Translations under genes and position numbers: made by a program
Part shown: one piece after another, positions 1 through 64,000 of the stretch
Layout of the letters: every line of letters begins with the position of its first letter
Position numbering within the stretch: position 1 is the stretch's first letter
IMG/VR virus record: IMGVR_UViG_3300005805_000045
Location: 64,001 to 128,000 of that record
Direction: 5' to 3' (one strand)
DNA length: 64,000 nucleotides
Source: a virus
The notes under the pieces: model-generated
The model's input: only the letters and a program-made list of their open reading frames with translations
Told to the model about the DNA's origin: nothing
Databases searched by the model: none

Positions 1-124
1 CAGTCAATTCATCTACGACAAACTGCTCTAAGATTCTATGTGAGATATACGCAATCTCAGTGTTCGATATTTCTTTCAGAGAAACAGGAGTTGTTAAACT
101 GTCAGCCTTGAGCGGTCTTGCCAT
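1..124 (-). CDS. Partial hypothetical virion protein (N-terminus only, runs off the window edge)
   Basis: ATG at 124 reads MARPLKADSLTTPVSLKEIS... open to position 1; follows gene 141-593 in the same operon. Confidence 0.6.
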   Translation of the reverse strand, partial: MARPLKADSLTTPVSLKEISNTEIAYISHRILEQFVVDELT

Positions 125-140
125 ATTCTAAAACCAATCT

Positions 141-593
141 TTATGGATAAATCTGATTATTATTTACATCGAAAATTTTCAGCATGGGAAACCAATAGTT
201 TCTCGTTCCATTTGTCATAAGGACTTGATTTGCTGATCCTGTTGTTCCATTATTTGCATGAGTCTGAATTGAATTTACGTTGATGTTTCCTGTAAATTTC
301 AGGTTTCCGTTGAACGTAATATCAGTGGTATTTGCTAGTGCTGCATTAGCCTTAGCAAAAGCCGCAGTGGTGTTGGCGTCAACAAGATATGTGTAATAGT
401 TGGCTGAATTGGCTTTAGCAAAGGAAGCACTTGTGTTGGCATCAACAAGATAGGTGTAGTAATTAGCCGAGTTTGCTTTACCAAATGCGTTTGCTGTCAA
501 TCCATCATTTTGATCTAGAGAAACGATAACCTGATTGGTTCTTGTTCTCCAAGTATCAAATGTATCTGTAAGTGCTACGTTTGCTAATGGCAT
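141..593 (-). CDS. Small tail-fibre/virion protein with ANSANYY repeats
   Basis: N-terminal VALTDTFDTWRTRTN motif typical of T4-like tail proteins; AFxKANSANYY repeats; late promoter upstream. Confidence 0.65.
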   Translation of the reverse strand: MPLANVALTDTFDTWRTRTNQVIVSLDQNDGLTANAFGKANSANYYTYLVDANTSASFAKANSANYYTYLVDANTTAAFAKANAALANTTDITFNGNLKFTGNINVNSIQTHANNGTTGSANQVLMTNGTRNYWFPMLKIFDVNNNQIYP

Positions 594-623
594 TTTTGAG
601 TAAATCCTTTACGTGCTTTTTTG

Positions 624-631
624 TATTTATC
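624..631 (-). promoter_or_regulatory. T4-type late promoter (GATAAATA)
   Basis: 1 mismatch to TATAAATA, about 30 nt upstream of ATG 593. Confidence 0.55.
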
Positions 632-698
632 TAACATAAATTAAAACATTATCAGAGAGTCTATGCACGGTTGTTTCTGATGATGTTAGTCTATACAT
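627..698 (-). pseudogene. Truncated copy of the tail-fibre chaperone gene ([23 protein letters not shown])
   Basis: First ~17 codons nearly identical to the start of 2168-2602 ([19 protein letters not shown]), then truncated. Confidence 0.75.
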
Positions 699-712
699 TG
701 TTGTTCCCTTTT

Positions 713-2158
713 TTAGAGTTCTGCTGATGCTGTGTAATGAATATACCATTTGTCGTTGTAGTTAAATTGATCACTATAAGCAACAGCCTTTGTTTGTCCT
801 ATATTAGTTCCACCCACCGCTCTATTTAATGTGCTTGTATAAAAAGACCCGACAGTACCGTCCGTTGAATATGTCGTTAGTGTTGGAACTGCCCTCATTG
901 TTACAGGATAAATGAAATTTACGCCTGCCCAGGAAACACCAGATGTTGCATACCAAGATGAGCCAGAATATGAACCATTATATGTTGATGTTCCAGGATT
1001 TGTAGATGTGTCGTAACTTTTGTTATAATACCTCTGACACAATGCTAACTCAGTTCCAAGAGGTCGCACTTCAAATGGTGTGGCCGACGGTCCTGCTTCT
1101 AATTGAACTTGAGCAATATCAAATGTTCCTGATCTTTGACCTAGTGAATTGGTACGAGAGTTGAAGTTGGAACCAGCATCCAACCAAAAATTGACACCCA
1201 AATAGTTAGCATTAGCAGAATCTACAGTTTTACCAGACACACTTGGCAAAGTAATAGTTGTATTAAATTTTTGCCATGATGATGTCAAAGAATATGTGGT
1301 AACATTTATACCATTAGCTTCTGCTGATCCATTGGTGCCGAAGTTTTGAACAAACTCAACAGCAACATTCTTTGATGAATCAGCTTTGGCATAGAAACTT
1401 AGTGTAGCGACCTGACCAGCCAATGTTTTGACCGACTCAACTCTTTGTCCAATATAGATTCCGTTTGCAGTACCAGTAGAACTGATTGTGTTTGCTCTGT
1501 AGAAGTAGTCTGGTTCAAAAGGAACATCAGTTTGACCATGAGTGAATGTTTGTCGTGAAATGTTTAAGGTTGGTGATCCTGTCTTGACGTTGATCCAACG
1601 ATCTGCAACATATTGACCAGACACGACGTTAGTATTGCTCGTTTGCCGTTGCCAAAAATCAAATTCACCGTTGATGATCTTGTTTCTGAAAGACTGGACA
1701 GGACTTATATTTGATCCTGCAATCGTGACACTGTTGTTGGTTATAACAACACTTCCAGTACCAACTCTCAAATTTCCAGTAACAGCCAAATCAGATGAAA
1801 CGTTGATATTACCAGACACGACCAAATTGCTGTTGACATTGATTGCATTTGCAAATGTACCTCCACGAGATGCAGACACGGTATCAGAGACAGAGAACAC
1901 TCCATACACAATGATCTCAATCAGATCATCTGCTTGTGCGCCTGATGCAAGCACGACAGATGTGAGTGATGTGGCTGTATAATCTTCGATCTTTTGTAGT
2001 AATACACCATTCAGGTACACGTCCACATATTCACTGTCTGTATATTTGAGAATTAATCCATAGATATCAGTGCCAGAGAACGTCGTCTGTCCTGCTGTTG
2101 CAGTGTAATGGTATCTTTGTCTAACCGATTGCTGTGGACTATTTCCAATGTATGGCAT
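713..2158 (-). CDS. Tail fibre / receptor-binding protein with a carbohydrate-binding-like C-terminal module
   Basis: MPYIGNSP..YTATAGQTTF N-terminus; FRNKIINGEFDFWQR, QVQLEAG, ELALCQRYY and MRAVPT motifs typical of phage tail fibres. Confidence 0.8.
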   Translation of the reverse strand: MPYIGNSPQQSVRQRYHYTATAGQTTFSGTDIYGLILKYTDSEYVDVYLNGVLLQKIEDYTATSLTSVVLASGAQADDLIEIIVYGVFSVSDTVSASRGGTFANAINVNSNLVVSGNINVSSDLAVTGNLRVGTGSVVITNNSVTIAGSNISPVQSFRNKIINGEFDFWQRQTSNTNVVSGQYVADRWINVKTGSPTLNISRQTFTHGQTDVPFEPDYFYRANTISSTGTANGIYIGQRVESVKTLAGQVATLSFYAKADSSKNVAVEFVQNFGTNGSAEANGINVTTYSLTSSWQKFNTTITLPSVSGKTVDSANANYLGVNFWLDAGSNFNSRTNSLGQRSGTFDIAQVQLEAGPSATPFEVRPLGTELALCQRYYNKSYDTSTNPGTSTYNGSYSGSSWYATSGVSWAGVNFIYPVTMRAVPTLTTYSTDGTVGSFYTSTLNRAVGGTNIGQTKAVAYSDQFNYNDKWYIHYTASAEL

Positions 2159-2167
2159 AATCTTCCT

Positions 2168-2602
2168 TTATCGTGTTGATGCGACTCTGAAAAAGTCATC
2201 AATGTCTTCCTCAGATGCACCTGAAGCAGTCATAATAAAAATCAATAATGGATTAGTACGCATATATGTATCTGCTGCAAAGTCTGTTTCTGCTTTGATT
2301 CTATCTTCTTCAGTCATTTGAGAAAAGATTTGAGATACTATACCAGGAACATCTCCATACTTTGTCATATTTAGAGCTTCTTGAGCAGTGATAAGAGTTC
2401 TTTCACGAAGCTCAATTGCACATTGACGACGAGTGATTGACTGTGGAACTGGTGGTGGAGGTGGCACATAGGGTTCTGGTTCATTACCCTCGGCTAACCA
2501 TGCAAGGTATTCTTGATAGTCACGATTGCCACCATCAAAAGGAATAAAAGCATTATCAGAGAGTCTGTGCACTGTGTTAGGTGATGATGTTAGTTTATAC
2601 AT
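2168..2602 (-). CDS. Tail fibre assembly chaperone-like protein
   Basis: [23 protein letters not shown] and VPQSITRRQ...IDDFF motifs of Tfa-like chaperones. Confidence 0.7.
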
Positions 2603-2613
2603 TGTTTATTCTC

Positions 2614-2643
2614 TACGAAGTTGAACGAAGTTATACGAAGTTG
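2614..2643. repeat. Three tandem 10-bp units with core ACGAAGTT
   Basis: tacgaagttg aacgaagtta tacgaagttg. Confidence 0.9.
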
Positions 2644-2804
2644 TTTTTAGAGTTCTGCTGATGCTGTATAATGACCATAAACATAATTTCCTGATCATTA
2701 CCAACTGGGTAGTCAAGAGTATAGCTTGTTCCACCATTACCTGTTATGGTTTGTTTGCGAATGACTTTATAGTTTGCTGCTGGTATAGAACCAAGATATG
2801 CCAT
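2631..2804 (-). pseudogene. Internally deleted tail-fibre gene relic
   Basis: Starts MAYLGSIPA..TITGNGGTSYTLDYPV (tail-fibre N-terminus), joined out of frame to NYVYGHYTASAEL* (stop at 2647-2649), matching the C-terminus of 713-2158. Confidence 0.75.
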
Positions 2805-2819
2805 TGTTCTATGAAATCC

Positions 2820-3059
2820 TTACATGTTATTCAAAATGGTCTTGAGGGTTGTTACATTTGTGGCAGCATCAATTTGTGTCTGAATCGCATCATATTTATT
2901 TCTTATCTGCTGTCTTTCTGCCTCTGCTTCTTGTGCAGATTTACCGGGAATTTGTTTAGCAATGATGTCATCTAATGGAGCAAATTCTTCTGCTCTTTTG
3001 GCTCGGCGGTTTTCGTGAGCAATAACTTTGGCTTTGGTTAGATTGATCTTGATGCCCAT
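2820..3059 (-). CDS. Small tail-fibre-associated protein
   Basis: IKINLTKAK..HENRRAKRAEEFAPLD motif seen beside phage tail fibres; coupled to upstream gene. Confidence 0.65.
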   Translation of the reverse strand: MGIKINLTKAKVIAHENRRAKRAEEFAPLDDIIAKQIPGKSAQEAEAERQQIRNKYDAIQTQIDAATNVTTLKTILNNM

Positions 3060-3247
3060 TACTCGTACTCCCAGGCATTTCTAAATGTACGATCTGATGG
3101 AACTTCAGACACATCAATGATCTGAAATGGTTTACCAGCAGGGACATCTTTAGCTGCAATCTCTTCAATCGTCATAGCACATTCTGGTGCAGGAACTATC
3201 ACTGCAACACCACCATCATCTGTAGGATATATAATTCTTTGGTTCAT
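3059..3247 (-). CDS. Small tail-fibre-associated protein
   Basis: IEEIAAKDVPAG..PSDRTFRNAW motif; GGAG RBS. Confidence 0.7.
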   Translation of the reverse strand: MNQRIIYPTDDGGVAVIVPAPECAMTIEEIAAKDVPAGKPFQIIDVSEVPSDRTFRNAWEYE

Positions 3248-3257
3248 TGTTTCTCCT

Positions 3258-3731
3258 TTAGCGGAAAAAGGCTACATTAAAGTAAGTCGAATCTGCATAT
3301 GCAAAAGTATCATCTCGTGCAAAACTAAGAATCCTAATTGATCCGGTTGATGGCGCAGCGTTGTTTTGTGTGGCTGCAATTTGAACACCTGTGCACACTG
3401 TTGAATAATTAGCATCCGGCATCGCATTAGTAAAGTTGACCGTATAGTCCCCAGTACCGTTGTCCGTGATGCTAGACACATTACCACTACCTCTGATGGC
3501 AATTGTGCCAGTTCCATTGAAGTTCACCCAAGCACGGACACCATACATCGTTGCTGCTGAACCGTATCCTGAGTTAGCTTTCAGATTACCAGTGATTGCT
3601 GTGTTTCCGGCAACATGCAGTTGTTCAGTAGGGCTACTTGTCCCAATCCCAATTCGATTATTGGAACTATCAACATAAAGAGTGTTATCACTGTCTGCAA
3701 CTTTACTTAATCCAAAAGCTTTACTGACCAT
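3258..3731 (-). CDS. Short tail fibre protein
   Basis: RIGIGTSSP repeat and RAWVNFNGTG..NVSSITDNGTGDYTVNF domain. Confidence 0.75.
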   Translation of the reverse strand: MVSKAFGLSKVADSDNTLYVDSSNNRIGIGTSSPTEQLHVAGNTAITGNLKANSGYGSAATMYGVRAWVNFNGTGTIAIRGSGNVSSITDNGTGDYTVNFTNAMPDANYSTVCTGVQIAATQNNAAPSTGSIRILSFARDDTFAYADSTYFNVAFFR

Positions 3732-4063
3732 TATGTGATCTCCAGAATGCTCATAATGACATCAGCAGAATTGGCTGTGTCGGATTTGACGAGAATGCGA
3801 TCACTTGTCTCCAGCACAACTTTTTGATCACCACCCACAATGACAAGAGTACTACCTGATGGAACTGGCGCATCTTTAATCAAGTGTGTGTTGCTTGATC
3901 CTGTGTCTAATGTGGCATCAACAAAAATCTGTCCAGTGGTTTTATTTGCGACTGATAGACCAATTACCGTCACTTGCGTTGCTGCACCTACAGTATAAGA
4001 ACCCACCGAAGCAAAGGTATTGCTCACATTTGTTGACAATTTTCGTTTAAAAGTATTTGGCAT
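3731..4063 (-). CDS. Virion structural protein (tail-associated beta domain)
   Basis: MPNTFK..GGDQKVVLETSD..DVIMSILEIT pattern common in T4-like tail clusters. Confidence 0.65.
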   Translation of the reverse strand: MPNTFKRKLSTNVSNTFASVGSYTVGAATQVTVIGLSVANKTTGQIFVDATLDTGSSNTHLIKDAPVPSGSTLVIVGGDQKVVLETSDRILVKSDTANSADVIMSILEIT

Positions 4064-4069
4064 TTTCCC

Positions 4070-4639
4070 TTATCCTAGTGCTATAGCAAGAGCCACTGCT
4101 GCTGCTAATGCTGAATTTGCTGCATCATATGCAAAAACTGCAATTGTATTTACTGTATTAGCCCTATCAAAAGCTGCAATTGCTATTGTATTTGCGATAG
4201 CTGCTGCATAAGAGTTGGCACCTGAGCCCACCTCTGTATTAGCACCTGCAATAGTAGCAGCAGCAAAAGCATTAGCTCCAATGCCCGTGTTATACGCTAA
4301 GAGATTAGCTGAGTTTGCTTTATCAAATGCTGGTCCAACATCAACAGAACTGTTGATTGTAATCTTGTCATTAATAGCATCACCAACGATAGTGATTCCT
4401 GATCCTGCTTCAATAGTTAAAACATCGCTAGCGGAATCTGCAACAACAAGTGTACCATTTGCATTGACTGTACCAAAAGCATTACCGCCAGTGGTATTGA
4501 AAGGAAGAATAGTTCCGTTAGCGTGTTTATAGAATAGCTTGCCGTCAGAAAAATTGATAGCCAACTCGCCGTTTGCAAGCGTTGTTGGTTGTGCAGAAGG
4601 GGTTGATGATTTTTTTAGTGCAATTACTGTGTTAGCCAT
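4070..4639 (-). CDS. Tail protein with Mtd/hyaluronidase-like N-terminal anchor
   Basis: IALKKSS..P..LANGELAINFSDGKLFYK; ends AVALAIALG. Confidence 0.65.
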   Translation of the reverse strand: MANTVIALKKSSTPSAQPTTLANGELAINFSDGKLFYKHANGTILPFNTTGGNAFGTVNANGTLVVADSASDVLTIEAGSGITIVGDAINDKITINSSVDVGPAFDKANSANLLAYNTGIGANAFAAATIAGANTEVGSGANSYAAAIANTIAIAAFDRANTVNTIAVFAYDAANSALAAAVALAIALG

Positions 4640-5106
4640 TAAAAGTCATTTACCGTTTCTGTTTCAGGCAAAGAGACTTCTGTTGACTCTTCCTCTGCCT
4701 GCACTTTTGAAATTTCTTTTTTCTTCCTATTTATGACAGGCTTTGAAGTTAGTTCAATTAATTTACTTTGTAAGGAAGCAATTTCTTCATTTTTACTCTT
4801 CAATTCAAGTTTCATTTGTCCCATTTGTGACATCAAAGTATCCATGTGCGCAAGTTTATTTTGCATTGCTTTTATGGAATCAACATGAGATTTTGCAGTA
4901 TCAAGTTCAGTTTGTCGTTCATTATTAACTTGAACTAAAGATTCAATTTCAGATGACAATTTTAGAATCATTTCATCTTTTTCTTTAAGCATATCTGTGG
5001 CAACCTTTGCTTGTGCTAGTGCCTGAATATACTTAATATTCAGTTCGTTAATTGTGGTTACACAGACATCGATGTATGCATTAACATATTTGTTTACATC
5101 ACTCAT
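4639..5106 (-). CDS. Coiled-coil hypothetical protein
   Basis: 155-aa heptad-rich ORF within the operon. Confidence 0.65.
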   Translation of the reverse strand: MSDVNKYVNAYIDVCVTTINELNIKYIQALAQAKVATDMLKEKDEMILKLSSEIESLVQVNNERQTELDTAKSHVDSIKAMQNKLAHMDTLMSQMGQMKLELKSKNEEIASLQSKLIELTSKPVINRKKKEISKVQAEEESTEVSLPETETVNDF

Positions 5107-5126
5107 ATCATTATCCTTATATTAGT

Positions 5127-6587
5127 TTAGAACGTACCACCATCCAACATTGCAAATTGAGGAACACCAGAAGCATCTGCTTGTAGAACTTGTCCTTCTG
5201 TGCCTGCCGAGGTAACTTTCAGAGCACCTGTTGTATTGCCATATAGAATGCCATTTTGAGTAACAGAAGTTCTACCAGTACCACCATAAGCGACAGATAT
5301 AACATCAGCATTCCAAGTACCAGAGATAATTGTTCCAAGACCTGTAATACCTGAATAGTCACCCGTTAGTCTTGCTGAAGGAACTGTACCAACAGTCAAG
5401 AATGATGCATTACCTGCATTTACGTTAGCTGTATTTGCTTTATCATATGCAAGAGATGCTATGATATTTGCTGTATTTGCTTTATTAAATGCTGATGTAG
5501 TATTAGCGTCTACTAGATATGCATAGTAATTTGCAGAGTTTGCTTTATTGTAAGAATTTGTTGCAATATCTGTTGCAGTATTAGCTTGTGTAAATGCTGA
5601 TGTAGTATTAGCGTCTACTAGATATGCATAGTAATTTGCAGAGTTTGCTTTATTGTAAGAATTTGTAATCCAAACAATCGCATTGGTACCACCGAGATTT
5701 AGATTGCTTGTACGAATGTCAGCATTTAGAACGGAAAGCGAGAAACCATTTGCATAAGGATCAATGTGATTATTAAAAGGTTCTTCATCATATCCTTGGA
5801 ATAGATAATATTCTTTTGTAACATGCTCTCTATAAAGACCAGTATGTACGTTTGAACCTGTTGCATTGACATAATTTGCTATGAAACCAATATCAACAAT
5901 ATCTGAAGTGTAGTTATTACCTGCAAGATAAAGAAGAGGATCAGAAATAACAAGAGTTGAAACGTTAGCAAAAATAGTATTACCAGTGAGCGTTAATTCG
6001 CCTGTAATAGAAAGATCACCAGTAATAGTACCACCAGTTAGTGGCAACTTTGTGTTTGAGTTTGCATAAGCAGCTATTGCAATATCTGTTGCAGTATTAG
6101 CTTGTGTATAAGCAGAGACAGCACGAACGTTAACAGTATTGGCAAAATTGAATGCAGCAACAGCATGATCATTAACAGTGTTTGAAAAATTAAATGCAGC
6201 TATTGCATTTGCATCAATTAGTGAAGCATAATAGTTTGCCGAATTGGCTTTGTTAAATGCATCAATAGCAATTGTTCTGGCTGTATTAGCTTGTGTAAAT
6301 GCCGCTGTAGCGTTAGCATCAACTAGGTATGCATAATAGTTGGCTGAATTTGCTTTATCAAAAGCCGCTGTTAGAATCGCAGAATTTGCATTTGCATTGT
6401 TATAAACGGATGCAAGAACATCAATGTAATATTTACCACCAATCTCTATGACATCATCACCAGCAGCATTACCTATAAATGCTTTTCCAGAGACGTATGA
6501 ATATGCTGGTTCAGCTGGTGAGAGTGATCCAGGTGCTGGTGCTGTTGTAGAACTTGATCGCTTAATCTGGATAATAGTATTAGACAT
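5127..6587 (-). CDS. Tail fibre protein with ANSANYY repeats
   Basis: IIQIKRSS N-terminus, KLPLTGGTITGDL, VAYGGTG and C-terminal LDGGTF. Confidence 0.75.
   Translation of the reverse strand: MSNTIIQIKRSSSTTAPAPGSLSPAEPAYSYVSGKAFIGNAAGDDVIEIGGKYYIDVLASVYNNANANSAILTAAFDKANSANYYAYLVDANATAAFTQANTARTIAIDAFNKANSANYYASLIDANAIAAFNFSNTVNDHAVAAFNFANTVNVRAVSAYTQANTATDIAIAAYANSNTKLPLTGGTITGDLSITGELTLTGNTIFANVSTLVISDPLLYLAGNNYTSDIVDIGFIANYVNATGSNVHTGLYREHVTKEYYLFQGYDEEPFNNHIDPYANGFSLSVLNADIRTSNLNLGGTNAIVWITNSYNKANSANYYAYLVDANTTSAFTQANTATDIATNSYNKANSANYYAYLVDANTTSAFNKANTANIIASLAYDKANTANVNAGNASFLTVGTVPSARLTGDYSGITGLGTIISGTWNADVISVAYGGTGRTSVTQNGILYGNTTGALKVTSAGTEGQVLQADASGVPQFAMLDGGTF
5486..5666. repeat. 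Exact 76-bp direct repeat, period 105 bp
   Basis: 5486-5561 is identical to 5591-5666 and encodes TNSYNKANSANYYAYLVDANTTSAF twice. Confidence 0.9.
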
Positions 6588-6588
6588 T

Positions 6589-6825
6589 TTAGAACGTTCC
6601 TCCGTTTACAACAGGCAGTACCTTTATAACGTATTTTCCACTGTCTGCATCATAAACGAGTGTTTCATTATTATCAGAATCACTGGCATCTACATCCAAA
6701 AGAGATGAAAGATAGTTTACTTGAACTGTTGGAGCAATTCCCACTGTTCTTACTTCTGTCCTCTTTGACTCAGAAATAGCTATTCTATTTTTTCCAGTTG
6801 AATTTATTATTGCTTTGATTGCCAT
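6589..6825 (-). CDS. Small virion protein
   Basis: LSSLLDVD..NETLVYD motif; ends NGGTF like the neighbouring fibre. Confidence 0.6.
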   Translation of the reverse strand: MAIKAIINSTGKNRIAISESKRTEVRTVGIAPTVQVNYLSSLLDVDASDSDNNETLVYDADSGKYVIKVLPVVNGGTF

Positions 6826-6830
6826 TTATT

Positions 6831-7169
6831 TTACTTTGTTACTTGTGGTAGTATATTTATTATTCCTTCTAATACTCTTGAGACAACATTTGCTTGATCG
6901 ACAGTCTTAACATCAAAAAGATAGCGACCTGGCTTGATATTAGCTGTCTGTCCAGAAGTCATAGATAGTGTGATTTCACCATTTGATGCATTTGTTATCG
7001 TACAAGTTATGTTTGCTGCGGCATTCACTGAATAATATGATCTTCTCAATTGACTGGTCACTATATAATTGGATGCATTGATGGCTGCATTACTCAAATC
7101 ATCAGTCAAGTTGATGATGTTATTGAATGTTGTTCCTTGGTCTATGAAAAGTTCTACGAATGCTGCCAT
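6831..7169 (-). CDS. Baseplate/tail adaptor protein (BppU-like Ig fold)
   Basis: LFIDQGTTF..GRYLFDV..RVLEG motif typical of T4-like phages. Confidence 0.65.
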   Translation of the reverse strand: MAAFVELFIDQGTTFNNIINLTDDLSNAAINASNYIVTSQLRRSYYSVNAAANITCTITNASNGEITLSMTSGQTANIKPGRYLFDVKTVDQANVVSRVLEGIINILPQVTK

Positions 7170-7367
7170 TTACTTGATTAGTCCCTTGAGTAATTGCTTG
7201 ATTTCTTGCATGTCTTGTCGTAAGTTTGCAACTTCATTTTCAATATTGTCTACTTTCTTCTCACGCATTTTTTTTCTTTTATATGCCTGAAGGGTATTTG
7301 CATCTTTATTGATGAATACGCCTTCAGATACTTTAAAGATTCCTGGAATTTGTGTCTTCTCAGCCAT
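7170..7367 (-). CDS. Small coiled-coil protein
   Basis: Small gene commonly downstream of VrlC-like genes (LRQDMQEIKQLL). Confidence 0.6.
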   Translation of the reverse strand: MAEKTQIPGIFKVSEGVFINKDANTLQAYKRKKMREKKVDNIENEVANLRQDMQEIKQLLKGLIK

Positions 7368-7376
7368 TGTTTTTCC

Positions 7377-10300
7377 TTATATTTGCAAAGCAATAACTCT
7401 GAGATCAGCAACTTTAGGAATAATCGCACTATTTGTTCCTAGTAGTCCAACTTTAATTTGGAAAGACTTGAACCCAGTGAAAGTAATCCCTTGACTATTT
7501 ATGTATTGGAACTCTCCACCAGCATAATTGACTTCATTAGCAGTGTACGCAGGAGCAGAAAGATAAGATGCTGGTACACTAAATGTGAACTCTTTGAAGT
7601 CACTCTTATTGCTTAGAGAAGAATATAGTCCGTCTCCACCAAAACTCTTTTCAAGTTCAATCCAAGGTCTTGTCTGCAATGTGTCAGTGTCGCTTCCATT
7701 TAGCACCTTCAACCAAATTCTTATGTCTGTGCTTGGTGGACGATAACCAGTAATGTATACTTTCAAATCTTCTGCAACACCAGCAGGGCCATCGTCCAAA
7801 GTAACGACCTTAGAGATGTATTTGTTAAATAGTTTACCACCTGTTGGGTTAGTCTCATCTGTAGCATCATTGTTAATTAGATTATCGACAATGATGGATT
7901 GTGTTTTTTTCAAATCAAATACAGGAGACAGATAATTCGAAGATGTTTTCATGGTCACACGTACTTTGCTTGATCTATCAGAAGATAGATAGGCAATTTC
8001 ATTTGATCTTGAATACATTGCCATTTCTTTTTCAAATTCAAAATTTTCAGAAGGATTAAATGGTCTATATGCATAAGTTACAAGTTCAGGACCATATGTA
8101 TTTGAATATGATGCAAGCTCAAATGATTGTGATGCTTTATTGAAATCAATTATAGCAGGTTCGAAATCAAGAAGTGTATATCTCTGATTTCTGATTGATT
8201 CAATTGATGCAGAACCTTCATCTGAAATATCATAAACAACATCATTAGCGGTGAAGTTGCCACTTGAATTTGTAAGAATCATATATGTGGCATTCGCAGC
8301 TTCTTTATAATATTCTAGATTTCCTCTGCCGTTATTAGCAGTAGCAATAGTTGCTGTTCCTTTAACAGCAGCATTTCCACCATATCTCACTGTTGCTGTT
8401 TCACCAGCAGAATAACGAATATTTGACATTGTATATGTACCAGAATTTATGCTAATAACTCTGGAATTTATTTCTGAATTTGATCCTACAATGAAATCAT
8501 CTAAAGCTATGGTAGTACCAGAATAGCCTGAAAGAGTAATTCTTTCGCCTGTTATAATGGGATCACCAAATCCTTCAATACTTCCAACAATATCTTTCAA
8601 GTAGATTTTTTCTTTTGGTTTATTTCCAATTTCAAAACTACCAGACGACACGAAACTAGCACGATACCATTTGCATGTTAGATCGACTTGATCTAATGGT
8701 ACCCAGATCGCATCATTGTTTGTTGTATATGTTGTGCCCGTATCAAGTCTTCCTGTTATAGCTTCACCAGTGTTTCTATCTGGCTGACCTATTTGACTAA
8801 TCCAGAAATAATAATTTGGATTAGTTGCTTCAGGATGAATTACGAATGCATATGAACGATCTGAATACAAGAAAACAGGAGCATCAAACGTAACTTTTAG
8901 TCCATTTGTTCTTCCATCAGATGAAATTGGAACATCTGCATTTTTGAATCTCTTGTATGATAACGGTACCTGATTAAGAGTAATTCCTTGACCAGCGTCC
9001 ATTTCACGAATTTCAAACCAAACTCCTAGAGTTGGATGTTTTTCTGCACAAAAGACTTCAACAGAAGTTATGAATATGCCTTCTTCTCCATCAGGAGCTT
9101 TGATTGGCAGAGCATATGCAAGGCATGAGCTTGATTCTGTAGGCAATGGTGGAAATGTAGCAAATGTTGAGCTGTTTCTTGTTTCCGCTGTAGGGAATTG
9201 TCTAACCTCAGTTTGTCTTGTAGACAAAATTGTGTCTTGTTTTGTTTGTCTGAGTCCTTCAGCAAAAAACGTTTTCTTAGCAAATGTTGTTTCTACTGTT
9301 TCTGAATTAGTAGGACTATCAGTTACTTTAACTAATTTACTTCCAGTTTGGAATTTTAGATTATCAGTGTTTGGAAGATATAGTCTGAACCAGCATACAC
9401 CAGACTCATTAGCATACAATGCATCGCCCTGATCGTACGTCCAACTTGTAACAGTATCTGGAGACAAATACTCTGCTTCAGTTGTAGGTCTTGTATAATC
9501 TGTCATATTAATGCCGTCAAAATACACATAGAACCTTGCATATGGTTTCAGACCAGTCACATTACATTTCAATGTTTGAGCACGAATATAGGGAATGAGT
9601 TCAACGTTAACAACTCTAGTTCCAAATGATGCTGTATCTGCATCGTTAAAGTTGTAAAGTTCTGATCCTGTTCGATCTGATCTATACAATGTTTCAACTG
9701 TTGAACCATTTTGCTGAGTTCTAAGTGATTGTGCTACTTGATCAGCAGTTGCTTTATTTGAATATGTGCCAACTAATTGTCTACTGGTACCTGTTCCTCT
9801 GTAAACTTTATAACCTGTAACAATTGTTTGCCAAGCATTCCATATGGTTGTTATGTAAGATCCTTGTGTAGCATCTTCCATACCATCAATATTAGCATCG
9901 TTCAATGTGATTGTATTTGGAGGAAGAGTAACTGTATCGATCCAAACATCTTCGATAGGAAGAATATCTAGAACACCAATAAATCTATATGTCGATTTTT
10001 CAGTGTTTAGTGTTCCTGTTGCACTTTGAACGTTAGCATACACAACTTCAGAATAATCAAGTGTGATAATATCGACAGCATTGTTTTGTCCACGTCTAAC
10101 ATTTGATCCACTGAGATAATCATAATCAATAGACTGCATAGAATATACTGGTCTAATTGATTTCTCTTTTGGATCAATAACGATACGATAATCAGGATCA
10201 TAAGTTGCACCAAGAGCATGATCGTCAAAAGTATCTACGAATATGCCGTTTTTAAATCTATCATTACCATTTTCGTCTAGAATCAAAAGATCGAGTGCAT

Positions 10301-13300
10301 TCTTTTCAAGAAGATTCAATGATACATAATATTCTAGATTTGAAATTCTTTCTTTCATAATCTCGATATCACGCATTGTCTGGCGATATGGTGCAACTTT
10401 TACAACAGAAGTCGCTATATCTTGTCTTGATATGATTTTGGCAAAATATGGTGAAATAGAAGGATAAGGTGCAACTGTAATGATTGCTAGTTCCATTTCA
10501 TTTGGAGAAATTTCTGGAACAAATGGTTTAGCACCAGGAACGCCTCTTTTAATCGAAAATATTTTGTCCTTGTTTACATGAACAACATCTTTTCTTCCCA
10601 AATAGTATGAATAATCAAATTCTATTTCAGATGATGGTGTTACTAGAGCAATTCCTGTTGAGTAGTTAAATGTATTAGAAATACCAGGATTCTCAGTAGC
10701 ACTTGCAACAGTTGTGGTATCTGTTGCTGTTATGCTTTTCACTGGTCTAAAGTCAAGATGATTGCGCAAATCATAGCTCTTAGCAGAACTTTTTGATTTA
10801 TAAATTGGAACTTCAGCAATTGATATTCTGGTATTTGTTGCTGCCAAATAGCTGTATGGATTTTCATCATACTTGTCATATGAATCAATAGAGAAATATC
10901 CTTTACCTGTAGAATAGTCTGGATAGAAATAATCCAATTCTACAAGAATACGGTCGGTAGAACTTAGTGATGTGATTGGTGTTATTGAACCAATTTCATA
11001 ATGTGTATCTCTTTGACCATTGTCTACATTAAATTGATTTGTTACAACTGTTCCTTCAGTATTAGAAGTGAACGACGAAGAACTCTTTTTGCGAATTTCT
11101 CTAACTTTATAGATGTCAGAAAAACCTAGATTAAATGGACCAGATGTTCCTGAAGTAGCACAGTTAATTTGCACAAATCGATTAGGTCTCAGAATTTTAT
11201 TAGCCTGAAGAGCAACGGGCCTCTTTACTTTAACAGAAACAGTGGCGTCAACACCAGTTAATGTTGCTTCATTCAGGTTGAATTGCAATTGTGTGCCTGA
11301 AACAGATACACTTCTTTCTGTTCCTGTATCAAATCCTAATGTTGTTAAGTCGATATAATCTCCAATTTCATAAGACTTGAATACAGCATTTCCTGTCAAT
11401 TGTTGGAAAGGATTTTGATTTATAGTTAGATGTGTTGCATTTGCTTTTGAGACGATTGTGTAAACATTGGATAGTCCAGAGAATCTTAGCTTATCACCGA
11501 GATTCAATTTATTGAAGTTTGTTCCAACTATAGTGTTACCGCCTACGTTTGTCGCAGTGATTCCTGTTGTTACGTTTTTCTGAGTTGCTACAGACAAGAA
11601 AATTTCTTTTTTGGCATCACCAGAAAGTGTACCTGTATATGCCAAAACATCACTTCCAGAAGGCTCTATGTAAAATTGTCCAGATGTAATAGTTACAGGT
11701 AATGTCGTTGTGTATTCATAAGATGTGGCACATGTATCTGTGGAATCTTTGATTTTTCTAGTATAGTTCGATCCTGTGTAATACAAAAGTGGCGAATTAA
11801 AAGGTTCATAAAGAGTAGTTATGCCTGTTGCAGGATCAGGTATTACGTCAGCAAAAAAGTCAGGCGTTGATGCATTGTTAACATACAATCCTTTGACAGA
11901 AGAGAAGTTATTACTTCCTAGCATTCGAATATCCATAAGATAGATATCTGCTCTGCCTGTAGCTGTTCCTAAAAATCCTCCATCACTATCATATTCAATT
12001 GAAGCAACTTTTGCTGATCCTATAACATTTCCAGTTGGTGTTGCTGAAATGGATGAGAATATTGAATTTGAAAGTCTATCTTGTTCTTTATCATAGAGAT
12101 TGATTGTTACGCCAGTATCTAGAGGAAGATTGCCAGTTATTTCTTCAACTGTAATATAAGAACCTAAAAATGCCGATGCAGTCTGATTTATTACGTTTGC
12201 ATATGTGAATGCTTTTTCAGTTTCAAGTGGAGTTACACCCACTGTTTCTACTTCATACCCTTTAACATAAGCAACGCCGGCGCCAACTCTAACAGATAAT
12301 AGAGAAGAGTTACCACTTTGTGCTTGAGTATAAACACCGCCATTTGTTCCACTATCTAAGTGTTCTCGAACATCAACGTTTAGTCCTGCTGTATAATAGT
12401 CACCTGACTCGTCAAATGTTCTTTTTGCCCACTCTTCTTTGATGATAGAATATTGTGTTCTCTTTGCTATTGTGCGAACGATTCCGTCTTTAATCGTAAA
12501 TAGAGTTACGAACTCTGGAACATCATCAGGATCATCATAGCTTCGTACTTGTAGTTCAGCAAAAAGCTGAAGTCGATCAGCACCTGGTGCTGAATAGTTA
12601 GATGATTCCAAAGCTGGGTCCAAAAGACTATTGTCTCTCGTATAATTTTTTATAGCTTCAGTAATTTGAAATCCAACTTTACATGTTGGTGTATCGTCAT
12701 ATCTTCCAAGAACAACTTCTTGAGTTGGGAAATATACGAAAAATCCTTTGGAGAAGACAACGCCTTTTGTTATGCGGAATGCTGAGCCATATCCTGTTGC
12801 ATCACTAGCAATAATTCTAAGATTGCCCACATTGGAAACAAGTGTTTCGCCGTCAATGAATTTTGAATAATTTGCAGGAGCTGGTGAGCTTGAAGTATAG
12901 TCAACATATATTGTTTTGGTATTTTCAGATGCTTCTGAGCCATCAAGAACGATGTTAACAATTGCTGTGACGTTAGATGTGGCACCTCTAACTTCAACGT
13001 CTTTGAAGTCTAGAATGTTAATGGCATTATTGTTTGTATCAACATCTTTAACTTTTACATAGTTTAGTGGACCATATGTGGATGAGTTTGTGTTTGCCCA
13101 AAATGGTTGAAATTCACCAGGAATAACAATTGATCCCTCTTCAAATATATGCCTGCCGTGACGCTCAATTTGCTTCTGCAAAATTGTTTGCATCTGAGTG
13201 AGTTCTCTGGACTGCACAGCATATCCAGGTTTAAAAAGGATTCTGTAATATCCATTTTCTTCATTGTAGTCGTCATAATATGGTGTCACACTTAAATCTG

Positions 13301-13337
13301 TTGATAGCCTTGAATTTGCTGTATTAGCATCTGCCAT
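7377..13337 (-). CDS. Large VrlC-like (DUF4815-type) virion structural protein
   Basis: PYYDDY..YYRILFKPG.AVQSRELTQMQ, APGADRL, RTFDESGDY, RFKNGIFVD and C-terminal DLRVIAL motifs. Confidence 0.85.
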   Translation of the reverse strand: MADANTANSRLSTDLSVTPYYDDYNEENGYYRILFKPGYAVQSRELTQMQTILQKQIERHGRHIFEEGSIVIPGEFQPFWANTNSSTYGPLNYVKVKDVDTNNNAINILDFKDVEVRGATSNVTAIVNIVLDGSEASENTKTIYVDYTSSSPAPANYSKFIDGETLVSNVGNLRIIASDATGYGSAFRITKGVVFSKGFFVYFPTQEVVLGRYDDTPTCKVGFQITEAIKNYTRDNSLLDPALESSNYSAPGADRLQLFAELQVRSYDDPDDVPEFVTLFTIKDGIVRTIAKRTQYSIIKEEWAKRTFDESGDYYTAGLNVDVREHLDSGTNGGVYTQAQSGNSSLLSVRVGAGVAYVKGYEVETVGVTPLETEKAFTYANVINQTASAFLGSYITVEEITGNLPLDTGVTINLYDKEQDRLSNSIFSSISATPTGNVIGSAKVASIEYDSDGGFLGTATGRADIYLMDIRMLGSNNFSSVKGLYVNNASTPDFFADVIPDPATGITTLYEPFNSPLLYYTGSNYTRKIKDSTDTCATSYEYTTTLPVTITSGQFYIEPSGSDVLAYTGTLSGDAKKEIFLSVATQKNVTTGITATNVGGNTIVGTNFNKLNLGDKLRFSGLSNVYTIVSKANATHLTINQNPFQQLTGNAVFKSYEIGDYIDLTTLGFDTGTERSVSVSGTQLQFNLNEATLTGVDATVSVKVKRPVALQANKILRPNRFVQINCATSGTSGPFNLGFSDIYKVREIRKKSSSSFTSNTEGTVVTNQFNVDNGQRDTHYEIGSITPITSLSSTDRILVELDYFYPDYSTGKGYFSIDSYDKYDENPYSYLAATNTRISIAEVPIYKSKSSAKSYDLRNHLDFRPVKSITATDTTTVASATENPGISNTFNYSTGIALVTPSSEIEFDYSYYLGRKDVVHVNKDKIFSIKRGVPGAKPFVPEISPNEMELAIITVAPYPSISPYFAKIISRQDIATSVVKVAPYRQTMRDIEIMKERISNLEYYVSLNLLEKNALDLLILDENGNDRFKNGIFVDTFDDHALGATYDPDYRIVIDPKEKSIRPVYSMQSIDYDYLSGSNVRRGQNNAVDIITLDYSEVVYANVQSATGTLNTEKSTYRFIGVLDILPIEDVWIDTVTLPPNTITLNDANIDGMEDATQGSYITTIWNAWQTIVTGYKVYRGTGTSRQLVGTYSNKATADQVAQSLRTQQNGSTVETLYRSDRTGSELYNFNDADTASFGTRVVNVELIPYIRAQTLKCNVTGLKPYARFYVYFDGINMTDYTRPTTEAEYLSPDTVTSWTYDQGDALYANESGVCWFRLYLPNTDNLKFQTGSKLVKVTDSPTNSETVETTFAKKTFFAEGLRQTKQDTILSTRQTEVRQFPTAETRNSSTFATFPPLPTESSSCLAYALPIKAPDGEEGIFITSVEVFCAEKHPTLGVWFEIREMDAGQGITLNQVPLSYKRFKNADVPISSDGRTNGLKVTFDAPVFLYSDRSYAFVIHPEATNPNYYFWISQIGQPDRNTGEAITGRLDTGTTYTTNNDAIWVPLDQVDLTCKWYRASFVSSGSFEIGNKPKEKIYLKDIVGSIEGFGDPIITGERITLSGYSGTTIALDDFIVGSNSEINSRVISINSGTYTMSNIRYSAGETATVRYGGNAAVKGTATIATANNGRGNLEYYKEAANATYMILTNSSGNFTANDVVYDISDEGSASIESIRNQRYTLLDFEPAIIDFNKASQSFELASYSNTYGPELVTYAYRPFNPSENFEFEKEMAMYSRSNEIAYLSSDRSSKVRVTMKTSSNYLSPVFDLKKTQSIIVDNLINNDATDETNPTGGKLFNKYISKVVTLDDGPAGVAEDLKVYITGYRPPSTDIRIWLKVLNGSDTDTLQTRPWIELEKSFGGDGLYSSLSNKSDFKEFTFSVPASYLSAPAYTANEVNYAGGEFQYINSQGITFTGFKSFQIKVGLLGTNSAIIPKVADLRVIALQI

Positions 13338-13349
13338 TTCTTTTTTCCT

Positions 13350-14678
13350 TTAGAATTTCACAACAATTTTGAAGTCTTCTATTTGATCTGATGATCTTGT
13401 AACTGGTTTGATATTATCAACATACAAAATTCTACCACTATATCTTTTTAAATCACCTTGTTCAGCACTACTAATAGCACGAACAGTAAAACTAGATGTT
13501 CCAATAAGTGATTGTGCAGCGGTAGGTGTTCCTACTGTATTTATAAGAAGAAGTTTACTTGTTGCAGAATTCCAAGATAGAACTTTTCCCTTGAATGTTG
13601 ATGCGGCTAAACTTGTGCCCTGATAAACAAACTCGTCTTGTGTATAGTTACCCGAACCAGCAGCAGTAATTGTATATGCCTGACTAAATGCAGCGTTTGT
13701 CGCAACGTTTGACGATCCTTTAATATATGGATCTTTCAGCAAAGCAATCTGTCTAAAATCATTAGTTGCTTGAAGTACACCTTCTTCAGAATATCTGAGT
13801 TTAACATCAATCATGACATTTTTACCACCAAGCTCATACAATGGATCATATCCGTGACCACCAATAGGACTGATGATTGGGCGAAGAGTTGCTCCTGTGC
13901 CTATTCCAGCATCTGTTACTGTTGCTGTTGCGTATGAATAGCCTGTTCCAGGATTAGTAACAATGATGCTTGAAAGTGTATTAGTAACAGTATTCAATGA
14001 AGGTATTGCTGTGGCAGATTGACCATCACCTGTGATTGTGATTGTTATGTTCGATGTGTTTGTATAATTTTGACCACCACTTGTAACAAAGATTGTTTCT
14101 ATACTACCTTCTGTTGCTGAGCTTTGCACTTGCCATTGCAAAGAGCCATCATTCAGAGATAGTGTTTTAACAGGTATATAATTGTCTGTTGTGAACCTAA
14201 TCTTTTCGGCATCGTTGAGGGTATACATATACTTCCAAACATATCCATCAGAAGTAGATGTAGTTGCTTCTGTGTTAAATGACGTTGGTTCAACAGTTGA
14301 TATAGAACCATTGTTATTTGAAATACATTTGTAAACTGAATAATCACTATTAACAACGTAAAACTTAGTATTACCATCAAATAGATTAGGATTCATATGA
14401 TCGTAAGCAGTATAGTTTGTATTGGCTGTCCAATTAAATCTTGGAATGACGTGCATAAGATCACCACCAAGAATTTTCTTACCACCAATCATATTTGACC
14501 AAACTTCATACACAGTTGCCATAGATGCATTTGAAACATTAGGAGATGATTCATTTGGCCAAGCATCGACTTTGCCAAACGTCAAGAAAATCTTTGTATT
14601 TGGATTTGGCTCAGAAACAGACTCTCTAAGCTGTTCGGCATTGTTAATTCTCAAGTCTACAAAAGTAGAAGATGTCAT
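13350..14678 (-). CDS. gp8: Baseplate wedge subunit gp8-like
   Basis: VYKCISN, DGYVWKYMY, GGHG.DP..ELG, NDFRQIALL, QIEDFKIVVKF. Confidence 0.85.
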   Translation of the reverse strand: MTSSTFVDLRINNAEQLRESVSEPNPNTKIFLTFGKVDAWPNESSPNVSNASMATVYEVWSNMIGGKKILGGDLMHVIPRFNWTANTNYTAYDHMNPNLFDGNTKFYVVNSDYSVYKCISNNNGSISTVEPTSFNTEATTSTSDGYVWKYMYTLNDAEKIRFTTDNYIPVKTLSLNDGSLQWQVQSSATEGSIETIFVTSGGQNYTNTSNITITITGDGQSATAIPSLNTVTNTLSSIIVTNPGTGYSYATATVTDAGIGTGATLRPIISPIGGHGYDPLYELGGKNVMIDVKLRYSEEGVLQATNDFRQIALLKDPYIKGSSNVATNAAFSQAYTITAAGSGNYTQDEFVYQGTSLAASTFKGKVLSWNSATSKLLLINTVGTPTAAQSLIGTSSFTVRAISSAEQGDLKRYSGRILYVDNIKPVTRSSDQIEDFKIVVKF

Positions 14679-14703
14679 TTTTCTTCCTTAAATTATTTTT
14701 TTA

Positions 14704-14711
14704 TATTTATG
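14704..14711 (-). promoter_or_regulatory. Late promoter (CATAAATA)
   Basis: Near-consensus, about 25 nt upstream of gp8. Confidence 0.5.
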
Positions 14712-17067
14712 AACGAATTTTCGTGACATACACGTTACCAGATGTATTGCCTGCATATGAAAGAGTTGCCACAAATGTTGCTGGTATTGAATTAGAACCG
14801 TTTGCAGTTACAGTAGGAACAGATGTATATCCTATGCCTGGTTCAGTGATATTGACAGATACTATTGAACCAGTTGCATTGACTGTGAACGATGCGTTTG
14901 CACCTTTGCCGTCTCCAGTAATAATTAAATAGCTATTTGCATTATACAATCTGCCAGCATTATTAATCGATATGCTCAAAACATTACTTTTTTGAACAAC
15001 GTAGAAATAATCACTAAAAGACTCTGTGATCATGTAGATGCTATTCTTAACGTTGGCATAATTACCACTTGTAAATTCAAGAAACACGTTGGCATTTACT
15101 GATAGTCCATGAGAATCGTATGATACGTTAATTGTGTTTCCTGTTTTTTCATACTCTCTTTCTGCAATAATGTAACTTGACGCATTAACATAACCAGCTT
15201 TATTAACGTTATAGATTGTGTTTGCATCTTCATTAGCAGAAACTTCGCTGGCTGTATTTTCATTAATATATTCATGCTCACCGAAAATTTTCAGTCCAGC
15301 TGGATGATTGATGTCTTTTACGGCTGTTCTATAATCAGCAATCGATTTGGTCGATTTCACAACATAAGAGAAGATTTGATAATAGTCTCTATCTTGAAGA
15401 AAATTATACGAGCTTAGATGTCCATCATCATTCAGATATCTACCTGGATATGAATATGCACCCTGAACGATGAATGGAGTGGCTTGTGCTCTTCCATCAC
15501 CACTACCAGTAAGATCAATTGTTGTATCAGGTGAATAACCACTGCCTCTATTTGAAATAGAAATTGATTGAATCGAACCAATAGATGATGTTAGTGACGT
15601 GAGATTTGCACCTGAACCTAGTATTGCTTTGACAACAATATTAGCACCATTACCTGTCGCAGAAATTACATTTGCTCTGGGTAAGAAGTTTTCATCAAAT
15701 CCTGATCCACCGACAAAGTGTCCATGAATTTGTTGGAATCTAACTTGACTGATTGCATTCGCATTTTGATTATCTACATTTGTGACATTTGCTACAGCAC
15801 CTGTGCCGTAACCACCAGTTACGTTGATAAACTCAATCACATCACCAATTTGATAATTCTGTCCGCCATTAGCAATTTCCATGGCACCAAGAATGCCCAA
15901 TCCAAATATGACTGTATTGGGCAGAATACTGATTGATGGTTTTGTTGTATAATTTGTTCCCGAATTGAGAATCAAAACTGATCTGGCAGGGCCTGTGTTG
16001 GCATAAACCCAATATGACATGCCGTTTGCAATCCATGAATTTACATTTGCTGAATTGAGATTGCTGTATACAGTATTATTGATTGGTGTATTAGCTTCAA
16101 GTGAGATTGTGCTTGCAACAATGTTATATGAATTAGGATGTACTGAACCATCAGCAACGACCGAAGTTACGTTAGCATTTGCACCAGCACCGCCACCGCC
16201 AGAAATCAATAAGAAATTTCCGTTTTGGAATCCAGCACCACCATATAGAACAGTGATGTCAGCAACGTTACCCGTTGAAACCGATGTTACAGTAGCACAA
16301 GCTCCTGTACCTGTATTACTAACAAATATAACTGGATCACCAACTGTGTAGTTTGATCCTGCATTTGTAATAGATACAGAACTAATAACGCCACCAAATA
16401 CATTTGATGTTAGTGGAAATGATCCTGAACTGTCTGAATAAAGGGCAAAAACAGTTTCGCCATCAGCAAATTCACCCTTTATGTTTGACAGAATGAGTTC
16501 ATCAATCTGTTGACCTTGTTCAAAATATCTGTCAACACGTTCGACAATGGCTGATGCTAGTGATGTATTACCGACTATCTGAGTTGATATAAATTTCTCA
16601 AGAGCAAAAATTGACGTGTTTGATGTTGAATTAAATTTGGTATCTGTAACACGCAATGATTTTTGAACAAACCATTTGCCATCAGATGCTCTGAGAATGT
16701 CTTTTTTAGGATAATAGAAATCAATTTCTTCGTTATACAAGATTCGAAAAAGAAATCTGGTAGCTTTTTCTGTACCTTTAGCTCTATAGAAATCTTTGAT
16801 ATTCTTGATAAGAATGTCTTTATCAGCCAGAGCAAAGTCTGGCAGAAAGTTCATAAAGATCGAATATAGCTTATTGGCATAATCATCTGGTGCCAAATCC
16901 ACATCAAAATGTGTTTGAATATTTTTGATTGTATTGACAGCTTTATCTTCTTGTTCTAGATACTCATAATATTTTTCAAGAAATGTTACGAATCCTTGAT
17001 GATCATTTCTGACAAAAAAAGGAACTTGAGAGTTTATGAGATGGCTGATTTTATTGTTTGATATCAT
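14707..17067 (-). CDS. gp7: Baseplate wedge initiator gp7-like
   Basis: FLEKYYEYLE, IKDFYRAKGT..FLFRILY, QDRDYYQIFSY, HPAGLKIFG; lies between gp6 and gp8. Confidence 0.8.
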   Translation of the reverse strand: MISNNKISHLINSQVPFFVRNDHQGFVTFLEKYYEYLEQEDKAVNTIKNIQTHFDVDLAPDDYANKLYSIFMNFLPDFALADKDILIKNIKDFYRAKGTEKATRFLFRILYNEEIDFYYPKKDILRASDGKWFVQKSLRVTDTKFNSTSNTSIFALEKFISTQIVGNTSLASAIVERVDRYFEQGQQIDELILSNIKGEFADGETVFALYSDSSGSFPLTSNVFGGVISSVSITNAGSNYTVGDPVIFVSNTGTGACATVTSVSTGNVADITVLYGGAGFQNGNFLLISGGGGAGANANVTSVVADGSVHPNSYNIVASTISLEANTPINNTVYSNLNSANVNSWIANGMSYWVYANTGPARSVLILNSGTNYTTKPSISILPNTVIFGLGILGAMEIANGGQNYQIGDVIEFINVTGGYGTGAVANVTNVDNQNANAISQVRFQQIHGHFVGGSGFDENFLPRANVISATGNGANIVVKAILGSGANLTSLTSSIGSIQSISISNRGSGYSPDTTIDLTGSGDGRAQATPFIVQGAYSYPGRYLNDDGHLSSYNFLQDRDYYQIFSYVVKSTKSIADYRTAVKDINHPAGLKIFGEHEYINENTASEVSANEDANTIYNVNKAGYVNASSYIIAEREYEKTGNTINVSYDSHGLSVNANVFLEFTSGNYANVKNSIYMITESFSDYFYVVQKSNVLSISINNAGRLYNANSYLIITGDGKGANASFTVNATGSIVSVNITEPGIGYTSVPTVTANGSNSIPATFVATLSYAGNTSGNVYVTKIRS

Positions 17068-17068
17068 C

Positions 17069-19144
17069 TTATTCCGCAATCATCGTGATCTGTTTGCTTT
17101 TTGAATCGCCCTCATCTATAACCAATATTCTATTTCTTAAAGGTCTAATAATATCATCATCTGCTTGTATATTGAATGTGACAATATCATCATCATAAAA
17201 ATCATTTTCCAGAACAGAAAGCACTTTAATTGTATTTAATGTAATTGTGCCATTCTCGTAGTCAATTGTGCCAGCGTCATTGTTTATGATAAACTTTTCA
17301 CCGTTTGATTTGTAATAAAATGTTCTGAGTTTACCAATCTTTGATTGCAGAATGACAACAGCAGATCCACCATAACCTTCTCCACCAGATAGATTAGCTA
17401 GTGCATTTGAATAGTCACTACCAGAATTTGTTATTTCAAATGCGTATAGTTTACCGCCAGCAATTCTTGCTCTAGCTGTAGCACCTTTGCCATCACCCGT
17501 AATTGTCACAGTTGGAGCACTTGTATATCCAGCACCAGGATCTAGAATGTCAATTCTTTCAATACCCGTTTGTGCTTCTGGAACTTCTTCAATGAATACA
17601 TTTCTTGAGACTCCAGAAGCATCAAGAATTTCTATTTCTGGATAAGTCGAAAGTTTGTTTTCATGTGGCAACTGCTTTATTGGCATCTTATATTGAATAT
17701 TGTACGTTTTTTTCACATCAAACGTTAATGGTACTCTTTTTTGAACGTAAATATCAATGTCGCTACCTGTTATTGAAGGGTCGCAGTTTTCAATATATGA
17801 TTGGAGTTTTGATTTTCTAAACGTTGAAGTAAAGTCAGAAAGTTCCTGATCATTATAATCTGAAATAGCAGCTTTTACTAATTGCATCAATTCGCCAGCA
17901 CTTTTTGATGTTGCTTTTGAATCATATGTTACGCTACCCTGTACAATAACATAAACGTAATCAGGATCAATAATTTCTGGTGTAACTGTTAATATGTTCC
18001 TGCTTTGAATCAATTCTTCTTTGATTTGTTCTTTTTCAAAGTTGGTTAGCTGATAGTTGCCTTTTGTTTTGATAGAAATATAAACTTTTCCATAAACGAC
18101 AGGATCATTATCTTCTCCACCCCAAACAGAAACAGAATCAATATAGTTGTAGTCTTTTAGAAGAAGTGTTTCGTAATCGTTTTTAGTTACTGCTCTGTTT
18201 TGTGTTGTGTAGAAATATGGTGCACGGAATCGAACTTGCTCGATTGTTTCTTTGTCTGAACCACCATATGAAGAAACAGCAGATGAAACAGTAACATTAT
18301 CTTTATACTCACCACCAATTTGATCTGTAAATGTGAATCCTGTGATGTTATTTGATTGTGCACCAACGTTGTCTAGATACGTACAAATAACGATATTTCC
18401 ATCTTTTGGTTTTTTACCTAAAATATCGTCACCAAAATAGAATGTATAATTTAGTTTTTCGTTTTCTTCAATAAAGTATACCATAGAATTTGATGTAAGT
18501 TCAGTAATGTCTTCAGCTAATGTATATACTTTTGTATCTGTGTTTGATGATGATTCTTGAATAGAAACTGTAATAGATGTTGTGTCTACGTTAGCTGATG
18601 GAATCTCAAATCGTCTCTTTTCGTTTGTAGAATCTACAAGATATTGAAGCGTGATAACTTCACCTTGTTTGATGAAAACGTTTGAAAAAGCAAAAGAGCC
18701 GTTTGTTTTTAGTGCTGTATTTGAATTGAGTGTTACGAAAGGATAGTTTATTCCGTCTTTGTCATATCCAAGAAGTCTGGTATATTTTTCAAGTGTGACT
18801 GATGTTGCTGCGTTATCTTCTGTATTAGATGGTGTAACAAAAATATCGACTTTAGACAATGCACCTTGCTTGCTGCTAGGAACATAGTTCATCAACTTAG
18901 CATGAGAAAGAACAGATGCTCTGATTTGCGCAGTATCAAGGAACATCTCATTACCAACCATATTGAGATAGTATCCCATATAGTGAGTGTTATATGCTAG
19001 AATGTCCAGCAGAACAGCCATACCAGAACCTTCAAAGTCAAAGTCTTGAAACTCTGACTGACTTCTCAAAAACGTTTTTAGATTTTCTCTAATCGAAAGA
19101 AAATCAAGTTCTGTTACTCTTAGTGCTGATTTTTCTACGGCCAT
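17069..19144 (-). CDS. gp6: Baseplate wedge subunit gp6
   Basis: ELDF..F.DFDFEGS..LLDILAYNT, QNRAVT..DY, VWGGED..YGKVYIS. Confidence 0.93.
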   Translation of the reverse strand: MAVEKSALRVTELDFLSIRENLKTFLRSQSEFQDFDFEGSGMAVLLDILAYNTHYMGYYLNMVGNEMFLDTAQIRASVLSHAKLMNYVPSSKQGALSKVDIFVTPSNTEDNAATSVTLEKYTRLLGYDKDGINYPFVTLNSNTALKTNGSFAFSNVFIKQGEVITLQYLVDSTNEKRRFEIPSANVDTTSITVSIQESSSNTDTKVYTLAEDITELTSNSMVYFIEENEKLNYTFYFGDDILGKKPKDGNIVICTYLDNVGAQSNNITGFTFTDQIGGEYKDNVTVSSAVSSYGGSDKETIEQVRFRAPYFYTTQNRAVTKNDYETLLLKDYNYIDSVSVWGGEDNDPVVYGKVYISIKTKGNYQLTNFEKEQIKEELIQSRNILTVTPEIIDPDYVYVIVQGSVTYDSKATSKSAGELMQLVKAAISDYNDQELSDFTSTFRKSKLQSYIENCDPSITGSDIDIYVQKRVPLTFDVKKTYNIQYKMPIKQLPHENKLSTYPEIEILDASGVSRNVFIEEVPEAQTGIERIDILDPGAGYTSAPTVTITGDGKGATARARIAGGKLYAFEITNSGSDYSNALANLSGGEGYGGSAVVILQSKIGKLRTFYYKSNGEKFIINNDAGTIDYENGTITLNTIKVLSVLENDFYDDDIVTFNIQADDDIIRPLRNRILVIDEGDSKSKQITMIAE

Positions 19145-19145
19145 A

Positions 19146-19571
19146 TTATCTCAGTCTTTCTAAAAATAAGTTAATTACTGTTGATTGTCCAGTATTTATA
19201 GGTGCAAACGAAATTCTTGCATTATAACCATTATTGTCGGGATCGGCAGTGACTGTTACGCCGTCATCATTGTAATCATCAACAAGAATTACTCTGGGTT
19301 CAAAATTTCTTATGACTTCAATTATTGCATTTTTGAGAAATATCGCTGTAAACTCATTCATGTTGTCAAAGAGAATCTTTTGAGCACTCGACCCAATGCC
19401 AGGTCTGAACTTTCTATCATAGTAATTTGTTAAGACGAGATTTCGTACAGATCGTTTGATAGCATCCACACCTGTTTTCTTGACAACATCTTTGGTTGTG
19501 GGATGTGCCATGAAATCCAGATCGAGATCGGAGTAGTCAAATTTTCTTGTTATTCTGCTGTTTTGTGCCAT
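19146..19571 (-). CDS. gp25: Baseplate wedge subunit gp25
   Basis: YSDLDL.F..HP, AIKRSVRNL, FEPRV, LERLR. Confidence 0.92.
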   Translation of the reverse strand: MAQNSRITRKFDYSDLDLDFMAHPTTKDVVKKTGVDAIKRSVRNLVLTNYYDRKFRPGIGSSAQKILFDNMNEFTAIFLKNAIIEVIRNFEPRVILVDDYNDDGVTVTADPDNNGYNARISFAPINTGQSTVINLFLERLR

Positions 19572-19584
19572 GTCTTATTTATCT

Positions 19585-20367
19585 TTAATTCCAATCAGCA
19601 AAAACGGGCGCAGATGCACCTACAGTTACGTCTGTTAATGAATCGGCGTCAGCATCTTTTGCCATGCCAGAGTTGAAATAAATTTTATTTCCTATAATAG
19701 CTATATCAGCACCAGCTGTAGTTTTGATGCCAAATTCACTCGCTTTCATAAGTGTTTCTGTGCCTGATCTGGTTGCGACTTGTTGTTTAGCTACGATTCC
19801 AGCTGAACCACTTTTAGCGGTCAATTGTGCTGTTGTCTTACCAGTCAGTGTTAATTGTCCATCGGTTGCTTCAATTTGCTGTGATTTATCTGCTTTTATT
19901 GCTATATTCTGTGCATTCTTAGTAATATCACCAGTAGAAACTGTATTATGATTACCTATTACACCAACATTCATATTTTTACCTACAGTTGTATTATGAT
20001 TACCTACTACTGTTGAATCATAGTCTCGTTCAAATCTATCAGTTACACCACCTGTTACTCGTGTGTCTTTTGTGCCGGTTACTTCCATTCTATTTTCACC
20101 AAAGACAATATTGTATTGCCCATTGTGTGTTGTTATTTGTAGTCCACCATCAGCTAGAAATTGAATACTTGTTCCACCTCTATGCTGAAGAGTGATTGTT
20201 TCAGCCCCTTTAGTATCGTCTAAAATGAAGCTATGGCCCGATTGTGTATTCCACATAGTTTGATGTGGATATTTACCACCTGCTTTTCTGCCATCTTCTC
20301 TGCTCTGATATTGAGTGGGTGAATCTGGTCCTGCAGGATTTTTATTACTTACATCAGAACTTGCCAT
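19585..20367 (-). CDS. gp5 C-terminal spike (beta-helix) part
   Basis: YPH..TQSGHSFILDDT.GAE.I...HRGGT followed by VxG repeats. Confidence 0.8.
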   Translation of the reverse strand: MASSDVSNKNPAGPDSPTQYQSREDGRKAGGKYPHQTMWNTQSGHSFILDDTKGAETITLQHRGGTSIQFLADGGLQITTHNGQYNIVFGENRMEVTGTKDTRVTGGVTDRFERDYDSTVVGNHNTTVGKNMNVGVIGNHNTVSTGDITKNAQNIAIKADKSQQIEATDGQLTLTGKTTAQLTAKSGSAGIVAKQQVATRSGTETLMKASEFGIKTTAGADIAIIGNKIYFNSGMAKDADADSLTDVTVGASAPVFADWN

Positions 20368-20382
20368 GATATGTTTCTCCTA

Positions 20383-21645
20383 TTATTTTAGACTACCAAA
20401 AATTTTTCCGATGAATGCACCGCCACCCTGATGAGTAAATTTATTTACAAGATTACCTATCTGTGCTGGATTTACATGATTTGTTGCTGCTATCATTTGT
20501 TTGAATTTACCTGCTAGAGGTCCTGGAAGTCTATCTATAATTTGCATAATGTCTGCTCCACCTGAACCAAAAGCAGCAAGAACAGGATTTGCACCAGGTG
20601 TGCCGCCAGCAGAAGAAAGCAAAGATGAAAATGCTTGTATAGCATCTTGAATACCTTTGCTTTGTGCAATTGAGACGTTACCGTTTGCGTCTAGAACTTG
20701 AGTAATTTCGCCATAAGCACTTTGATATTTGATTTCTGTGCCTTTTAATTTGTCTAAACCAAACAGAGATACGTCTGTTTGTAGTTTAAACATGACATCC
20801 ATCAAGTCTGATAAGTTTGTTGCTTGTGCCATAAGTGCTATAGCATTTTCCATAAAGACTTCTTCATTGACACGAGCAGTTGTGATGTATGTGCCACCCT
20901 CACTATATTCAATATCTGGTACAAGAAATGAGATACTTTCAAATGCTGCCAAAAGTTCTAGTGGCATTTTCTCAGTGATCTTTTTCTTATTTTTCTTACT
21001 TAGATTCTTGAACATTTTGCCCAATGACATATTTATTCCAGGAAGCATAGAGAGCATAGATGGTGAAAGTATACCAGCTGCTGCTTGTTTTGCTGTTGGT
21101 ATAGGTCCAATTCCAGGCAATAAGTGACCAGCAAGCTGAAACAGTTCTGATTGACTAGGAAGTCCTTGTCTCAGAGAATGTGAATATCCTGCAACTTGTT
21201 TCTCTTTTGGTATTTTTACTCTAGCACCTCTTCTATTTGTTTCTTGAATATCAGGTTTAGGCATCATGCTGAGAATACGTCTGAATGCTTCCATCAAAAA
21301 TGGATTTGCCATAAACAAATTGATGTTGCCTGGTTGTGAAATTGTAGGATTCACGACATCGTTTGCTGTTCCTAGAACGACACAATCATTTCTTCCAGTT
21401 GTCGTAAAACAGTATACTAATGAACCAGGATCAAATGGTCTAGCAAATTCGTTTTGGTTCTTTCTGATTTGTGTGCTCAAAGCAATATCATCAGGAGTAA
21501 CACCTGTCCAAGAGTGTTCTGTTGGTGACCAAATTTGAATATTTCCAGTCTTTAGTGGATCTTGTTTTTGATCGTCAACACCTCCTTGACCATAAACAAT
21601 GCCAATTTGAATGCCGCCGTCACCAGGAAAATTCTTAGGATACAT
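20383..21645 (-). CDS. gp5 N-terminal (OB-fold-like) hub protein, no lysozyme domain
   Basis: GIV..QDPLKTGNIQIW resembles the gp5 DPLxLGRVRV motif; lies between gp27-like and the gp5 C-terminal gene. Confidence 0.5.
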   Translation of the reverse strand: MYPKNFPGDGGIQIGIVYGQGGVDDQKQDPLKTGNIQIWSPTEHSWTGVTPDDIALSTQIRKNQNEFARPFDPGSLVYCFTTTGRNDCVVLGTANDVVNPTISQPGNINLFMANPFLMEAFRRILSMMPKPDIQETNRRGARVKIPKEKQVAGYSHSLRQGLPSQSELFQLAGHLLPGIGPIPTAKQAAAGILSPSMLSMLPGINMSLGKMFKNLSKKNKKKITEKMPLELLAAFESISFLVPDIEYSEGGTYITTARVNEEVFMENAIALMAQATNLSDLMDVMFKLQTDVSLFGLDKLKGTEIKYQSAYGEITQVLDANGNVSIAQSKGIQDAIQAFSSLLSSAGGTPGANPVLAAFGSGGADIMQIIDRLPGPLAGKFKQMIAATNHVNPAQIGNLVNKFTHQGGGAFIGKIFGSLK

Positions 21646-21646
21646 G

Positions 21647-22873
21647 TTATACTTCTCCTCGCCCAACTGTTGTTGATACACAATCTATTGTTGTCGTTGC
21701 ATAACCACCACGTTTGATGTTATGCTTCATATGTAGAATCAAATAGGTACCCGTTCCATAATTCATTGCTCTTCCAGAAGGATCACTTAAATTTGGAAGT
21801 TCGAGTGCAATGACTTTACCTGCATGAAGAGCAGGATTCCAAGGAACAGTCATTCTTAGAGCAATCTTATCTTGTTCAAGCAACGACATTCTTGCTTGTC
21901 TTTTTTGCTGTGATACTTGTAATGAATCGGGGCACGTGCCTTGTTGAGCTGCTGATGATGAATTTGATAGTCCCATCTTTATAACAGAACTTCCTATTCC
22001 GCAACCTAAAGTTTGATTTCCAAAAAGACTGAATTGCTTAAATACAGGATTAAATACAGCCATAGAATTATTATCTCCGCCATTCAAACCTATACCATTT
22101 AGAGCATCAGATAGTAAATCAAAATCACAAGGAAATGATAGTGAAAGGGCAGAAAGTGGATTATAATTGCCTGATCTTATGCCTGTATCTTCATACATGA
22201 ATGGTTTAGATAAAACTGGTTGTTGTCTACTCATTCTATAGAGTGATCTAAAATGATGAGTAGATATATTTTCAAATGTCATAAAATGAAGAAATGAAGG
22301 ATCCATATTTCCTGTATACGCCACAGATGCTTGTTGAGATACCACTTGAAACGGATGTATATTTGGAGCAATGTATGGTCTTGCTGGACTAGACGGTTCA
22401 GTCCTTAGTCTTTGTACTCCTGCACATTGACGTAGAACATCTTCAACAACTTGTGTTGGAGTAGCACATTTCCATGATTTACTCACAAGAGTTTCAGCAT
22501 CAAATATCATAGTTGGATCACACAATCTTAGTAGATATTCTTGATTTCGTATGCCGTTGAAAAATTTTCTATTTTCAAGTCTATAAAGTGTCTGTTCAGT
22601 ATACAAAGTTGGAGACATATCAAAGAATTTTTCCAACTGTGGTTTTGTGATTCTTATGTTAACTTTTGCTCCTTTAAAATACTCATGATATTTTACTGGC
22701 ATACGTTGTGCATAATCATGTATTCTTATAGTTGTTTGTAGACCTGGTGTCAACAAACTTTCACCCATAATAATTTCCATTTCAGTAAAATCTTCCAGCA
22801 ACGAAGCTGGAATATTGCCTTCATATTCAATTTGAAAGTCTGCAAGAAAACTTTCTGGTCCTTCAAAATCCAT
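21647..22873 (-). CDS. Baseplate hub protein (gp27-like)
   Basis: C-terminal LHAGKVI..GTYLILHMKH motif of gp27/gpD hubs; synteny. Confidence 0.65.
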   Translation of the reverse strand: MDFEGPESFLADFQIEYEGNIPASLLEDFTEMEIIMGESLLTPGLQTTIRIHDYAQRMPVKYHEYFKGAKVNIRITKPQLEKFFDMSPTLYTEQTLYRLENRKFFNGIRNQEYLLRLCDPTMIFDAETLVSKSWKCATPTQVVEDVLRQCAGVQRLRTEPSSPARPYIAPNIHPFQVVSQQASVAYTGNMDPSFLHFMTFENISTHHFRSLYRMSRQQPVLSKPFMYEDTGIRSGNYNPLSALSLSFPCDFDLLSDALNGIGLNGGDNNSMAVFNPVFKQFSLFGNQTLGCGIGSSVIKMGLSNSSSAAQQGTCPDSLQVSQQKRQARMSLLEQDKIALRMTVPWNPALHAGKVIALELPNLSDPSGRAMNYGTGTYLILHMKHNIKRGGYATTTIDCVSTTVGRGEV

Positions 22874-23565
22874 TATACTAGCCTTCTAATGAAAGGAGTT
22901 CTTCTGTTAATTTGTACGAGATTATCAAATTCACGAACAATCTGAGGATAGTATTCTGGTTTAATAATCTTGATCGATCTTTTCTTTTCATTCAAATCTA
23001 CTTCATAATCATAGTTTGTGATTCTTCTTGTGAACTCAGTTTCTTTAACTGTTCTACCGTTTGCAAAATTTACAGGTTCATATTCTTGAGTTTTTGGTAA
23101 GTTATCGTATGTATCATAAGGAACAGTCATATTATTCACAGTTAATTGATCTTCATTTATCCAAAATACATCCTCAGTAACAATTCCACTTAACTGTTCT
23201 TCTCTAATCACAACCTTTTCATAGTGATGATACGTTGTTTGAGCGGTTTCAATTGATCCATATTTTCCTATGATGTAATTATTGAAATCTTTATAGTTCA
23301 ATGGCCAGTCGTATTGTGGATCTACAATGTCGTTTGCTAGTAATATTATCCAATGCGCTTCAGGATTATTGTATACTTTATCTGCCAAAATTTCTGGCGT
23401 CTGATCATCTTCGACATCATAAACATAATATGCATTTATGTTTGCAAGAACAGATCGAATTACTTGAATCCGAAAAAATATATTTGTGACAGATTGAAGT
23501 GATGTAAGCTGTTTTCCTGCAATATCATAGCTTATTTGTGGAAATTTATTGAAAAACTGAGTCAT
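22873..23565 (-). CDS. gp53: Baseplate wedge protein gp53
   Basis: FFNKFP, TPEILADKVY..HWIILLAN.I.DP.YDWP, NEKKRSIKII. Confidence 0.92.
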   Translation of the reverse strand: MTQFFNKFPQISYDIAGKQLTSLQSVTNIFFRIQVIRSVLANINAYYVYDVEDDQTPEILADKVYNNPEAHWIILLANDIVDPQYDWPLNYKDFNNYIIGKYGSIETAQTTYHHYEKVVIREEQLSGIVTEDVFWINEDQLTVNNMTVPYDTYDNLPKTQEYEPVNFANGRTVKETEFTRRITNYDYEVDLNEKKRSIKIIKPEYYPQIVREFDNLVQINRRTPFIRRLV

Positions 23566-24540
23566 TTAGAATCCCTGAAGTATTCGTTTTTTATGAATTG
23601 GTTCTACTTCTCTTAATCCCATGCTAAGTCTAACAGCAACTGGATGATCGTTTTCAAATGCTGAGAAATTACCTGATATAGGTGTATAGTCTACTTCTAT
23701 TCTGTCCATCACACAAGTGTTTATTCGAATCAATTCTTTGTTCTCTTTGCCTTTTGAAAAAAATGTAATATCAAAATCAGCTGGATTGATAAATGTGAAC
23801 GATGCTGTTGTTGGATTGAGTTCAGGAGCAGCATGAAATCTTAGAGTTTTTACGATATTCTTTATTGTTTTAGATTCGCCTTCATTTCTTGGAATCATTA
23901 TGAGTTCAAATGCAAACTGTCTTAGAGCGACAGAGGTAAAAAGAATTTCTACAGCAGGATTGATCGGATTTCCTGTAAGAGCAGCTATATTACTAACTCC
24001 TGTACTACCTACAACTTCTCCAATGGCATCTATAGCTCTAGCGCCTGCCGATACACCATTTTGCATCGATTGAAACATATTTCTAAATCCAGAAGTTTGT
24101 GCTGCTAATGCAACACCTAATCTTCCACCTAATGCTGTTAGAGATATTTCCTCATAAACATTATTTGTGTTGAAAATCAGTGGTGTTGGCATGTATAATG
24201 CTATTGATTGTGCTATTCTTTTTGTGCTTCTTGCACCAAATATACCTCTAGCATTTCCTGTAATACCACGCTCAAGAAAACCATCACTTTGACGCAATCT
24301 TTCAACTTTTGATATATCGTTTGTTGATGTGGAATATCTTTGTCCTAATGACATTGAACCAAATTCACCGACATTTAAAAGTTTTTCGGAAACATTTATG
24401 TTTATCATCATATAGTGACTCAGATGTGATTGTCCCAAATCAGAGGGAAACACTAGAGACCTAAAGTCATAATTGCTTGTCAAAAATGATGAGTTATTCG
24501 ATGATGTTACGTCTAGCCATTCTGTAGGTACACCTGGCAT
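23566..24540 (-). CDS. gp48: Baseplate tail-tube cap gp48
   Basis: IALYMP, NP..EILF....R.F.F...PRNE.E, VDYTP. Confidence 0.85.
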   Translation of the reverse strand: MPGVPTEWLDVTSSNNSSFLTSNYDFRSLVFPSDLGQSHLSHYMMININVSEKLLNVGEFGSMSLGQRYSTSTNDISKVERLRQSDGFLERGITGNARGIFGARSTKRIAQSIALYMPTPLIFNTNNVYEEISLTALGGRLGVALAAQTSGFRNMFQSMQNGVSAGARAIDAIGEVVGSTGVSNIAALTGNPINPAVEILFTSVALRQFAFELIMIPRNEGESKTIKNIVKTLRFHAAPELNPTTASFTFINPADFDITFFSKGKENKELIRINTCVMDRIEVDYTPISGNFSAFENDHPVAVRLSMGLREVEPIHKKRILQGF

Positions 24541-24565
24541 GTCTTATCCTTTTAAGAGTTCTATA

Positions 24566-24587
24566 TATTTATACATCAAAATAAATA
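24566..24587. promoter_or_regulatory. Divergent late promoters: TATAAATA (-) 24566-24573 and AATAAATA (+) 24580-24587
   Basis: Back-to-back motifs between divergent gp48 and gp4. Confidence 0.8.
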
Positions 24588-24592
24588 GTAGC

Positions 24593-25039
24593 ATGAACAC
24601 AAAGACGTACAAAGGAAAATTTACGCCCAAGAATCCCAAGAAGTATAAGGGTGATCCAACCAATATCATCTTTAGGTCTTTATGGGAACGAAAGGTCATG
24701 AAATGGCTCGATGAGAATACTAATGTCATTGAGTGGCAGAGCGAAGAAATTGCTATTCCATACATATCACCCGTAGATAACAGATATCATAGATACTTCC
24801 CAGACTTTCTTGTCAAAGTCAAAACACCAGATGGCAATACAAAGACCATGATGCTTGAAGTAAAGCCCTCAGCACAAACCAAAGAACCCAAAGTTTCCAA
24901 GAAAAAGACACAGAAATACATCACCGAAGTTATGACTTGGGGCGTCAATCAAGCCAAGTGGAAGTATGCTAAAGAATACTGTGCTGATCGCAACTGGGAA
25001 TTTAAACTCATAACTGAAGCCGAACTTGGCATAAAATAG
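24593..25039 (+). CDS. gp4: Head completion nuclease gp4
   Basis: YKGKF.PKNPKKYKGDP..I.FRSLWE, HRYFPDF, EVKP, NQAKW; ATG at 24593 preferred over the ORF-track start. Confidence 0.93.
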   Translation: MNTKTYKGKFTPKNPKKYKGDPTNIIFRSLWERKVMKWLDENTNVIEWQSEEIAIPYISPVDNRYHRYFPDFLVKVKTPDGNTKTMMLEVKPSAQTKEPKVSKKKTQKYITEVMTWGVNQAKWKYAKEYCADRNWEFKLITEAELGIK

Positions 25040-25051
25040 ATAAATACAGAT

Positions 25052-25555
25052 ATGGCAAATCAACAACAAAAACAAAAAGAAGCTGTCGATTGGTGGCTCA
25101 ATAAAGCTAGAGGCGCTGCTGGCTATAGACGCAATCTGCTGTCTAATGCCGATCGGTCCAGAGGAACCACTGTCATAGGCAAGATGTTCTTCTTTGAATA
25201 TGATCCTAAGCACAAAGCTAAACTTCCAATCTATGACAGATTTCCACTCGTATTTCCCATTCAAAGATACCCAGATGGTTTCTTGGGTCTCAATCTACAT
25301 TATCTTGATGGTAAACTAAGAACAACGATCTTAGATGAACTCAAAGAATATACCACCAATAGTAAAATGAATGAGACGACGAAGTTAAGGCTTTCATACG
25401 ATCTTCTTTCACGCACAACACTTCTTTCTTCAGTAGCACCTTGCATCAAACGATATCTCACTGGTCATGTAAGAAGCCATTTCATCGAGATAACAGCAAA
25501 TGAATGGGACAAGGTCGCACAATTACCAGTTCAAGTATTCGTAACAAGGACATAA
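25052..25555 (+). CDS. gp2: DNA end protector protein gp2
   Basis: GKMFFFEYDPK.K..LP.YDRFPL, GLNLHYL, CIKRYL; GATAAATA at 25039-25046. Confidence 0.92.
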   Translation: MANQQQKQKEAVDWWLNKARGAAGYRRNLLSNADRSRGTTVIGKMFFFEYDPKHKAKLPIYDRFPLVFPIQRYPDGFLGLNLHYLDGKLRTTILDELKEYTTNSKMNETTKLRLSYDLLSRTTLLSSVAPCIKRYLTGHVRSHFIEITANEWDKVAQLPVQVFVTRT

Positions 25556-25560
25556 AATAG

Positions 25561-26283
25561 ATGGCATCCTACAATATAACAAATCCTGCATCAGCTATGG
25601 ACATGAATAGTGCTTACCGTATAATGGAAAATTATAACGGCCTGGCTAAGTCATGTCGGTTTTTTGTAAGAATAAATCAAATTGACAAAATTCCATCTAG
25701 AGCAAAAAACGCTGCTCGTGATTTAGAATATCTTTGTGAAACTACTGATTTGCCAGGACGAGGGTTTGTCAGTGCTGACATCCGTTATTATGGTCCAAAT
25801 TTCAAGATGCCCGTTCAGACACAATATGAAGACATAAATTTCACTTTTCTATGCAGGAATAAATCCTTTGAGAGAGAATTTTTTGATGACTGGATGGATT
25901 ATATGAATCCAAATAATTCTTTTGATTTCAAATACCGTGATCAGTATGCAGTGAGTATAGACATTTTTCAAATATCAGAATATCCTGATAGCAATGGATC
26001 AATAGAAGCAGGCATACCAGGTCAAGTTCGTGATATTGGTAAAGCCGAATATAGATTGACGTTGCACAATGCATATCCCATTTTGCTAAACGCACAACCA
26101 TTGAACTGGTCTGACTTCAATTATCTTAGACTTGTTGTTTCATTTACATATACACACTGGGGAAGAGATCAAGATAAAACAAGAACAGGATTTAATCTGT
26201 TGACTGGAATTGAAAACGTGCAGTATGATGAGTCTGTAGCCAATCGGTTACCTTTATCATCTCCAGGCACAATTTCAAGATAA
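25561..26283 (+). CDS. Tail tube initiator gp54 / gp19-like
   Basis: LCETTDLPGR, EREFFDDWMDY, AYP..L..QPLNW, VSFTY.HW. Confidence 0.75.
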   Translation: MASYNITNPASAMDMNSAYRIMENYNGLAKSCRFFVRINQIDKIPSRAKNAARDLEYLCETTDLPGRGFVSADIRYYGPNFKMPVQTQYEDINFTFLCRNKSFEREFFDDWMDYMNPNNSFDFKYRDQYAVSIDIFQISEYPDSNGSIEAGIPGQVRDIGKAEYRLTLHNAYPILLNAQPLNWSDFNYLRLVVSFTYTHWGRDQDKTRTGFNLLTGIENVQYDESVANRLPLSSPGTISR

Positions 26284-26307
26284 TGATATAATGAGGAGTT
26301 TTTAATA

Positions 26308-27030
26308 ATGCTACCAAAAATTGACTTACCTACATATGACCTAACTTTGCCATCCACAGGCAAAAAGATAAAAGTAAGACCGTTTCTAGTAAAAGAAGAA
26401 AAGCTCTTGCTTATGGCTCTAGAATCTGATGATGATCTGGAAATAGTGAACACAACAAAACAAATCATCAATAACTGTATTGTTTCAGAAAAGATAGACG
26501 TAAACGCACTTCCGTTCTTTGATGTTGATTATCTATTCATTGCCCTCAGAGCAAAATCTATTGGTGAAAAAGTAGACATCAAATACACATGCAAAAACGT
26601 CGTGAATGGAGAAACATGTGGTGCTTCATTCAACGCCGAAATAGATGTGTCAAACGTCAAAGTCATCAAAGATGAATCTATTGCAAACGTTATTGATTTG
26701 AAGAACAATATCAAAGTCAAGATGAAATATCCTTCATATACAACTATGAAGTTGATCATGGACAATGAAAACATTCTGGATAAGAAAATCAAGCTGATTG
26801 CCAACTCAATTGAATACATTCAGAACAAAGAGAGTATTATAACAACCAAAGATGTTACCAAAGAAGAACTCGAACAGTTTGTTGGTGATCTTATTCAGGA
26901 ACAGTATAAAAAACTCGAACACTTTATAGATAATCTGCCTTCATTTGTCGTTCAAAGCACTGCAACATGCAACAAATGTAACTTCGTTCATAATCTAGAG
27001 TATTCGGACTTCACAAGTTTTTTCGTCTAA
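26308..27030 (+). CDS. gp26: Baseplate hub subunit gp26
   Basis: MLPKIDLPTY.L.LPS..RPFLVKEEK.LL.A.ES, LRAKSIGE. Confidence 0.92.
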   Translation: MLPKIDLPTYDLTLPSTGKKIKVRPFLVKEEKLLLMALESDDDLEIVNTTKQIINNCIVSEKIDVNALPFFDVDYLFIALRAKSIGEKVDIKYTCKNVVNGETCGASFNAEIDVSNVKVIKDESIANVIDLKNNIKVKMKYPSYTTMKLIMDNENILDKKIKLIANSIEYIQNKESIITTKDVTKEELEQFVGDLIQEQYKKLEHFIDNLPSFVVQSTATCNKCNFVHNLEYSDFTSFFV

Positions 27031-27236
27031 TGCTTGGTTACGATACATTGATGAATCATTTTCAGACAAACTTTTCCCTGATGCAGCACCACAAATATAG
27101 TCTTTCAGATATAGAATCAATGATGCCTTGGGAAAAATTCATCTATGTAGATATGTTAAAACAGTATATCAAACACCTCGAAGATATGCAACGTGATCAA
27201 GCAGCACAACAAAGAGCACAGAGAACGAGAAGATAA
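27030..27236 (+). CDS. gp51: Baseplate hub assembly catalyst gp51
   Basis: NFSLMQHHKYSLSDIESMMPWE. Confidence 0.9.
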   Translation: MLGYDTLMNHFQTNFSLMQHHKYSLSDIESMMPWEKFIYVDMLKQYIKHLEDMQRDQAAQQRAQRTRR

Positions 27237-29875
27237 TGGTAAATAGAATATCGACAAGAATGGATCAAATGCCAAGACGGGATTTGACCGCTGCACTAAC
27301 GATAGATCCTAGAAGAAATAGACAATTGCCTATTCAAGCTATGCCTGTACTTAGAGGTAGAGATATATCTGAATTAGAGGCGATATCTGCTGCCGAATAT
27401 GCTGCTAAGTTTCCTTCTCATGGAAGAAGATTGGCTTCGTTATCTACAGGTGGTATTGCTCGTGACTTTGCTTCATCTGGTGGAACACCATCAAGTGCAG
27501 CGCCAGAAGTGAGTCCAGAATCTGGCGCTGCACCAGCTCCTTCTGGTCGTACACCTTCTGGATCTTCCGCTGCACCAGCTGGTCCTTCAGGAAGAAAAAA
27601 AGAAGGAGAACCTCAAGTTCCTGCATGGCAACAGGGTTTAGATAAGATAGCTGGTGCACCCAAAACTGGTCCAAGAACTGGTCCTATCGATAGAAGCAAA
27701 TTTAAAAGTGAACTTGATGATCCAGCAGTAAGACGCTTATTTGGAGATATGATACAAGCAGAAGTTGGACATCAGGGAAGAGAAGCACAAATTAGACTTG
27801 CTGAAACAGTATTCAATCGTGCAATGTATGAAGGCAAAACACTAAAACAAATTTTGTCAGACGAAAAATATTATCAACCATATCGTAATGGTAGATTTGC
27901 TGCTGCTCAAAAAGAAATAAACGAAGAGAAAAGAAATCATCTAAATGGTATAATTGATCACACTTATGCTGGTTCAGATGAAACAGATGGTGCTGCTCAC
28001 AATTTTGCTGGACACATACCTGATGATTTGATTGTTGGAAAATATGGCGGCATTCCTGGATCAATCAAAAAAGTTGGTAATGAAAAATACTACAGAAAGA
28101 AATATAAGAATGAGATTGAGGGTTATAAAAACTTACCAAGAGTAGAAGAAAAATCAACAGAACAAAGAGAGCTTCCTTCAATACCAGAAGGATATGAGAA
28201 ATTACCAAAAGCAGTACGTGATAAAATTGAGAAATATGATCCGGAACAGCGATCTAGATTGTTTGATCATTTCAATAAAAATCCAGAAGCAATTGATCAA
28301 TTAACAAAACAATACGAATCAAAACAAGGAATAGTATCACCAGAAAAAAATGCAGCAGAAGTAGTAGATAAAGCACTAACAACTGAAACTGGACTAGCTA
28401 CTCCATCAAAAAACTTTAGATTTCAAGATGGTTGGATAACTTCACAATCTGATAGAAATTGGAATCAATGTGTTGCCCTTTCTCGTGCGTTCAATCCAGA
28501 TGTAGGACGAGCATCACAATGGAAAGTTGATCCAAAAGCACAAATAGTGCCTGGAAGTATGGTAGCATCTACAAAATATGGCACTGGAAGTACGCCTGGT
28601 GGTACACCTGGTGCTGGCTATCACACAGGAATTGCATTGACTGCTCCTGATAAAAATGGTAACTTTCTTATTTTAGATCAAGGTTCTGGTATGCGTGCTG
28701 TTGTCAGACAAAGTAATATCAATGGCAGAGTATTTGGTGGACAAGCTGGTGTAGTGCAAGGAACTCAACCATCTATGGCAGCATTAGAAACTGCTCTCAA
28801 AATGACTAAAAATGAAAATCACATTGAAAGAATTAAACAATCTATTGATCAATTAAAAAAACAAACAGATGTTAATAAAGAACCAATGACAGAAGATCAG
28901 CGTCGTGCAGCAGGTGCAACAAAAGAAGAAAAAGAAGAAGTAAATAAACAATCTTCAATAGAAAAACCATTAGTAACAACAGTTTCACCACCTGAACAGC
29001 CTACAGATCAGAGACAAGCTCAAAGTCGTGGTTCAGCAGAACTTGCTCTTCCGCCCGTGTCTCAAACACTGCCTGTTCCAAAATCAGAATCAACATCACC
29101 AGTTTTACCACCAGTTGTGACAACAGTTTCACCTTCATCATCGGCATTCACTGCTCCAACAACACCTGCTGAACCTCAAGCACAACCAGCTGTTCCTCAA
29201 GAGCCAAAAGCACCCACTGCTCCAACAACACCGGCGACACCTGCTGAACCACAAGCACAACCAGCTGTTCTTCAAGAGCCACCAAAGTTAATTGAACCTG
29301 TTACAGAAGTAAGAGGAATGCCAGCTCCAGCAGCAACAGCAGAGCCTGCGCCTCAACCTGCACCGCCTTCACCTCAACCAGAAGCAGCACCTTCGTCAGA
29401 AAAACAAGATTATCAAGAATATCAATATGGTGGTGAAAAGAGAGTACCAGATAAGGACAATCTGAGAGTTATCAACGAAGATACAGGCAAAACTCTGTTC
29501 AAGATGAATCCATCAGAAGGGATTCATATAAATCAGGTTGGAAATGTTGAAGTAACACCTCAACAGCGAATATATCCCGGTGATATTCAAAAGCAACAAA
29601 AAGTACGACAAAACAAAGAGATGCAAGAATCTCAAGAAACTCAAAGAGAACTGAGTACACCATCAGCACAACCATCTCCACAAGCATATACAAATGCTTC
29701 AAATCCAGGTCTCGAACATATGAGAGCAGCAGAAATGGACATGTCTAATATTCTTGGCTCAGTTTCGTTCAGACGATCTGTAGGAAGAAGCAGATTTGTC
29801 AGCGTTGGTAATTCTATTCTTGGTGGCCATTTTGACTACGGTGCAGCTAACATGAGCAGAAGGTCCACTTCATAA
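27236..29875 (+). CDS. Large virion protein with SleB/CwlJ-like hydrolase and NlpC/P60 (Tae-like) amidase domains
   Basis: AEVGHQG..Q...AETVFNR..YYQP; QCVAL..HTGI..ILDQ (Cys-His-Asp); Pro/Ala/Gln-rich linkers. Confidence 0.6.
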   Translation: MVNRISTRMDQMPRRDLTAALTIDPRRNRQLPIQAMPVLRGRDISELEAISAAEYAAKFPSHGRRLASLSTGGIARDFASSGGTPSSAAPEVSPESGAAPAPSGRTPSGSSAAPAGPSGRKKEGEPQVPAWQQGLDKIAGAPKTGPRTGPIDRSKFKSELDDPAVRRLFGDMIQAEVGHQGREAQIRLAETVFNRAMYEGKTLKQILSDEKYYQPYRNGRFAAAQKEINEEKRNHLNGIIDHTYAGSDETDGAAHNFAGHIPDDLIVGKYGGIPGSIKKVGNEKYYRKKYKNEIEGYKNLPRVEEKSTEQRELPSIPEGYEKLPKAVRDKIEKYDPEQRSRLFDHFNKNPEAIDQLTKQYESKQGIVSPEKNAAEVVDKALTTETGLATPSKNFRFQDGWITSQSDRNWNQCVALSRAFNPDVGRASQWKVDPKAQIVPGSMVASTKYGTGSTPGGTPGAGYHTGIALTAPDKNGNFLILDQGSGMRAVVRQSNINGRVFGGQAGVVQGTQPSMAALETALKMTKNENHIERIKQSIDQLKKQTDVNKEPMTEDQRRAAGATKEEKEEVNKQSSIEKPLVTTVSPPEQPTDQRQAQSRGSAELALPPVSQTLPVPKSESTSPVLPPVVTTVSPSSSAFTAPTTPAEPQAQPAVPQEPKAPTAPTTPATPAEPQAQPAVLQEPPKLIEPVTEVRGMPAPAATAEPAPQPAPPSPQPEAAPSSEKQDYQEYQYGGEKRVPDKDNLRVINEDTGKTLFKMNPSEGIHINQVGNVEVTPQQRIYPGDIQKQQKVRQNKEMQESQETQRELSTPSAQPSPQAYTNASNPGLEHMRAAEMDMSNILGSVSFRRSVGRSRFVSVGNSILGGHFDYGAANMSRRSTS
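29150..29280 (+). repeat. Intragenic duplication encoding TAPTTPA..EPQAQPAVxQEP twice
   Basis: actgctccaacaacacc and cctgctgaacc.caagcacaaccagctgtt each occur twice. Confidence 0.75.
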
Positions 29876-29876
29876 T

Positions 29877-32282
29877 ATGGAAGACAGATCAAAGAAGAGA
29901 ATAACAACAAAAGACTTGACAGTTGATACAGTCTATAAAAGAAGACTGCCCTTATCTGGTGCCGAAAGAATTGAGAGAGAAGAATCGTTTCTTGAGAGTT
30001 TGTCACCAGCTGCTTATTCTGCAATGTTTCCTCAAAATAAAGCTCCATCTCAAGGAAGCGGCTCAAGTCCTGGTTCGGGAAATAGATCGCCCATGTCTGG
30101 TGCACCTGGACCTAGTGGTGGATCACAAAGACAGCCAACACCACCAGCATCATCAGAAACACCTGCTCCTTCAATACCACGTCAAGCACGGAAAGTTGAA
30201 TCAGCAGATATACCAGAGGGCACTCAAGCACCAGGTGAGGGTGTTGGAGTTATACCAAGTTTAATTCCTGAAGGTGGCAAATCAGATGATGTTGCGAGAG
30301 AAGCAGAGGGATTTACTCCTGAACCAGCAAAGGTACCAGACGTTACAGCAGAACCTCAGTCAAAAGCAAAATCTTCTAGAACACGTGGTTTTTCTCTGAC
30401 ACCAACAGAAGGCGTTCAAGATTCAAATCTTGCACCTCAAGTTGATCTATACGATAAAGAAACAATTTTTGGTTCTACTCCTACTATAGAATCACAACAA
30501 CAAACAGCAGTACCATCAGCAACAGATCAGCCGGCAACACCACAATCTGCACCACCTCCAATGCCTGATGATCCAGAAAAGTCAAAAGATGAGAGAGAGT
30601 TTCAAGCAAACGATACAGTCTTAGATCAGAAATCTGGCATATCATTTATGGATCAAAGAAATAAAGTTGGTGCTGATCTCAGAGGTGTTGACCCAAGATT
30701 AAAACATATGACAGCCGAAGGTATTCGTGTGTTTGAAAACATGCATCAGGGCAGATATAAAGTTGAAATTCTTGGTCCATCGGGCGGAATGAGAAGTGCA
30801 ACAACGTCATATCATGGTTCTGGTGGAGCACTCGATCTAGTCATAGTTGATACTAGAACAGGCAGAAGACTAACAAATTTTCCTGGATATGACAAACGTT
30901 ATGGATATCAAGGAAGTGCTGGTGAAAATGCACACATATATCAAGACTTGATGAACAGAGCCAAAATTGCTGCTCATAAATTTTATCCTGATGTTTCAGG
31001 TAGTGTGAGATGGGGTGGTTATGGTAAGTGGCAAGGCAATGAATTTGATACAATGCATATTGACCTTGATCCTCAAGGTAGAGGCATGGGTGGTGGCACG
31101 TTCGAAAAAGGATTCAGCCGTGAGTTTATGGAAAAGTATGGTGTAAGATCCAATCAGCCAATCACAGATATTGAAGATGCTGTGAAACAGCAATATGCAC
31201 CAGGTGGACCAAAACGACAAGATGCTCCTACTGCTCCAGCTGCAGGACCATCAGACAAAGAAAAATTGTATGATCTGTATAGAAAAGAGACAGGACGTAA
31301 TCCTTACAATACAGGACTAATGAGAAATACAGTAGAGACAGATGACTTCAAAAAATGGAGCGAGAATAAATCTGTTACTGCTGTTCCACAAAGTGAAAAA
31401 AGTGAAACTGGATTCAAATCATTTGCCACATTCGATGATAAAGAATTAGAAAGAAAATACTCAAAAGATGCAGAACAGCGAGAATCATATCCTAATCCAC
31501 CATCAATGGTTGTGCTGCATGACGTTTCAGCACCTAAAGGAGGAAAGCCAACAGTAGGAGCAGCAAAGGGTGCTTATCATATGGCTTTTGATGAGAATGG
31601 CTTTTATCTAAACTCTCGTTTGGATAAACAAGCACCACATGCCGCTGATTTCAATGAATTGTCTTTGGGTCTAGCACACGTAGGAATGGAAGGTGATAAG
31701 TTGTCACCAAAAGCAATCAAGCATGGTGCACACGCTTTGGCATATATGATGAAGTTTCATCCACAAATTACCTTAGACAGTCTCAGAACACACGCTGAAC
31801 TAAATGCTGATCCAAGAAAAGGCATTGTGGGAACTAGAATGGGTGGTAAAAATCCTAAAGAAGGATCATGGAGAGAAAGTGTACTAGATTATCTACAAAA
31901 GAATCCACATATCATGAAGATGAGCTTAGAAGAACTTGAGGGTAGACAAAAAAAGATGGAGTATGGTGGTGAGCTTCGTTTGCCCAATCAATTCTCTATG
32001 GAAGATGATGAGTCTGATATGCTGAACACATATCAAGAATCTTTTGATTCTGATAACTACACCGAAAACATCCTAAACAAGACTGAGTACGAAACTAATT
32101 ATGCAAGGACACCGCCACAAAGAGATGATGCTATACATGATTTGGCTAACGATGCTACATCAACAAGAGACATGACAGACTGTGCTGCATTCAATCGATT
32201 TGTTGCCAGATCAAGATTCGAACAAACGGGTGATCCTATAATCGGTGGTCACTTTGATTATGGTGCATCAAACTTCAATTAA
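29877..32282 (+). CDS. Large virion protein with M15-like peptidase and Amidase_2-like domains
   Basis: SYHGSGGALDL..RWGG..DTMHID; VVLHD..AYH..APHA.DFN..SLGL..THAEL. Confidence 0.65.
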   Translation: MEDRSKKRITTKDLTVDTVYKRRLPLSGAERIEREESFLESLSPAAYSAMFPQNKAPSQGSGSSPGSGNRSPMSGAPGPSGGSQRQPTPPASSETPAPSIPRQARKVESADIPEGTQAPGEGVGVIPSLIPEGGKSDDVAREAEGFTPEPAKVPDVTAEPQSKAKSSRTRGFSLTPTEGVQDSNLAPQVDLYDKETIFGSTPTIESQQQTAVPSATDQPATPQSAPPPMPDDPEKSKDEREFQANDTVLDQKSGISFMDQRNKVGADLRGVDPRLKHMTAEGIRVFENMHQGRYKVEILGPSGGMRSATTSYHGSGGALDLVIVDTRTGRRLTNFPGYDKRYGYQGSAGENAHIYQDLMNRAKIAAHKFYPDVSGSVRWGGYGKWQGNEFDTMHIDLDPQGRGMGGGTFEKGFSREFMEKYGVRSNQPITDIEDAVKQQYAPGGPKRQDAPTAPAAGPSDKEKLYDLYRKETGRNPYNTGLMRNTVETDDFKKWSENKSVTAVPQSEKSETGFKSFATFDDKELERKYSKDAEQRESYPNPPSMVVLHDVSAPKGGKPTVGAAKGAYHMAFDENGFYLNSRLDKQAPHAADFNELSLGLAHVGMEGDKLSPKAIKHGAHALAYMMKFHPQITLDSLRTHAELNADPRKGIVGTRMGGKNPKEGSWRESVLDYLQKNPHIMKMSLEELEGRQKKMEYGGELRLPNQFSMEDDESDMLNTYQESFDSDNYTENILNKTEYETNYARTPPQRDDAIHDLANDATSTRDMTDCAAFNRFVARSRFEQTGDPIIGGHFDYGASNFN

Positions 32283-32309
32283 AAAAAAGCGGAGATTTCT
32301 CTCCGCTTT
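32281..32309. terminator. Intrinsic terminator between convergent genes
   Basis: A8-GCGGAGA tttc TCTCCGC-TTT. Confidence 0.85.
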
Positions 32310-32319
32310 CTAACTTCTC

Positions 32320-33207
32320 TTAGTCGTCTGCTAGAGCCTTGAAGGCCTTCAGATCGTCATCATCTTCATCGATGTCGAATGGAGGTGCTTCTGCCTTAGC
32401 TTCCTTACGAACAACAGGTGCAGCACGCTCAACAGGAGCTTCACTTGTTGCTTCACCAAGTACCATCTCAAGTTTAGCCTTTAGTTCAGCATAACTTTTG
32501 AACTGGCTTGGATCAACAAACTCCTTCAACGAATACTCTGACTTCCAAATCTTCTCTAGTTCGTCATCATCTTGACTGAGTGCTGATGGACTCTCGAACA
32601 ATGATTGATCATAGTTGGCATAACCATCGACCGTACGAATACGAATCTTGAAATTAGCACCTTTCCAGAGATCGAATGGATTGACAGGAGTATCGTCTTC
32701 AAACTCAGGCTTCATCAACATGGTAATCTTGTCGAAAATCTTCTTACCAAACTTGAAGAGAAAGACTTTACCTTCATTCTCTGGATGCTTGGGATCAGAT
32801 ACGACGTAGATGTTGCTGATATAGCTTAGCCGACGCTTTTGAGCTTGAGCTTGCTTGCGTTCTGGTGAACCTTCACCACCAGCATTCCAGAGCTTTGAGT
32901 TGAACTCTGAAACGGGATCTTTCTGACCTAGAGTTGTGAGGGACTTCTCGATATACCACTTGCCAGATGGACCCTTGAAACCGTGGTCGAAGATGCGTAC
33001 CCAGGGAAGGGCATCATCACCATCAACAGCAGGGGCAGGAAGGAATCGAATAACGGCTGAACCGTTACCGCTCTTGTCTCGTTCGATCTTCCAGAACCGA
33101 TCATCGTCCTTCTTCTCCTGTGATGTAGGAGAATTGAGCTTGTCGAGTTCTTTGGCAAGCCGATCGATACCACCAGATGCCTTCTTTAGTTTAGCGAAAT
33201 CTACCAT
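32320..33207 (-). CDS. gp32: Single-stranded DNA-binding protein gp32
   Basis: DDRFWK..DKSGNG.AVIRFLP, WYIE.SLTTLG..DPV, KFGKKIFDKI, GANFK, acidic C-terminus. Confidence 0.96.
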   Translation of the reverse strand: MVDFAKLKKASGGIDRLAKELDKLNSPTSQEKKDDDRFWKIERDKSGNGSAVIRFLPAPAVDGDDALPWVRIFDHGFKGPSGKWYIEKSLTTLGQKDPVSEFNSKLWNAGGEGSPERKQAQAQKRRLSYISNIYVVSDPKHPENEGKVFLFKFGKKIFDKITMLMKPEFEDDTPVNPFDLWKGANFKIRIRTVDGYANYDQSLFESPSALSQDDDELEKIWKSEYSLKEFVDPSQFKSYAELKAKLEMVLGEATSEAPVERAAPVVRKEAKAEAPPFDIDEDDDDLKAFKALADD

Positions 33208-33267
33208 TTGTATTTTCTCCGTATAGCGTTGTATTGCTTTTTATCCACATATGCATGACGATTTGTG

Positions 33268-33297
33268 TATACTAACAGACTCCGAAGAATCTGTCAA
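33268..33297 (-). promoter_or_regulatory. Sigma70-like promoter for gp32 overlapping a UUCG hairpin
   Basis: TTGACA at 33292-33297; GACAGATTC-TTCG-GAGTCTGTT hairpin. Confidence 0.5.
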
Positions 33298-33298
33298 G

Positions 33299-33910
33299 TT
33301 ATTTATTCGCCAATTTTTCATTCATCTTCCTCAGCACATTTTTCACCTTACCACTGTCATACTCAACAAACGGTAACACCTTATCAGCAAGGAATCGAAT
33401 CTTGCTCCACAGAATATCATCCTTGCCAATCCGATCATCGAACTTATCGAAGAACTTCACATACACATTGAATACGACCATCGTTTCTATTGAAAGAGTG
33501 TTGTTCAAGTATCGTGTAATCAACTCTGGATATTGACTAGATTTGGTCTTGAAGATATCAGATGGATCATCAACACCATCAAACAGTTCGTTCAACTCAT
33601 TCTCAAAATGATATGTAAAGGCTTGCTTGCGTTTCATAAAAGCAACATATGTGTCATCACACTCATCATCAAGAAAGTCACCAATCCAGGACTTACCTTT
33701 TATAAAGTTAGCCACTAGGAAATCCTGAATTTGGTTCTTGTCATACTTTCGGCACAGTTTTTGGAACTGAAACTTGTCCTTTCTAGCCAAAAAGGAATCT
33801 TGTGAAGCGTTGACTTTACCTTGATACTTGAAGAAGTCGTATTTTTGGTTAGTGAAATGATTCTTCAGGGCAAGAAACAAGCAATATGTTTCATACGCAG
33901 AAAGTCTCAT
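33299..33910 (-). CDS. gp59: Helicase loader gp59
   Basis: Y..FLALKNHFT..KYDFFKY.GK, FLVANF, ISIET; synteny with gp32 and gp33. Confidence 0.92.
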   Translation of the reverse strand: MRLSAYETYCLFLALKNHFTNQKYDFFKYQGKVNASQDSFLARKDKFQFQKLCRKYDKNQIQDFLVANFIKGKSWIGDFLDDECDDTYVAFMKRKQAFTYHFENELNELFDGVDDPSDIFKTKSSQYPELITRYLNNTLSIETMVVFNVYVKFFDKFDDRIGKDDILWSKIRFLADKVLPFVEYDSGKVKNVLRKMNEKLANK

Positions 33911-33934
33911 GTCCTGACTCCTTCATCATGGAGT

Positions 33935-34162
33935 TTATATTGGTAGTTTGGTTGTATTCGATCTTGGTAGAAAGTGGAGTTCTTCTGCTTCAAGTTTGAT
34001 TTTTGACTTCAATGCCCCAGACACAAGTTTTGCTGCTATCTCTATTTCATAACCAGTGTTTTCACAATAGAGAATAACAGCATCCATGTATGAGACATCT
34101 TTTTCTTGGACGATCTTTTCAATTTCAAAGGAGAAGGTTAGCATTTCTTCTCTGTCAATCAT
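33935..34162 (-). CDS. gp33: Late transcription co-activator gp33
   Basis: FS.EIE.IV...SYMDAV..YCE..LKSKI..EAEELHFL..LPI. Confidence 0.92.
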   Translation of the reverse strand: MIDREEMLTFSFEIEKIVQEKDVSYMDAVILYCENTGYEIEIAAKLVSGALKSKIKLEAEELHFLPRSNTTKLPI

Positions 34163-34174
34163 ATCAAATAATCC

Positions 34175-34288
34175 TTAGAGGTAAGAGTCATACCTATGAC
34201 GTTTTAGAACTTCACGAGCACGCATCTCTTGTGCTTCCTGAAATGCTTCATAGAACATCTTCAGTTTTTCGATACATCGACTTAACAT
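34175..34288 (-). CDS. 37-aa hypothetical protein (MLSRCIEKLKMFYEAFQEAQEMRAREVLKRHRYDSYL)
   Basis: Below the ORF-track cut-off; AAGGA RBS; fills the gap. Confidence 0.6.
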   Translation of the reverse strand: MLSRCIEKLKMFYEAFQEAQEMRAREVLKRHRYDSYL

Positions 34289-34304
34289 TTTTTGTTTTCC
34301 TTTT

Positions 34305-34733
34305 TTAGAGTTGAATCACCTGACTATTGTTGCGTTTAGCTTCATCATAGTCATTTCTATCCACAGTGAGTGTGGAACATGACAATAATTCAAATTCTTT
34401 GAGTTTTTGGAGGACGATTCTCACGTCAAAGTTTTTACAAGAAAAGAGATCAAACTCTATGAGAGCAGGGTTGACCTCATCCCAAACGTGGATCGAGAGG
34501 TGGGAAAAATCTAGGATAGCCACCGCTGTATGGCCCTTGTTGCCTTCCATATCTGAATAGACAACGAGTGGACCACCGATGACCTTCATACCAACTTGAG
34601 TAATAACACTCTTACACCAATCTGCTAGAGAATCTGCTTCTCTAGGAGGATTTGCAACATAAGCACGAATGATGATGTGTTTATGGTCTCTAACAATTGG
34701 TTGTGTCATTTCTTTAAATCTGAATACCTCCAT
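34305..34733 (-). CDS. speD: Pyruvoyl-dependent S-adenosylmethionine decarboxylase family proenzyme
   Basis: HKHII, G.TAVAILDFSHLSIHVWDE, FDLFSCK.F. Confidence 0.8.
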   Translation of the reverse strand: MEVFRFKEMTQPIVRDHKHIIIRAYVANPPREADSLADWCKSVITQVGMKVIGGPLVVYSDMEGNKGHTAVAILDFSHLSIHVWDEVNPALIEFDLFSCKNFDVRIVLQKLKEFELLSCSTLTVDRNDYDEAKRNNSQVIQL

Positions 34734-34743
34734 GGAAATAAAA

Positions 34744-35138
34744 GTGGTGGCCCGTTTCTTTTATGGGTGGTACCATACCCCTATTCAAGACATAATCAAG
34801 AATAGCTGATATGTTCTGTTTCTAGGTCATCAGCATACCCAATGAGATCAGGCTGCTAGAGCCATCTCAAATGGTGCGTTATCATTGGCACCTAAGTTTT
34901 TCTTGCGTTACGTAGCTTGCGCACGGTATCTCCACAATCTTCCATCCGTCTGTCAATCCTGTTTCACGCCCATCAAAGATACACAAAAGTTTCTCCAACA
35001 GTATTATATCTGCCTTAACTGTTGACTAGCACTAATTGAAATAATTAGTCAGAAACTAAGTCCTTTTGTGTATCTGTGGTGGACGTGTGCGGTACTGCCC
35101 CGCAGTCCAGTCCGTCTTCCAACAGCTTCATCGATACA
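34744..35138 (-). ncRNA. ssrA: Two-piece (circularly permuted) tmRNA
   Basis: Acceptor piece ends CACGTCC-A-CCA at 35077; coding piece starts GGGCGTG at 34971 (G3-U70 Ala determinant); tag ORF 34848-34889 ANDNAPFEMALAA*. Confidence 0.93.
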
Positions 35139-35142
35139 GATG

Positions 35143-35150
35143 TATTTATA
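35143..35150 (-). promoter_or_regulatory. Late promoter TATAAATA driving the tmRNA
   Basis: Perfect consensus directly upstream of the acceptor piece. Confidence 0.85.
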
Positions 35151-35843
35151 TCAGGAGTATTTCTTTTTGTCAAGATGGTAATCATAAATCTTCTGAAACA
35201 GATTCAACTCATAATCTTCTTTACGTTTGACGAAGACCTGTGGATCAGGTTCATTGTCCACGGAAATGATGATGACGATTTGATCGATGGGAATGCCAAC
35301 ACGTTCTTCATACATGAAACTGTATGCGGTTGTCTGTTCAAAATAGTTCTGGATGAACTTCTCAGGTTTGATTTTGGTTGAGGTCTTGAAGTCAATGACA
35401 CTCAGTTCCCCATCGAACTCACCAATCACGTCTGTTCGACCTGCTAGTCGCATCTTGGTCGAGTAAAGCGGACACTCGATATAATGGATGTTATCAATGC
35501 GATCAAGAGTTGGTCGCATGTCATAGAAAGCCTGACGCTGATCAGGCATCACGCCTTCGTGCAACACTTCTTTGATTGGTTTGTTTTCGAGATACCGTTC
35601 CATCATCGAATGGAACTTGGAGCCTCGAGTCGTCGCGCGATTGGTTATTCTGTTTGCTTCTTCATGTCCAACGCGACTTCTCCATTCTTCAATGCTCTTC
35701 TTTTTGAAATGACCAAGCACAGTTGTTACAGATGGAAATGATTCACCTGTTGGAATGATGTAGTGTCTCGCGCCGTTGACTTCCTTAGTTGAAAGTGGCT
35801 GGAGCTTTGGAACCCCAGCCACATAGTTGAATGTTTTTGTCAT
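35151..35843 (-). CDS. PD-(D/E)XK exonuclease (Cas4/lambda-exonuclease-like)
   Basis: PSVTTVL, RG..FH, AGRTD...VIDFKTS, Q..AY. Confidence 0.88.
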   Translation of the reverse strand: MTKTFNYVAGVPKLQPLSTKEVNGARHYIIPTGESFPSVTTVLGHFKKKSIEEWRSRVGHEEANRITNRATTRGSKFHSMMERYLENKPIKEVLHEGVMPDQRQAFYDMRPTLDRIDNIHYIECPLYSTKMRLAGRTDVIGEFDGELSVIDFKTSTKIKPEKFIQNYFEQTTAYSFMYEERVGIPIDQIVIIISVDNEPDPQVFVKRKEDYELNLFQKIYDYHLDKKKYS

Positions 35844-35846
35844 GCT

Positions 35847-36008
35847 CTATTTTAATTCACCTTTTTCCTTCATCATCTTGATGAACTCTTCCCGCATCTT
35901 CTTATACCAAGACAAGCTCTCGATCATGCTGTTGAACGATTGTGGTTTCCGTTCTGCTAGAAACTCGTCCAACGCCTTCTTGAACTCTTCACTTCCGATG
36001 GTCATCAT
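35847..36008 (-). CDS. 53-aa hypothetical protein
   Basis: MMTIGSEEFKKALDEFL...; fills the operon gap. Confidence 0.6.
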   Translation of the reverse strand: MMTIGSEEFKKALDEFLAERKPQSFNSMIESLSWYKKMREEFIKMMKEKGELK

Positions 36009-36012
36009 TTGT

Positions 36013-36540
36013 TCAGTCCTTTGGCATGAAGGTTATTCTTCGTCTCTTCTTTTCGGGTCTGCGTAGTTGATACTCTGTTTCGCCGTAAGGGTTTCTTGGT
36101 GCGCCTAAGTCTCCTTGACCATATCTCGTTGGACCATACTCGTCTTTCTCACCTTTACGCGCGGTGCCAGTGTAGATCGCAGTGCCTTTACCGTCGGGCG
36201 TTCTGTGGATGTAGGCGTCTTGGTCATACTTAGTAGACAGTTCGTGTACGTGCTTCAAAAGCTCTTTACCATGTTCATCACTCGTGCCTCGAGCAAAGAC
36301 GTGCAAAGAGTTTTCGCTGCCTACGCCGCCACCCTCATCCCACTTGCCCTTTGTCTTCCTGAAGCCGAACCCTCGATTCCTGAGTTCACCCTTCAGCTCC
36401 TTCATCCTAGCAGCATTCTCCTTGGGTGTCAAGTGCTTCCTTTCAGGTGAGAAGATGGCTGAATGACCCTTGAATGAAGCAACGCGAGACAGGGGATTAC
36501 CCTCTGTTAAGTATGTCCGTAGTTCTTTGAAAGTTTTCAT
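36013..36540 (-). CDS. T3-type SAM lyase (SAMase) homologue with capsid-targeting-like leader
   Basis: IFSPER..LT..EN..R..L...L; G.W.E....ENS; L..KYDQD pattern matches the T3 SAMase family; N-terminus MKTFKELRTYLTE. Confidence 0.65.
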   Translation of the reverse strand: MKTFKELRTYLTEGNPLSRVASFKGHSAIFSPERKHLTPKENAARMKELKGELRNRGFGFRKTKGKWDEGGGVGSENSLHVFARGTSDEHGKELLKHVHELSTKYDQDAYIHRTPDGKGTAIYTGTARKGEKDEYGPTRYGQGDLGAPRNPYGETEYQLRRPEKKRRRITFMPKD

Positions 36541-36547
36541 GGTTAAC

Positions 36548-37144
36548 CTATTTGAGTTCCTGTGTATCGTTTCTTAGTTTATCAAGTCTATTTAACCAAC
36601 CCTTGTGATACTTACCGTATTTATCTGGGTTACTGGTTGCCAAATGGTCATAATGATCTTTCCTGCCTTGAATCAGCTTGTCATAGTTGTCGCCATGCTC
36701 TTTAGCCAATTTTTGAGCGAAGCCTTTGCCTTGATTGATAGCAGCGTCTAGCACGACCGCGCGCGATCTGTGGCTTAGATGGTTGAGTTCACCCATACCC
36801 TCGAAGTAGTGCTTGCGATAAATCTCTTTGGCATCATCTTTGGTCAGGTTAGCGATGTCAACGTCTGGGTGAGCATTCTTGCTGATGCCATATCTCGTCA
36901 TGCCGCCAGTGTCGTGTGTTACTTTACCAGCAGGTCCTTCGTACTTGAATGTCCTGTGTGCAAAGCCTTCGAACTCTTTTTCACGATCTTCGTGCTTCTT
37001 GAGCAGTGCAGCAATGCTATCGGGCTTGCTCATTCTTCTGATCAAGCCACCGATGTGATCTTCTTTGCCTGCAGGAGCAGGATGAATGATTGCTGGTGGA
37101 GATTGTGCGGCGTCTTCTTCGATGAATTGTCTAAACGTCTTCAT
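36548..37144 (-). CDS. GH108 lysozyme (TtsA-like) with capsid-targeting-like leader
   Basis: YEG..DTGG.T.YGIS, LT.DDA..IY...Y, D.AINQG, KGWLNR; N-terminus MKTFRQFIEE. Confidence 0.85.
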   Translation of the reverse strand: MKTFRQFIEEDAAQSPPAIIHPAPAGKEDHIGGLIRRMSKPDSIAALLKKHEDREKEFEGFAHRTFKYEGPAGKVTHDTGGMTRYGISKNAHPDVDIANLTKDDAKEIYRKHYFEGMGELNHLSHRSRAVVLDAAINQGKGFAQKLAKEHGDNYDKLIQGRKDHYDHLATSNPDKYGKYHKGWLNRLDKLRNDTQELK

Positions 37145-37662
37145 TTGAACTTTCCGTCTAATATGTCCTCGATGGGAATTGGTTTGTAGTTAGTTCTCTC
37201 CACAGAAACATTCACATAGCCATCTTTGTCGATCTTCTTTTCGTGTATGTGACCATGAACGTTCAGCGAGGTTGGATACATGCTGAAGTCATTGATCGGG
37301 TAATGCGTGAACAACAAATCTCTCTTGAACATGCCTTTAGTAGCGAGTGATGCCCTGATGCTACTGAAGTATGGAATGAACCTCGCAGCATCGTAATCAT
37401 GATTGCCCATAATGAGCGTTTTGATCCCATTCAATCGTGCGAGCGTGACACCATAAAATTCTGGATGACCAAAGATAACATCACCGACGTGTATCACGGT
37501 GTCCTTTGGTTTGATGATCGAGTTCCAATTCTCAATCATCACTTCGTTCATGTGTGTCACGTCTTTGAAATCAGGCCTCATCAAACTTCCATCAATGCAC
37601 CTGAACGACAGAATATTCGCATGATTGAAGTGCGTATCAGATATAACGAAAACATCACCCAT
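37141..37662 (-). CDS. Calcineurin-like metallophosphoesterase
   Basis: SDTHF, HVGD, GNHD, THYP, HGHIH. Confidence 0.92.
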   Translation of the reverse strand: MGDVFVISDTHFNHANILSFRCIDGSLMRPDFKDVTHMNEVMIENWNSIIKPKDTVIHVGDVIFGHPEFYGVTLARLNGIKTLIMGNHDYDAARFIPYFSSIRASLATKGMFKRDLLFTHYPINDFSMYPTSLNVHGHIHEKKIDKDGYVNVSVERTNYKPIPIEDILDGKFK

Positions 37663-37666
37663 TCAT

Positions 37667-38812
37667 TCACTTCCTTGTTTTGGCCATAGCCCGCTGATTA
37701 TAAGAGTCCTTCATTGCAGCAATGTTATCCTTAGACAACGTTGGGTGATCAGGGAAATGGTGCTGCAATAGCTTGATGATTGGGTCTTTCTTGCCGTGAT
37801 CTGTCTCTCTGCCACCAGGAAGATCGTGTCTGGCCGCAACTTGTGACTCCTCGCCATAAAGCAAATGAGTGAAGCGATGGGCAAATTCATGCTGCTGTTC
37901 GGGAGTGCCGTGTGCCTTCACCGCAGCGATGGTTCCGTGAATCGAGCTGGTGTCTGTGCGCTTGGGGTTGAAGCCCTTGCCGAAGATCATCTTGCCGATG
38001 TTGTGTGGATGCAGTTCACGTTCAGCACCCTTTGATGGTAGCTCTTCGTGAATTGGCAACTTGCTTACTGGATCAACACGTCCTGTGTCTCGTGTCTTTG
38101 CTCTTGCTCCGGGAGCAACCTTGCCACCGATGCTGAGTGTTACACCAGACTCGCCTTGCTTGAGACCTCTCTTGCCCTGAATCATCACTGGCTTTCGCAT
38201 TGACGATGCAGCGGCTCTTAGTGCGACTTTTGATGCTAGTCCAGGAACAGAAGGATGTGACCCCGAGGGGAACATATCTCCCTTGGGTGTGTTCTTGTAC
38301 CACATCGCACCTTGATCAGGCTTGTTGTTCTTGTCGTGCTTCATTGGACTCAAATCAACCTGCGTGACTTGTCCAGTTTTCTTATGTTTCCAGAGAGTGA
38401 ACACACCACCTGGGTCATGTGGATCATCTGATCCTTTGACGTGAACTAGATCATGATGCTCTGTTGATAGCTTACCAACATGATCTTTGAGTGCATGAAG
38501 GTTCTTTAGTGTGTGCTCGTCATCTTTGACAACGTAATCAAGGTCACCAAACTTTTTCTTTCCCACTCTATGAAACTCAGAATCAGGAATTGAAGTATCA
38601 TGGAAATGCTCTGCTGATCCTACTGGAGAAACAGGTGTGCCCCCGAGATGTTGTGATAGCACACCCCTGATTGCATTCGCATGAGGCAGCATTTCTTTTC
38701 TTTGGTGGATTCCAGTAGGCGTGGAACTAACAGTGTTACCATGCTCGTCAGAGTATTGAAGATTGCCGCCTTCTTTGAGTAAGGAATACTGTCTGAAACT
38801 AAGCATGTCCAT
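37667..38812 (-). CDS. Pol-beta superfamily nucleotidyltransferase-like protein
   Basis: VGS..., FGDLD, QVDL catalytic pattern; N-terminus MLSFRQYSLLKE-GGN. Confidence 0.65.
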   Translation of the reverse strand: MDMLSFRQYSLLKEGGNLQYSDEHGNTVSSTPTGIHQRKEMLPHANAIRGVLSQHLGGTPVSPVGSAEHFHDTSIPDSEFHRVGKKKFGDLDYVVKDDEHTLKNLHALKDHVGKLSTEHHDLVHVKGSDDPHDPGGVFTLWKHKKTGQVTQVDLSPMKHDKNNKPDQGAMWYKNTPKGDMFPSGSHPSVPGLASKVALRAAASSMRKPVMIQGKRGLKQGESGVTLSIGGKVAPGARAKTRDTGRVDPVSKLPIHEELPSKGAERELHPHNIGKMIFGKGFNPKRTDTSSIHGTIAAVKAHGTPEQQHEFAHRFTHLLYGEESQVAARHDLPGGRETDHGKKDPIIKLLQHHFPDHPTLSKDNIAAMKDSYNQRAMAKTRK

Positions 38813-39875
38813 GCAGCCTTTCTAGTTGTGGAATCGTGTCTGTTCTAAGGCCACCGCGCTCTTCGATCTTCTTATTGAATCTGGAAACGACTTCATGGTA
38901 ATCTTCTGGGCTGACATGACCTTTCTTGACAGCGTTACTCATGGCTCTATGCATCTCGACCATAGACGAGTCCTCAGATAGCTTTGAACCTAAACGAGAC
39001 CCAAGCCACTCATGTTGTCTGGTGCCACCGTGGGCTGCTCTGTCTTCAGCAGATGTTTTGACGAGTCCATTTGGATGATCTTTGAAACGGGGGAACACAC
39101 GACCTTTGACGAGTGACAATTTCTTGGCACCGCCTGGTTCTTGGTTCTTTCCTGGCTTTCCTGTCTTCTCAGAAACCTCGAGCTTGTTTGCAGGATGTGC
39201 TCCGCCGAGTACAGAAACTGCGGCCTCTGCAAAGGCGTTTCTATGTGCGCCCTTGATCTTTTGATCCAAGTCTTCTCTGTGTGAACTGTTGGCAACGATG
39301 TGTGATGGGTCCATTTCTTCACCCTTGGGACCTTTGGGTGTATGCAATAGATCGATCTGCACAGGTGTCGTGTGACCTTCAGGATGATGGAAATGGAATA
39401 GAGCACTGGTAATACCAGAGCCATGTCGTGTCATGCTTTGTAGCGACATGTGACCAAATCGATTGTCCTTACCATCATTCTTGAACATGCCATGCAAATG
39501 GTTCTGAGACTCTTCGGTTGCGTGAGTATCAATATCGTTGAAATCTTGCTTACCCCATCTGGCCAAATCTTTTGGGGTAGTCTTCTTGTCCATGATGGGA
39601 CCAGTCGAGCCGCCATACTTGATGCCCTTTGAACCAAAGATATTGTGCCCAGCTCTCTCATGAAATCTCTTGCCGAACTCTTCCAGAGAACTATGAATTG
39701 CCTCTCTGTGGTCAGTGCTGATTGGCTCGCTTGCAACGTGACCTTCTCTGGCATCAGTCTTTGGCACAGGCAGAACTGGAATCGCTTTGCCCTTGGGTGT
39801 GGGAAGAAACATGTTCGTCCCGCCACCCTCTAGGAGAAAGTAGTTCTCGATTACAAACTGTTTGAAGGTTTTCAT
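38799..39875 (-). CDS. Pol-beta superfamily nucleotidyltransferase-like protein (paralogue)
   Basis: GGST..., FNDID, VQIDL; N-terminus MKTFKQFVIE..LLE-GGG. Confidence 0.65.
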   Translation of the reverse strand: MKTFKQFVIENYFLLEGGGTNMFLPTPKGKAIPVLPVPKTDAREGHVASEPISTDHREAIHSSLEEFGKRFHERAGHNIFGSKGIKYGGSTGPIMDKKTTPKDLARWGKQDFNDIDTHATEESQNHLHGMFKNDGKDNRFGHMSLQSMTRHGSGITSALFHFHHPEGHTTPVQIDLLHTPKGPKGEEMDPSHIVANSSHREDLDQKIKGAHRNAFAEAAVSVLGGAHPANKLEVSEKTGKPGKNQEPGGAKKLSLVKGRVFPRFKDHPNGLVKTSAEDRAAHGGTRQHEWLGSRLGSKLSEDSSMVEMHRAMSNAVKKGHVSPEDYHEVVSRFNKKIEERGGLRTDTIPQLERLHGHA

Positions 39876-40579
39876 AGTCCCATTTCCGTTCGTTTGATGA
39901 TGTAGTCTCGCACGAGACCTGACCGAACAATGTCCTGCTTCTCAAACTCGATGTAAGCGAACTTGTTCATACGTTTTGTGATATTTATAAAACTCATAAG
40001 GCCACTTTTGTCAGTCTCCTTCACTAGGTCAGTTTGTCGGAAGTCACCACAGAACATGATCTTGGAATAGTCGCCCATACGGGTCATGACTGTATCGAGT
40101 TCTGGGAACGTCATGTTCTGGAGTTCATCGACGATCACGACAGCATTGTTGAACGTGATACCACGAAGAAACGATGTGGTTGTGAAGTGAATGATGCCGC
40201 GCATTTTCAAAATGTCATAACCATCACCTCGACCAAAGAGTTCATCACAAATTTCCTTGTAGGGTTCTTCGTATACGCGAATCTTCTCTTTCACACTACC
40301 AGGAAGGAAACCAATGTCACGAGAAGGAACAACAGAGCGAACGATGATGACTTTATCATAGTTGCTTGATGATGACAGCACTTCATTTAACGCAAGATAC
40401 AAAGAAATGTAAGATTTACCAGTACCAGCATAACCATGAAGCATCAAATTAGAACCACGATTGTAGGCTTCGAAAGTCAGCTGTTGATTTGGTGTGAGTG
40501 GAGAAACTGTTCTGAGTTCGAAATGATTACGTTGCGCAGTCTGTTGATCTTGTTGCTTCTTGACTTTACGTTTTGACAT
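39872..40579 (-). CDS. phoH: PhoH-family ATPase
   Basis: GYAGTGKS, IGFLPG, FLRGITF, VDELQN, GDFRQTDL, DIVRSGLV; ATG 40579 has an AAGGAG RBS. Confidence 0.95.
   Translation of the reverse strand: MSKRKVKKQQDQQTAQRNHFELRTVSPLTPNQQLTFEAYNRGSNLMLHGYAGTGKSYISLYLALNEVLSSSSNYDKVIIVRSVVPSRDIGFLPGSVKEKIRVYEEPYKEICDELFGRGDGYDILKMRGIIHFTTTSFLRGITFNNAVVIVDELQNMTFPELDTVMTRMGDYSKIMFCGDFRQTDLVKETDKSGLMSFINITKRMNKFAYIEFEKQDIVRSGLVRDYIIKRTEMGL
39982..39989 (-). promoter_or_regulatory. Late promoter TATAAATA inside phoH, upstream of the NTase operon
   Basis: Perfect consensus about 107 nt upstream of ATG 39875. Confidence 0.7.
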
Positions 40580-40596
40580 AGTTTCTCCTTTATGCG

Positions 40597-40628
40597 AAAA
40601 AGGGACCTTCCTTAGAGAAAGGCCCCTT
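40597..40628 (-). terminator. Intrinsic terminator-like hairpin between the FmdB-like gene and phoH
   Basis: AAGGGGCCTTTC..GGAAGGTCCCTTTTT on the minus strand. Confidence 0.55.
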
Positions 40629-40670
40629 GCAATTTTCTTAAATTTAGGAATTGTCTTCTTACTCAACTGA

Positions 40671-40934
40671 TCAAACTTCCTTGGCTACGTCCCACCGTCG
40701 ATTGCCAATCTCAGTATGCGGATTGGCTGCTTTGACTTTGCCTAGAACATACTTTGAAAAGTCTGAGGGTGGTTTTGATACGCCGATACCAGCAGGATCG
40801 ACAACATTGAGTTTATTGTAGATTCGTTCGTGTTTAGGATTGTCTTTTTCGTATTGTTCCATTTCAGAGATGGACATAGAGAGATCAAATACTTCACCAG
40901 TATCAGTGTTTTGATATGTGTAATTAGGCATCAT
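40671..40934 (-). CDS. FmdB-like small regulatory protein
   Basis: MPNYTY....TGE.F...MS.SE...Y...NP pattern; TATAAATA at 40951-40958. Confidence 0.7.
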   Translation of the reverse strand: MMPNYTYQNTDTGEVFDLSMSISEMEQYEKDNPKHERIYNKLNVVDPAGIGVSKPPSDFSKYVLGKVKAANPHTEIGNRRWDVAKEV

Positions 40935-40953
40935 AACTCCTTGTATATCATAT

Positions 40954-41499
40954 TTATATAACCTCGAGATTCATCCAGTCTGGTACACCTCGTTTTGTCC
41001 AAGTATGTAGATGAGTTTTACCTTGCTTGTAATAGTTGCGATAGTTGGTAATCGAGTCGGCTGAGATGATGTACTTAGCGTCCATTGCAGGGGTAACTGG
41101 TGTGAAGTAGCCAACTGGAATATTGTATGGTGGAATTTTTAGATACGACAACAGAAACGAACACTTGTGTGATTTGCCATACCGATAATTGTATTCATTC
41201 AACAGGCCACGAAGGTGTTCATACAGCCAGGTATAGTTGTTATTGCTTCTACGGCACCACACGGCACTCGGATGATTGATATGTGTTGCTGAATAGATGT
41301 TCGTTTCACGATCATCATCGAGTTTCCATCGTTTGACTTTGCGACCAGTTTTTGATTGTCCAATATACTCTTGACCATCGAGAAGCCGATGTGCTGTTGA
41401 CAGCAACTGACACGTCTCGAGGATCATTTTGACCACATGCTTGTCAACCATCATCTGGGCTGCAATGTATGGATCTTTGTCGAGATAGAAGATGTTCAT
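40954..41499 (-). CDS. Pyrimidine-dimer DNA glycosylase / endonuclease V-like
   Basis: MNIFYLD.DP..AA....DKHVVKMILE..QLLSTAH, HINHPS.VW, YRNYY. Confidence 0.85.
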   Translation of the reverse strand: MNIFYLDKDPYIAAQMMVDKHVVKMILETCQLLSTAHRLLDGQEYIGQSKTGRKVKRWKLDDDRETNIYSATHINHPSAVWCRRSNNNYTWLYEHLRGLLNEYNYRYGKSHKCSFLLSYLKIPPYNIPVGYFTPVTPAMDAKYIISADSITNYRNYYKQGKTHLHTWTKRGVPDWMNLEVI

Positions 41500-41672
41500 T
41501 GCTTCACCTCATAAGTCGGACAGTGCTTGCCGTCTTCGATATACACGGGCGTCCGAACACGATTAGCATGTCGCAAAGACCAAGGCAACGTCAATAGACG
41601 CCAACTGCATTCGCCGATATCGTCAACTTCAGGATCACGAGTAAAGAAACGACAGGAACCACACTTTTTCAT
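41496..41672 (-). CDS. 58-aa Cys-containing protein (MKKCGSCRFF..GEC..C)
   Basis: ATGA overlaps with both neighbours. Confidence 0.65.
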   Translation of the reverse strand: MKKCGSCRFFTRDPEVDDIGECSWRLLTLPWSLRHANRVRTPVYIEDGKHCPTYEVKQ

Positions 41673-41806
41673 TCGTCTTTTCCTTTGTGTTTGATCTTGC
41701 GGGTATAGACTGTACGCATCCGCACAATCTTATTCTTGAACGGAGTATCCTTCACAAAAAGGATTTGGGCACTTCGGGGTTTTCGTTGTGTCTTTACTTT
41801 CGGCAT
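41669..41806 (-). CDS. 45-aa basic protein, ArfA-like C-terminus
   Basis: GGAG RBS; PFKNKIV....YTRK.KHK resembles ArfA PLFRQRV..SY.RK.KH. Confidence 0.5.
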   Translation of the reverse strand: MPKVKTQRKPRSAQILFVKDTPFKNKIVRMRTVYTRKIKHKGKDE

Positions 41807-42062
41807 CGTCTTTCTCCAGATGGGTTTTGATTTCATCCATAAGACCAGAGAGTTTACCTTTTCCAATATCTTCTTCATACCAATCAACAACCTCTCTCAA
41901 TAATTGTTTTTCTTTTCTTGTTTTTAGAGTATACATGATATGCTGCCTTTTGTCATCAGATAAATTAGACCAATCTTGAATTTCTTCTAAAGTACGAAAG
42001 CACCCGATGCAATAATTCGCATCGAGTGCAATCTTACAGACTTTTATGCAGGGACTAATCAA
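41730..42062 (-). CDS. DUF1289-family Cys-rich protein
   Basis: SPCIKVC......C.GCFRTL.EI.DW. Confidence 0.8.
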   Translation of the reverse strand: MISPCIKVCKIALDANYCIGCFRTLEEIQDWSNLSDDKRQHIMYTLKTRKEKQLLREVVDWYEEDIGKGKLSGLMDEIKTHLEKDDAESKDTTKTPKCPNPFCEGYSVQE

Positions 42063-42559
42063 ACTCCCAATTCCCTTCGATCTAAAGAGGTGCTGTCCCA
42101 GTCGGCATCAACACCATACGAACTAACAGGTTCACTAACAACAGTTTTCACATTCTTGTCCTTCTCACGGAGAGCCATGATAGCAGCGGTGGCCTTCTTG
42201 ATCTCTTCCTTGGTCATGACAGGCTTAGCAGCAGGCTTTTCCTTAGCAGGCTTTGCTGCCTTCTTCGGCTCAGGCTTCGCTGCCTTGACGACAGGCTTGC
42301 CAGTCAGCATAGAGCCAGCACGTCGATCAGCGGCCTTGATGGAAGTGTCAATGTTCTTGTTGATGCCAACATATGTATACGAGACGACAGTCCGACCCTG
42401 CTTGGTGGTAGTGATATCATGACCAGCCAACTTGAGGTACAGGACATATTTAGAAGCATAGTTGCCCTTACCAACATGCTTGTTGATCTGGTCGGGCGTG
42501 ACAGTACCCTTAGACTTGAAAAGAGAAAGGGCGAGATCGAGAGCGGTATTCTTAGCCAT
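42059..42559 (-). CDS. Hypothetical protein (possible winged-HTH with Lys/Ala/Pro-rich tail)
   Basis: ATG 42559 with AGGA RBS; KAAKP repeats. Confidence 0.6.
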   Translation of the reverse strand: MAKNTALDLALSLFKSKGTVTPDQINKHVGKGNYASKYVLYLKLAGHDITTTKQGRTVVSYTYVGINKNIDTSIKAADRRAGSMLTGKPVVKAAKPEPKKAAKPAKEKPAAKPVMTKEEIKKATAAIMALREKDKNVKTVVSEPVSSYGVDADWDSTSLDRRELGV

Positions 42560-42606
42560 GTGATTTACTTCCTGTGTTTGTGTTAGAACGAACGTGATAG
42601 GGATTA

Positions 42607-42933
42607 TTAGTCCCACCAGAACCGAACGATGTTGTTGGACGACATGGACAATTCATCGGGACGCCAGCGTTCGACCATCGGACCAACGAGACGCATCAAT
42701 CCGTAGGCACTCAGATCATTTACCTTGAACCGAAATACTGCATCCCAATTGTCGGTTGTCAGATTGGAAACGTCAATCGAGATCGAACCGTCCTTCACAG
42801 CCTTCAGAACGAGGGTAAGCAGGTCACGGTGATCGTTGAACATCCAGAAACCCAAAAGAATTTCCTCGAGGACGTTCTTCTGGGTTGCAGGAACGTCGAG
42901 CACCATGTTGGTGTTGTTGATAAACTGGGTCAT
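42607..42933 (-). CDS. Hypothetical early protein (ends RFWWD)
   Basis: ORF in the early operon. Confidence 0.6.
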   Translation of the reverse strand: MTQFINNTNMVLDVPATQKNVLEEILLGFWMFNDHRDLLTLVLKAVKDGSISIDVSNLTTDNWDAVFRFKVNDLSAYGLMRLVGPMVERWRPDELSMSSNNIVRFWWD

Positions 42934-42934
42934 G

Positions 42935-43354
42935 TTACTTCCCCTTTTTGGTGAGTTCATACGGCTTGTTCCAGCGACCGATGTTCACGTCAACGTACCA
43001 ACCCACGTCGAAGTAATCAGTCTGGATGTCCGAGTTATCGTGGTTACCCTTGTTGAGTGCACGGAACAATTCGTCGATGAATTTCAGGCACTTGCCATCA
43101 AAGTGCTTATCGTAGTGGTACGGGTTCACGTCGAGATGACCTTCAGCCGCAGTCCATGCAACACCACGCATCGCAACATTAGCACCGCAAACCTTGTTGC
43201 AGTTGCCGATAAAGTCAAGGCTGCCAGACTTGATATTACAAACGATGGTCAAGTGGTTGCGAACACCGAAAGTGGCCTTGACGCCGTATTTCTTCAGGAC
43301 CTTCTTGGCATCGGCGACGAGGGCAGCCTTGCGGTCTTGGGACATATAAGCCAT
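42935..43354 (-). CDS. Hypothetical early protein (DNSDIQTDYFDVGWY motif, large-polyvalent-protein-associated-like)
   Basis: First gene after an early promoter; motif common in phage early genes. Confidence 0.7.
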   Translation of the reverse strand: MAYMSQDRKAALVADAKKVLKKYGVKATFGVRNHLTIVCNIKSGSLDFIGNCNKVCGANVAMRGVAWTAAEGHLDVNPYHYDKHFDGKCLKFIDELFRALNKGNHDNSDIQTDYFDVGWYVDVNIGRWNKPYELTKKGK

Positions 43355-43395
43355 GGTGTGGATTTCCTGTGGTGGTTGTCGGTTCAACTATGACC

Positions 43396-43460
43396 ATTAT
43401 ACTGGCCTGTGGAATGGATGCAACACATATCTTTGCATGGATGGTATGCATTTATGCATG
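43396..43460 (-). promoter_or_regulatory. Early sigma70 promoter with GCAT/ATGC operator
   Basis: TTGCAT-N16-TATAAT; upstream ATGC-N6-GCAT-N7-ATGCAAA. Confidence 0.75.
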
Positions 43461-43520
43461 ACTGATGGGATCGATGGAATATGCGTTGGAGCTGGCCGTT
43501 TGCGTGGAGGCCGGGTTGGT

Positions 43521-43575
43521 GGCTAAGTCATTGAAATCATTAGACATGAAGTCTAGCAAAATCAATGACTTAGCC
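43521..43575. repeat. 14-bp perfect inverted repeat with IHF-like arms
   Basis: GGCTAAGTCATTGA...TCAATGACTTAGCC; inner TAGAC/GTCTA stem. Confidence 0.85.
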
Positions 43576-43581
43576 TTGCCG

Positions 43582-43776
43582 TTAGTGTATTGTATTGATT
43601 AGAGAAAATTCTGAGTTGCCCCAGACCTTTAGGCAATAGTTCTCGGCATAGTACTCTGCGACCTCTGGCTCCACGAACACCATATGGTGTACCATCAACT
43701 TGTTCTCATAGACTTTGAGATCATACGCACACACACCATTCGATCGGGTATTCTTCTCTATGATGATCGATTTCAT
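43582..43776 (-). CDS. Hypothetical protein
   Basis: ATGA overlap with upstream gene. Confidence 0.55.
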   Translation of the reverse strand: MKSIIIEKNTRSNGVCAYDLKVYENKLMVHHMVFVEPEVAEYYAENYCLKVWGNSEFSLINTIH

Positions 43777-44093
43777 TTGCTCACCTTTCCTTTGAGGTAA
43801 GACGCAACACAATAGGACGAGACGCTGGCTTTGATGTGGACCCGTTCGTCGCTGGGGCACTTGAAGGCACACAGCATGAAACCTCGAGTAGCCACATAAC
43901 CGAGATCGGTGTCCAATCGGGCTTCACGAGCCGTGGAGATCATTTGCTCGACCAGTTCGTTTGTCGTGAAATGCTCGGCATGAGGATTGAGAACACGAAC
44001 CACGTCGGCTGTTTCACGCAGGTTTTCTAGATCGAACACCATGTCGCTGATGACCACTTCGGTTGCTTCATCCAAAATCATATTCATCTCCAT
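43773..44093 (-). CDS. Hypothetical protein
   Basis: TAATG coupling to upstream gene. Confidence 0.6.
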   Translation of the reverse strand: MEMNMILDEATEVVISDMVFDLENLRETADVVRVLNPHAEHFTTNELVEQMISTAREARLDTDLGYVATRGFMLCAFKCPSDERVHIKASVSSYCVASYLKGKVSK

Positions 44094-44737
44094 TAGGCTG
44101 CTGCCTTGAGGTTCTTGTTGAGCTGATAGTCCACCGACTCGATGGCGTCCTTCATCAACCCTTCGGTGTCGATCTCGGGAGCATCGGTGCGCTCACAATT
44201 GTAAGCCCACACCCAAGCCATATCACGATGATTCTTGTAGACCTTGCCGTTTTTGGCAACAGTGTCAACCATCACATCGGACAGGGCGATGCCGAGCTTG
44301 GTGGCCACGGAGCGACGATAGCCCCAGCCGTTTTCACGCTCGATCATAACGATAACCTTGCCCTTGGTACCTTTCTTGACCTTACGGCCAGCGACGACCT
44401 CGACCGTGCAACCCTTCTCAATACGATAAGCACGTGCCTTCTCGGCATTCAGGCGCTTCGAATACTCGATGGTGATCAGATACTCACGGTAAGCCTTGAG
44501 CACCGCCTTGGTCGCATCGACCTCAGCGTAGGAATTGGAATCCCAGGTGTAGTCGCAGAAGCGGATATAGACTTCTTTGGGCTGCTTGGTAGCCTTGTCC
44601 CAAACGAGAGCCTTGTCAGCCCCACCCCAAACGTCGGACATAATACGGTAATCGACGTTCTTGGTAACCTGGAGGACCAGACCCTTGTATTCAACGGACT
44701 TGAGCGAGCCGTCGGCATTCAGGAAGTGGATAGCCAT
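44093..44737 (-). CDS. Hypothetical early protein (KOW/SH3-like segment)
   Basis: KGCTVEVVAGRKVKKGTKGKV; follows an early promoter. Confidence 0.7.
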   Translation of the reverse strand: MAIHFLNADGSLKSVEYKGLVLQVTKNVDYRIMSDVWGGADKALVWDKATKQPKEVYIRFCDYTWDSNSYAEVDATKAVLKAYREYLITIEYSKRLNAEKARAYRIEKGCTVEVVAGRKVKKGTKGKVIVMIERENGWGYRRSVATKLGIALSDVMVDTVAKNGKVYKNHRDMAWVWAYNCERTDAPEIDTEGLMKDAIESVDYQLNKNLKAAA

Positions 44738-44770
44738 GTGCTAGGTTCCTTGTTCGCTGTTGATGGTGTA

Positions 44771-44836
44771 ATCATACTGGTTTCTGGAAAGAAAGCAACG
44801 CATACCTTTGCATATCAGGCATGCGTTGGATGCATG
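44771..44836 (-). promoter_or_regulatory. Early promoter with GCAT/ATGC operator
   Basis: TTGCTT-N16-TATGAT; ATGC-N7-GCAT-N7-ATGCAAA. Confidence 0.75.
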
Positions 44837-44838
44837 GC

Positions 44839-45138
44839 TCAGCGGAGGTATGCCACACCATAGGGACCGAGAGCACGACCCCAGGAATAATCAGGGTCAA
44901 ACACCGAGCCACGGACATGCTTGGCTGGAGCCTTCCAACTGGCAGGCTTGTAGATATTACCCTTCTGGTCGATGAAACAGTATACTGACCGTGATCCATG
45001 CGACTCGTCTACAACCTTGATATACTTGCGACCAGGCTCAGCCGTCAGTTTGACCGTGGTACCACGGCGATCCGACATATGCTTGGAGAGCACGGCAAGC
45101 ATCTGGTCAAGAAAGTCAGAAGTCAGATTGTTCGTCAT
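44839..45138 (-). CDS. Conserved phage early protein (GRKYIKV..SVYCF..G.IYKPASWKAPAKHVRG)
   Basis: Recognisable motif widespread in T4-like phages; AAGGA RBS. Confidence 0.75.
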   Translation of the reverse strand: MTNNLTSDFLDQMLAVLSKHMSDRRGTTVKLTAEPGRKYIKVVDESHGSRSVYCFIDQKGNIYKPASWKAPAKHVRGSVFDPDYSWGRALGPYGVAYLR

Positions 45139-45160
45139 AAGTTGTTCCTTCGTTGTCAGG

Positions 45161-45442
45161 TTAAAAGTAGGTGCGATGGCTTTTGATTTTCCACCGTTCA
45201 ACGATCCACTCGCCATTCGCATCCTCGTCCACGATAACATAAGCAACGGTTTCCATAACCCTTGCCATACGGGTCTCACCGAGCGGACCCACATAGATCA
45301 CGTGGTCAAACCTTTGCTTATCCTTTCGGCCGTTGATGTAGGCCATGACTCCATTCTGGGTGTGGTTATACTCAAAGAATTTACCAAACTCCACTTCCTT
45401 GAAGCAGCCGACAGACTGGTAAGCATTGGGAGCATAAGCCAT
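45161..45442 (-). CDS. Hypothetical early protein
   Basis: AAGGAG RBS; ETVAYVIVDED motif. Confidence 0.7.
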   Translation of the reverse strand: MAYAPNAYQSVGCFKEVEFGKFFEYNHTQNGVMAYINGRKDKQRFDHVIYVGPLGETRMARVMETVAYVIVDEDANGEWIVERWKIKSHRTYF

Positions 45443-45455
45443 GTGAGAAATCTCC

Positions 45456-45776
45456 TTATCGGATGTCGGTGTTGAGACGGGGTTTCAGGGTTCGGATCAG
45501 GTCACGTTCGATGGTGTGGGCTTCGGCTTTGCCACGAACAACCTCGAGGACTTCGACCGTGAAAGCATCACGACCGTACTTGCGAATTGCTCTGCATAAT
45601 GCCCAATTACGACCCTCAGTCATAGCCCGCTGGACATGCTTGCGCCAACGACGGCTGAGGCTCTTGGACGGGGACTTGTTCTCCACATACGTAACGCCGA
45701 TATAGATCAGATCACGCACTACCAACTGGTAGACGATGTGGTTGCGGTCGACCCGCTTTTTGCGTCGTTTGATCAT
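45456..45776 (-). CDS. Small GIY-YIG nuclease-domain protein
   Basis: IVYQL....IYIGVT..RW.KH..AIRKYG..F..E.LE..E..LI...P.LN. Confidence 0.8.
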   Translation of the reverse strand: MIKRRKKRVDRNHIVYQLVVRDLIYIGVTYVENKSPSKSLSRRWRKHVQRAMTEGRNWALCRAIRKYGRDAFTVEVLEVVRGKAEAHTIERDLIRTLKPRLNTDIR

Positions 45777-45782
45777 GGTTCC

Positions 45783-45810
45783 AGTATACTGGTCTGGAAT
45801 CGAAAGTCAA
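45783..45810 (-). promoter_or_regulatory. Early sigma70 promoter
   Basis: TTGACT-N16-TATACT; shares CCAG-TAT with the promoters at 43396 and 44771. Confidence 0.75.
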
Positions 45811-45869
45811 CCAGGGAAAGTAAAAAATTATTGCTTTTTTTGACCAGATCGTAGAATTTTTTTCTCAAC

Positions 45870-45898
45870 AAAAAGAGGGGTACTGATTGTACCCCTCT
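45870..45898 (-). terminator. Intrinsic terminator
   Basis: AGAGGGGTAC-loop-GTACCCCTCT-TTTT. Confidence 0.85.
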
Positions 45899-45907
45899 GT
45901 ATCAAGA

Positions 45908-46084
45908 TCATCTGTGTCGGTGAAAATCATCTACCTCGTCATAATCGGTTTCATGTTCGTGCCACGCTCGTTTCCAGTTCTTTGTTTCACGACGCCTGGG
46001 CGAATCTTTCTTTTTCGCTTTTCTCATGTAATCTTCATCTTCATCATAATATTCATAACTGTCGGTGCGATTATGACGCTTCAT
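45908..46084 (-). CDS. 58-aa highly charged hypothetical protein
   Basis: MKRHNRTDSYEYYDEDEDY...; AAGGA RBS. Confidence 0.6.
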   Translation of the reverse strand: MKRHNRTDSYEYYDEDEDYMRKAKKKDSPRRRETKNWKRAWHEHETDYDEVDDFHRHR

Positions 46085-46108
46085 GGTAGTTCTTTGTCCT
46101 TCTTTCTG

Positions 46109-46540
46109 TTATGTTGTGATCAAATCAGGGAATGCTGATTTTACCATCATTGGGGTTAGTCCTTTCACATTTTGTTTTTTGAGGAGCATGTTGGCAAAGA
46201 TTTCTGCCTCTCTAGCTTCAAGACATTCCAAAATTTGAATTAGAATTTGCTTACGTCTACTCTCCGAGAGATTTGCACTGGCTCTTGGATTGTTCTCTTG
46301 AAACAGATACACACGACTCAATTCTTGATGAATAGAGGAGTAGCCAAGACCTGGTGGTGCATCTGACTTTTTGTATGGGGGAATCTCTTTGACGTTGAAC
46401 TTGATGTTGTGATCATATGTGCCCTGGAGTATATTTCGAAGGGCATAACTGGAGTTATTTCGAAGCACATCAATCTTATCATCAACTGTTTCTGCTTTTT
46501 CAAACTCATCAAAGACTTCATAGATATTTTTCATTGTCAT
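46109..46540 (-). CDS. Conserved T4-like protein downstream of RNase H
   Basis: IYEVF..K..VLR, PPYK, FIQILE.L...EA pattern. Confidence 0.7.
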   Translation of the reverse strand: MTMKNIYEVFDEFEKAETVDDKIDVLRNNSSYALRNILQGTYDHNIKFNVKEIPPYKKSDAPPGLGYSSIHQELSRVYLFQENNPRASANLSESRRKQILIQILECLEAREAEIFANMLLKKQNVKGLTPMMVKSAFPDLITT

Positions 46541-46543
46541 TCC

Positions 46544-47395
46544 TTAAAATTCATCAGCCACTTCCACAAGTGCTTTGAGCTTATTCTGTATGAAATAATT
46601 TAGCATGTTGGATTTTGTGCTTGGTTTGGTTGTCTCGAAGGCTTCGACGATCTTCTGTTTGATCATATCTGGTACATAGTCTAGATCGACAAGCATTTGG
46701 TTCCGCTTGTAGCCTCGTTGCATAACTTCAGTGGTACAGAACGTCTCTGGGCTACTGTTGATCCATTCTGTAAGTTTCTTCTTATTTATTACTTTTTGAC
46801 GTTCTCCAGCGACGAATGTGTTGTCAGGTGAAAGAAAATTTGGAATGCCGTCACCACGATCACCCTTGATGATATGTTCCTTCACGAACATGTGAGGATC
46901 TTCGGTACGAATGAATCGCTTGAGGATCGGGCTGTATTGCGTGACGTTCTTGTACTTCTGAAGTTGAACGAAGTCCTTGTCTGACGACAGGATCAACACA
47001 TCTTCGCTGACTGAATATCGAGCAGCCAACACCGCAATAATGTCATCAGCCTCAGCACCCTCGACCTCGAGAACACGGTATGGGAAATATACTTTGAGTT
47101 CATCACGAATCTTATTGAGGCATTCGAAGATCAAGTTCCAATCAAACTCCGAAGCATCACGACTCTTGCGTCGATTGGACTTATAGAAGGGAAATACGTC
47201 ACGTCGCCAATACTTCTTAGAGTCGCAGCAAATGACGACGTTGCCATACTTTGATTTGAATTGACGAATGTAAGATCGAAGACTGTTGAGAACGATATGC
47301 CGAACGAGGTCTTCCTCGATCTTGGCTTTGGGATCACTGTTGATGTGCATCATTAGATTGGAAATGAGTACTTGATTTAGGTCCACTAAGATCAT
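46544..47395 (-). CDS. rnh: T4-type RNase H (5'-3' exonuclease)
   Basis: MILVDLNQ, YWRR..FP.YK, EADDII, SSDKDF.QL, GDRGDGIPN. Confidence 0.95.
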   Translation of the reverse strand: MILVDLNQVLISNLMMHINSDPKAKIEEDLVRHIVLNSLRSYIRQFKSKYGNVVICCDSKKYWRRDVFPFYKSNRRKSRDASEFDWNLIFECLNKIRDELKVYFPYRVLEVEGAEADDIIAVLAARYSVSEDVLILSSDKDFVQLQKYKNVTQYSPILKRFIRTEDPHMFVKEHIIKGDRGDGIPNFLSPDNTFVAGERQKVINKKKLTEWINSSPETFCTTEVMQRGYKRNQMLVDLDYVPDMIKQKIVEAFETTKPSTKSNMLNYFIQNKLKALVEVADEF

Positions 47396-47445
47396 TGTTT
47401 TGTTCGCTTTCCTATACATGTTTATGAATTATATAGCATTACATG

Positions 47446-47790
47446 TTAGATGTCAAGCGTATCCTCTGTTGTTTCTTTGAGAATCATTTCCACTGTCTTT
47501 ACATAGTCGTCAAGGAATGGATGCATCTCATGATGGATTTTTAGTGATCGATAAACAGCCGCAGATAGGACTGTAAGAGCAAAGTGTAAATCTCGTTTTA
47601 CAGCATCCTGTTCTCTTTCCAGACCATAGTTGTCAATCTCACTTATGATCAAATTGGTAAGTTCATCTACCGTGGTGTCGGCATAGTTCCTTACACTCTT
47701 TTCTTGTGCTTTCTTTAGGTCTTCAACATCGTTTATTGCTTCTCGGACGATCTTGTCTTTAGGAAAAAGTAGTATGTTGTTGGTTGTCAT
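47446..47790 (-). CDS. Hypothetical protein
   Basis: NNILLFP N-terminus; operon position. Confidence 0.65.
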   Translation of the reverse strand: MTTNNILLFPKDKIVREAINDVEDLKKAQEKSVRNYADTTVDELTNLIISEIDNYGLEREQDAVKRDLHFALTVLSAAVYRSLKIHHEMHPFLDDYVKTVEMILKETTEDTLDI

Positions 47791-48878
47791 TTGATAGCCC
47801 TTAGGAGTACCACTTCATTATTTATGCGTCCCTTTGCTGCTACGTCACGGGTCTTGATTGTTTTCATAAGATTTCGAAGTGTTACTTTACCACCATCGAC
47901 TACTTGTGGTAGAATTTGATCTGGTTTACGCAACTTCTTTGTGATAGAGGTCTTCTCGTCGAAGCCCAGGACTGTAGATCCTTTGACTGACAGACCAGCA
48001 TGGCTCATGGCATTTAGCACCGTGAGTGCCCGAGTTTTCGTATTGAACACCCATAGTTGTTGGGCACCAATAATCTCTGTAGCCTTGATACTGGCAATCT
48101 TGAATGCTTCGTCATTGGTCTTGAACTTGAGTTTTGACACAAGCACACCAGCAGGCTTCTCTTTCCTCTTGCGTGGCTTGCGAGACTTCTTGATTTGTGT
48201 CTGGACAATCACCGCCTGCGTGTCAGCAGCCGAGATGATAGCCTTGACAAATTCCATATACTTCTTGATTTGAGATTTCTTGAGATGTGAGTAAGCATCA
48301 CGGAGCTCCTTATCGGTACCCTTGTATGCGTCAAACAACTCCGAATAGAGTGGATTGTAATATTCAACAATCTTCTTGGCAATCTGAGGCTTCACAGCCT
48401 GCTTTTGCATCCACTCGACAATATCGAAATCATTCTTGCCGTTGTTGATAAAGATGTCAACCTGGTCTTCGAGGAGAGCAATCAAGTTACCAGCACGGGC
48501 GTTGATACGATCTTGGATAGAAATGACTTGTCGAGTTTCAACAACCACTTCCTCTTCTTGTTCTTTAGGAGTCAAGGCCTCGAGCTTGAACCACATAGAC
48601 TTCTCAAGCCCGACTGGCAAAGAACCACCGTTAGTAAGAATACGGCAGTTCCAGCCAATCGTGCGGAGCTTGTGAGCATCGACCTTTGCTAGTCGCTTCG
48701 CAAGCTCCTTCTTCTTTACGGACTTGAGATATGATAACACAAAGCCTTTCGCATCATCCGAATCATGATAATAGTTGAACCAATTCCAAGCACGAATGAC
48801 CTCACCATCAGTGGAGTTCACCGACAGAGTTGGTTCATCACCATGAAACTGATTGTCAATGCTAAGGCGCTTAGTCAC
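47787..48878 (-). CDS. Conserved T4-like hypothetical protein
   Basis: AWNWFNY, IIGA..LWVFNTKTR, KKLRKP, GRIN..VVLL. Confidence 0.75.
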   Translation of the reverse strand: MTKRLSIDNQFHGDEPTLSVNSTDGEVIRAWNWFNYYHDSDDAKGFVLSYLKSVKKKELAKRLAKVDAHKLRTIGWNCRILTNGGSLPVGLEKSMWFKLEALTPKEQEEEVVVETRQVISIQDRINARAGNLIALLEDQVDIFINNGKNDFDIVEWMQKQAVKPQIAKKIVEYYNPLYSELFDAYKGTDKELRDAYSHLKKSQIKKYMEFVKAIISAADTQAVIVQTQIKKSRKPRKRKEKPAGVLVSKLKFKTNDEAFKIASIKATEIIGAQQLWVFNTKTRALTVLNAMSHAGLSVKGSTVLGFDEKTSITKKLRKPDQILPQVVDGGKVTLRNLMKTIKTRDVAAKGRINNEVVLLRAIK

Positions 48879-49113
48879 CGTCTTGCTCCTTCAGTTCAGC
48901 AATCTTCTCTTGGAGAGTTTTCTCTTTCCAGTGCTTACGAGGATTGCCGCACATATGGCATGAACATCTCTGCCTGTTTTCGGCTCGACGACATACCTGT
49001 TCGGCAAACTTTTCTGGATCAGTTTCTCGATAATAGTCTAGATCACGGAACTCCTCAGTTCGCTTTTTCATCCGATTGTGATGGTGTCTGCGTTCTGCCC
49101 GAGTTCTTGCCAT
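48871..49113 (-). CDS. Small basic protein (CSCxMCGNPR)
   Basis: RAERRHH..CSCHMCGNPRK motif. Confidence 0.7.
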   Translation of the reverse strand: MARTRAERRHHHNRMKKRTEEFRDLDYYRETDPEKFAEQVCRRAENRQRCSCHMCGNPRKHWKEKTLQEKIAELKEQDGD

Positions 49114-49205
49114 TAGTGCTTCCGATTTAGCCGACGATTCCGACGCTTCTTTGAACCAACTTTACGTCGTCCAGTACGTGGACGATTTTTGTGTGGATGA
49201 GGCAT
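49113..49205 (-). CDS. 30-aa Arg/Lys-rich peptide (MPHPHKNRPRTGRRKVGSKKRRNRRLNRKH)
   Basis: AAGGA RBS; TAATG coupling to the next gene. Confidence 0.65.
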   Translation of the reverse strand: MPHPHKNRPRTGRRKVGSKKRRNRRLNRKH

Positions 49206-49220
49206 AATAAGTTCCTTTTA

Positions 49221-49499
49221 TTATTGAACAACGCTATCATAACGAACAGACTTCACCTTGTCAAGTCTAAACGACCGCCAACCATTATTATCTAGATCCC
49301 ATACGGAGATGGTATCAGGATTTTCCTTGCGAGTAGATTCCTTTTTTTCGACGACAGGCAAATGTTGCGAGGCTAGTGTGCATCGCATGGTACGCATCGA
49401 TCCATCCTTCTTTTCGGAAAACACAGTCATCACCCATTCACGCAAATCGGACTTGAGTGTATCACGATCATAACCAACAGCCGCATCATTCATCATCAT
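49221..49499 (-). CDS. SH3/WYL-like domain protein (DUF2693-type)
   Basis: F..KDGS.R.M.CTL..VWDLD..GWRSFR. Confidence 0.8.
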   Translation of the reverse strand: MMMNDAAVGYDRDTLKSDLREWVMTVFSEKKDGSMRTMRCTLASQHLPVVEKKESTRKENPDTISVWDLDNNGWRSFRLDKVKSVRYDSVVQ

Positions 49500-49746
49500 A
49501 CTCCTTCATGATTTCAGGGAACAGTTCACGCATACGTGGTGACTTAAACATCATGTCACCAACATAACTCTGTAGAAGATAAGTCAAAATTAAAGATAGA
49601 GTAGGAATATAACTCAATTTAGTTCCTAAAAAGAATATTGAGAACGAACTTACAAAGATCGACATATAGATGGCAAAGAAACAGATTTCTAGACAGAAAC
49701 TAAGAATAGCCACTTTGGCTCGATCTATTCGAATATCGTCACTCAC
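49486..49746 (-). CDS. Small membrane protein
   Basis: Two hydrophobic segments. Confidence 0.55.
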   Translation of the reverse strand: MSDDIRIDRAKVAILSFCLEICFFAIYMSIFVSSFSIFFLGTKLSYIPTLSLILTYLLQSYVGDMMFKSPRMRELFPEIMKEYDDE

Positions 49747-50032
49747 CGCCTTTAGCCTTTCTCAATTGCTGCTTCAGAGCATCAATCTGCGAGATCAAAC
49801 TTATATAGTCACGCAAGTCCTCATAGCCACCAATGTGCTCGCCATCAATAAAGATTTGTGGCAATGTCAATCGATCTGGCTTTCCTGGTATTTTCTCACG
49901 CAACTCTTCACGAGTAAAGTCCGTTTTGAACTTGAGTTCTGTATATGTGATGCTATTGGATTGAAGGAGTTCTTTAGCCTTGTCACACCATGGACAAGTG
50001 TCTTTGCTGTATAGAATAACCGTTTCACTCAT
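49739..50032 (-). CDS. Glutaredoxin
   Basis: CPWC, TLPQIF, IGGY; TATAAATA at 50054-50061. Confidence 0.93.
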   Translation of the reverse strand: MSETVILYSKDTCPWCDKAKELLQSNSITYTELKFKTDFTREELREKIPGKPDRLTLPQIFIDGEHIGGYEDLRDYISLISQIDALKQQLRKAKGGE

Positions 50033-50056
50033 ATGTGTCTCCACAATAATCCCTAT

Positions 50057-50437
50057 TTATACTTTTCGACCCAGTGACGAGGGTTCATCGGCATCGGTTA
50101 CATACATGACTGGACCCTTGTTGTATGCTGGAGCCACCCGAGACTTTTTGCGTTCAGCCTCGACGATTGCTTCCTGACTTTCAACGCGGTCTTTGCGCCA
50201 CTTGTAATCGTCCATTGACCGCTTGAAGCCATTCGAAGGAATAGCATTGGAGAGTGTAGCACCTTTACGGTCTACAGTCAAGTCTGGAAAACTAACAGGG
50301 CTGACCCTCTTCTTGGCAACAGAAGAAATGCCCATCGATGCCAGAAATTTTTGATGTTCCGCCTTTGCTTGCAGGAACTTTCTGGATCGATTGGGCTTAG
50401 GCTTGCCAGATGATTGACGAACATGGAAAATTGCCAT
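50057..50437 (-). CDS. Conserved phage protein (APAYNKGP motif)
   Basis: VAPAYNKGPVMYV..SLGRK. Confidence 0.7.
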   Translation of the reverse strand: MAIFHVRQSSGKPKPNRSRKFLQAKAEHQKFLASMGISSVAKKRVSPVSFPDLTVDRKGATLSNAIPSNGFKRSMDDYKWRKDRVESQEAIVEAERKKSRVAPAYNKGPVMYVTDADEPSSLGRKV

Positions 50438-50439
50438 GA

Positions 50440-50676
50440 TTACACCATATCAGCATAGTCGTTGTTGTCGAAGGGGACGATGGTTTCCCAGATTTGCTCG
50501 GCTTCGTCCCAACGATAGTGACTCAGGTACCAAGAAGCGAGTTCAGCCACAGTATAGTTATACATGTGGCGAGGACGTACATTATACTGGTCCTTGTATG
50601 CATCCCACACGATCTGGAAAAGATCATCACGGGACATGTGGACGAGGATGTCAGCAACTTGATCTGTGGTCTTCAT
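50440..50676 (-). CDS. Hypothetical early protein (DAYKD...RPR)
   Basis: GGAG RBS. Confidence 0.65.
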   Translation of the reverse strand: MKTTDQVADILVHMSRDDLFQIVWDAYKDQYNVRPRHMYNYTVAELASWYLSHYRWDEAEQIWETIVPFDNNDYADMV

Positions 50677-50688
50677 GTTTATCTCCAA

Positions 50689-50859
50689 TTAGACTTGATG
50701 CCAGTCGAGCGCAACACCTTGAGCATAACCTACCATGTCACCATCAAGGAATACTGAAAACTCAAATCCTTTGGATCGACCGTAGTCGATGGCTTCGTCG
50801 AGAGTGTCAAACACAACATCGGACAGATATCGGAAGTTGGTCCAATAGAGTTCATACAT
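50689..50859 (-). CDS. Hypothetical early protein
   Basis: GGAG RBS before MYELYW. Confidence 0.6.
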   Translation of the reverse strand: MYELYWTNFRYLSDVVFDTLDEAIDYGRSKGFEFSVFLDGDMVGYAQGVALDWHQV

Positions 50860-50872
50860 GATATATCTCCGA

Positions 50873-50974
50873 TTAAGAGCGATCACGCCAGTCGGTAATA
50901 AGCATAGCCACAGCCACGAACACACCGATTGCCATAACGAGAAGGAAGATACTTGCGAGGATCTGTTCTAGCAT
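50873..50974 (-). CDS. 33-aa single-TM peptide
   Basis: MLEQILASIFLLVMAIGVFVAVAMLITDWRDRS; TAATG coupling. Confidence 0.5.
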   Translation of the reverse strand: MLEQILASIFLLVMAIGVFVAVAMLITDWRDRS

Positions 50975-51141
50975 TACCAGTCCACCTTGTAGCCATCTGC
51001 TTCAGGGAAAAGTCTGCGCCAATAGAATGCTTCATCCATCATCGCAGATCCACTCATGCGAGTATACTCTACGGTCTTGACGGTCTTGCCGTCTTTGGTG
51101 ATAGTCAAAGTATAGGTACCGTGTTGAAGGAGTTTGGACAT
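50974..51141 (-). CDS. 55-aa hypothetical early protein
   Basis: First ORF after an early promoter; AAGGA RBS. Confidence 0.6.
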   Translation of the reverse strand: MSKLLQHGTYTLTITKDGKTVKTVEYTRMSGSAMMDEAFYWRRLFPEADGYKVDW

Positions 51142-51167
51142 CTCATTTCCTTTCTTTATGACACCAC

Positions 51168-51230
51168 ATTATAGCATGACATGAGCGATCGCAACACCTA
51201 TTTTTGCATGGCAGGTATGCATCCATGCAT
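51168..51230 (-). promoter_or_regulatory. Early promoter with GCAT/ATGC operator
   Basis: TTGCGA-N15-TATAAT; ATGC-N6-GCAT-N7-ATGCAAA. Confidence 0.75.
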
Positions 51231-51233
51231 AGT

Positions 51234-51632
51234 TCATTTGAGATGAGTGCGTCGTATCTTGCAGGACACCCAGTAATTGTAGTATTGTTCAGAGAGGAGA
51301 CAGTCTCGGGTAAGTATTTCTTTGGTTTCGTGATACGTACACCAACCCTTTGACTTGCAGAGATGAAGTATTTCTTTGGTAATACTGTGACCAGCCAGTA
51401 TATCTGCGTTGAGTTGTTCGTTGGAACCAGTATAAGTTATCCAGTCCGAAGCAACACGCATTTTCTTTTTCTTCTTGTTTTTCTGATAAGATTTTGATTT
51501 GGTAAAGAGTTTCTTACCAACATAAGATTTGCCAGAAGTATGATTGCTGATAAGATAGACAAATCCAACATTATCAGCAATCATTTCTTCAGTAAATGGC
51601 TTTCCTTGATATAACCACATAATATACTCCAT
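51234..51632 (-). CDS. GIY-YIG-like (Seg-like) protein
   Basis: GFVYLI.N...GK.YVGKK, SDW..Y.GS, YYN. Confidence 0.75.
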   Translation of the reverse strand: MEYIMWLYQGKPFTEEMIADNVGFVYLISNHTSGKSYVGKKLFTKSKSYQKNKKKKKMRVASDWITYTGSNEQLNADILAGHSITKEILHLCKSKGWCTYHETKEILTRDCLLSEQYYNYWVSCKIRRTHLK

Positions 51633-51649
51633 AATGAATATGGAGATAC

Positions 51650-52183
51650 TTATACTCCGAATTTATGAATCTTGAATTTCTTATCACCTTCTTCTACTGT
51701 TTTAGCACCAAGATGTTTCAAATTTTGATTTCTAGCAATCAAAACTTCATTTTCGTGGCCACCAAGATGAACGGCTAAAGAGTTTTCTGGCAACTCAATA
51801 TGTGCGATATGATGATAACCGTCTTCAGATTTTACAGAATAACCTTTAGCAGAATCTTTGTGTGGTGAAGAAGAAATATATGTAGGAGTTCTACCATTCT
51901 CAATAAGAGATTTGTGCGCATTTCTGCCTAGAGCAGAATACACATTTAGTTTTTTTGGTATTTTATTATTCTCAATAAACCTGTCAATGTGTTCTACATC
52001 TGAATGATTTTTTCCAGATAATAGAGCATCATTGACAGGCTTGCTATTTTTAATATATCTTTTGATTTCTTTCGTATGCTTCGGTGCACCCAGTTGAACA
52101 TCAAGTGATTTGCGTCTTTCCAAATGTTTATTGTCATCGGCAGCAAACCAATTTTCGTACAAAAAAGCCTTGAACCCAAGCAT
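51650..52183 (-). CDS. Alt/Mod-like ADP-ribosyltransferase with capsid-targeting-like leader
   Basis: Y...S..VN..L, VYS, YISSS, ENEVL (ExE); N-terminus MLGFKAFLYE; AATAAATA late promoter at about 52209-52216. Confidence 0.7.
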   Translation of the reverse strand: MLGFKAFLYENWFAADDNKHLERRKSLDVQLGAPKHTKEIKRYIKNSKPVNDALLSGKNHSDVEHIDRFIENNKIPKKLNVYSALGRNAHKSLIENGRTPTYISSSPHKDSAKGYSVKSEDGYHHIAHIELPENSLAVHLGGHENEVLIARNQNLKHLGAKTVEEGDKKFKIHKFGV

Positions 52184-52211
52184 CGAAATAATCCTTTAGT
52201 TTTGAAAGTAT

Positions 52212-52370
52212 TTATTCTTCCAAATCTTCCTCAACATATTCTTCTGTATTCACTTCCGCAGAGCAGAAAGGACAAAATTTCACGAATCCAGAAGTTTCAC
52301 TCAGATCATAAACGATTCTATATGTAGATTCACATTCGTGGCAAATTTTATTTTCAACTTCTTTTGACAT
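52212..52370 (-). CDS. 52-aa zinc-ribbon protein (CHEC..CPFC)
   Basis: Small gene typically found downstream of nrd genes in T4-like phages. Confidence 0.7.
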   Translation of the reverse strand: MSKEVENKICHECESTYRIVYDLSETSGFVKFCPFCSAEVNTEEYVEEDLEE

Positions 52371-52388
52371 TATTGGTTATTCCTGATG

Positions 52389-52460
52389 CTAAATAGGTGT
52401 GGTTCACGATGTTACCAGCATCCAACCACTCTAATACCTGAAACGGAGGTAATCAGCATT
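52389..52460 (+). promoter_or_regulatory. Late promoter and structured leader of the endonuclease gene
   Basis: CTAAATA; stems GTGGTT/AACCAC and GATGTT/AGCATC; TACCT/AGGTA overlapping GGAGG. Confidence 0.6.
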
Positions 52461-53054
52461 ATGACTATATATAGAAAGTCTCAGCCTTTACGAAAAGGTC
52501 AACGAGACGGCAAAATTCCTCTTCCAAACAAAATTGAATTTCTTGACTTGTATGAGATTCAAAATAAATCAAGAAAAGACCTTTCTTTGCATTATGGTGT
52601 TCATAAAGGAACCATAGACAACTGGTGTAAAATATTTGGTGCTCAAAAAACAAAACAACAACAAATTGAGATAGCCCTAAAAAATACAAAATTTCACACT
52701 AACAGAACTGGTCAATATTCAGAAAATACATTTATAAAATTTCCAGAACTGAAGCATAAAGATGGAATATTCTATGTCGTTCGTATGTTTAGTGAAACAG
52801 AGTCTTTTTTCAAAATAGGTATCACAACTTCAAGCACTAAGTTACGATACAGAGGTAGATTAAGACATTATAGTTATGAAATTTTACATGAGCAAAAGAT
52901 GAACTTGTATGATGCTTACACACTTGAACAGCAATATAAGCAATCACACAAGTCTCATCGTTATATTCCTCAAATCAAGTTTGGAGGACACACAGAATGT
53001 TATATCTCACAGCCACCTGCTGAACAACTCAACATTTGTACACCTTCGGTGTGA
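52461..53054 (+). mobile_element. Free-standing homing endonuclease-like gene (HTH plus GIY-YIG-like domain)
   Basis: Sole plus-strand gene in a minus-strand block; GIFYVV..FFKIGIT..FGGHTEC; AT-rich; overlaps the nrdJ 3' end. Confidence 0.7.
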
Positions 53055-54925
53055 TCTTCGCTCTCATATTCAGAAAGTCTAGACCAATCCACATCTTTGG
53101 GCATTTTTTCAAGAAAAGCATTATACTCTTCTTCAGTGCAATCTTGAAAAGGTGCCTGCTTGTAAATATGGTCACTGAATGGCAAAAACGATACACCACT
53201 TATTTCATCATAGTTTTTCCAAACCCAAGCACCAACTTCTGGCCATTCGTGCTCTTTCACTGATACTGTGATCGAAGGTTTGTGTTCCGTCCAATGTCTC
53301 TGATATGTTAGCCATAGTTCAAGTTGCTCAATAGCGGTCATATCTTTTCTAAAGACTGAGTTGCTTGGTGATTTCATTGGGAATGAAAACACGTAAGTAT
53401 GGTCAGGCTTCGTTACATCATCCTCAACTGGAAAACCCATATCAACCATAAGTTTTGCAAGTGGGTCTTTCTTATCTGCTCTTACAGTTCTGATATAGAA
53501 TGGAGCGTGTCTTGCGTGAATGCCCGATGCTGTATCTGTAAGAGAAGAAACTGTACCAGATGGCTTGACGCAAGTAACAGCAGCAGAAACAGGAATGCCA
53601 ATCATAGCAGCCCATTCAGCATTGGTCTTTTGTGCGACTTCACGAAGTGTCATTAGGTATGACTCAAGTTGACCACTTGCTTTGCCGTTTGTGTATGCGC
53701 AGTCAAGAATGCCAGTCATAGACACGCCAAGCAAACGCTCTTCCTCACAGTTCTCTTTCCACTTCTTTGATAGATACTTGAAGTTAGTGAGAGTTGACTG
53801 CATTGTGCCAAGAATTGTGGCTAGTTTGACCTTGCGTGCTAGATCATGGATGTCGTCTTCAGCACGAACAATCACTTCAGTAAGATTACAGAATTGCCGT
53901 GAACGGAGAATGATTTCAGAACATGGATTGGTACCAAACTCATGATTAGGATCACGACGACCAAACTTCTCGGCTTGTGCTTGTGATGCTGTACGAGAGA
54001 AGATACCACGCTCGCCTGACTTTGACTCATAGAGTGATAGCCACTCACGCATGAATACACCAACGTCGATCTTTTCTTTAGCCACGAAAGAATTGTTGGC
54101 TAGAGCACGTTGAACGTTATCTTCCCACCATGCACCAGACTTTGCTACCCGCATACGGTCATCGGAAAGATCAGACAAAGAAATAAGAGCAGATCGACGA
54201 ACACCGCCAACGACAACGATTTCAGCAATCTTACAAACGATGTCATGGCATTCAAGTGTGGTTAGACGACGACCAGCAGCCTTCTTGAAGATATTAGTAC
54301 AGAAATGAAACAGCGAAACAAGTGGATCAGGACCAGATGCACGACCACCAAAGGTCTTGAGAACAGCACCAGCAGGCCGTACTTTAGATACGTCCCACTT
54401 TGGAACTTGACCAGCATAGAGCAATTGAAGAAGTTCTTTGAGAGCCTTAGCCCAACCGAGCTTTGAATCTGCTACCATGATAACAGTATCAGTCTCATGG
54501 AGTTCTTCAGCCACAACAGGAAGTTGATCGACATACTTCTGCTCGACAGAGAATCCAACACCTGTACCATTCATGAGGATGTAAAGGATCTCATCAAATG
54601 ACCGAGGATTATCTACAGCCACATAAGAACAATTATAGCCAGCCACATTTTCCTTCTTGAGAGCTTCACCAGCAGTCATCAAGCATCGCATGGATGGCAT
54701 GATCTGCATAGAAAGAACAGCATCCTCAAGTTCCTTACGCATTTCCTTTGTAAGGGTAAACTTGTTGTTGTCCTTCAAGTGCTCTTCGAAGAAATCGAAA
54801 TATCGAGCTACAGTCTCGGGCCAAGTCTCACGACGGTTCTTTTCTGGGAGCCAACGAGAGTACCGAGAGAGATGGATAAATTCTTGATATGAAGTCATCC
54901 CATAATTGTTCTTTTTGTTTAGCAT
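53000..54925 (-). CDS. nrdJ: Class II (B12-dependent) ribonucleotide reductase
   Basis: YNCS, GTGVGFS, GGVRRSALISL, NPCSEI, FCNLTE, CVKPSGT, C-terminal CSAGGCEI. Confidence 0.92.
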   Translation of the reverse strand: MLNKKNNYGMTSYQEFIHLSRYSRWLPEKNRRETWPETVARYFDFFEEHLKDNNKFTLTKEMRKELEDAVLSMQIMPSMRCLMTAGEALKKENVAGYNCSYVAVDNPRSFDEILYILMNGTGVGFSVEQKYVDQLPVVAEELHETDTVIMVADSKLGWAKALKELLQLLYAGQVPKWDVSKVRPAGAVLKTFGGRASGPDPLVSLFHFCTNIFKKAAGRRLTTLECHDIVCKIAEIVVVGGVRRSALISLSDLSDDRMRVAKSGAWWEDNVQRALANNSFVAKEKIDVGVFMREWLSLYESKSGERGIFSRTASQAQAEKFGRRDPNHEFGTNPCSEIILRSRQFCNLTEVIVRAEDDIHDLARKVKLATILGTMQSTLTNFKYLSKKWKENCEEERLLGVSMTGILDCAYTNGKASGQLESYLMTLREVAQKTNAEWAAMIGIPVSAAVTCVKPSGTVSSLTDTASGIHARHAPFYIRTVRADKKDPLAKLMVDMGFPVEDDVTKPDHTYVFSFPMKSPSNSVFRKDMTAIEQLELWLTYQRHWTEHKPSITVSVKEHEWPEVGAWVWKNYDEISGVSFLPFSDHIYKQAPFQDCTEEEYNAFLEKMPKDVDWSRLSEYESEDHTEGVQMLSCSAGGCEI

Positions 54926-54935
54926 TGTTCCTACC

Positions 54936-55100
54936 TTATTCCTGCAATAGTTGTTTCGTTGTTCCTGTGGCCTCGTTGACTGTCTTTGATTTGCGTGGAC
55001 AGTTTGGATTCTGACAGGTTAGTTCTGATGTTGGGGGGCAGATGCACCCTTGTGGTGACCCGCAATTGCCACCACAGCAATCTGGTTTATTACAAGCCAT
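54936..55100 (-). CDS. 54-aa Cys-rich peptide
   Basis: MACNKPDCCGGNCGSPQGCICPP..CQNPNC; AGGAG RBS. Confidence 0.55.
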   Translation of the reverse strand: MACNKPDCCGGNCGSPQGCICPPTSELTCQNPNCPRKSKTVNEATGTTKQLLQE

Positions 55101-55323
55101 TCTTGACTCCTTTTGATTTTTCAACTTCATTATTCAAGCGGTCACATAACGACTGTGCTTCTGATTGTTCTGAAAACATTCTCATGACTATGTGTGAATG
55201 TTTTTCCATGACCATCCATCCACCACTTTTCTTCTGCTTGATAATAAAGCTAGCCGTTTTCTTCTTACTACCACGCATTCTGATCGGCGGGATATATATT
55301 TGATTCACACGTCGTCTTGCCAT
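55090..55323 (-). CDS. Hypothetical basic protein
   Basis: MARRRVNQ...; adjacent to thyX. Confidence 0.55.
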   Translation of the reverse strand: MARRRVNQIYIPPIRMRGSKKKTASFIIKQKKSGGWMVMEKHSHIVMRMFSEQSEAQSLCDRLNNEVEKSKGVKNGL

Positions 55324-55324
55324 G

Positions 55325-55987
55325 TCACATGTCCTTGATTGATGCGAATTGAGTTGTGATGATATTCCAACATTCTGTAGCAATCTCACGATGTTCTTTC
55401 TGTGTGCCATTACCCATGCGTAACTGACAATAATGAATCCAGCTTCGTAGACTTCCAGTCATATACATGCGAGACATTGTGATGCCTTCTGGAAGAACAG
55501 CACGAGCTTGTTCTTTAGCAACACCATTTTCTAATGCCCATTTGTATGTTAATTTAGTTTCATGAATTAGCTGCTTTTGCTTGAGTTCCCATGTGTCTTT
55601 GATCTTCTGGTCATTTGTCTCAATAGAGTTCTGACGGTTCTTTGTGTCCTGAAGGCGTGCTTCACGAGTCTGGAATCCAAGTTGTGAAGCATCAGCATAC
55701 CGTTGAGAGAACTCTTGGAACGAGAATGATCGATGCCGAAGGATTTGCCGTGCAATGTCACGAGTCGTATTTATTTCCATGACAACATGAACCATCTCAA
55801 ATGGACTCCAATGTTGACTCTTGCTGAGATATTTGAGTAGCTTGGCTGACGTATCGAAATTTTCTTGATTAGCAGGATTGGACACACGAGCACAGTATGC
55901 AACCAGGTCTTCAGATGAAGGTAGGCTGTTGCTACCTTCAAATGCACCCAGAACAGGCTGTGTCATAGCGATTAGACGAACGCTCAT
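55325..55987 (-). CDS. thyX: Flavin-dependent thymidylate synthase
   Basis: HWSPFE, RHRSFSFQEFSQRY, EQARAVLP, TQKEHR. Confidence 0.96.
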   Translation of the reverse strand: MSVRLIAMTQPVLGAFEGSNSLPSSEDLVAYCARVSNPANQENFDTSAKLLKYLSKSQHWSPFEMVHVVMEINTTRDIARQILRHRSFSFQEFSQRYADASQLGFQTREARLQDTKNRQNSIETNDQKIKDTWELKQKQLIHETKLTYKWALENGVAKEQARAVLPEGITMSRMYMTGSLRSWIHYCQLRMGNGTQKEHREIATECWNIITTQFASIKDM

Positions 55988-55988
55988 A

Positions 55989-57008
55989 TTATACCTCACA
56001 TTTTTTATAAAGTTGGAGTTGGAGTTGTGCTTTGAGATCAGAGAATGTGTTGGAATCAATTGTAGATTTGATTTGGTCAGAAGTCATGCCAGACAGGATC
56101 ATATCGTTGATGTCCTTAGACTTGATGGTGGCTGGCCACACACAAATCTTTTTGCCTGTCTTGACTGCTTTACTCATGTGCTTGACGATTTCTTTGTTGC
56201 GTGGTTCGTTGTCAAAAACAAATATGTAGTCATGATCACCAACTGTCTGAATCACCGAATACAATGCTGCATCCATAGGGGCAATGCAGTTATCTAAAAA
56301 CAGACTGTCGAGTGGACCTTCTACTACGTAAATTGTTTTGGAAAAGTCGATCTTGTTGAGACCAAAAACTTTCTTAGAGTCTTCAGCCATCTTCAAAGTT
56401 ATATAGCGAATCTTGGAGTTTGAGATCGTGCGACCTTGCACACCTTGTAGCGTATTTTCAGCATCAAAAAATGGAATCACAATTCTTTGATCGTTCTCAT
56501 AAAGTTTTTTGATGCCATCAGATGTTGCAGGAAACATAGACAAAGCAAAGCCCTTGAAGTCTTCAGCATAGTACAGTTCATTCAATCGTGGTAGTTTCCG
56601 TTTCAATGCATATTGCTTTGCTGGATGATCGTCGTCAAGGTCTGATAGCTTAGGTAGATTGATGACCTTCTTTTGGAATACAGGTTGTTCCTTAGCCAAG
56701 GAGAAGTCTGGACGTGCTACGTTACTATGGCTCTCATTCTTGTACTTCTCAAGTTGGTACTGGGAATATAGATGTGGATCAACGCTCTTGATAAAGTTAC
56801 CAAGAGACATGGAAGCACCGCAGTTGTGACAGATATAGTTGATGTTTGTCTTTGTTCTATAGAAATATCCACGAGTCTTGAGCTTGTTCTTTTTGGAATC
56901 TCCACAGAACGGGCACCTAAACGTCCAAAGGAATTCTTTCTTTTGAGCAAACCTTTGGAGCTTGTTTGAAACAAACGAAACGTATTGTCTGTCTACGAAT
57001 ATGGTCAT
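55989..57008 (-). CDS. gp61: DNA primase gp61
   Basis: RCPFCGDS..CHNCG, QGR, VEGPLDSLF, DNEPRN, KDINDM. Confidence 0.95.
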   Translation of the reverse strand: MTIFVDRQYVSFVSNKLQRFAQKKEFLWTFRCPFCGDSKKNKLKTRGYFYRTKTNINYICHNCGASMSLGNFIKSVDPHLYSQYQLEKYKNESHSNVARPDFSLAKEQPVFQKKVINLPKLSDLDDDHPAKQYALKRKLPRLNELYYAEDFKGFALSMFPATSDGIKKLYENDQRIVIPFFDAENTLQGVQGRTISNSKIRYITLKMAEDSKKVFGLNKIDFSKTIYVVEGPLDSLFLDNCIAPMDAALYSVIQTVGDHDYIFVFDNEPRNKEIVKHMSKAVKTGKKICVWPATIKSKDINDMILSGMTSDQIKSTIDSNTFSDLKAQLQLQLYKKCEV

Positions 57009-57067
57009 ACATCACCGTTTTCCATTAAGTCAAATGGAGCTAACAATACACTGATTGAGTCACGTTG

Positions 57068-57571
57068 TCAATGAAATATTTTGGCTATGTCGATGGCTTT
57101 AGAGAGAAGAAATACACCCAATCCTATTGCACCCATAACCATGTAGCGATACATGTCTATTTCGGAAATCTTGTTGGTAAGATCGGCTTTGAGTCCGTGT
57201 ATTTCAGTTAGGATCGTTTGTTGTGATTGATTGATTTTGTTAGTCAAGTCTACGTTCACTGTATTGATTTTATTGTTCAACTTCTGCATCTCATCATTAC
57301 TGTCTTGTCTTTGTGTTTCCAAAACTCTCTCTATGTCTGCTATGAGCCTGTCTTGTGAATTGATCTTTTGTTCATGAAGAGAAGCATTTCTAGAGATATC
57401 AATCGCCACCTGTTCAAGTCTAGAAATGGAAGATTCGGATTGCTGGAATGTGGTTTTTATAGTGTCAATATCTTTTTTAAGCAAAGCAATTTCCAACTTG
57501 TTCTTATAAGCGCATTCGTCTGTTACTGACACTGGTAGTGGCTCCGAGTTACTTGCTTCCGTATTTAGCAT
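57068..57571 (-). CDS. Coiled-coil protein with C-terminal TM segment (holin-like candidate)
   Basis: Heptads followed by YRYMVMGAIGLGVFLL; start uncertain. Confidence 0.6.
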   Translation of the reverse strand: MLNTEASNSEPLPVSVTDECAYKNKLEIALLKKDIDTIKTTFQQSESSISRLEQVAIDISRNASLHEQKINSQDRLIADIERVLETQRQDSNDEMQKLNNKINTVNVDLTNKINQSQQTILTEIHGLKADLTNKISEIDMYRYMVMGAIGLGVFLLSKAIDIAKIFH

Positions 57572-57977
57572 AGCACATGTATCCTGTTCTCTCACACTGT
57601 AGGATAATAGGTTTTTTCCTATTCTTCTTTGCATGTGCGCTAATCGCACGACCATAGTCAGTTTCTTGAAGATATTTTGTCCAGTGTTTGTATTCTTTCT
57701 TTGCCATTCTAGCAGAATTGAATACGCTCTCTGGAACTATAAATGTTTCGTTACCTGCAAACATACCACGCTTGACTTCGAACATAGGTTGAGGAAGCCT
57801 ACGATTGATAGCATCCTGCATGATAGGCGTTTCTTGCTCATTTCTCTTTTTATACGCTGTTTTGGATGGATTGACACCAGGCTCACCTTGTGGACCTACA
57901 CCAAGACCAGCAATATTACCACCACCAGCAGAATTAGCTGGTGCATCTTCCTCTATTTTTCGTACAAATCGCTTCAT
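57549..57977 (-). CDS. Conserved head-associated protein (EDAPANSAG.G.IAG)
   Basis: IEEDAPAN..GEPGV..PIILQ motifs. Confidence 0.7.
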   Translation of the reverse strand: MKRFVRKIEEDAPANSAGGGNIAGLGVGPQGEPGVNPSKTAYKKRNEQETPIMQDAINRRLPQPMFEVKRGMFAGNETFIVPESVFNSARMAKKEYKHWTKYLQETDYGRAISAHAKKNRKKPIILQCERTGYMCYAKYGSK

Positions 57978-58040
57978 TTTTCTCTTGACACCCTTGACAA
58001 CGTGTATATAATGGCTGTGTGCCTGTTTCAATGAAATACT

Positions 58041-58427
58041 TTAGATACTTCTTAGTCTTTGACCTACATCCAAATCAACTGTGATATCACTTGAGTTGAT
58101 GTTTCTTCCTCTGATACCAATAACAATTTGTGGCATATAAGACAAAAACAGTAAGAATGTTTTCAATATGTGATAGTCACTACTGTCTATCTTATAGAAT
58201 AACATTCTAACTGTTGCTTCTGTTCCAAACACATTTGAAAGAACGATGATATGATTTAGTATCAAACGTTCTTTCAAATTACCAGTTGCTTTATATTTTC
58301 TAATCAATCTCTTGATATACTTTATCCGCTTCAAATCTCCTTCAAATTCACTCATGATGCAATTTGGAGTATTGTAGCATTTCATAGCATAGATAAGAAA
58401 ATTGTTTTCATTCAAATCATCAAACAT
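58041..58427 (-). CDS. Conserved T4-like protein
   Basis: F..YAMK.Y..P.C...EF..DLKR.KYIKRL..LILNHII. Confidence 0.8.
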   Translation of the reverse strand: MFDDLNENNFLIYAMKCYNTPNCIMSEFEGDLKRIKYIKRLIRKYKATGNLKERLILNHIIVLSNVFGTEATVRMLFYKIDSSDYHILKTFLLFLSYMPQIVIGIRGRNINSSDITVDLDVGQRLRSI

Positions 58428-58791
58428 TATTCTCTTTAGTGTGACTTCTCTCTAATCTATTCATCATACGACGAATAGTTTCTTTTCGTTGTTGATGTTT
58501 ATTATAAGCTACTTTATATTTTTCCATGTCTGGTTTAGCTTTTCTTGCTTTCAAAAACTCTGAATCAGCAAATCGACTAAAACCTTCTAAATTATCTTTT
58601 GTATTATGTTTACGATTAGTTTTCTCAGAATGTGTCCACAAAGCATCATAACCTTTAGGTAATTTTATTTTTTTCACTTTTATTTTCTTAGATGATTTTT
58701 TTCTTTTCTTTGATGAACGATATTCTTTAACAGCTTGATGAATCGCTTTTAGTTCACCTTTTGTAAGTCCTTTAGCTTCTGTCAGTTGACT
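58420..58791 (-). CDS. -1-frame extension of 58782-59366 (no plausible independent start)
   Basis: Frame opens at the A9 run and reads SQLTEAKG...KIKVKKIKLPKG... to the stop at 58420. Confidence 0.65.
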   Translation of the reverse strand, partial: SQLTEAKGLTKGELKAIHQAVKEYRSSKKRKKSSKKIKVKKIKLPKGYDALWTHSEKTNRKHNTKDNLEGFSRFADSEFLKARKAKPDMEKYKVAYNKHQQRKETIRRMMNRLERSHTKENNV

Positions 58792-59366
58792 TTTTTTTTA
58801 CGTAGAACAAGTTTCATTTTTGGCATATCTTCACAAGAACTATTCATCATTGGTGCACCTGAAATTCTTTTAGGACCTGTTTCAGGACCAGCAAGAGCAA
58901 CTTCATCTAGTCTATCTTCACGAGCATCTTCAGCAGAATCGTCATCCATATCATCTTCTAGATTATCTAAAAGTTCATCTAGTTCTTCTTGTGTTACGAT
59001 TTCGGCAAACACATCAAAGAGACCACGATCATCCATCTTATATTCAAAGTAGAGAGAATATGGTTCATCGATCTTTGTGACGACTTCTCCATTATCTCTC
59101 ATACCCATGACTTCGCCAAATTGCTTGATCTGGAATACTTCTACTCCATGATCACCCTCAAGAAAGGTTGTCTTAGGAAGAAAGATGTGAAAGTTGGCTA
59201 GAACTTTTCTGATTTTTTCCATGGCAATATAAGGAGTAATGTAACACTTGCTCAAAGAACCAGTCAGAAATGTGTTGATGTTGTCACGAACAGCATCAAC
59301 GTTGACCCCAACAAGACCTCTTTCAACATATGGTGTGATATCAACTTCTTCCTTGAGGTTTTTCAT
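58782..59366 (-). CDS. Hypothetical head-associated protein
   Basis: MKNLKEE leader; acidic C-terminal region; ends just after the A9 run. Confidence 0.75.
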   Translation of the reverse strand: MKNLKEEVDITPYVERGLVGVNVDAVRDNINTFLTGSLSKCYITPYIAMEKIRKVLANFHIFLPKTTFLEGDHGVEVFQIKQFGEVMGMRDNGEVVTKIDEPYSLYFEYKMDDRGLFDVFAEIVTQEELDELLDNLEDDMDDDSAEDAREDRLDEVALAGPETGPKRISGAPMMNSSCEDMPKMKLVLRKKKVN

Positions 59367-59369
59367 TTA

Positions 59370-59975
59370 TTAGACTCCAGAATATACGACGTTATCTCTT
59401 GGATCATCACCAGAGATTGTGCCCATAGCAACAAGTGTTTCAGTCTTAATACGACCAGCACGACCACCGAGAGTTACAGTGAATGTTGGTTGAGAAATAT
59501 TAGCACCATTTGTTACAACAGTGATAGCTGAAGCATTTGACCAATCAGAACCACCATTTACAATTGTGATTGTGTTGATAACATTGAGCTGTGCGTTAGA
59601 TGAATATGCTTGTAGTGTGTTTTGTGAATTAGCAATAGTGAATGAAGCATTGACAGCAGTACCTTGACCATGTGCTGATGTATCTGTAAGAAGAAGATAA
59701 CCAGCAGCATTGATGCCAGAACCACCAGATGCAGAAATAGAAACAACTGGACCTGTGCCATACTTAACTGATACCCAACCTGCATGGGCTGGATTTTGTG
59801 CTGTTCCTTCAGCAGTAGCTTTTTCAGTAGCGGAAACACCCATAACAGCACCATAAAATTTAGCAGTGTTAGCTACTGTGCTGTTGATTGTTGAAACTGA
59901 TTGAACGTTGGATGTGTTAGCAAATACTGGCTTTTGATTACCAGAAGCAGTATCTAATTTACCCCAAAGACTCAT
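59370..59975 (-). CDS. Virion structural protein (MSLWG..HAGWV..ETLVAM)
   Basis: Motifs of a conserved T4-like capsid/fibre protein; GATAAATA at 60004-60011. Confidence 0.75.
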   Translation of the reverse strand: MSLWGKLDTASGNQKPVFANTSNVQSVSTINSTVANTAKFYGAVMGVSATEKATAEGTAQNPAHAGWVSVKYGTGPVVSISASGGSGINAAGYLLLTDTSAHGQGTAVNASFTIANSQNTLQAYSSNAQLNVINTITIVNGGSDWSNASAITVVTNGANISQPTFTVTLGGRAGRIKTETLVAMGTISGDDPRDNVVYSGV

Positions 59976-60006
59976 TTGTATTACTCCTTTTATTTTTATT
60001 TAGTAT

Positions 60007-60237
60007 TTATCTATTCTGGGCTATCTGAGAATTGAGTTGAGGTTCAAAGTTTACCTCAGTCTTTTCTTTTGTAGGTTCTTCAGTTTCCTGAGCCTCTTGA
60101 GCCAATTTGATACCTGGTCTGTATCTGCCAGAGATGCGTCTAGTGGCACCTCTGGCATATCTATCGGAATGATGACGTTCTTCTAGTTTTTGTCTACCAA
60201 CACTTTTAATCATCTCAACGAGTTTATCAAATCGCAT
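60007..60237 (-). CDS. Hypothetical protein
   Basis: ORF in the late operon. Confidence 0.5.
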   Translation of the reverse strand: MRFDKLVEMIKSVGRQKLEERHHSDRYARGATRRISGRYRPGIKLAQEAQETEEPTKEKTEVNFEPQLNSQIAQNR

Positions 60238-60240
60238 TTA

Positions 60241-61692
60241 TTAACCGCCTGTGTCAGGATTAAACGCTTTTTGTGCCCATGATGGCTGACCAGCAAATGA
60301 TCCGCCTCTGCTAGATTGACGTGCAGCTGGTTGACGTGCAGCTGGTTGACGTGCTGCTGGTGGTGGAGCAGCTCGTGCTGGAGCTGCTGGAGCTGGAACT
60401 GCTGGAGCTGCTGGTGCACGTGCTGGAGCTGTAACACGTGCTGGAGCTGTAAAAGTTTCGCCTGGTTTTGCAGCATTAGGATCTTGAGCAATATTTGGAC
60501 CAACTCGTGTTACTACACCTCTACCACCAGAAAATGGTTGATTTGGAATATTTCTAGTTAAAGGTCTTGAACGAGAACTGTTTGGTCCTAAAGGTATATT
60601 AGAAGGACCTGTTGATCGTTCTGCTTCTGGAGCTGGAACTGGTGATGCTTCTGGAGCTGGAGCTGGTGATGCTTCTGGAGCTGAAGCTGGTGGTGCTACT
60701 GGTCGATCTGGTAGTTCTGATCTACGAGGCATACGCACACCTGAGCTTGGACGAGCCAACTCTTCAGGGGTTGCATCTCTAATTTTAGGTTCTGGTTTAT
60801 CTGTTTCTTGTTCATTCAGTCCCAACAACTCAGCTTGCTCTTCAGTCAATGAACCAAGGAAGTCATTCATCATGTCATAATTACCATTCTCATAGATGTT
60901 TACAAACTGTTCTTGAAGATTGTATGCGATTTCTTCTAGAATTGATTCTAGTGACTCGTTTGTCTGAACTTTTTTAGCAATTTTGTGTGCTTTCTTAATT
61001 GTAGATTTTTCAAGAGGAGGCTTATCTCCAGTCGATTTCATTGCTGCTGACATACCAACAGCATAAGGATTCACTGCTTCTTTTTGCATTTGTTTTTTTT
61101 GCATTCTCGCTTCTGCTTTTTCAAGATAACGATCTGCTGTACCAAGTTGTTTTGATCGTTTTATATAATTTTTAGCAATAGGAGTAAGTGTAAATTCTTT
61201 TTTTGTAGTATCAATCATAGGAGTGCCTGAAGATTCTTCAGATGCGTCCCTGTACTTTTTCATTCTGATTTTTCTTGTAATTTTTTGTCTTTCTGTGCCA
61301 AAATCTCGAACTTCATCAAGAGATTCTTCTTTTGCGAGAACATGCTTATTTGGATTAGTAGGATGAGGTTTTAGAACACCTGCACCAACTAGACGATCTT
61401 TTTGTGTTGCTTTATCTCTTGGAGGTGCAAGAGCGGCAAATGATTTAGCACGAGCATCTTCTTCAGCCATATTTTTCTTTGGCCACATACCTTCGCTCAA
61501 AGCATCTTTGATTGCTTCGTTAAGCATAGCATCATATTGAGCATGTTGTTCATGTGGAAGAGCATTTTTGGAATGAATGCCAAGTTGTTCGTTGAGAGTA
61601 AATTCAACTTGTCTGCGAATCTCATTCTCAAGCATAACTTGCTTGACTGATTCTGTAAGCGCATCTCTTTTTGTGAACTTATTATCAAACAT
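60241..61692 (-). CDS. Low-complexity internal head protein
   Basis: Many (L/I/M)xE sites; NPYAVGM..KAHKIAK module; Pro/Ala repeats; AATAAATA upstream. Confidence 0.7.
   Translation of the reverse strand: MFDNKFTKRDALTESVKQVMLENEIRRQVEFTLNEQLGIHSKNALPHEQHAQYDAMLNEAIKDALSEGMWPKKNMAEEDARAKSFAALAPPRDKATQKDRLVGAGVLKPHPTNPNKHVLAKEESLDEVRDFGTERQKITRKIRMKKYRDASEESSGTPMIDTTKKEFTLTPIAKNYIKRSKQLGTADRYLEKAEARMQKKQMQKEAVNPYAVGMSAAMKSTGDKPPLEKSTIKKAHKIAKKVQTNESLESILEEIAYNLQEQFVNIYENGNYDMMNDFLGSLTEEQAELLGLNEQETDKPEPKIRDATPEELARPSSGVRMPRRSELPDRPVAPPASAPEASPAPAPEASPVPAPEAERSTGPSNIPLGPNSSRSRPLTRNIPNQPFSGGRGVVTRVGPNIAQDPNAAKPGETFTAPARVTAPARAPAAPAVPAPAAPARAAPPPAARQPAARQPAARQSSRGGSFAGQPSWAQKAFNPDTGG
60313..60450. 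repeat. Coding tandem repeats (PAARQ x3, APARV/APA)
   Basis: ttgacgtgcagctgg x3 and gctgga repeats. Confidence 0.8.
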
Positions 61693-61740
61693 GGTTTTGG
61701 TTCCTTAGACTGAAAAATTGACTATATTGTTATTTATTTA

Positions 61741-64000
61741 TTATTCTTCACAGTTCCATTTTCGCAGAGCTTTGTTGATTCTTGAATCTGGATCTCTTGC
61801 GGTCTTAGCAGATGTAAGTCTCTTTTTCATGCCACCCATTCTAGCACAGAAAGACTTTCTTCTTTTTGCTGCTTTAGAACCTTTCTTTAGTTTCGATGGT
61901 TTAGTTGTGACAGCCATCGAGAGTTTAGAGCCTGGATTAGCACGCCGATATGAAGCAATACCTTTGCGATTTAGACCACCTTCTGGATCTTGACCTTCTT
62001 TGCGTGTCCATGCTGGTGATTCTTCACCAAGACCTTTAGCACTTCTTAGTTGTGCTTCTGTTGGTGCACCCTTTTCACCAGGCTTTCTCATACGTTCACC
62101 TCTTGCTCTTTTAGCACGAATGTTTGCCCAAAGACCAGGACGTTCTTCTTCAACATATTTTTCACCAGATGCTGCCATACCAACTGGTTGATACTTATCA
62201 CCACCATATCTAGCGTCCCATGATTCACGAATTTGACTGAATGGACGAGACATCTTTGTGATTTCTTGATTGTTATCTGCTTCAGTTAGTTTGATGCCAG
62301 CTTCAATCAATCTTTGTTCGGCAAGATTACCATACTTCTTGGCAAATCTAGCTTGTGTATCGTCTTTATTCATCCAATCAATAACTGATTCAGCGATACC
62401 ATATGTGCCATAAGGATAAATTGCACCCGCTGGACCAAAACCAGTTACAGGTGAAGATACACCAACAAGACCACCGATTAGACTTGGAGACTTAGCAACA
62501 CCAAACTCAGGACCAATAGAATCAGAAACAGGAAGACCAACTGCACCAGATGCTGTATCAAGAATACCATCTTCTTCTAGTTTCTTCTTTCTTTTCCGAA
62601 TTGCTTCTTGAACACCTTGACCTTGTAGATTGCCAACTGTTGTTCTACCCATGCCTTCATACTCTCTATAAACAGGAGTATTTGAACCTAGTTTTAGAGC
62701 TTCATTACATTGACCAGGAGTATCTCTTTTATACATGTTAGCAAGAGATGTTGTGCCCCATTCTCTATTATATGTGTTTGTTCTGTAATCATCTTCTTCT
62801 AAAAACTTTGTGAACTCTTTGTCGATGGCTCGTGTTTGTTTTGCTTCAGCACCATCATAATTCTTTGCTTCTTCAACTTTAGATTTCCAACCACCACCCT
62901 TGCTTTTATACCATTTTGATGCCCAACCATTAGCATATGCAGATGGATAAACGTCAAACTTTTGTTTGGCTAGTGACTTTGCTTTTGACCAAAGTTCTGG
63001 ATTTGTTGGTATGTTCTTTTCGTTTAATTGAACTGATTCTGTTCTAACATTGATAGGCTTACCGCCTTTGCCTGATCGATCTGCCACTGGGTCTTCCCTT
63101 CTTTTTCTCTTTGCTGCTTTGGCTCTTGCTGCTTTGCCTAGTGCTCTTGCTTTTGCTAGAGGTAAACATTTTGGTTTGCCTTCACCTTCATCTCTAGCAC
63201 ATTGACCTTTGATATTACCTTTGGTATCGAATCTAACCCACTTTTCACGAAACCACTTTCTCAAATCTTCATCGAGTGTTGCTTCAGTAATGTGTGATAG
63301 TTCAAACGTTCCTGGATTTGCTTTTGCATACCATCTTAGAAGTCTGCCTGCCATGAAGTTTGCTTCATCTTCGATTGGACTGCCAGTAGAGCCTTCTCTG
63401 GATACGTCTTTGATTTTTCCATCTTCATTTTGCTTGTGATGAACGAGTTCGTGTGCTATTGTTCTAAACACATCCATTGGATGTCTGTTCTTAGTGCATA
63501 CGATTATTTCTTGTGAAGATGGATTGTAACCACCGAAACTTGGCTGTGTATCTTGATCGTCGTTATTTTTGTAATTGACTTTTGGTATAGATTTGATACC
63601 GAGTTTATCAGATGCAAATGAAACGAATTTATCCATCATAGGACCAAAGTCTTTGTGTGATAGTTCTTCGTTGAGTCTGTTTCTGTATTCTTTGGCAACA
63701 CGCATGAGTTCTAAAACAGGTAGATCGACTTGACATGATTTGGTCATTTCTTGACCTGAGTTGTGATTTGCTAACCAACGATGATGTCCATCTAGAACGT
63801 GATCGTCGTTTGATACAATGATTGGATCTTTATTTTTTGTTCCCATCAATTGAAGTACTTTGCTACCATCAAATTCCGATTGTGTTGCTTTTAGTGAACC
63901 TGTTGGCATCTCTGCCATATTGTAACCGATGCCGTGTGCTTTCAAATATCTCTGAAAGTCTTTGATTGATTCTGGTCCAATCTGAGGCATCAAACCACGA
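61741..64000 (-). CDS. Large modular head polyprotein, 5' end outside the window (ParB-like, zincin HEXXH and several small modules)
   Basis: VLDGHHRW; AHELVH; LRKWFREKWV; FDVYPSAYANGW; GLWANIRAKR; RRKSFCARM..LRKWNC. Confidence 0.75.
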   Translation of the reverse strand, partial: RGLMPQIGPESIKDFQRYLKAHGIGYNMAEMPTGSLKATQSEFDGSKVLQLMGTKNKDPIIVSNDDHVLDGHHRWLANHNSGQEMTKSCQVDLPVLELMRVAKEYRNRLNEELSHKDFGPMMDKFVSFASDKLGIKSIPKVNYKNNDDQDTQPSFGGYNPSSQEIIVCTKNRHPMDVFRTIAHELVHHKQNEDGKIKDVSREGSTGSPIEDEANFMAGRLLRWYAKANPGTFELSHITEATLDEDLRKWFREKWVRFDTKGNIKGQCARDEGEGKPKCLPLAKARALGKAARAKAAKRKRREDPVADRSGKGGKPINVRTESVQLNEKNIPTNPELWSKAKSLAKQKFDVYPSAYANGWASKWYKSKGGGWKSKVEEAKNYDGAEAKQTRAIDKEFTKFLEEDDYRTNTYNREWGTTSLANMYKRDTPGQCNEALKLGSNTPVYREYEGMGRTTVGNLQGQGVQEAIRKRKKKLEEDGILDTASGAVGLPVSDSIGPEFGVAKSPSLIGGLVGVSSPVTGFGPAGAIYPYGTYGIAESVIDWMNKDDTQARFAKKYGNLAEQRLIEAGIKLTEADNNQEITKMSRPFSQIRESWDARYGGDKYQPVGMAASGEKYVEEERPGLWANIRAKRARGERMRKPGEKGAPTEAQLRSAKGLGEESPAWTRKEGQDPEGGLNRKGIASYRRANPGSKLSMAVTTKPSKLKKGSKAAKRRKSFCARMGGMKKRLTSAKTARDPDSRINKALRKWNCEE

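Follow-up and report, generated by a model that had tools for sequence, protein, structure and literature searches.

At least five enzymes encoded in the 64,000-nucleotide stretch of phage DNA analysed here (the window) bear the T4 head-loading tag, which makes it probable that the phage delivers preformed enzymes along with its DNA. The genome is that of an uncultured marine T4-like phage (163,885 bp), and we put at roughly two in three the probability that a block of genes downstream of phoH belongs to a group encoding T4-type internal proteins, packaged in the head and delivered at infection. The window cargo would consist of two paralogous Pol-X-like nucleotidyltransferases (NTases), a GH108 muramidase, a SAM-lyase-family enzyme and a small ADP-ribosyltransferase (ART). 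Each tagged protein would start with a capsid targeting sequence (CTS) of 10-16 residues, which would dock the newly made protein on the scaffolding core (gp22, gp67-like) during prohead formation. The gp21 prohead protease would then cleave on the C-terminal side of the Glu in an [LIV]-x-E site, and the basic mature enzyme would remain in the head beside the DNA and exit through the tail at infection. Packaging, cleavage and ejection of the tagged proteins are inferred from their likeness to T4; this mechanism is already known from T4, and the cargo classes appear new within the literature searched.

A packed gene block downstream of phoH

The ORFs and N-termini that the initial annotation quoted for positions 36013-39989 were all recovered as given, all on the minus strand, as were its five tightly packed genes, four with T4-type leaders. 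The phoH gene (39872..40666, minus strand; PF02562, E 3e-44) ends in a TGA overlapping the ATG of P1 (ATGA). P1 (38799..39875, minus strand) encodes a predicted Pol-beta-fold nucleotidyltransferase of 358 aa that starts MKTFKQFVIE, its leader MKTFKQFVIENYFLLE being followed by an invariant GGG. P2 (37667..38806, minus strand), a second such protein of 379 aa, has the leader MLSFRQYSLLKE followed by GGN; an alternative start, MDM, lies 2 codons upstream, and orthologues begin at MLSF. Next, also on the minus strand, come a leaderless metallophosphoesterase (37141..37662; PF00149, PF12850 and phrog_547, E 1e-45), the GH108 muramidase (36548..37144; leader MKTFRQFIEE; PF05838, E 1e-13) and the SAM-lyase-family protein of 175 aa (36013..36540; leader MKTFKELRTYLTE then invariant GNPL; PF23780). 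Adjacent genes overlap or are separated by gaps of 8 nt or less. This tight packing extends upstream into phoH and downstream through a leaderless 53-aa ORF (35847..36008, minus strand; no family match) to a PD-(D/E)XK exonuclease (35151..35843, minus strand; PF12705; phrog_298, E 2e-72), which closes the block and is directly followed by a copy of TATAAATA (35143..35150). The metallophosphoesterase scores 33 bits against PF00149 (cut-off 21.5), with the motifs DxH, GD, GNHD and GHxH readable in its translation. It is untagged and, at pI 6.5, not basic, so the earlier description of an operon of tagged enzymes applies to four of the five genes.

The late-promoter-like box TATAAATA occurs 21 times in the genome, 18 times on the coding strand and once 33 nt before gp23. 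The copy on which the initial annotation founded a late operon is present at 39982..39989 (minus strand), inside phoH and 106 nt before the P1 ATG, but it falls within conserved phoH codons (F-I-N-I) and, although kept in the relatives L011 and L012, reads CATAAATA in L008. Its conservation is confounded with coding constraint. In the relatives L013 and L014 a terminator-like hairpin and TATAAATA precede the cluster instead, and a divergent relative whose cluster has no phoH upstream still has TATAAATA in front of it. A second copy in the window phage (40951..40958, minus strand) lies 16 nt before an 87-aa ORF preceding phoH; because of this upstream box and the translational coupling of P1 to phoH, the transcription unit is probably longer than first proposed. 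Read-through from earlier promoters into the block is possible, as is expression at other times via the ATGA coupling. A variant of the late box, AATAAATA (52209..52216, minus strand), is found 25 nt before the start of the ART gene (at -33), and, with such boxes upstream, the tagged genes may be transcribed late.

Leader peptides and the T4 rule

The T4 leader is MKTYQEFIAE (PMC8442874), and amber-suppressor experiments have assigned positions 4 and 7 to targeting and positions 8 and 10 to processing (PMC9026906). The leaders on P1, P2, GH108, the SAM-lyase-family protein and the ART match these four functional positions (aromatic 4 and 7, aliphatic 8, Glu 10). P1, GH108, the ART and a 544-aa protein fit the T4 rule exactly, and P2, the SAM-lyase-family protein and a DUF7178 protein fit it with an insertion of 2-3 residues. 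Residue 4 is F in every leader; residue 7 is F or Y in P1, P2, GH108, the ART, the DUF7178 protein and the 544-aa protein, and L in the SAM-lyase-family protein. When a strict form of the rule, M-x2-[FY]-x2-[FY]-[ILVM]-x-E, was scored on 674 first-ATG ORFs, 4 matched at the N-terminus against about 0.07 expected from the rate at internal positions (1.0e-4). The leaders are no chance resemblance to the T4 signal.

The leaders end in a gp21-type [LIV]-x-E motif, the sites being VIE/LLE, LKE, IEE, LTE and LYE. The Glu at the junction of leader and body is invariant in the alignments of the P1 (A1) and P2 (A4) families. In that of the SAM-lyase-family protein (A2), the body motif GNPL always follows [LIM]-x-E (Asp in one member), whether the leader abuts GNPL or 50-130 variable residues intervene. 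Five differing families or folds bear the leader, P1 and P2 being related to each other, and it is retained in orthologues. Distant homologues of P2, GH108 and the DUF7178 protein begin at or near the predicted cut; for the DUF7178 protein, the alignment to homologues from other phages starts at residue 33. Members of the P2 superfamily either carry a leader whose final Glu immediately precedes GGN or start directly with MGGN, and in one MGGN-starting member a stop codon stands directly before the ATG.

Could the likeness arise at the nucleotide level, for instance from a region of translation initiation or from a gene-shuffling recombination cassette, with no role for the peptide? T-even internal-protein loci are hypervariable and T4-type genomes show modular shuffling (PMC2839356), and the gene slots flanking P1-P2 differ between relatives. 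However, synonymous codons vary freely inside the leaders while the residues stay, which indicates selection on the peptide, and it is at the protein level that Glu 9/10 and the [LIV]-x-E junctions are conserved; this explanation is therefore regarded as very improbable. That the leaders behave as modular T4-type capsid-targeting and gp21-cleavage signals on unrelated enzymes is, at the level of sequence, well supported.

All the leaders listed in the initial annotation are present, but the tagged set is larger, with three or four further leader proteins encoded beyond the window. The mature pI of all 8 tagged proteins is 9.0-9.85, against a background median of 6.95 with 29% of proteins above 9. 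The genome also encodes the gp21 protease (PF03420, E 3e-38), the gp22 scaffold (PF25623), a gp67-like core protein and gp23.

Putative enzymatic cargo

P1 and P2 are, judged by their profiles and predicted structures, Pol-beta-fold nucleotidyltransferases and distant paralogues of each other (hhalign of A1 against A4: probability 99.1%, E 1e-18). Neither has a Pfam match, and what bears out their earlier labelling as NTases is the fold, together with an invariant G-S...D-x-D...D motif and this profile-profile homology. In the P1 family GGS88-90, D114, D116 and D175 are invariant; the P1 model (pLDDT only 62) matches almost exclusively NTases, with Z up to 6.5. The P2 model has a pLDDT of 90 with the leader (residues 1-12) disordered, and its top Foldseek and VIA-align matches are almost all NTases (Z up to 8.0), including family-X polymerases and terminal NTases. 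D88, D90 and D151 are invariant in the P2 family and GS63-64 near-invariant (at least 90%). The palm fold and G-S...D-x-D...D motif of P1 and P2 recur in family X DNA polymerases and in non-canonical terminal NTases (Pol beta/lambda/mu, TdT, ASFV Pol X, TUTases), and up to 150-180 residues align with family-X polymerases (Z 6.6-7.6). However, P1 and P2 lack the 8-kDa and fingers domains and have large insertions and a helical C-terminal domain. They form a phage-specific family, and the Atlas clusters matching at TM 0.75-0.77 are all viral. One of the P2 matches in BFVD, a phage protein of 1096 aa, bears the name ParB/Sulfiredoxin.

The GH108 protein scores 52 bits against PF05838 (cut-off 21.2) and has the conserved Glu of the E-G-G motif. 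It is built from the leader, a spacer of about 55 aa and the catalytic domain, and PG_binding_3, the usual partner domain of GH108, is absent from it. E69 and D78 are invariant in the family alignment (A3), in which only the 4 closest homologues have the leader and 10 distant ones begin at the catalytic domain. It may descend from an ordinary endolysin, and its role may be cell-wall passage or that of a retargeted endolysin; an anti-defence role is doubtful.

The genes might alternatively encode ordinary enzymes that work inside the cell, namely a module for DNA-end repair or nucleotides (Pol-X-like NTases, phosphoesterase, exonuclease) together with the endolysin, the shared N-terminus serving for example protease-controlled activation or stability. 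The NTase fold is nearest to family-X polymerases, one Atlas cluster joins a fold of this kind to PD-(D/E)XK in a fusion, and the NTases here have both an exonuclease and a phosphoesterase close by. Moreover, GH108 is the sole muramidase family found in the genome and occupies the position of the leaderless GH108 of Pelagibacter phage Mosig. Against this, GH108 is absent from two complete related genomes and so is not a core lysis gene. Such a role also leaves unexplained the match to the T4 signal at all four functional positions, the confinement of the tag to gp21-bearing relatives, the restriction of basicity to the tagged proteins and the leaderless homologues that begin exactly at the predicted cut, and we consider it improbable.

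It is likewise unlikely that the tagged proteins enter the prohead core but serve there as scaffold or as filler that condenses DNA, or else are broken down and expelled, so that no effectors are delivered and enzymatic activity is irrelevant to infection. In T4 the majority of core proteins are indeed fragmented and exit the head (PMC9026906); the tagged proteins, all of them basic, would suit a DNA-associated role as filler, and many of the proteins that begin MKTFKQF in public viral contigs have just 45-100 aa. However, the catalytic residues are invariant across distant homologues of P2 and GH108, which would not be expected of filler, and in T4 both Alt and the internal proteins are ejected into the host, where they act (PMC9026906, PMC12373910).

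For delivered enzymes, the favoured reading, the effects of two cargo proteins can be suggested. The SAM-lyase-family protein scores 26 bits against PF23780, below the cut-off of 28, and the same model is matched by 16/16 members of its family (best E 2.8e-11); none of the solved SAM lyases was matched by the family profile. These family-wide matches to PF23780 are its point of likeness to the T3 SAMase and Svi3-3 SAM lyases (PMC8406200). The effect to be expected is that SAM-dependent restriction or BREX is lost, and the protein would blunt these defences. T3 makes its SAMase as the first early protein, whereas the window protein would arrive ready-made. The ART of 177 aa (51650..52183, minus strand) starts MLGFKAFLYE, as had been noted before, and has a mature pI of 9.5. 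It scores 24.4 bits against PF03496 (cut-off 23.4) with partial coverage of the model; SSS and E-N-E are present, and the catalytic Arg is not clearly placed. It would modify host proteins, as Alt does. An anti-defence role of both proteins is plausible. A broader proposal is more tentative, and we lean somewhat against it: that in this marine T4-like lineage the T4 tag is a general route by which SAM lyase, ART, cell-wall hydrolase and two Pol-X-like NTases are injected together and act before any phage gene expression, the NTases being a new effector class that acts on incoming DNA ends or host RNA.

Distribution and comparison with known delivery systems

The capsid protein is only about 65% identical to those of cultured marine T4-likes, and the phage is far from the T-even phages. 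No leaders were found in Mosig, the nearest cultured relative by capsid protein, whose syntenic GH108 is leaderless; the leader system is thus lineage-specific. Among public viral contigs, 112 ORFs begin with MKTFKQF (78 non-redundant). Glu stands at position 9 or 10 in 70 of the 78, although the search left both positions unconstrained. Other genes are shared with the window phage at 108/120 MKTFKQF loci, gp21 is encoded in the complete records with genuine leaders, and the cargo again includes SAM lyase, glucosaminidase and cytidylyltransferases.

As in T4, a 10-residue leader (aromatic 4 and 7, aliphatic 8, Glu 10) is carried by unrelated basic proteins. Both sets look non-essential, with loci that vary between relatives, in genomes with gp21, gp22 and gp67. 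However, the three T4 proteins are small, lack an enzymatic fold and inhibit GmrSD-type restriction enzymes, whereas the bodies here are enzymes of 160-630 aa; some leaders also have 2-6 extra residues before Glu, and homologues can have long pro-regions and a second cut site. Another parallel is T4 Alt, an enzyme in the head that is processed by gp21 and injected. Besides the 177-aa leader-bearing ART, this genome encodes an Alt-like ART of 285 aa beyond the window, adjoining the portal gene (PF03496, E 1e-14), with an I-N-E site at residues 4-6. T4 ModA and ModB are the same size as the window ART but unpackaged, whereas the latter carries a full CTS-type leader.

Capsid-loaded enzymes delivered with the DNA, often trimmed by a head protease, are also known as polyvalent or virion-delivered effectors (PMC5512222) and P1 Dar proteins (PMC12810830), and the ejection proteins of SPN3US and phiKZ, cut by gp21-like proteases, are likewise loaded into the capsid and delivered (PMC5694885, PMC7411985). 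Those proteins are usually giant and multidomain or otherwise incorporated, whereas here single-enzyme genes each have a short tag.

Leader-bearing genes and the head machinery

The 163,885-bp viral record, of which the window covers bases 64001-128000, has direct terminal repeats and a G+C content of 39.5%. Its capsid protein is closest, among cultured relatives, to those of Pelagibacter phage Mosig (67%), Methylophilales phage Melnitz (65%) and marine cyanophages, which identifies it as an uncultured marine T4-like phage. On the minus strand, phoH (39872-40666) is followed by genes for two Pol-beta-fold nucleotidyltransferases, P1 (358 aa; 38799-39875) and P2 (379 aa; 37667-38806), a metallophosphoesterase without a leader (37141-37662), a GH108 domain protein (36548-37144), a SAM-lyase-family protein (36013-36540), a 53-aa product without an assigned family (35847-36008) and a PD-(D/E)XK exonuclease (35151-35843). 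From phoH to the exonuclease, neighboring genes overlap or are separated by at most 8 nt, and phoH and P1 share an ATGA, in which the stop codon of the first overlaps the start codon of the second. This confirms the tightly packed enzyme block described in the initial annotation, whose quoted N-termini were also exact on re-reading of the ORFs. An ADP-ribosyltransferase (ART) recognized by Pfam and starting MLGFKAFLYE is encoded on the same strand at 51650-52183.

The T4 capsid targeting sequence is MKTYQEFIAE (PMC8442874), and amber-suppressor experiments assign targeting mainly to residues 4 and 7 and processing to residues 8 and 10 (PMC9026906). A strict leader rule, M-x2-[FY]-x2-[FY]-[ILVM]-x-E, was tested on 674 first-ATG ORFs and matched four N-termini in the genome: P1, the GH108 protein, the ART and a 544-aa protein with a HEAT-repeat match. 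The same rule is satisfied at internal positions at a rate of 1.0e-4 per residue, from which ~0.07 N-terminal matches are expected among the 674 ORFs. P2, the SAM-lyase-family protein and a 292-aa DUF7178 protein have the same start with two or three added residues ahead of L-x-E, and a 636-aa protein, whose gene lies between those for the portal and the gp67-like protein, starts MKTVKQIIE. Synonymous codons vary freely among the leaders, which argues that they are conserved as peptide. With the leader removed, all eight tagged proteins are basic (pI 9.0-9.85). In the background the median is 6.95 and the pI exceeds 9 in 29% of proteins; the phosphoesterase, which sits mid-block and bears no tag, has a pI of 6.5. 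T4 internal proteins are likewise highly basic (PMC8442874). Histidine is unusually abundant in P1 and P2 (27 and 30 residues, 7-8%; window 37667-39875), and the other tagged proteins are also His-rich.

The prohead protease gp21, predicted to cut after the leader Glu, is encoded in the genome (PF03420, E 3e-38), as are gp23, the gp22 scaffold (PF25623) and a gp67-like prohead protein. The 544-aa, DUF7178 and 636-aa proteins come from a set of genes in or near this head module (outside the window, genome 28844-30478, 31000-31878, 37341-39251 and 46152-46376). The set also includes a 74-aa protein starting MKTFKQFLNK, which is without the leader Glu and may be something other than a leader protein. 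Directly after the portal gene, an Alt-like ART of 285 aa is encoded on the minus strand (outside the window, genome 39436-40293; L146:12436-13293; PF03496, E 1e-14). It is acidic (pI 5.2) and in place of an MKTF-type leader has an I-N-E site at residues 4-6, recalling T4 Alt, which loses a propeptide of 7 residues (PMC9026906).

The leader as a detachable module

Homologues of the tagged proteins place a boundary at or near the predicted cut. A leader is present in all nine P1-family members, and an invariant E-GGG comes after it. When 1.8 billion representatives were scanned in full with P2, the distant relatives recovered were of two kinds, with either a leader ending E|GGN or a start directly at M-GGN; in one of the latter a stop codon lies immediately 5′ of the ATG, so leaderless forms that occur naturally begin where the cut is predicted. 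Contigs carrying one leaderless and one leadered distant P2 homologue are too short to show neighboring genes. The SAM-lyase family has a conserved body that opens with GNPL, always after [LIM]-x-E (Asp in one member); the leader abuts the body in short forms, and in long forms 50-130 variable residues separate the first leader from a second site. The GH108 leader, with a spacer of ~55 residues, is found only in the four closest homologues. Ten more distant ones start at the catalytic domain, and most of these retain a domain for peptidoglycan binding, lost in the tagged forms. For DUF7178, alignment with homologues from unrelated phages begins only at residue 33. In the P2 model the leader is disordered (pLDDT 34) and the remainder confident (pLDDT 90). 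These sequences are best read as T4-type proteins that are targeted to the head and trimmed by the protease, a set whose cargo is enzymatic. Packaging, cleavage and ejection of the tagged proteins are proposed by likeness to T4, and an anti-defence role is likewise a proposal.

In T4, three small inhibitors of restriction enzymes are known to carry the head-loading tag, and Alt is known to be delivered as an enzyme. The mechanism itself is long established and has been suggested by reviewers as a route for T4-like phages to load varied proteins (PMC9026906); injected enzymes are also known, among them Alt and polyvalent proteins (PMC5512222). A literature search on the leader strings and on capsid targeting in T4-like phages and cyanophages found the tag described neither outside T-even phages nor on these enzyme classes. 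Enzymatic cargo on a T4-type tag outside the T-even phages is apparently an unpublished pattern. If the same tag serves several catalytic enzymes, counter-defence and host take-over could begin at the instant of DNA entry, with doses that are catalytic and not stoichiometric. The ten-residue motif would then offer a simple sequence-only readout of the “injected proteome” of the very abundant ocean T4-like phages. Such use of the tag would also supply candidate functions for an unannotated phage-specific nucleotidyltransferase family and natural examples for T4-based protein-delivery engineering.

Distribution, variation and expression

How widely is the tag used? A codon-pattern scan of IMG/VR for MKTFKQF, which left Glu at positions 9 and 10 outside its constraints, returned at least 120 loci. 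Among the loci listed at least 112 are true N-termini, 78 of them non-redundant; within these listed matches Glu occupies position 9 or 10 in 70 of 78 proteins, and the T4-type form with aliphatic-8 and Glu-10 is present in 35 of 78. With leaders masked, 108 of the 120 listed loci have other genes in common with this phage, and the complete records having genuine leaders among the matches listed encode gp21. Listed cargo ranges from 45 to 641 aa and includes a second SAM lyase (E 6e-16), cytidylyltransferase-like proteins and a glucosaminidase whose leader ends FIAE, as does that of T4. Two matches from complete genomes of 52-53 kb that have no gp21 were counted as chance: one is a hydrophobic peptide, and the other is internal rather than N-terminal.

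A second complete relative (168.5 kb) encodes four strict-rule proteins with different bodies. No leader proteins were found in the Mosig genome, where a GH108 protein in the syntenic position adjoining a PD-(D/E)XK nuclease is leaderless, unlike the tagged form here; only some lineages therefore have the tag. The commonest MKTFKQF protein among the matches listed belongs to a 51-aa family starting MKTFKQFQEEWSNKYKKSIDCSNPKGF (L024, L031, L034, L038 and ~25 others), of which this genome has no copy. At L057:4567-5838 the motif begins a 424-aa HK97-type capsid-family protein (PF05065, E 3e-24), so a similar N-terminus can also sit on a capsid protein’s own propeptide.

Each of the five lineages recovered keeps P1 and P2 as a pair, usually with the phosphoesterase next, and the flanking slots vary between relatives. 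An 80%-identical relative has a 100-aa ORF (L008:12734-13036) in place of the GH108 and SAM-lyase-family genes, and another relative has a 51-aa ORF there, between phosphoesterase and exonuclease (L011:10086-10241). The 51-aa ORF opens with the leader MKTFKAFVKE, continues as a basic module (roughly DPMIKFRKRVDAKRLPTRSGSKG) and ends in a Gly/Asp tail; the same module serves as pro-region in several long SAM-lyase-family homologues and as C-terminus in the 100-aa ORF. It may be left over from a deleted cargo gene, or may bind the head as a second element. Other tagged proteins, of 288 and ~478 aa, have been inserted ahead of P1 in relatives. Such variability resembles that of the internal-protein loci in T-even phages, which are hypervariable (PMC12373910). 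In the 80%-identical relative, a 198-aa gene matching Pfam Gad2 (anti-Gabija) lies between the transcription co-activator and gp59 genes (L003-L010, ~15862-16458), a slot with no gene in the window.

The sequence TATAAATA has 21 genomic copies; 18 are on the coding strand and one lies 33 nt before gp23, making it a credible late box. The copy at 39982-39989 falls within the phoH codons F-I-N-I and is kept in one relative lineage, with CATAAATA in another. In a more divergent relative with no phoH upstream, a terminator-like hairpin and TATAAATA precede the cluster, whose first gene, read from TTG, starts (M)HSFKYFVENFLTE. The ART start has AATAAATA 25 nt ahead of it. Scans for sigma-70 promoters and for terminators gave results at or below shuffle expectation and were left unused. 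Late expression of the cluster is likely on these motifs, and earlier read-through into it is possible. The initial annotation had proposed a late operon of five genes: its late character is likely from the boxes before gp23 and the cluster, and the expression unit is probably longer, an additional TATAAATA lying ahead of a small gene upstream of phoH.

Proposed enzymatic cargo

Neither P1 nor P2 matches Pfam or PHROGs. Searches by sequence with the P1-family profile found no match among solved structures, an Atlas feature search with P1 gave weak leads only (<0.9), and tblastn of P2 against 50,697 phage records returned nothing. BLASTP did not connect the two proteins; profile-profile comparison was the only method to do so, with homology over 305 columns (probability 99.1%, E 1e-18). 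Both families preserve the G-S and D-x-D motifs plus a third Asp, all invariant or nearly so. The P2 model aligns with family-X DNA polymerases over ~150-180 residues (Z 6.6-7.6) and with terminal uridylyl/adenylyl transferases over ~100 residues (Z up to 8.0), and the weaker P1 model (pLDDT 62) matches the same families. Neighbors in Atlas and BFVD at TM 0.61-0.77 are viral, mostly unnamed proteins; weaker ones include a cluster fusing a similar fold to a PD-(D/E)XK nuclease, as well as a phage protein of 1096 aa that bears the name ParB/Sulfiredoxin. The homology, shared motif and fold matches together argue that the modeled nucleotidyltransferase folds of P1 and P2 are real and belong to a phage-specific family. 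The C-terminal helical part of the P1 model (residues 203-357; gene 38799-39875) matches 9k3a_B, a cyanophage A4 pre-ejectosome chain, at Z 4.5, which is probably not meaningful.

The phosphoesterase and GH108 assignments are solid. The tagged GH108 protein (36548-37144) is the sole muramidase family found in the genome, and no T4-type lysozyme domain (PF00959) was found anywhere in it, so the genome lacks an e-type lysozyme as well as a lysozyme domain of that family on gp5. The ART (51650-52183) scores just above the Pfam cut-off, with SSS and E-N-E motifs seen and the Arg not clearly placed; phmmer against solved structures returned nothing. The SAM-lyase assignment comes from family-level Pfam matches, the member in the window (36013-36540) falling just below the cut-off. 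Its family profile gave a chance-level lectin match only among solved structures, and tblastn against the 50,697 phage records found nothing. A speD gene (SAM decarboxylase, PF02675; 34305-34733) lies ~1.3 kb downstream of it, so that the phage would encode two SAM-consuming enzymes, the lyase by family match.

Follow-up and report, generated by a model that had tools for sequence, protein, structure and literature searches.

A putative T3-type SAM lyase with a head-targeting leader and a predicted active-site partner in an uncultured marine T4-like phage

Introduction

We describe an open reading frame of an uncultured marine phage that probably encodes the precursor of a T3-type SAM lyase, a head cargo that would be injected with the phage DNA and silenced in the producing cell by a 53-aa protein encoded next to it. 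In the mechanism we propose, a 13-residue leader would bind the prohead scaffolding core, and a gp21-type head protease would cut after E13 (L-x-E), leaving a 162-residue enzyme amid the packaged DNA. At infection the enzyme would enter the host with the DNA and split SAM into methylthioadenosine and homoserine lactone ahead of all phage gene expression, and this depletion would starve SAM-dependent defences, for example type I restriction and BREX. The 53-aa protein, placed over the catalytic pocket, would keep the late-made enzyme silent in the producing cell and, having no leader, would stay behind. Of this scheme, we infer the activity, packaging, cleavage, timing, injection and defence target of the enzyme and the inhibitory role of its partner.

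The SAMase of phage T3 is an early-expressed enzyme that depletes SAM and counters type I restriction-modification and BREX. It must first be transcribed and translated, whereas a pre-made, injected enzyme would act from the entry of the DNA, and it is at this point that type I restriction and BREX settle the outcome. The enzyme, its association with virions and the idea of an injected anti-restriction function are not new and were anticipated by work on the Synechococcus phage S-CREM2 (PMC10665884). What is new here is the architecture of leader and cut site across the whole family, together with the predicted partner at the active site. We found no paper that joins a SAM lyase with a capsid targeting sequence.

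Results

Genome and gene context

The window, the whole stretch of DNA analysed here, comprises 64,000 nucleotides, bases 64001-128000 of a complete virus genome of 163,885 bp with direct terminal repeats and 39.5% G+C. A T4-type head module is encoded in the same genome, with matches to Peptidase_S77 (gp21 protease, 127 bits), T4_CASP (gp22 scaffold, 237 bits) and Gp23 (475 bits), and gp32 is ~60% identical to the gp32 of marine cyanomyoviruses and of Pelagibacter phage HTVC008M. As judged from sequence, this head module and the gp32 likeness place the phage as an uncultured marine T4-like myovirus of ~164 kb. The lyase is the only PF23780 gene of the genome (26.2 bits in the whole-genome scan). 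The features discussed below are collected in Table 1.

We also noted that gp23 carries a pre-region of ~52-68 residues, with L-N-E at positions 50-52 and the Pfam Gp23 domain starting from residue 69 (L011:5564-5863; G000:C1 about 33563-33862). This N-terminal L-N-E fits a cut of the gp21 type, as in T4.

Table 1 Features of the lyase locus and other leader-bearing genes (window coordinates unless marked G000:C1)
Feature	Position	Strand	Basis or remark
SAM lyase precursor gene	36013..36540	-	175 codons + stop, ATG start; ORF listing, PF23780 26 bits, homologues
Capsid-targeting leader, codons 1-13, ending L11-x-E13 (predicted head-protease cut site)	36502..36540	-	IPII/IPIII resemblance
Predicted mature enzyme, putative T3-type SAM lyase barrel, codons 14-175	36016..36501	-	AF2 model and fold comparison
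G65-x-W67 and E76, codons 65-76	36313..36348	-	hhalign; T3 G55, Y57, E68; Svi3-3 G56, Y58, E69
Q-D, codons 107-108	36217..36222	-	hhalign; T3 Q94-D95; Svi3-3 Q104-E105
Conserved 53-aa ORF, predicted active-site-covering partner	35847..36008	-	4 nt after lyase stop; complex model
Four genes upstream of lyase in run	36548..39875	-	junctions overlap or <= 7 nt apart; three with leaders
GH108 muramidase, leader-bearing	36548-37144	-	N-terminus, Pfam
Calcineurin-like metallophosphoesterase, mid-run, without leader	37141-37662	-	Pfam/PHROG matches
Protein of 381 residues, no Pfam family, leader-bearing	37667-38812	-	N-terminus
Protein of 358 residues, no Pfam family, leader-bearing	38799-39875	-	N-terminus
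TATAAATA, T4-type late-promoter motif	39982..39989	-	within phoH 3' end, 114 nt before first gene of run
AdoMet decarboxylase (speD) gene	34305-34733		PF02675, E 1e-10; 1,280 nt downstream of lyase
ADP-ribosyltransferase-like protein, leader-bearing	51650-52183	-	PF03496, E 2e-5
HEAT-repeat protein and DUF7178 protein, leader-bearing	G000:C1 28844-30478, 31000-31878		just downstream of gp23
74-aa DUF5661 protein, leader-bearing	G000:C1 46152-46376		

Sequence and predicted fold of the lyase

The original prediction had aligned the product of this gene by eye with the motifs of T3 SAMase, noting that the Glu and the Q-D are kept and that Trp replaces Tyr. An hhalign comparison of the family profile with T3 gp0.3 reproduced this alignment column for column. 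In it, the S-x-x-R block pairs with T3 S16-R19, G65-K-W67 with G55-C-Y57, E76 with E68 and Q107-D108 with Q94-D95, so that the signature residues of T3 SAMase are kept except for the aromatic one, where W67 stands in place of Tyr57, a position that contacts the sulfonium. The G-x-aromatic, Glu and Gln-acid residues bind and orient SAM according to studies of Svi3-3 and the T3 enzyme (PMC7877911). The E69Q mutant of Svi3-3 is nearly dead and the E68Q/Q94A double mutant of T3 SAMase is inactive. Among close relatives of the window protein G65, W67 and E76 are invariant, and in an alignment of 47 relatives, reaching down to 23% identity, the only invariant columns are E13, E76 and Q107.

Profile searches placed the protein in the same family. 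PF23780 (S-AdoMet_lyase) matched residues 29-128 with an E-value of 1e-5 and 26.0 bits, against a curated cut-off of 28 bits, and phrog_2226, the PHROG that contains T3 SAMase, matched with an E-value of 0.0015. Nearly all of the 18 relatives found at 39-63% identity are recorded with PF23780, and three members that we tested directly against the profile (P0021, P0075 and P0170) passed its threshold. Identity to T3 SAMase itself is ~11-16%, and the PDB yielded no SAM lyase when it was searched by sequence alone, be it with the single protein or with the family profile; the relation to SAM lyases is thus visible only through the Pfam and PHROG profiles, hhalign and the comparison of folds. A tblastn search of 50,697 phage records with the lyase returned nothing at an E-value of 1e-3. 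With the family profile we retrieved 874 representative clusters at E <= 0.001, and distant members reach the isolates P-TIM68, S-CREM2, S-H34, S-N03 and P-SSM2, Campylobacter phages of the CP220-like type and Alishewanella phages. PADLOC recognised neither the lyase nor the small ORF, nor either of the two unknown proteins that bear the leader.

The PF23780 domain also occurs in large fusions. One of these (among P0071, P0055 and P0058) joins GNAT, SAM-lyase and poly(A)-polymerase domains in a protein of 1,591 aa, and some other fusions carry two lyase-type domains.

A first structural model, built with 17 sequences, had a pLDDT of 70.7 and already gave T3 SAMase as its top match (Z 12.3); a second AF2 model, built with 47 sequences, had a pLDDT of 90.1. 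When the model was compared with 48,161 chains by VIA-align, T3 SAMase (7ock_L, Z 15.0) was the only match with Z >= 8, and the two superposed over 141/152 residues with an rmsd of 3.1, covering model residues 17-175. The top Foldseek match was again T3 SAMase (8bb1_E, E 2.3e-5, TM 0.71), with Svi3-3 weaker (Z 7.6, TM 0.41). The T3-type identity first proposed from the motifs is therefore borne out by a predicted SAM-lyase fold, by the kept signature residues and by relatives that bear PF23780, and these support the description of the product of 36013-36540 as a diverged T3-type SAM lyase of putative activity. The likeness extends to the kind of assembly. T3 SAMase is a monomeric nine-stranded barrel, whereas Svi3-3 is a trimer with its active sites between subunits; the whole predicted mature protein superposes on the T3 enzyme, including the C-terminal strands that close the monomeric barrel, and in the model it corresponds end to end to the T3 type and not to the Svi3-3 trimer. 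What it has in common with Svi3-3 (PDB 6ZM9), on which the reaction mechanism was established, is the ferredoxin-like core and the signature of Gly, aromatic residue, Glu and Gln-acid pair.

The same fold, packaged in the same way, could act on another substrate, either a derivative of SAM, for instance SAM-AMP, the signal of type III CRISPR, or a different sulfonium or nucleotide compound. SAM lyases and SAM-AMP lyases have only the Glu and the Gln in common, there is a phage SAM-AMP lyase that leaves SAM uncut, and the aromatic residue of the window protein is Trp and not Tyr. The SAM-AMP-specific C. botulinum lyase and phage AcrIIIB4 candidate (9GAD) belongs to the same superfamily and keeps the Glu and the Gln. 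However, it is a far weaker structural match to our model (9gad, rank 33 in Foldseek, E 0.29, TM 0.41) than T3 SAMase, which the model matches over its full length, and the set of G-x-aromatic, Glu and Q-D is the SAM lyase set. We consider a substrate other than SAM unlikely.

An even less probable reading, to which we give very little weight, is that the protein is catalytically weak or inert and that it binds a host factor, for example the SAM synthetase MetK, or acts mainly as head filler. By binding MetK, T3 SAMase counters BREX even when it is catalytically dead, and the internal proteins of T4 need not be enzymes (PMC9026906). On the other hand, the residues needed for catalysis are invariant across the family, and the MetK-contact residues of T3 SAMase are not recognisably kept here, as far as can be extrapolated from the alignment.

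A leader that resembles those of T4 internal proteins

The precursor starts with M-K-T-F and carries a leader that ends in L11-T12-E13 and is followed by G14; this segment lies outside the part that superposes on T3 SAMase. The leaders of T4 IPII and IPIII, which we read from the T4 genome, have 10 residues and end in I-A-E, and the window leader has M1, K2 and T3 in common with them, together with an aromatic residue at position 4 and an acidic or amide residue at position 6. For targeting in T4 the important leader positions are 4 and 7, for processing they are 8 and 10, and gp21 cuts after L/I-x-E (PMC9026906). The window leader departs from the T4 leaders in its length, with 13 residues instead of 10, and in having Leu where T4 has Phe7. 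Leaders of this type head 8/216 gene-like ORFs of the genome where 0.0013 would be expected from composition, a figure that is a rough guide, the pattern having been defined after the ORFs were seen; internal matches to the pattern numbered 0 in 52,158 residues. The capsid-targeting leader that had been claimed for this gene is thus confirmed in its IPII/IPIII resemblance, its recurrence at the head of other ORFs and its L-T-E end.

The other proteins that bear the leader are diverse (Table 1). The ADP-ribosyltransferase-like protein resembles T4 Alt, and BLASTP detects no paralogy between the two proteins of 381 and 358 residues (E 0.048). Together the leader-bearing ORFs look like the head cargo set of this phage.

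Further indications come from the lyase family. Its domain opens with a conserved block, G-N-P-L-S-R or S-S-L-S-R, and across the family L/I/V-x-E stands directly before this start, whether the pre-sequence has 10 or ~150 residues. Relatives of the short form have a leader of exactly 10 residues, and in others a spacer of 50-150 residues follows the leader. We scored 90 representatives, and most of them have L, I, V or F at the -3 position of the cut site. The cut motif is thus kept whatever precedes it, as predicted for a cargo processed by a protease, and these patterns support the view that the leader acts as a portable tag for head targeting and ends in a site that the head protease would cut. 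From the conserved site the mature N-terminus can also be predicted precisely. Of the best 150 family representatives, many begin with this same leader and cut site; given the size of the family, delivery of SAM lyases from the head may be common among marine T4-like phages and not a peculiarity of one isolate.

Long-form lyases such as P0006, P0012, P0013 and P0020 (L007:6001-6924, L012:2076-2999) have a conserved pre-domain of ~135-150 residues. It has the appearance of a large propeptide, lying between the N-terminal leader and a second L/I-x-E site.

A member of the family has been found in virions. Gp6 of S-CREM2, a T4-like Synechococcus phage, was annotated as a 'SAM hydrolase' and detected with 19 peptides in CsCl-purified virions, and its authors proposed that it enters the host and shields the DNA from restriction (PMC10665884). 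It is 37% identical to the window lyase over 105 residues (E 5e-10), in an alignment that begins at the cut site. Both proteins come from T4-like marine phages and have the same leader type, and gp6 has two L-E-E sites before its domain. In contrast to the window protein, gp6 is 414 residues long, continues into a long C-terminal extension and has Tyr as its aromatic residue. Neither a targeting leader nor cleavage nor a partner protein is mentioned in the S-CREM2 paper (PMC10665884).

The leader might nevertheless not be a packaging signal in this phage, and the enzyme might act in the producing cell and never be injected, in which case it could, for example, stop methylation or redirect methionine or adenine salvage. 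The leader is longer than that of T4 and differs at a position that is important for targeting in T4, and early transcription of the gene is possible (see below). Against this, the leader heads eight unrelated ORFs, among them two beside gp23 and the Alt-like ADP-ribosyltransferase; the cut-site Glu is invariant in the family and the cut motif persists at any length of pre-sequence; and a homologue is present in the virions of S-CREM2. We find this reading improbable.

Transcription of the lyase run and its neighbours

The lyase gene closes a run of five tightly packed genes on the minus strand, which follow in the order 358-aa protein, 381-aa protein, metallophosphoesterase, GH108 protein and lyase. 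The TATAAATA motif near the head of this run lies 3.4 kb upstream of the lyase gene and is one of 7 matches in the window, all on the minus strand, where 2.8 were expected. In two relatives (L007 and L008), AATAAATA is found at -96 of the lyase gene, again within phoH, which directly precedes the lyase gene in relatives. A scan of positions 34600-40800 for sigma-70 promoters and terminators gave nothing above chance. One sigma-70-like site does lie ~300 nt upstream of the lyase, inside the GH108 gene, and sites of this kind are not above chance; with this site, early expression of the lyase is possible. By its promoter motif, the run is consistent with late transcription. The original prediction had called the enzyme late-made, and this is one of the two weaker parts of what it proposed: a late-type TATAAATA was indeed found at the head of the run, but the case consists of the motif, at a distance of 3.4 kb. 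A further perfect TATAAATA occurs at window positions 35143-35150, also on the minus strand, directly after the exonuclease gene.

A SAM decarboxylase gene ~1.3 kb downstream of the lyase had also been predicted, and speD is indeed located there (Table 1). The further suggestion that the two SAM-consuming enzymes form a cluster is the other weaker part, as the closest relatives have no speD in this stretch, which in them retains phoH, lyase, small ORF and exonuclease. Since these nearest relatives keep the block without speD, we read its proximity as synteny, which is probably coincidental, and not as a sign of a two-enzyme module. If anything, a late need of SpeD for SAM conflicts with the presence of a free late SAM lyase.

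In several relatives NUMOD3-type genes that resemble homing endonuclease genes lie beside phoH or between phoH and the lyase (L009:5124-5819, L013:1221-1631, L015:651-1163). These insertions mark the phoH-lyase junction as an insertion hot spot.

A small protein predicted to cover the active site

Directly downstream of the lyase lies a conserved ORF of 53 codons, for which we found 18 relatives at 43-59% identity and no Pfam match. We examined its context in the window, in L007-L010 and L012-L020 and in the contig of P0030, and in every case it starts 1-4 nt after the PF23780 gene, except beside the distant P0030, where the distance is 67 nt. Insertions have entered the surrounding block. Four genes have come to lie between phoH and the lyase in the window; at this place L013 has a gene like those of homing endonucleases and L015 one like those of cytidylyltransferases, and in L009 two genes are inserted between the small ORF and the exonuclease. 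The pair of lyase and small ORF was never split by an insertion in the contexts examined.

A complex of the mature lyase with the 53-aa protein was predicted with an ipSAE of 0.88 in three runs, compared to 0.00 for the best of three controls. At least 92% of the contacts were common to the runs, and the pLDDT of the partner was at least 89. In the calibration of the tool the ipSAE mark was reached by 58/80 solved complexes and by 2/110 mismatched pairs, a comparison that holds only roughly here, as our own alignments were used and the partner alignment in the complex job had 3 rows. On the lyase the predicted contacts are residues 65-71, 74, 76, 78, 107-111, 121, 133-135 and 152-155, that is, the signature pocket and an invariant N-P-Y-G-E-T motif, and on the partner they are residues 21-37, the invariant core of the 53-aa family. 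The model thus predicts a partner that covers the active site of the lyase, and this partner may silence the enzyme in the producing cell.

Going further, we tentatively propose, and rate as somewhat short of an even chance, that the 53-aa protein is a dedicated inhibitor that keeps SAM available for the phage SpeD and is left behind or destroyed when the head matures, so that the enzyme is armed only in the next host. If the partner is an inhibitor, it would explain how a SAM-destroying enzyme can be made late without harm to the SAM-using steps of the phage, and it would be the first protein inhibitor of a SAM lyase. The two would form an enzyme-antidote pair for an injected phage weapon, and such a logic has been described neither for the internal proteins of T4 nor for a SAM lyase. 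If it binds tightly, the small protein might also be packed into the head along with the enzyme and keep it blocked. We considered in addition that an inhibitor might guard the phage's own DNA methylation, a role that is unsupported: a family search of the whole genome found no DNA methyltransferases of the Dam, Dcm or N6/N4 types.

The small protein might instead be an obligatory subunit, a lid or a folding helper of the lyase, or merely a syntenic neighbour that does not bind it. In this phage group synteny extends over the entire block, from phoH through the lyase and the small ORF to the exonuclease, which makes adjacency alone weak evidence, and the complex model is silent on the effect of binding. 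Furthermore, a more distant partner has Leu in place of the Met that contacts W67, and the small ORFs downstream of the lyase genes of P-TIM68 and S-CREM2 have no detectable relation to the partner family. However, the ipSAE of 0.88 stands against controls at 0.00, with contacts that centre on the pocket formed by G65-W67, E76 and Q107-D108; T3 SAMase is active without any such subunit; and gene insertions flank the pair and never fall within it. We therefore regard these other roles as rather doubtful, though a good deal less so than a change of substrate. A search for long proteins in which the small partner is fused to the lyase found none, which is weak evidence on the relation of the two.

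The small partners P0189 (L016:1969-2235), P0179 and P0185 have a C-terminal tail of ~25 residues followed by a Gly-rich run. The same module serves as the spacer between leader and lyase in P0003, P0004, P0008 and P0014. The two partner genes thus appear to exchange a module.

Discussion

Like the T4 proteins IPI, IPII, IPIII and Alt, which are cut by the gp21 protease, the lyase precursor has a short N-terminal leader of the pattern ending L/I-x-E, and like them it would belong to a polymorphic cargo set delivered with the DNA, of which IPI is an anti-restriction protein. In contrast to the T4 internal proteins, the leader has 13 residues and the putative cargo is an enzyme that destroys a metabolite, not a stoichiometric inhibitor of a nuclease. 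The leader and its cargo set would also extend the T4 protein-packaging system to new types of cargo. We also asked whether T4 IPII and IPIII are themselves SAM-lyase-like and rejected this, as neither has a PF23780 match in Pfam. T3 SAMase lacks a leader and, among the early proteins, is made first once the DNA has entered, whereas the window gene has a leader and belongs to a run headed by a late-type motif.

The dose delivered in this way may be small. T4 packs ~360 copies of each internal protein (PMC9026906), compared with the ~10,000 SAMase molecules that T3 makes per cell. A small marine host cell would, we infer, hold a correspondingly small pool of SAM.

Two proteins of cultured cyanophages that are annotated as hypothetical, PSSM2_114 of P-SSM2 (L004:3001-3510) and gp123 of P-TIM68 (L005:3983-4498), are PF23780 members with the same leader type. 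PSSM2_114 is surrounded by structural genes, and an annotated virion protein is encoded two genes away.

Follow-up and report, generated by a model that had tools for sequence, protein, structure and literature searches.

Here we describe a pair of neighbouring genes, both on the minus strand of an uncultured marine T4-like phage, that encode nucleotidyltransferases of the polymerase-beta (Pol-beta) type. The window, a stretch of 64,000 nucleotides, is part of an IMG/VR virus record (IMGVR_UViG_3300005805_000045), and all positions below refer to it. The genes and features on which the analysis draws are the following:

Positions 34757-35169 (ARAGORN) or 34804-35177 (Rfam): tmRNA, two-piece, alpha-type, about 2 kb from the phosphoesterase gene.
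Positions 36013-36540, minus strand: basic protein of 175 aa, with a 13-residue leader of the same kind as those of A and B, ending LTE.
Positions 36548-37144, minus strand: GH108-like muramidase of 198 aa, with a 10-residue leader of the same kind, ending IEE.
Positions 37141-37662, minus strand: calcineurin-like metallophosphoesterase (Metallophos) of 173 aa, in the same tightly packed gene run, with no leader and a pI of 6.5.
Positions 37667-38812, minus strand: nucleotidyltransferase B, 381 aa from the first ATG, with a 12-residue leader ending LKE, then GGN.
Positions 38799-39875, minus strand: nucleotidyltransferase A, 358 aa, with a 16-residue leader ending LLE, then GGG.
Positions 39828-39875, minus strand: predicted capsid-targeting propeptide of A (the codons of its 16-residue leader).
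Positions 39982-39989, minus strand: T4-type late-promoter motif TATAAATA, about 107 nt upstream of the A start and within the 3' end of the PhoH gene.

The start of B likely lies at 38806, which would give a protein of 379 aa, the same length as the database copy, and residue numbers for B follow this shorter form. Both translations carry the Pol-beta-type triad, as the preliminary description of the region had noticed: G89-S90, D114-x-D116 and Q173-x-D175 in A, and G63-S64, D88-x-D90 and Q149-x-D151 in B. The GS, DxD and QxD motifs are invariant in 44 diverse family sequences, A and B included, and thus are not a matter of chance. The same description had called the two genes tandem paralogues. 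This was borne out by profile-profile comparison (hhalign), which aligned about 220 columns, the three motifs among them, at 97.2% probability and an E value of 4.5e-11, though BLASTP found no significant similarity between A and B. By these comparisons the two proteins are distant, anciently diverged paralogues, whose relationship is detectable at the level of profiles only.

Neither A nor B matched Pfam (at E up to 0.1), PHROGs or NCBIfam; megablast with the region and tblastn with A and B gave no match among 50,697 phage records, both proteins lying under the PHROG and tblastn thresholds; and nothing was found when PDB sequences were searched with the profile. A locus search with the B family alone recovered two IMG/VR loci, and a word-indexed protein search with a broad alignment returned only the A and B families again. 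At the level of sequence families, A and B belong to the uncharacterised phage family PHROG 19290 (P0073 versus phrog_19290, 3.7e-41). In IMG/VR this family is represented by at least 234 loci, and cultured Campylobacter phages carry it as well. Homologues from Campylobacter phages CP220/IBB_35, Vibrio phage Va1, Stenotrophomonas phage Moby and Xanthomonas phage BUDD matched the profile with E values from 1e-84 to 1e-90, and all are annotated as hypothetical. The family profile had no match in Pelagibacter phages Mosig and HTVC008M, Methylophilales phage Melnitz-3 or cyanophage S-BM3, of which Mosig, HTVC008M and Melnitz-3 are the closest cultured relatives by capsid protein; the positive controls CP220 and Va1 were matched.

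Most family loci encode a single nucleotidyltransferase. The usual partners in the core family are a protein of about 300 aa, here termed X, which is encoded by the next gene or fused to the enzyme, and often also a cytidylyltransferase-like protein; both were sought in the genome of the A/B phage and in loci L003, L004 and L010, and were not found there. Protein X has no Pfam family, and a language-model atlas search placed it only with unnamed viral clusters.

Structure prediction and fold searching, which the preliminary description had proposed as a check, gave only Pol-beta-fold nucleotidyltransferases as the best matches of both proteins. The models (pLDDT 79 for B, 62 for A) predict an alpha-beta palm fold for each. 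When the B model was compared with about 48,000 representative PDB chains by VIA-align 2, the best 35 or so matches were all Pol-beta-fold enzymes; Foldseek matched it to pol lambda (E 4e-4, probability 1.0), and an ESM Atlas search placed it at TM 0.72-0.73 to viral "nucleotidyltransferase family" clusters. The top 38 structural matches of the A model were likewise all Pol-beta-fold, and Foldseek against the PDB gave weak matches for it (best E 0.02), nearly all with this fold. From motifs and models together, A and B are Pol-beta-type nucleotidyltransferases with intact catalytic motifs and are predicted to be active. Which reaction they would catalyse cannot be assigned from sequence alone, a caution of the preliminary description that we uphold for both enzymes.

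In the models, the palm together with the domain that follows it gives its most extensive superposition with the palm and thumb of the family X polymerases (PolX), which comprise Pol beta, lambda, mu and TdT as well as the minimal ASFV Pol X. A and B share with these enzymes the triad of GS, DxD and third Asp, with 59-61 residues between DxD and the third Asp, where Pol beta has about 64. They differ in having no 8-kDa/HhH domain, in a spacing of 24 residues from GS to DxD as against about 10 in PolX, and in possessing about 90 additional C-terminal helical residues and an N-terminal GGN hairpin; the PolX palm and thumb families PF14792 and PF14791 found no match in either protein (Pfam, E up to 0.1). 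RNA 3'-end enzymes (CutA, TUT7, GLD-2, TRAMP and the poly(A) polymerases) tie with PolX in the fold search at Z 7.2-8.2. However, for the non-canonical poly(A)/poly(U) polymerases (CutA, TUT7, GLD-2, Trf4) the palm alone aligns, and A and B are without the PAP-associated central domain. The PolyA_pol or class-I head domain and the tRNA-binding neck, body and tail of the CCA enzymes and poly(A) polymerases are also absent from A and B.

The same comparisons bear on the idea that A and B are synthases of signalling nucleotides, or decoys, directed against CBASS-like defence systems, which we regard as very improbable. CD-NTases (cGAS/DncV-like) align to A and B over no more than the shared palm, and score no better than other enzymes of the Pol-beta fold. 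Moreover, no effector or sponge gene was seen nearby, and the usual partners of the family are protein X and the cytidylyltransferase-like protein.

The N-terminus is the more informative part of these proteins. The preliminary description had remarked on a shared LL(K)E-GG start, and this pattern is real and invariant in both families; its meaning, however, was missed. Judged by sequence and by analogy with T4, it is probably a T4-type capsid-targeting propeptide ending in an (L/I)xE prohead-protease site, a reading that shifts the biology of the locus to proteins delivered inside the phage particle. In T4, the capsid-targeting sequence is a 10-residue propeptide in which residues 4 and 7 (Y4 and F7) are the key residues for targeting and residues 8 and 10 serve processing (PMC8442874; PMC9026906), and the gp21 protease cleaves after I/LxE (PMC12991175; PMC5694885). 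The leader of A has aromatic residues at the two targeting positions, F4 and F7, and (L/I/V)xE occurs twice in it, at residues 10 and 16; the leader of B has F4 and Y7. Both leaders lie in the length range of T4-type propeptides, about 10-19 residues.

Across the family, 112 of 136 distinct N-termini consist of a leader ending in (L/I)xE followed by GGN, and the P3 residue is L or I in 104 of 111 leaders. A direct M-GGN start occurs in another 12 of the 136. In-frame stops upstream and Shine-Dalgarno sites confirmed that these starts are leaderless. One clade of the family, in T4-like phages, has no leader, which indicates that the enzyme also works without packaging. Within the whole 163.9-kb genome of the A/B phage the leader pattern was found in only seven ORFs, four of them in the A/B neighbourhood, where the products include the muramidase and the 175-aa basic protein (a weak S-AdoMet-lyase/DUF3293 match). 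All leader proteins are basic in mature form, with a pI of 9.0-9.9 (9.3 for A and 9.5 for B) versus 6.5 for the leaderless Metallophos protein.

The phage also encodes the machinery that such leaders would require, namely a gp21-type protease, a gp22 scaffold and gp23 (domain matches PF03420, 3e-38; T4_CASP, 4e-70; Gp23, 3e-142), and an LNE site precedes the mature part of its gp23. The late-promoter motif found upstream of A occurs genome-wide in 18 copies on the minus strand versus 3 on the plus strand, and one copy lies 41 nt upstream of gp23; the distance from motif to start codon is greater for A than for gp23.

Indirect support for packaging comes from a distant homologue. Gene 1-56 of Campylobacter phage IBB_35, whose product has 27% identity to A and reaches E 7e-90 with the family profile, encodes a leader followed by GGN, and mass spectrometry detected this product in purified virions with 17% coverage; the same preparation listed at least one probably non-structural protein (PMC3322345, Table S2 for the identification). 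This bears on the possibility that the N-terminus is no packaging tag at all, being for instance a conserved translation-initiation region or a part of the fold, and that A and B are ordinary cytoplasmic enzymes. The existence of a leaderless clade in T4-like phages would suit such a reading, as would the indirect nature of the case for packaging in the A/B phage itself. Against it, the leader varies from 6 to 24 residues in length and yet nearly always places (L/I)xE directly before the invariant GGN, unrelated proteins of the same genome carry the same leader, its residues agree with the positions that experiments have shown to be critical in the T4 sequence (PMC9026906), and a leader-bearing homologue is in virions. 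We therefore consider it improbable that A and B lack a packaging tag. The leader pattern, the protease and scaffold genes and the virion-associated homologue together suggest that packaging, cleavage and injection probably do take place in the A/B phage.

Only a few small proteins and a single enzyme, Alt, are known as cargo of the T4 capsid-targeting system. A and B resemble IPI, IPII, IPIII and Alt of T4 in their short N-terminal propeptides, which carry aromatic residues at positions 4 and 7 and end in (L/I)xE, in being encoded by a phage with a gp21 protease and a gp22 scaffold, in their basic mature form, and in being variable, non-core genes; for the T4 proteins and their targeting sequence, Mullaney and Black 1996 is the work cited in PMC8442874 and PMC9026906. 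As with Alt, which modifies host targets upon entry, the cargo is an enzyme. Unlike the T4 internal proteins, members of the A/B family are Pol-beta-type nucleotidyltransferases of 340-370 residues without sequence kinship to any of them, retain an invariant GGN at the very point where the new N-terminus is predicted, and include leaderless forms as well as giant fusions, up to 2,135 aa long, that carry the leader.

Because A and B carry what appears to be a T4-type head-address tag, they probably travel inside the particle and are injected together with its DNA. Our favoured explanation, which we consider reasonably likely, is that both are packaged, protease-trimmed and injected nucleotidyltransferases with a PolX-like palm and thumb. 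In this scheme, A and B would be synthesized late, each with its short propeptide, which would dock the enzyme onto the prohead scaffolding core; the gp21-type protease would then cleave after (L/I)xE and leave a basic mature enzyme starting with Gly-Gly-Asn (Gly-Gly-Gly in A). The mature enzymes would remain in the DNA-filled head, enter the next host with the genome, and be able to begin nucleotide transfer ahead of all phage gene expression, most probably onto a DNA or RNA 3' end. The propeptide may also hold the enzyme inactive in the producing cell, in the manner of a zymogen. The leaderless relatives begin exactly with Met-Gly-Gly-Asn, so that exposure of this N-terminus seems to matter.

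The phosphoesterase fits this scheme as a gene that would be co-transcribed with A and B, its product staying outside the particle. That a calcineurin-like phosphoesterase follows the two ORFs was correctly read in the preliminary description: the protein scores 33.2 bits with Pfam Metallophos (PF00149), whose cut-off is 21.5, and matches phrog_547 at 1e-45, its translation shows the DxH, GD, GNHD and GHxH metal motifs, and its closest solved chain is Aquifex aq_1665 (7e-11). The proposed coupling of the phosphoesterase to the nucleotidyltransferases did not hold up in a gene-neighbourhood survey. The order A-B-Metallophos is kept in close relatives, but a Metallophos gene lies within 6 kb of the nucleotidyltransferase in just 2 of 80 other family loci, 1,958 phage records have the Metallophos family without a tblastn match to A or B, and the protein has no leader. 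On genomic grounds, the link is a loose one. Since Metallophos adjoins a family member in three separate branches (the clade of the window, L008 and L035/L036), there may still be some functional link.

These data weigh on the proposal that the three genes heal and rebuild RNA 3' ends, with Metallophos clearing 2',3'-cyclic or 3'-phosphate ends and A and B rebuilding tRNA or tmRNA ends, for example by split CC- and A-adding, in response to tRNA-targeting defences. The nucleotidyltransferase fold of A and B, the tie between RNA 3'-end enzymes and PolX, the recurrent adjacency of Metallophos and the tmRNA 2 kb away, which ARAGORN and Rfam place where it had been reported, are all in keeping with it. 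Nevertheless, A and B have no CCA or poly(A)-polymerase Pfam match and CCA enzymes rank below PolX and the TUTases in the fold search; 78 of the 80 loci have one nucleotidyltransferase and no such Metallophos, and A sits on a very long branch and is not the matched partner of B. The split CC- and A-adding scheme is thus disfavoured. Furthermore, Metallophos, having no leader, would not yet be present in the host at the moment of injection. Taken together, we judge this proposal rather unlikely.

Only marginally better placed, and still unlikely, is the view that A and B are injected NMPylators, which, as infection begins, would AMPylate or otherwise nucleotidylate proteins or metabolites of the host, with Metallophos perhaps serving as eraser in the producing cell. 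Delivery in the particle would parallel that of T4 Alt, which ADP-ribosylates host proteins (PMC9026906), and a phosphoesterase that shares the operon but stays out of the particle would suit the eraser role. However, matches to NMPylating enzymes rank below those to PolX and the TUTases and extend over just 100 residues or so, these enzymes contain no equivalent of the A and B domain aligned with the PolX thumb, and Metallophos is not enriched near the family.

Beyond the favoured reading of packaged, injected nucleotidyltransferases lies a broader and distinctly speculative one, in which the family would be a widespread, unstudied class of head-stored, protease-activated PolX-like zymogens. 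These would depend on the invariant Gly-Gly-Asn for activity and, from the very moment of injection, act on host nucleic acids or on the ends of the incoming genome, serving as a ready-made tool of counter-defence or takeover, assisted elsewhere by the 300-aa and cytidylyltransferase-like partners. If the packaging of A and B is confirmed, the T4 delivery route would be seen to carry also a conserved family of polymerase-beta-type enzymes, and a simple sequence rule, leader-(L/I)xE then GGN versus M-GGN, would tell packaged from non-packaged versions. It would also account for an unexplained hypothetical protein in the published virion proteome of IBB_35.

The record from which the window is taken is 163,885 bp long with terminal repeats. 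Its gp23 is 67% identical to gp23 of Pelagibacter phage Mosig, and genes for a gp21-type prohead protease, a gp22-type scaffold and gp23 are found in the same genome; the phage is a marine T4-like myovirus. The genes from PhoH through the PD-(D/E)XK nuclease form a single, tightly packed run:

Features of the locus (window coordinates)
39872-40666, minus strand, PhoH, first in the run
38799-39875, minus strand, A, nucleotidyltransferase, 358 aa
37667-38812, minus strand, B, nucleotidyltransferase (likely start 38806, giving 379 aa)
37141-37662, minus strand, Metallophos, calcineurin-like phosphoesterase, 173 aa
36548-37144, minus strand, GH108-like muramidase with leader (Pfam 9.7e-14; phrog_315 endolysin 5e-26)
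36013-36540, minus strand, 175-aa basic protein with leader; weak S-AdoMet lyase and DUF3293 match
3' of the 175-aa gene, minus strand, small ORF, then PD-(D/E)XK nuclease
34804-35177, minus strand, two-piece (permuted) tmRNA, alpha-proteobacterial type (Rfam tmRNA_permuted 97 bits, alpha_tmRNA 77 bits)

The phosphoesterase and tmRNA named as neighbours in the preliminary description are thus both present. The tmRNA type points to an alphaproteobacterial host, in agreement with the likeness of the capsid protein to those of Pelagibacter phages; a TATAAATA motif also lies within the tmRNA (35143-35150). In L003, a locus from a close relative, an extra 288-aa gene lacking a Pfam match (6404-7270) separates PhoH from the A homologue, so the block downstream of PhoH differs among closely related phages.

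Neither A nor B matched Pfam, PHROG or NCBIfam, and their mutual similarity was not significant by BLASTP. Using metagenomic relatives (9 proteins for A, 7 for B), profile-profile comparison nevertheless aligned the two families over about 220 columns (97.2% probability, E 4.5e-11), with the GS, DxD and QxD motifs originally read from the sequence in register. The proposed paralogy therefore holds, although the separation is ancient. In a quick maximum-likelihood tree, A forms a very long branch outside all others, and B is nested in the main family. The Pol-beta fold class was borne out by structure prediction: Foldseek with the AlphaFold model of B (pLDDT 79, pTM 0.76; A, pLDDT 62) retrieved pol lambda, pol beta and TdT (best E 4e-4, probability 1.0), and the top roughly 35 rows of an independent structure search were Pol-beta-fold enzymes only. 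Histidine makes up an unusually large share of both proteins, about 8% of the mature sequence (27/342 residues in A and 30/367 in B).

A begins MKTFKQFVIENYFLLE/GGG and B MLSFRQYSLLKE/GGN, the slash marking the predicted cut; the GH108-like gene begins MKTFRQFIEE and the 175-aa gene MKTFKELRTYLTE. In all four leaders positions 4 and 7 are aromatic, and the last three residues fit (L/I)xE. The T4 capsid-targeting sequence, MKTYQEFIAE, is removed by a single cut and alone suffices for loading foreign proteins into the head (PMC8442874). Mutational mapping has assigned its residues 4 and 7 to targeting and 8 and 10 to processing, and T4 propeptides span 10-19 residues (PMC9026906). The protease gp21 cleaves after the Glu of I/LxE (PMC12991175); in Alt the cuts fall at ITE-6 and LTE-619 (PMC5694885).

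Seven leader-type starts occur in the whole genome. Four belong to the adjacent genes above, the only ones of the window with such a start. The other three are:

Leader-type starts outside the window (genome coordinates)
28844-30478 (L002 1844-3478), 544-aa protein with HEAT repeat, just downstream of gp23
31000-31878 (L002 4000-4878), 292-aa DUF7178 protein, just downstream of gp23
46152-46376 (L002 19152-19376), 74-aa DUF5661 protein, no clear (L/I)xE site

In mature form every leader protein is basic (pI 9.0-9.9), as are the T4 internal proteins. Metallophos has a pI of 6.5 and no space for a leader, since its first metal motif begins at residue 9. Gene A is preceded, at a distance of about 107 nt, by a TATAAATA late-promoter motif, and gp23 by another at 41 nt; genome-wide, 18 are on the coding strand versus 3 on the opposite strand. 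The late-promoter motif, the basic pI, the clustering of leader genes and the LNE site ahead of the mature part of the phage's own gp23 all fit capsid targeting.

Searching 1.8 billion representatives with the B-family profile gave 58 clusters, with a core subgroup (at least 234 IMG/VR loci) corresponding to PHROG 19290, where no function is assigned. Among 136 distinct N-termini, 112 carry a 6-24-residue leader whose final E is directly followed by GGN (P3 being L in 79, I in 25 and V in 5), and 12 start directly with M-GGN; two leaderless starts that we checked have in-frame stops and a Shine-Dalgarno site just upstream. In the quick maximum-likelihood tree the leaderless representatives group as a single clade within those that bear a leader, so the leader is an add-on. 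The predicted cut would yield the N-terminus of the leaderless enzymes after initiator Met removal. Since the residues after Glu differ in the other leader proteins of this genome, GGN is part of the enzyme rather than of the cleavage site. We infer that the leader may additionally keep the enzyme inactive until cleavage. In some members (P0043, P0050, P0056; L024 5962-7086) MGGN precedes a leader-like stretch and then E/GGN again, so that the motif appears duplicated around the leader. By tblastn with a core member, the family was found in CP220-group Campylobacter, Vibrio (Va1), Xanthomonas and Stenotrophomonas (Moby) phages, always annotated as hypothetical; the CP220 copy is leader-bearing, and those of Va1 and Moby begin MGGN.

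At 77 of 80 loci the core-family nucleotidyltransferase is followed by, or fused to, an uncharacterised protein of roughly 300 aa, and 18 also have a cytidylyltransferase-like (HIGH-motif) protein, some with a ParB-like tail. These look like a conserved module (for example L009 6073-8961; L014, phage Moby, 5004-8121; L018-L097), neither partner of which was found in the genome of the window's phage. Leader-bearing fusions reach 2,135 aa and may also contain a second nucleotidyltransferase, an amidoligase or a LysM-lysozyme module.

The proposed coupling to the phosphoesterase proved weak. The order PhoH-A-B-Metallophos is kept in close relatives, which form one clade. The Metallophos family is present in 1,958 phage records of a collection in which A and B had no match. 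A Metallophos-type gene lay within 6 kb of a family member at 2 of 80 other loci, the two near-identical, which is about the level expected by chance if a 170-kb genome has one copy of the gene; at L008 it is directly 3' of a leaderless member. Mosig has neither gene. RNA 3'-end heal-and-rebuild thereby loses its main support; this, protein NMPylation and synthesis or degradation of decoy signalling nucleotides may each apply as regards the substrate, none being favoured.

Because the GH108-like muramidase carries a capsid-targeting-type leader, this cell-wall hydrolase would be loaded into the head and would not serve solely in lysis. At L075, a distant IMG/VR locus, a leader-bearing nucleotidyltransferase of the family is fused to a LysM-lysozyme module. 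The 175-aa protein weakly matches DUF3293 and the S-AdoMet lyase family (for the latter E 1e-5 and 26 bits, just below the 28-bit cut-off), and may be an injected SAM-degrading enzyme. Both genes are missing from the otherwise syntenic relatives L003-L007.

A homologue has been detected in virions. Gene 1-56 of Campylobacter phage vB_CcoM-IBB_35 (39251-40417; 44,446 Da) begins MKLSELMFILE/GGN and scores E 7e-90 against the family profile, 1.5e-9 against that of A and 3e-8 against that of B. ESI-MS/MS of purified virions identified 38 proteins, its product being one of them (17% coverage); at least one entry of that list looks non-structural (PMC3322345). For the window's phage this is indirect evidence. 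A and B are predicted, with somewhat better than even confidence, to be capsid-targeted, protease-trimmed and injected Pol-beta-type nucleotidyltransferases with PolX-like palm and thumb. They are best read as a further case of the route used by T4 internal proteins, one in which the kind of cargo is new.
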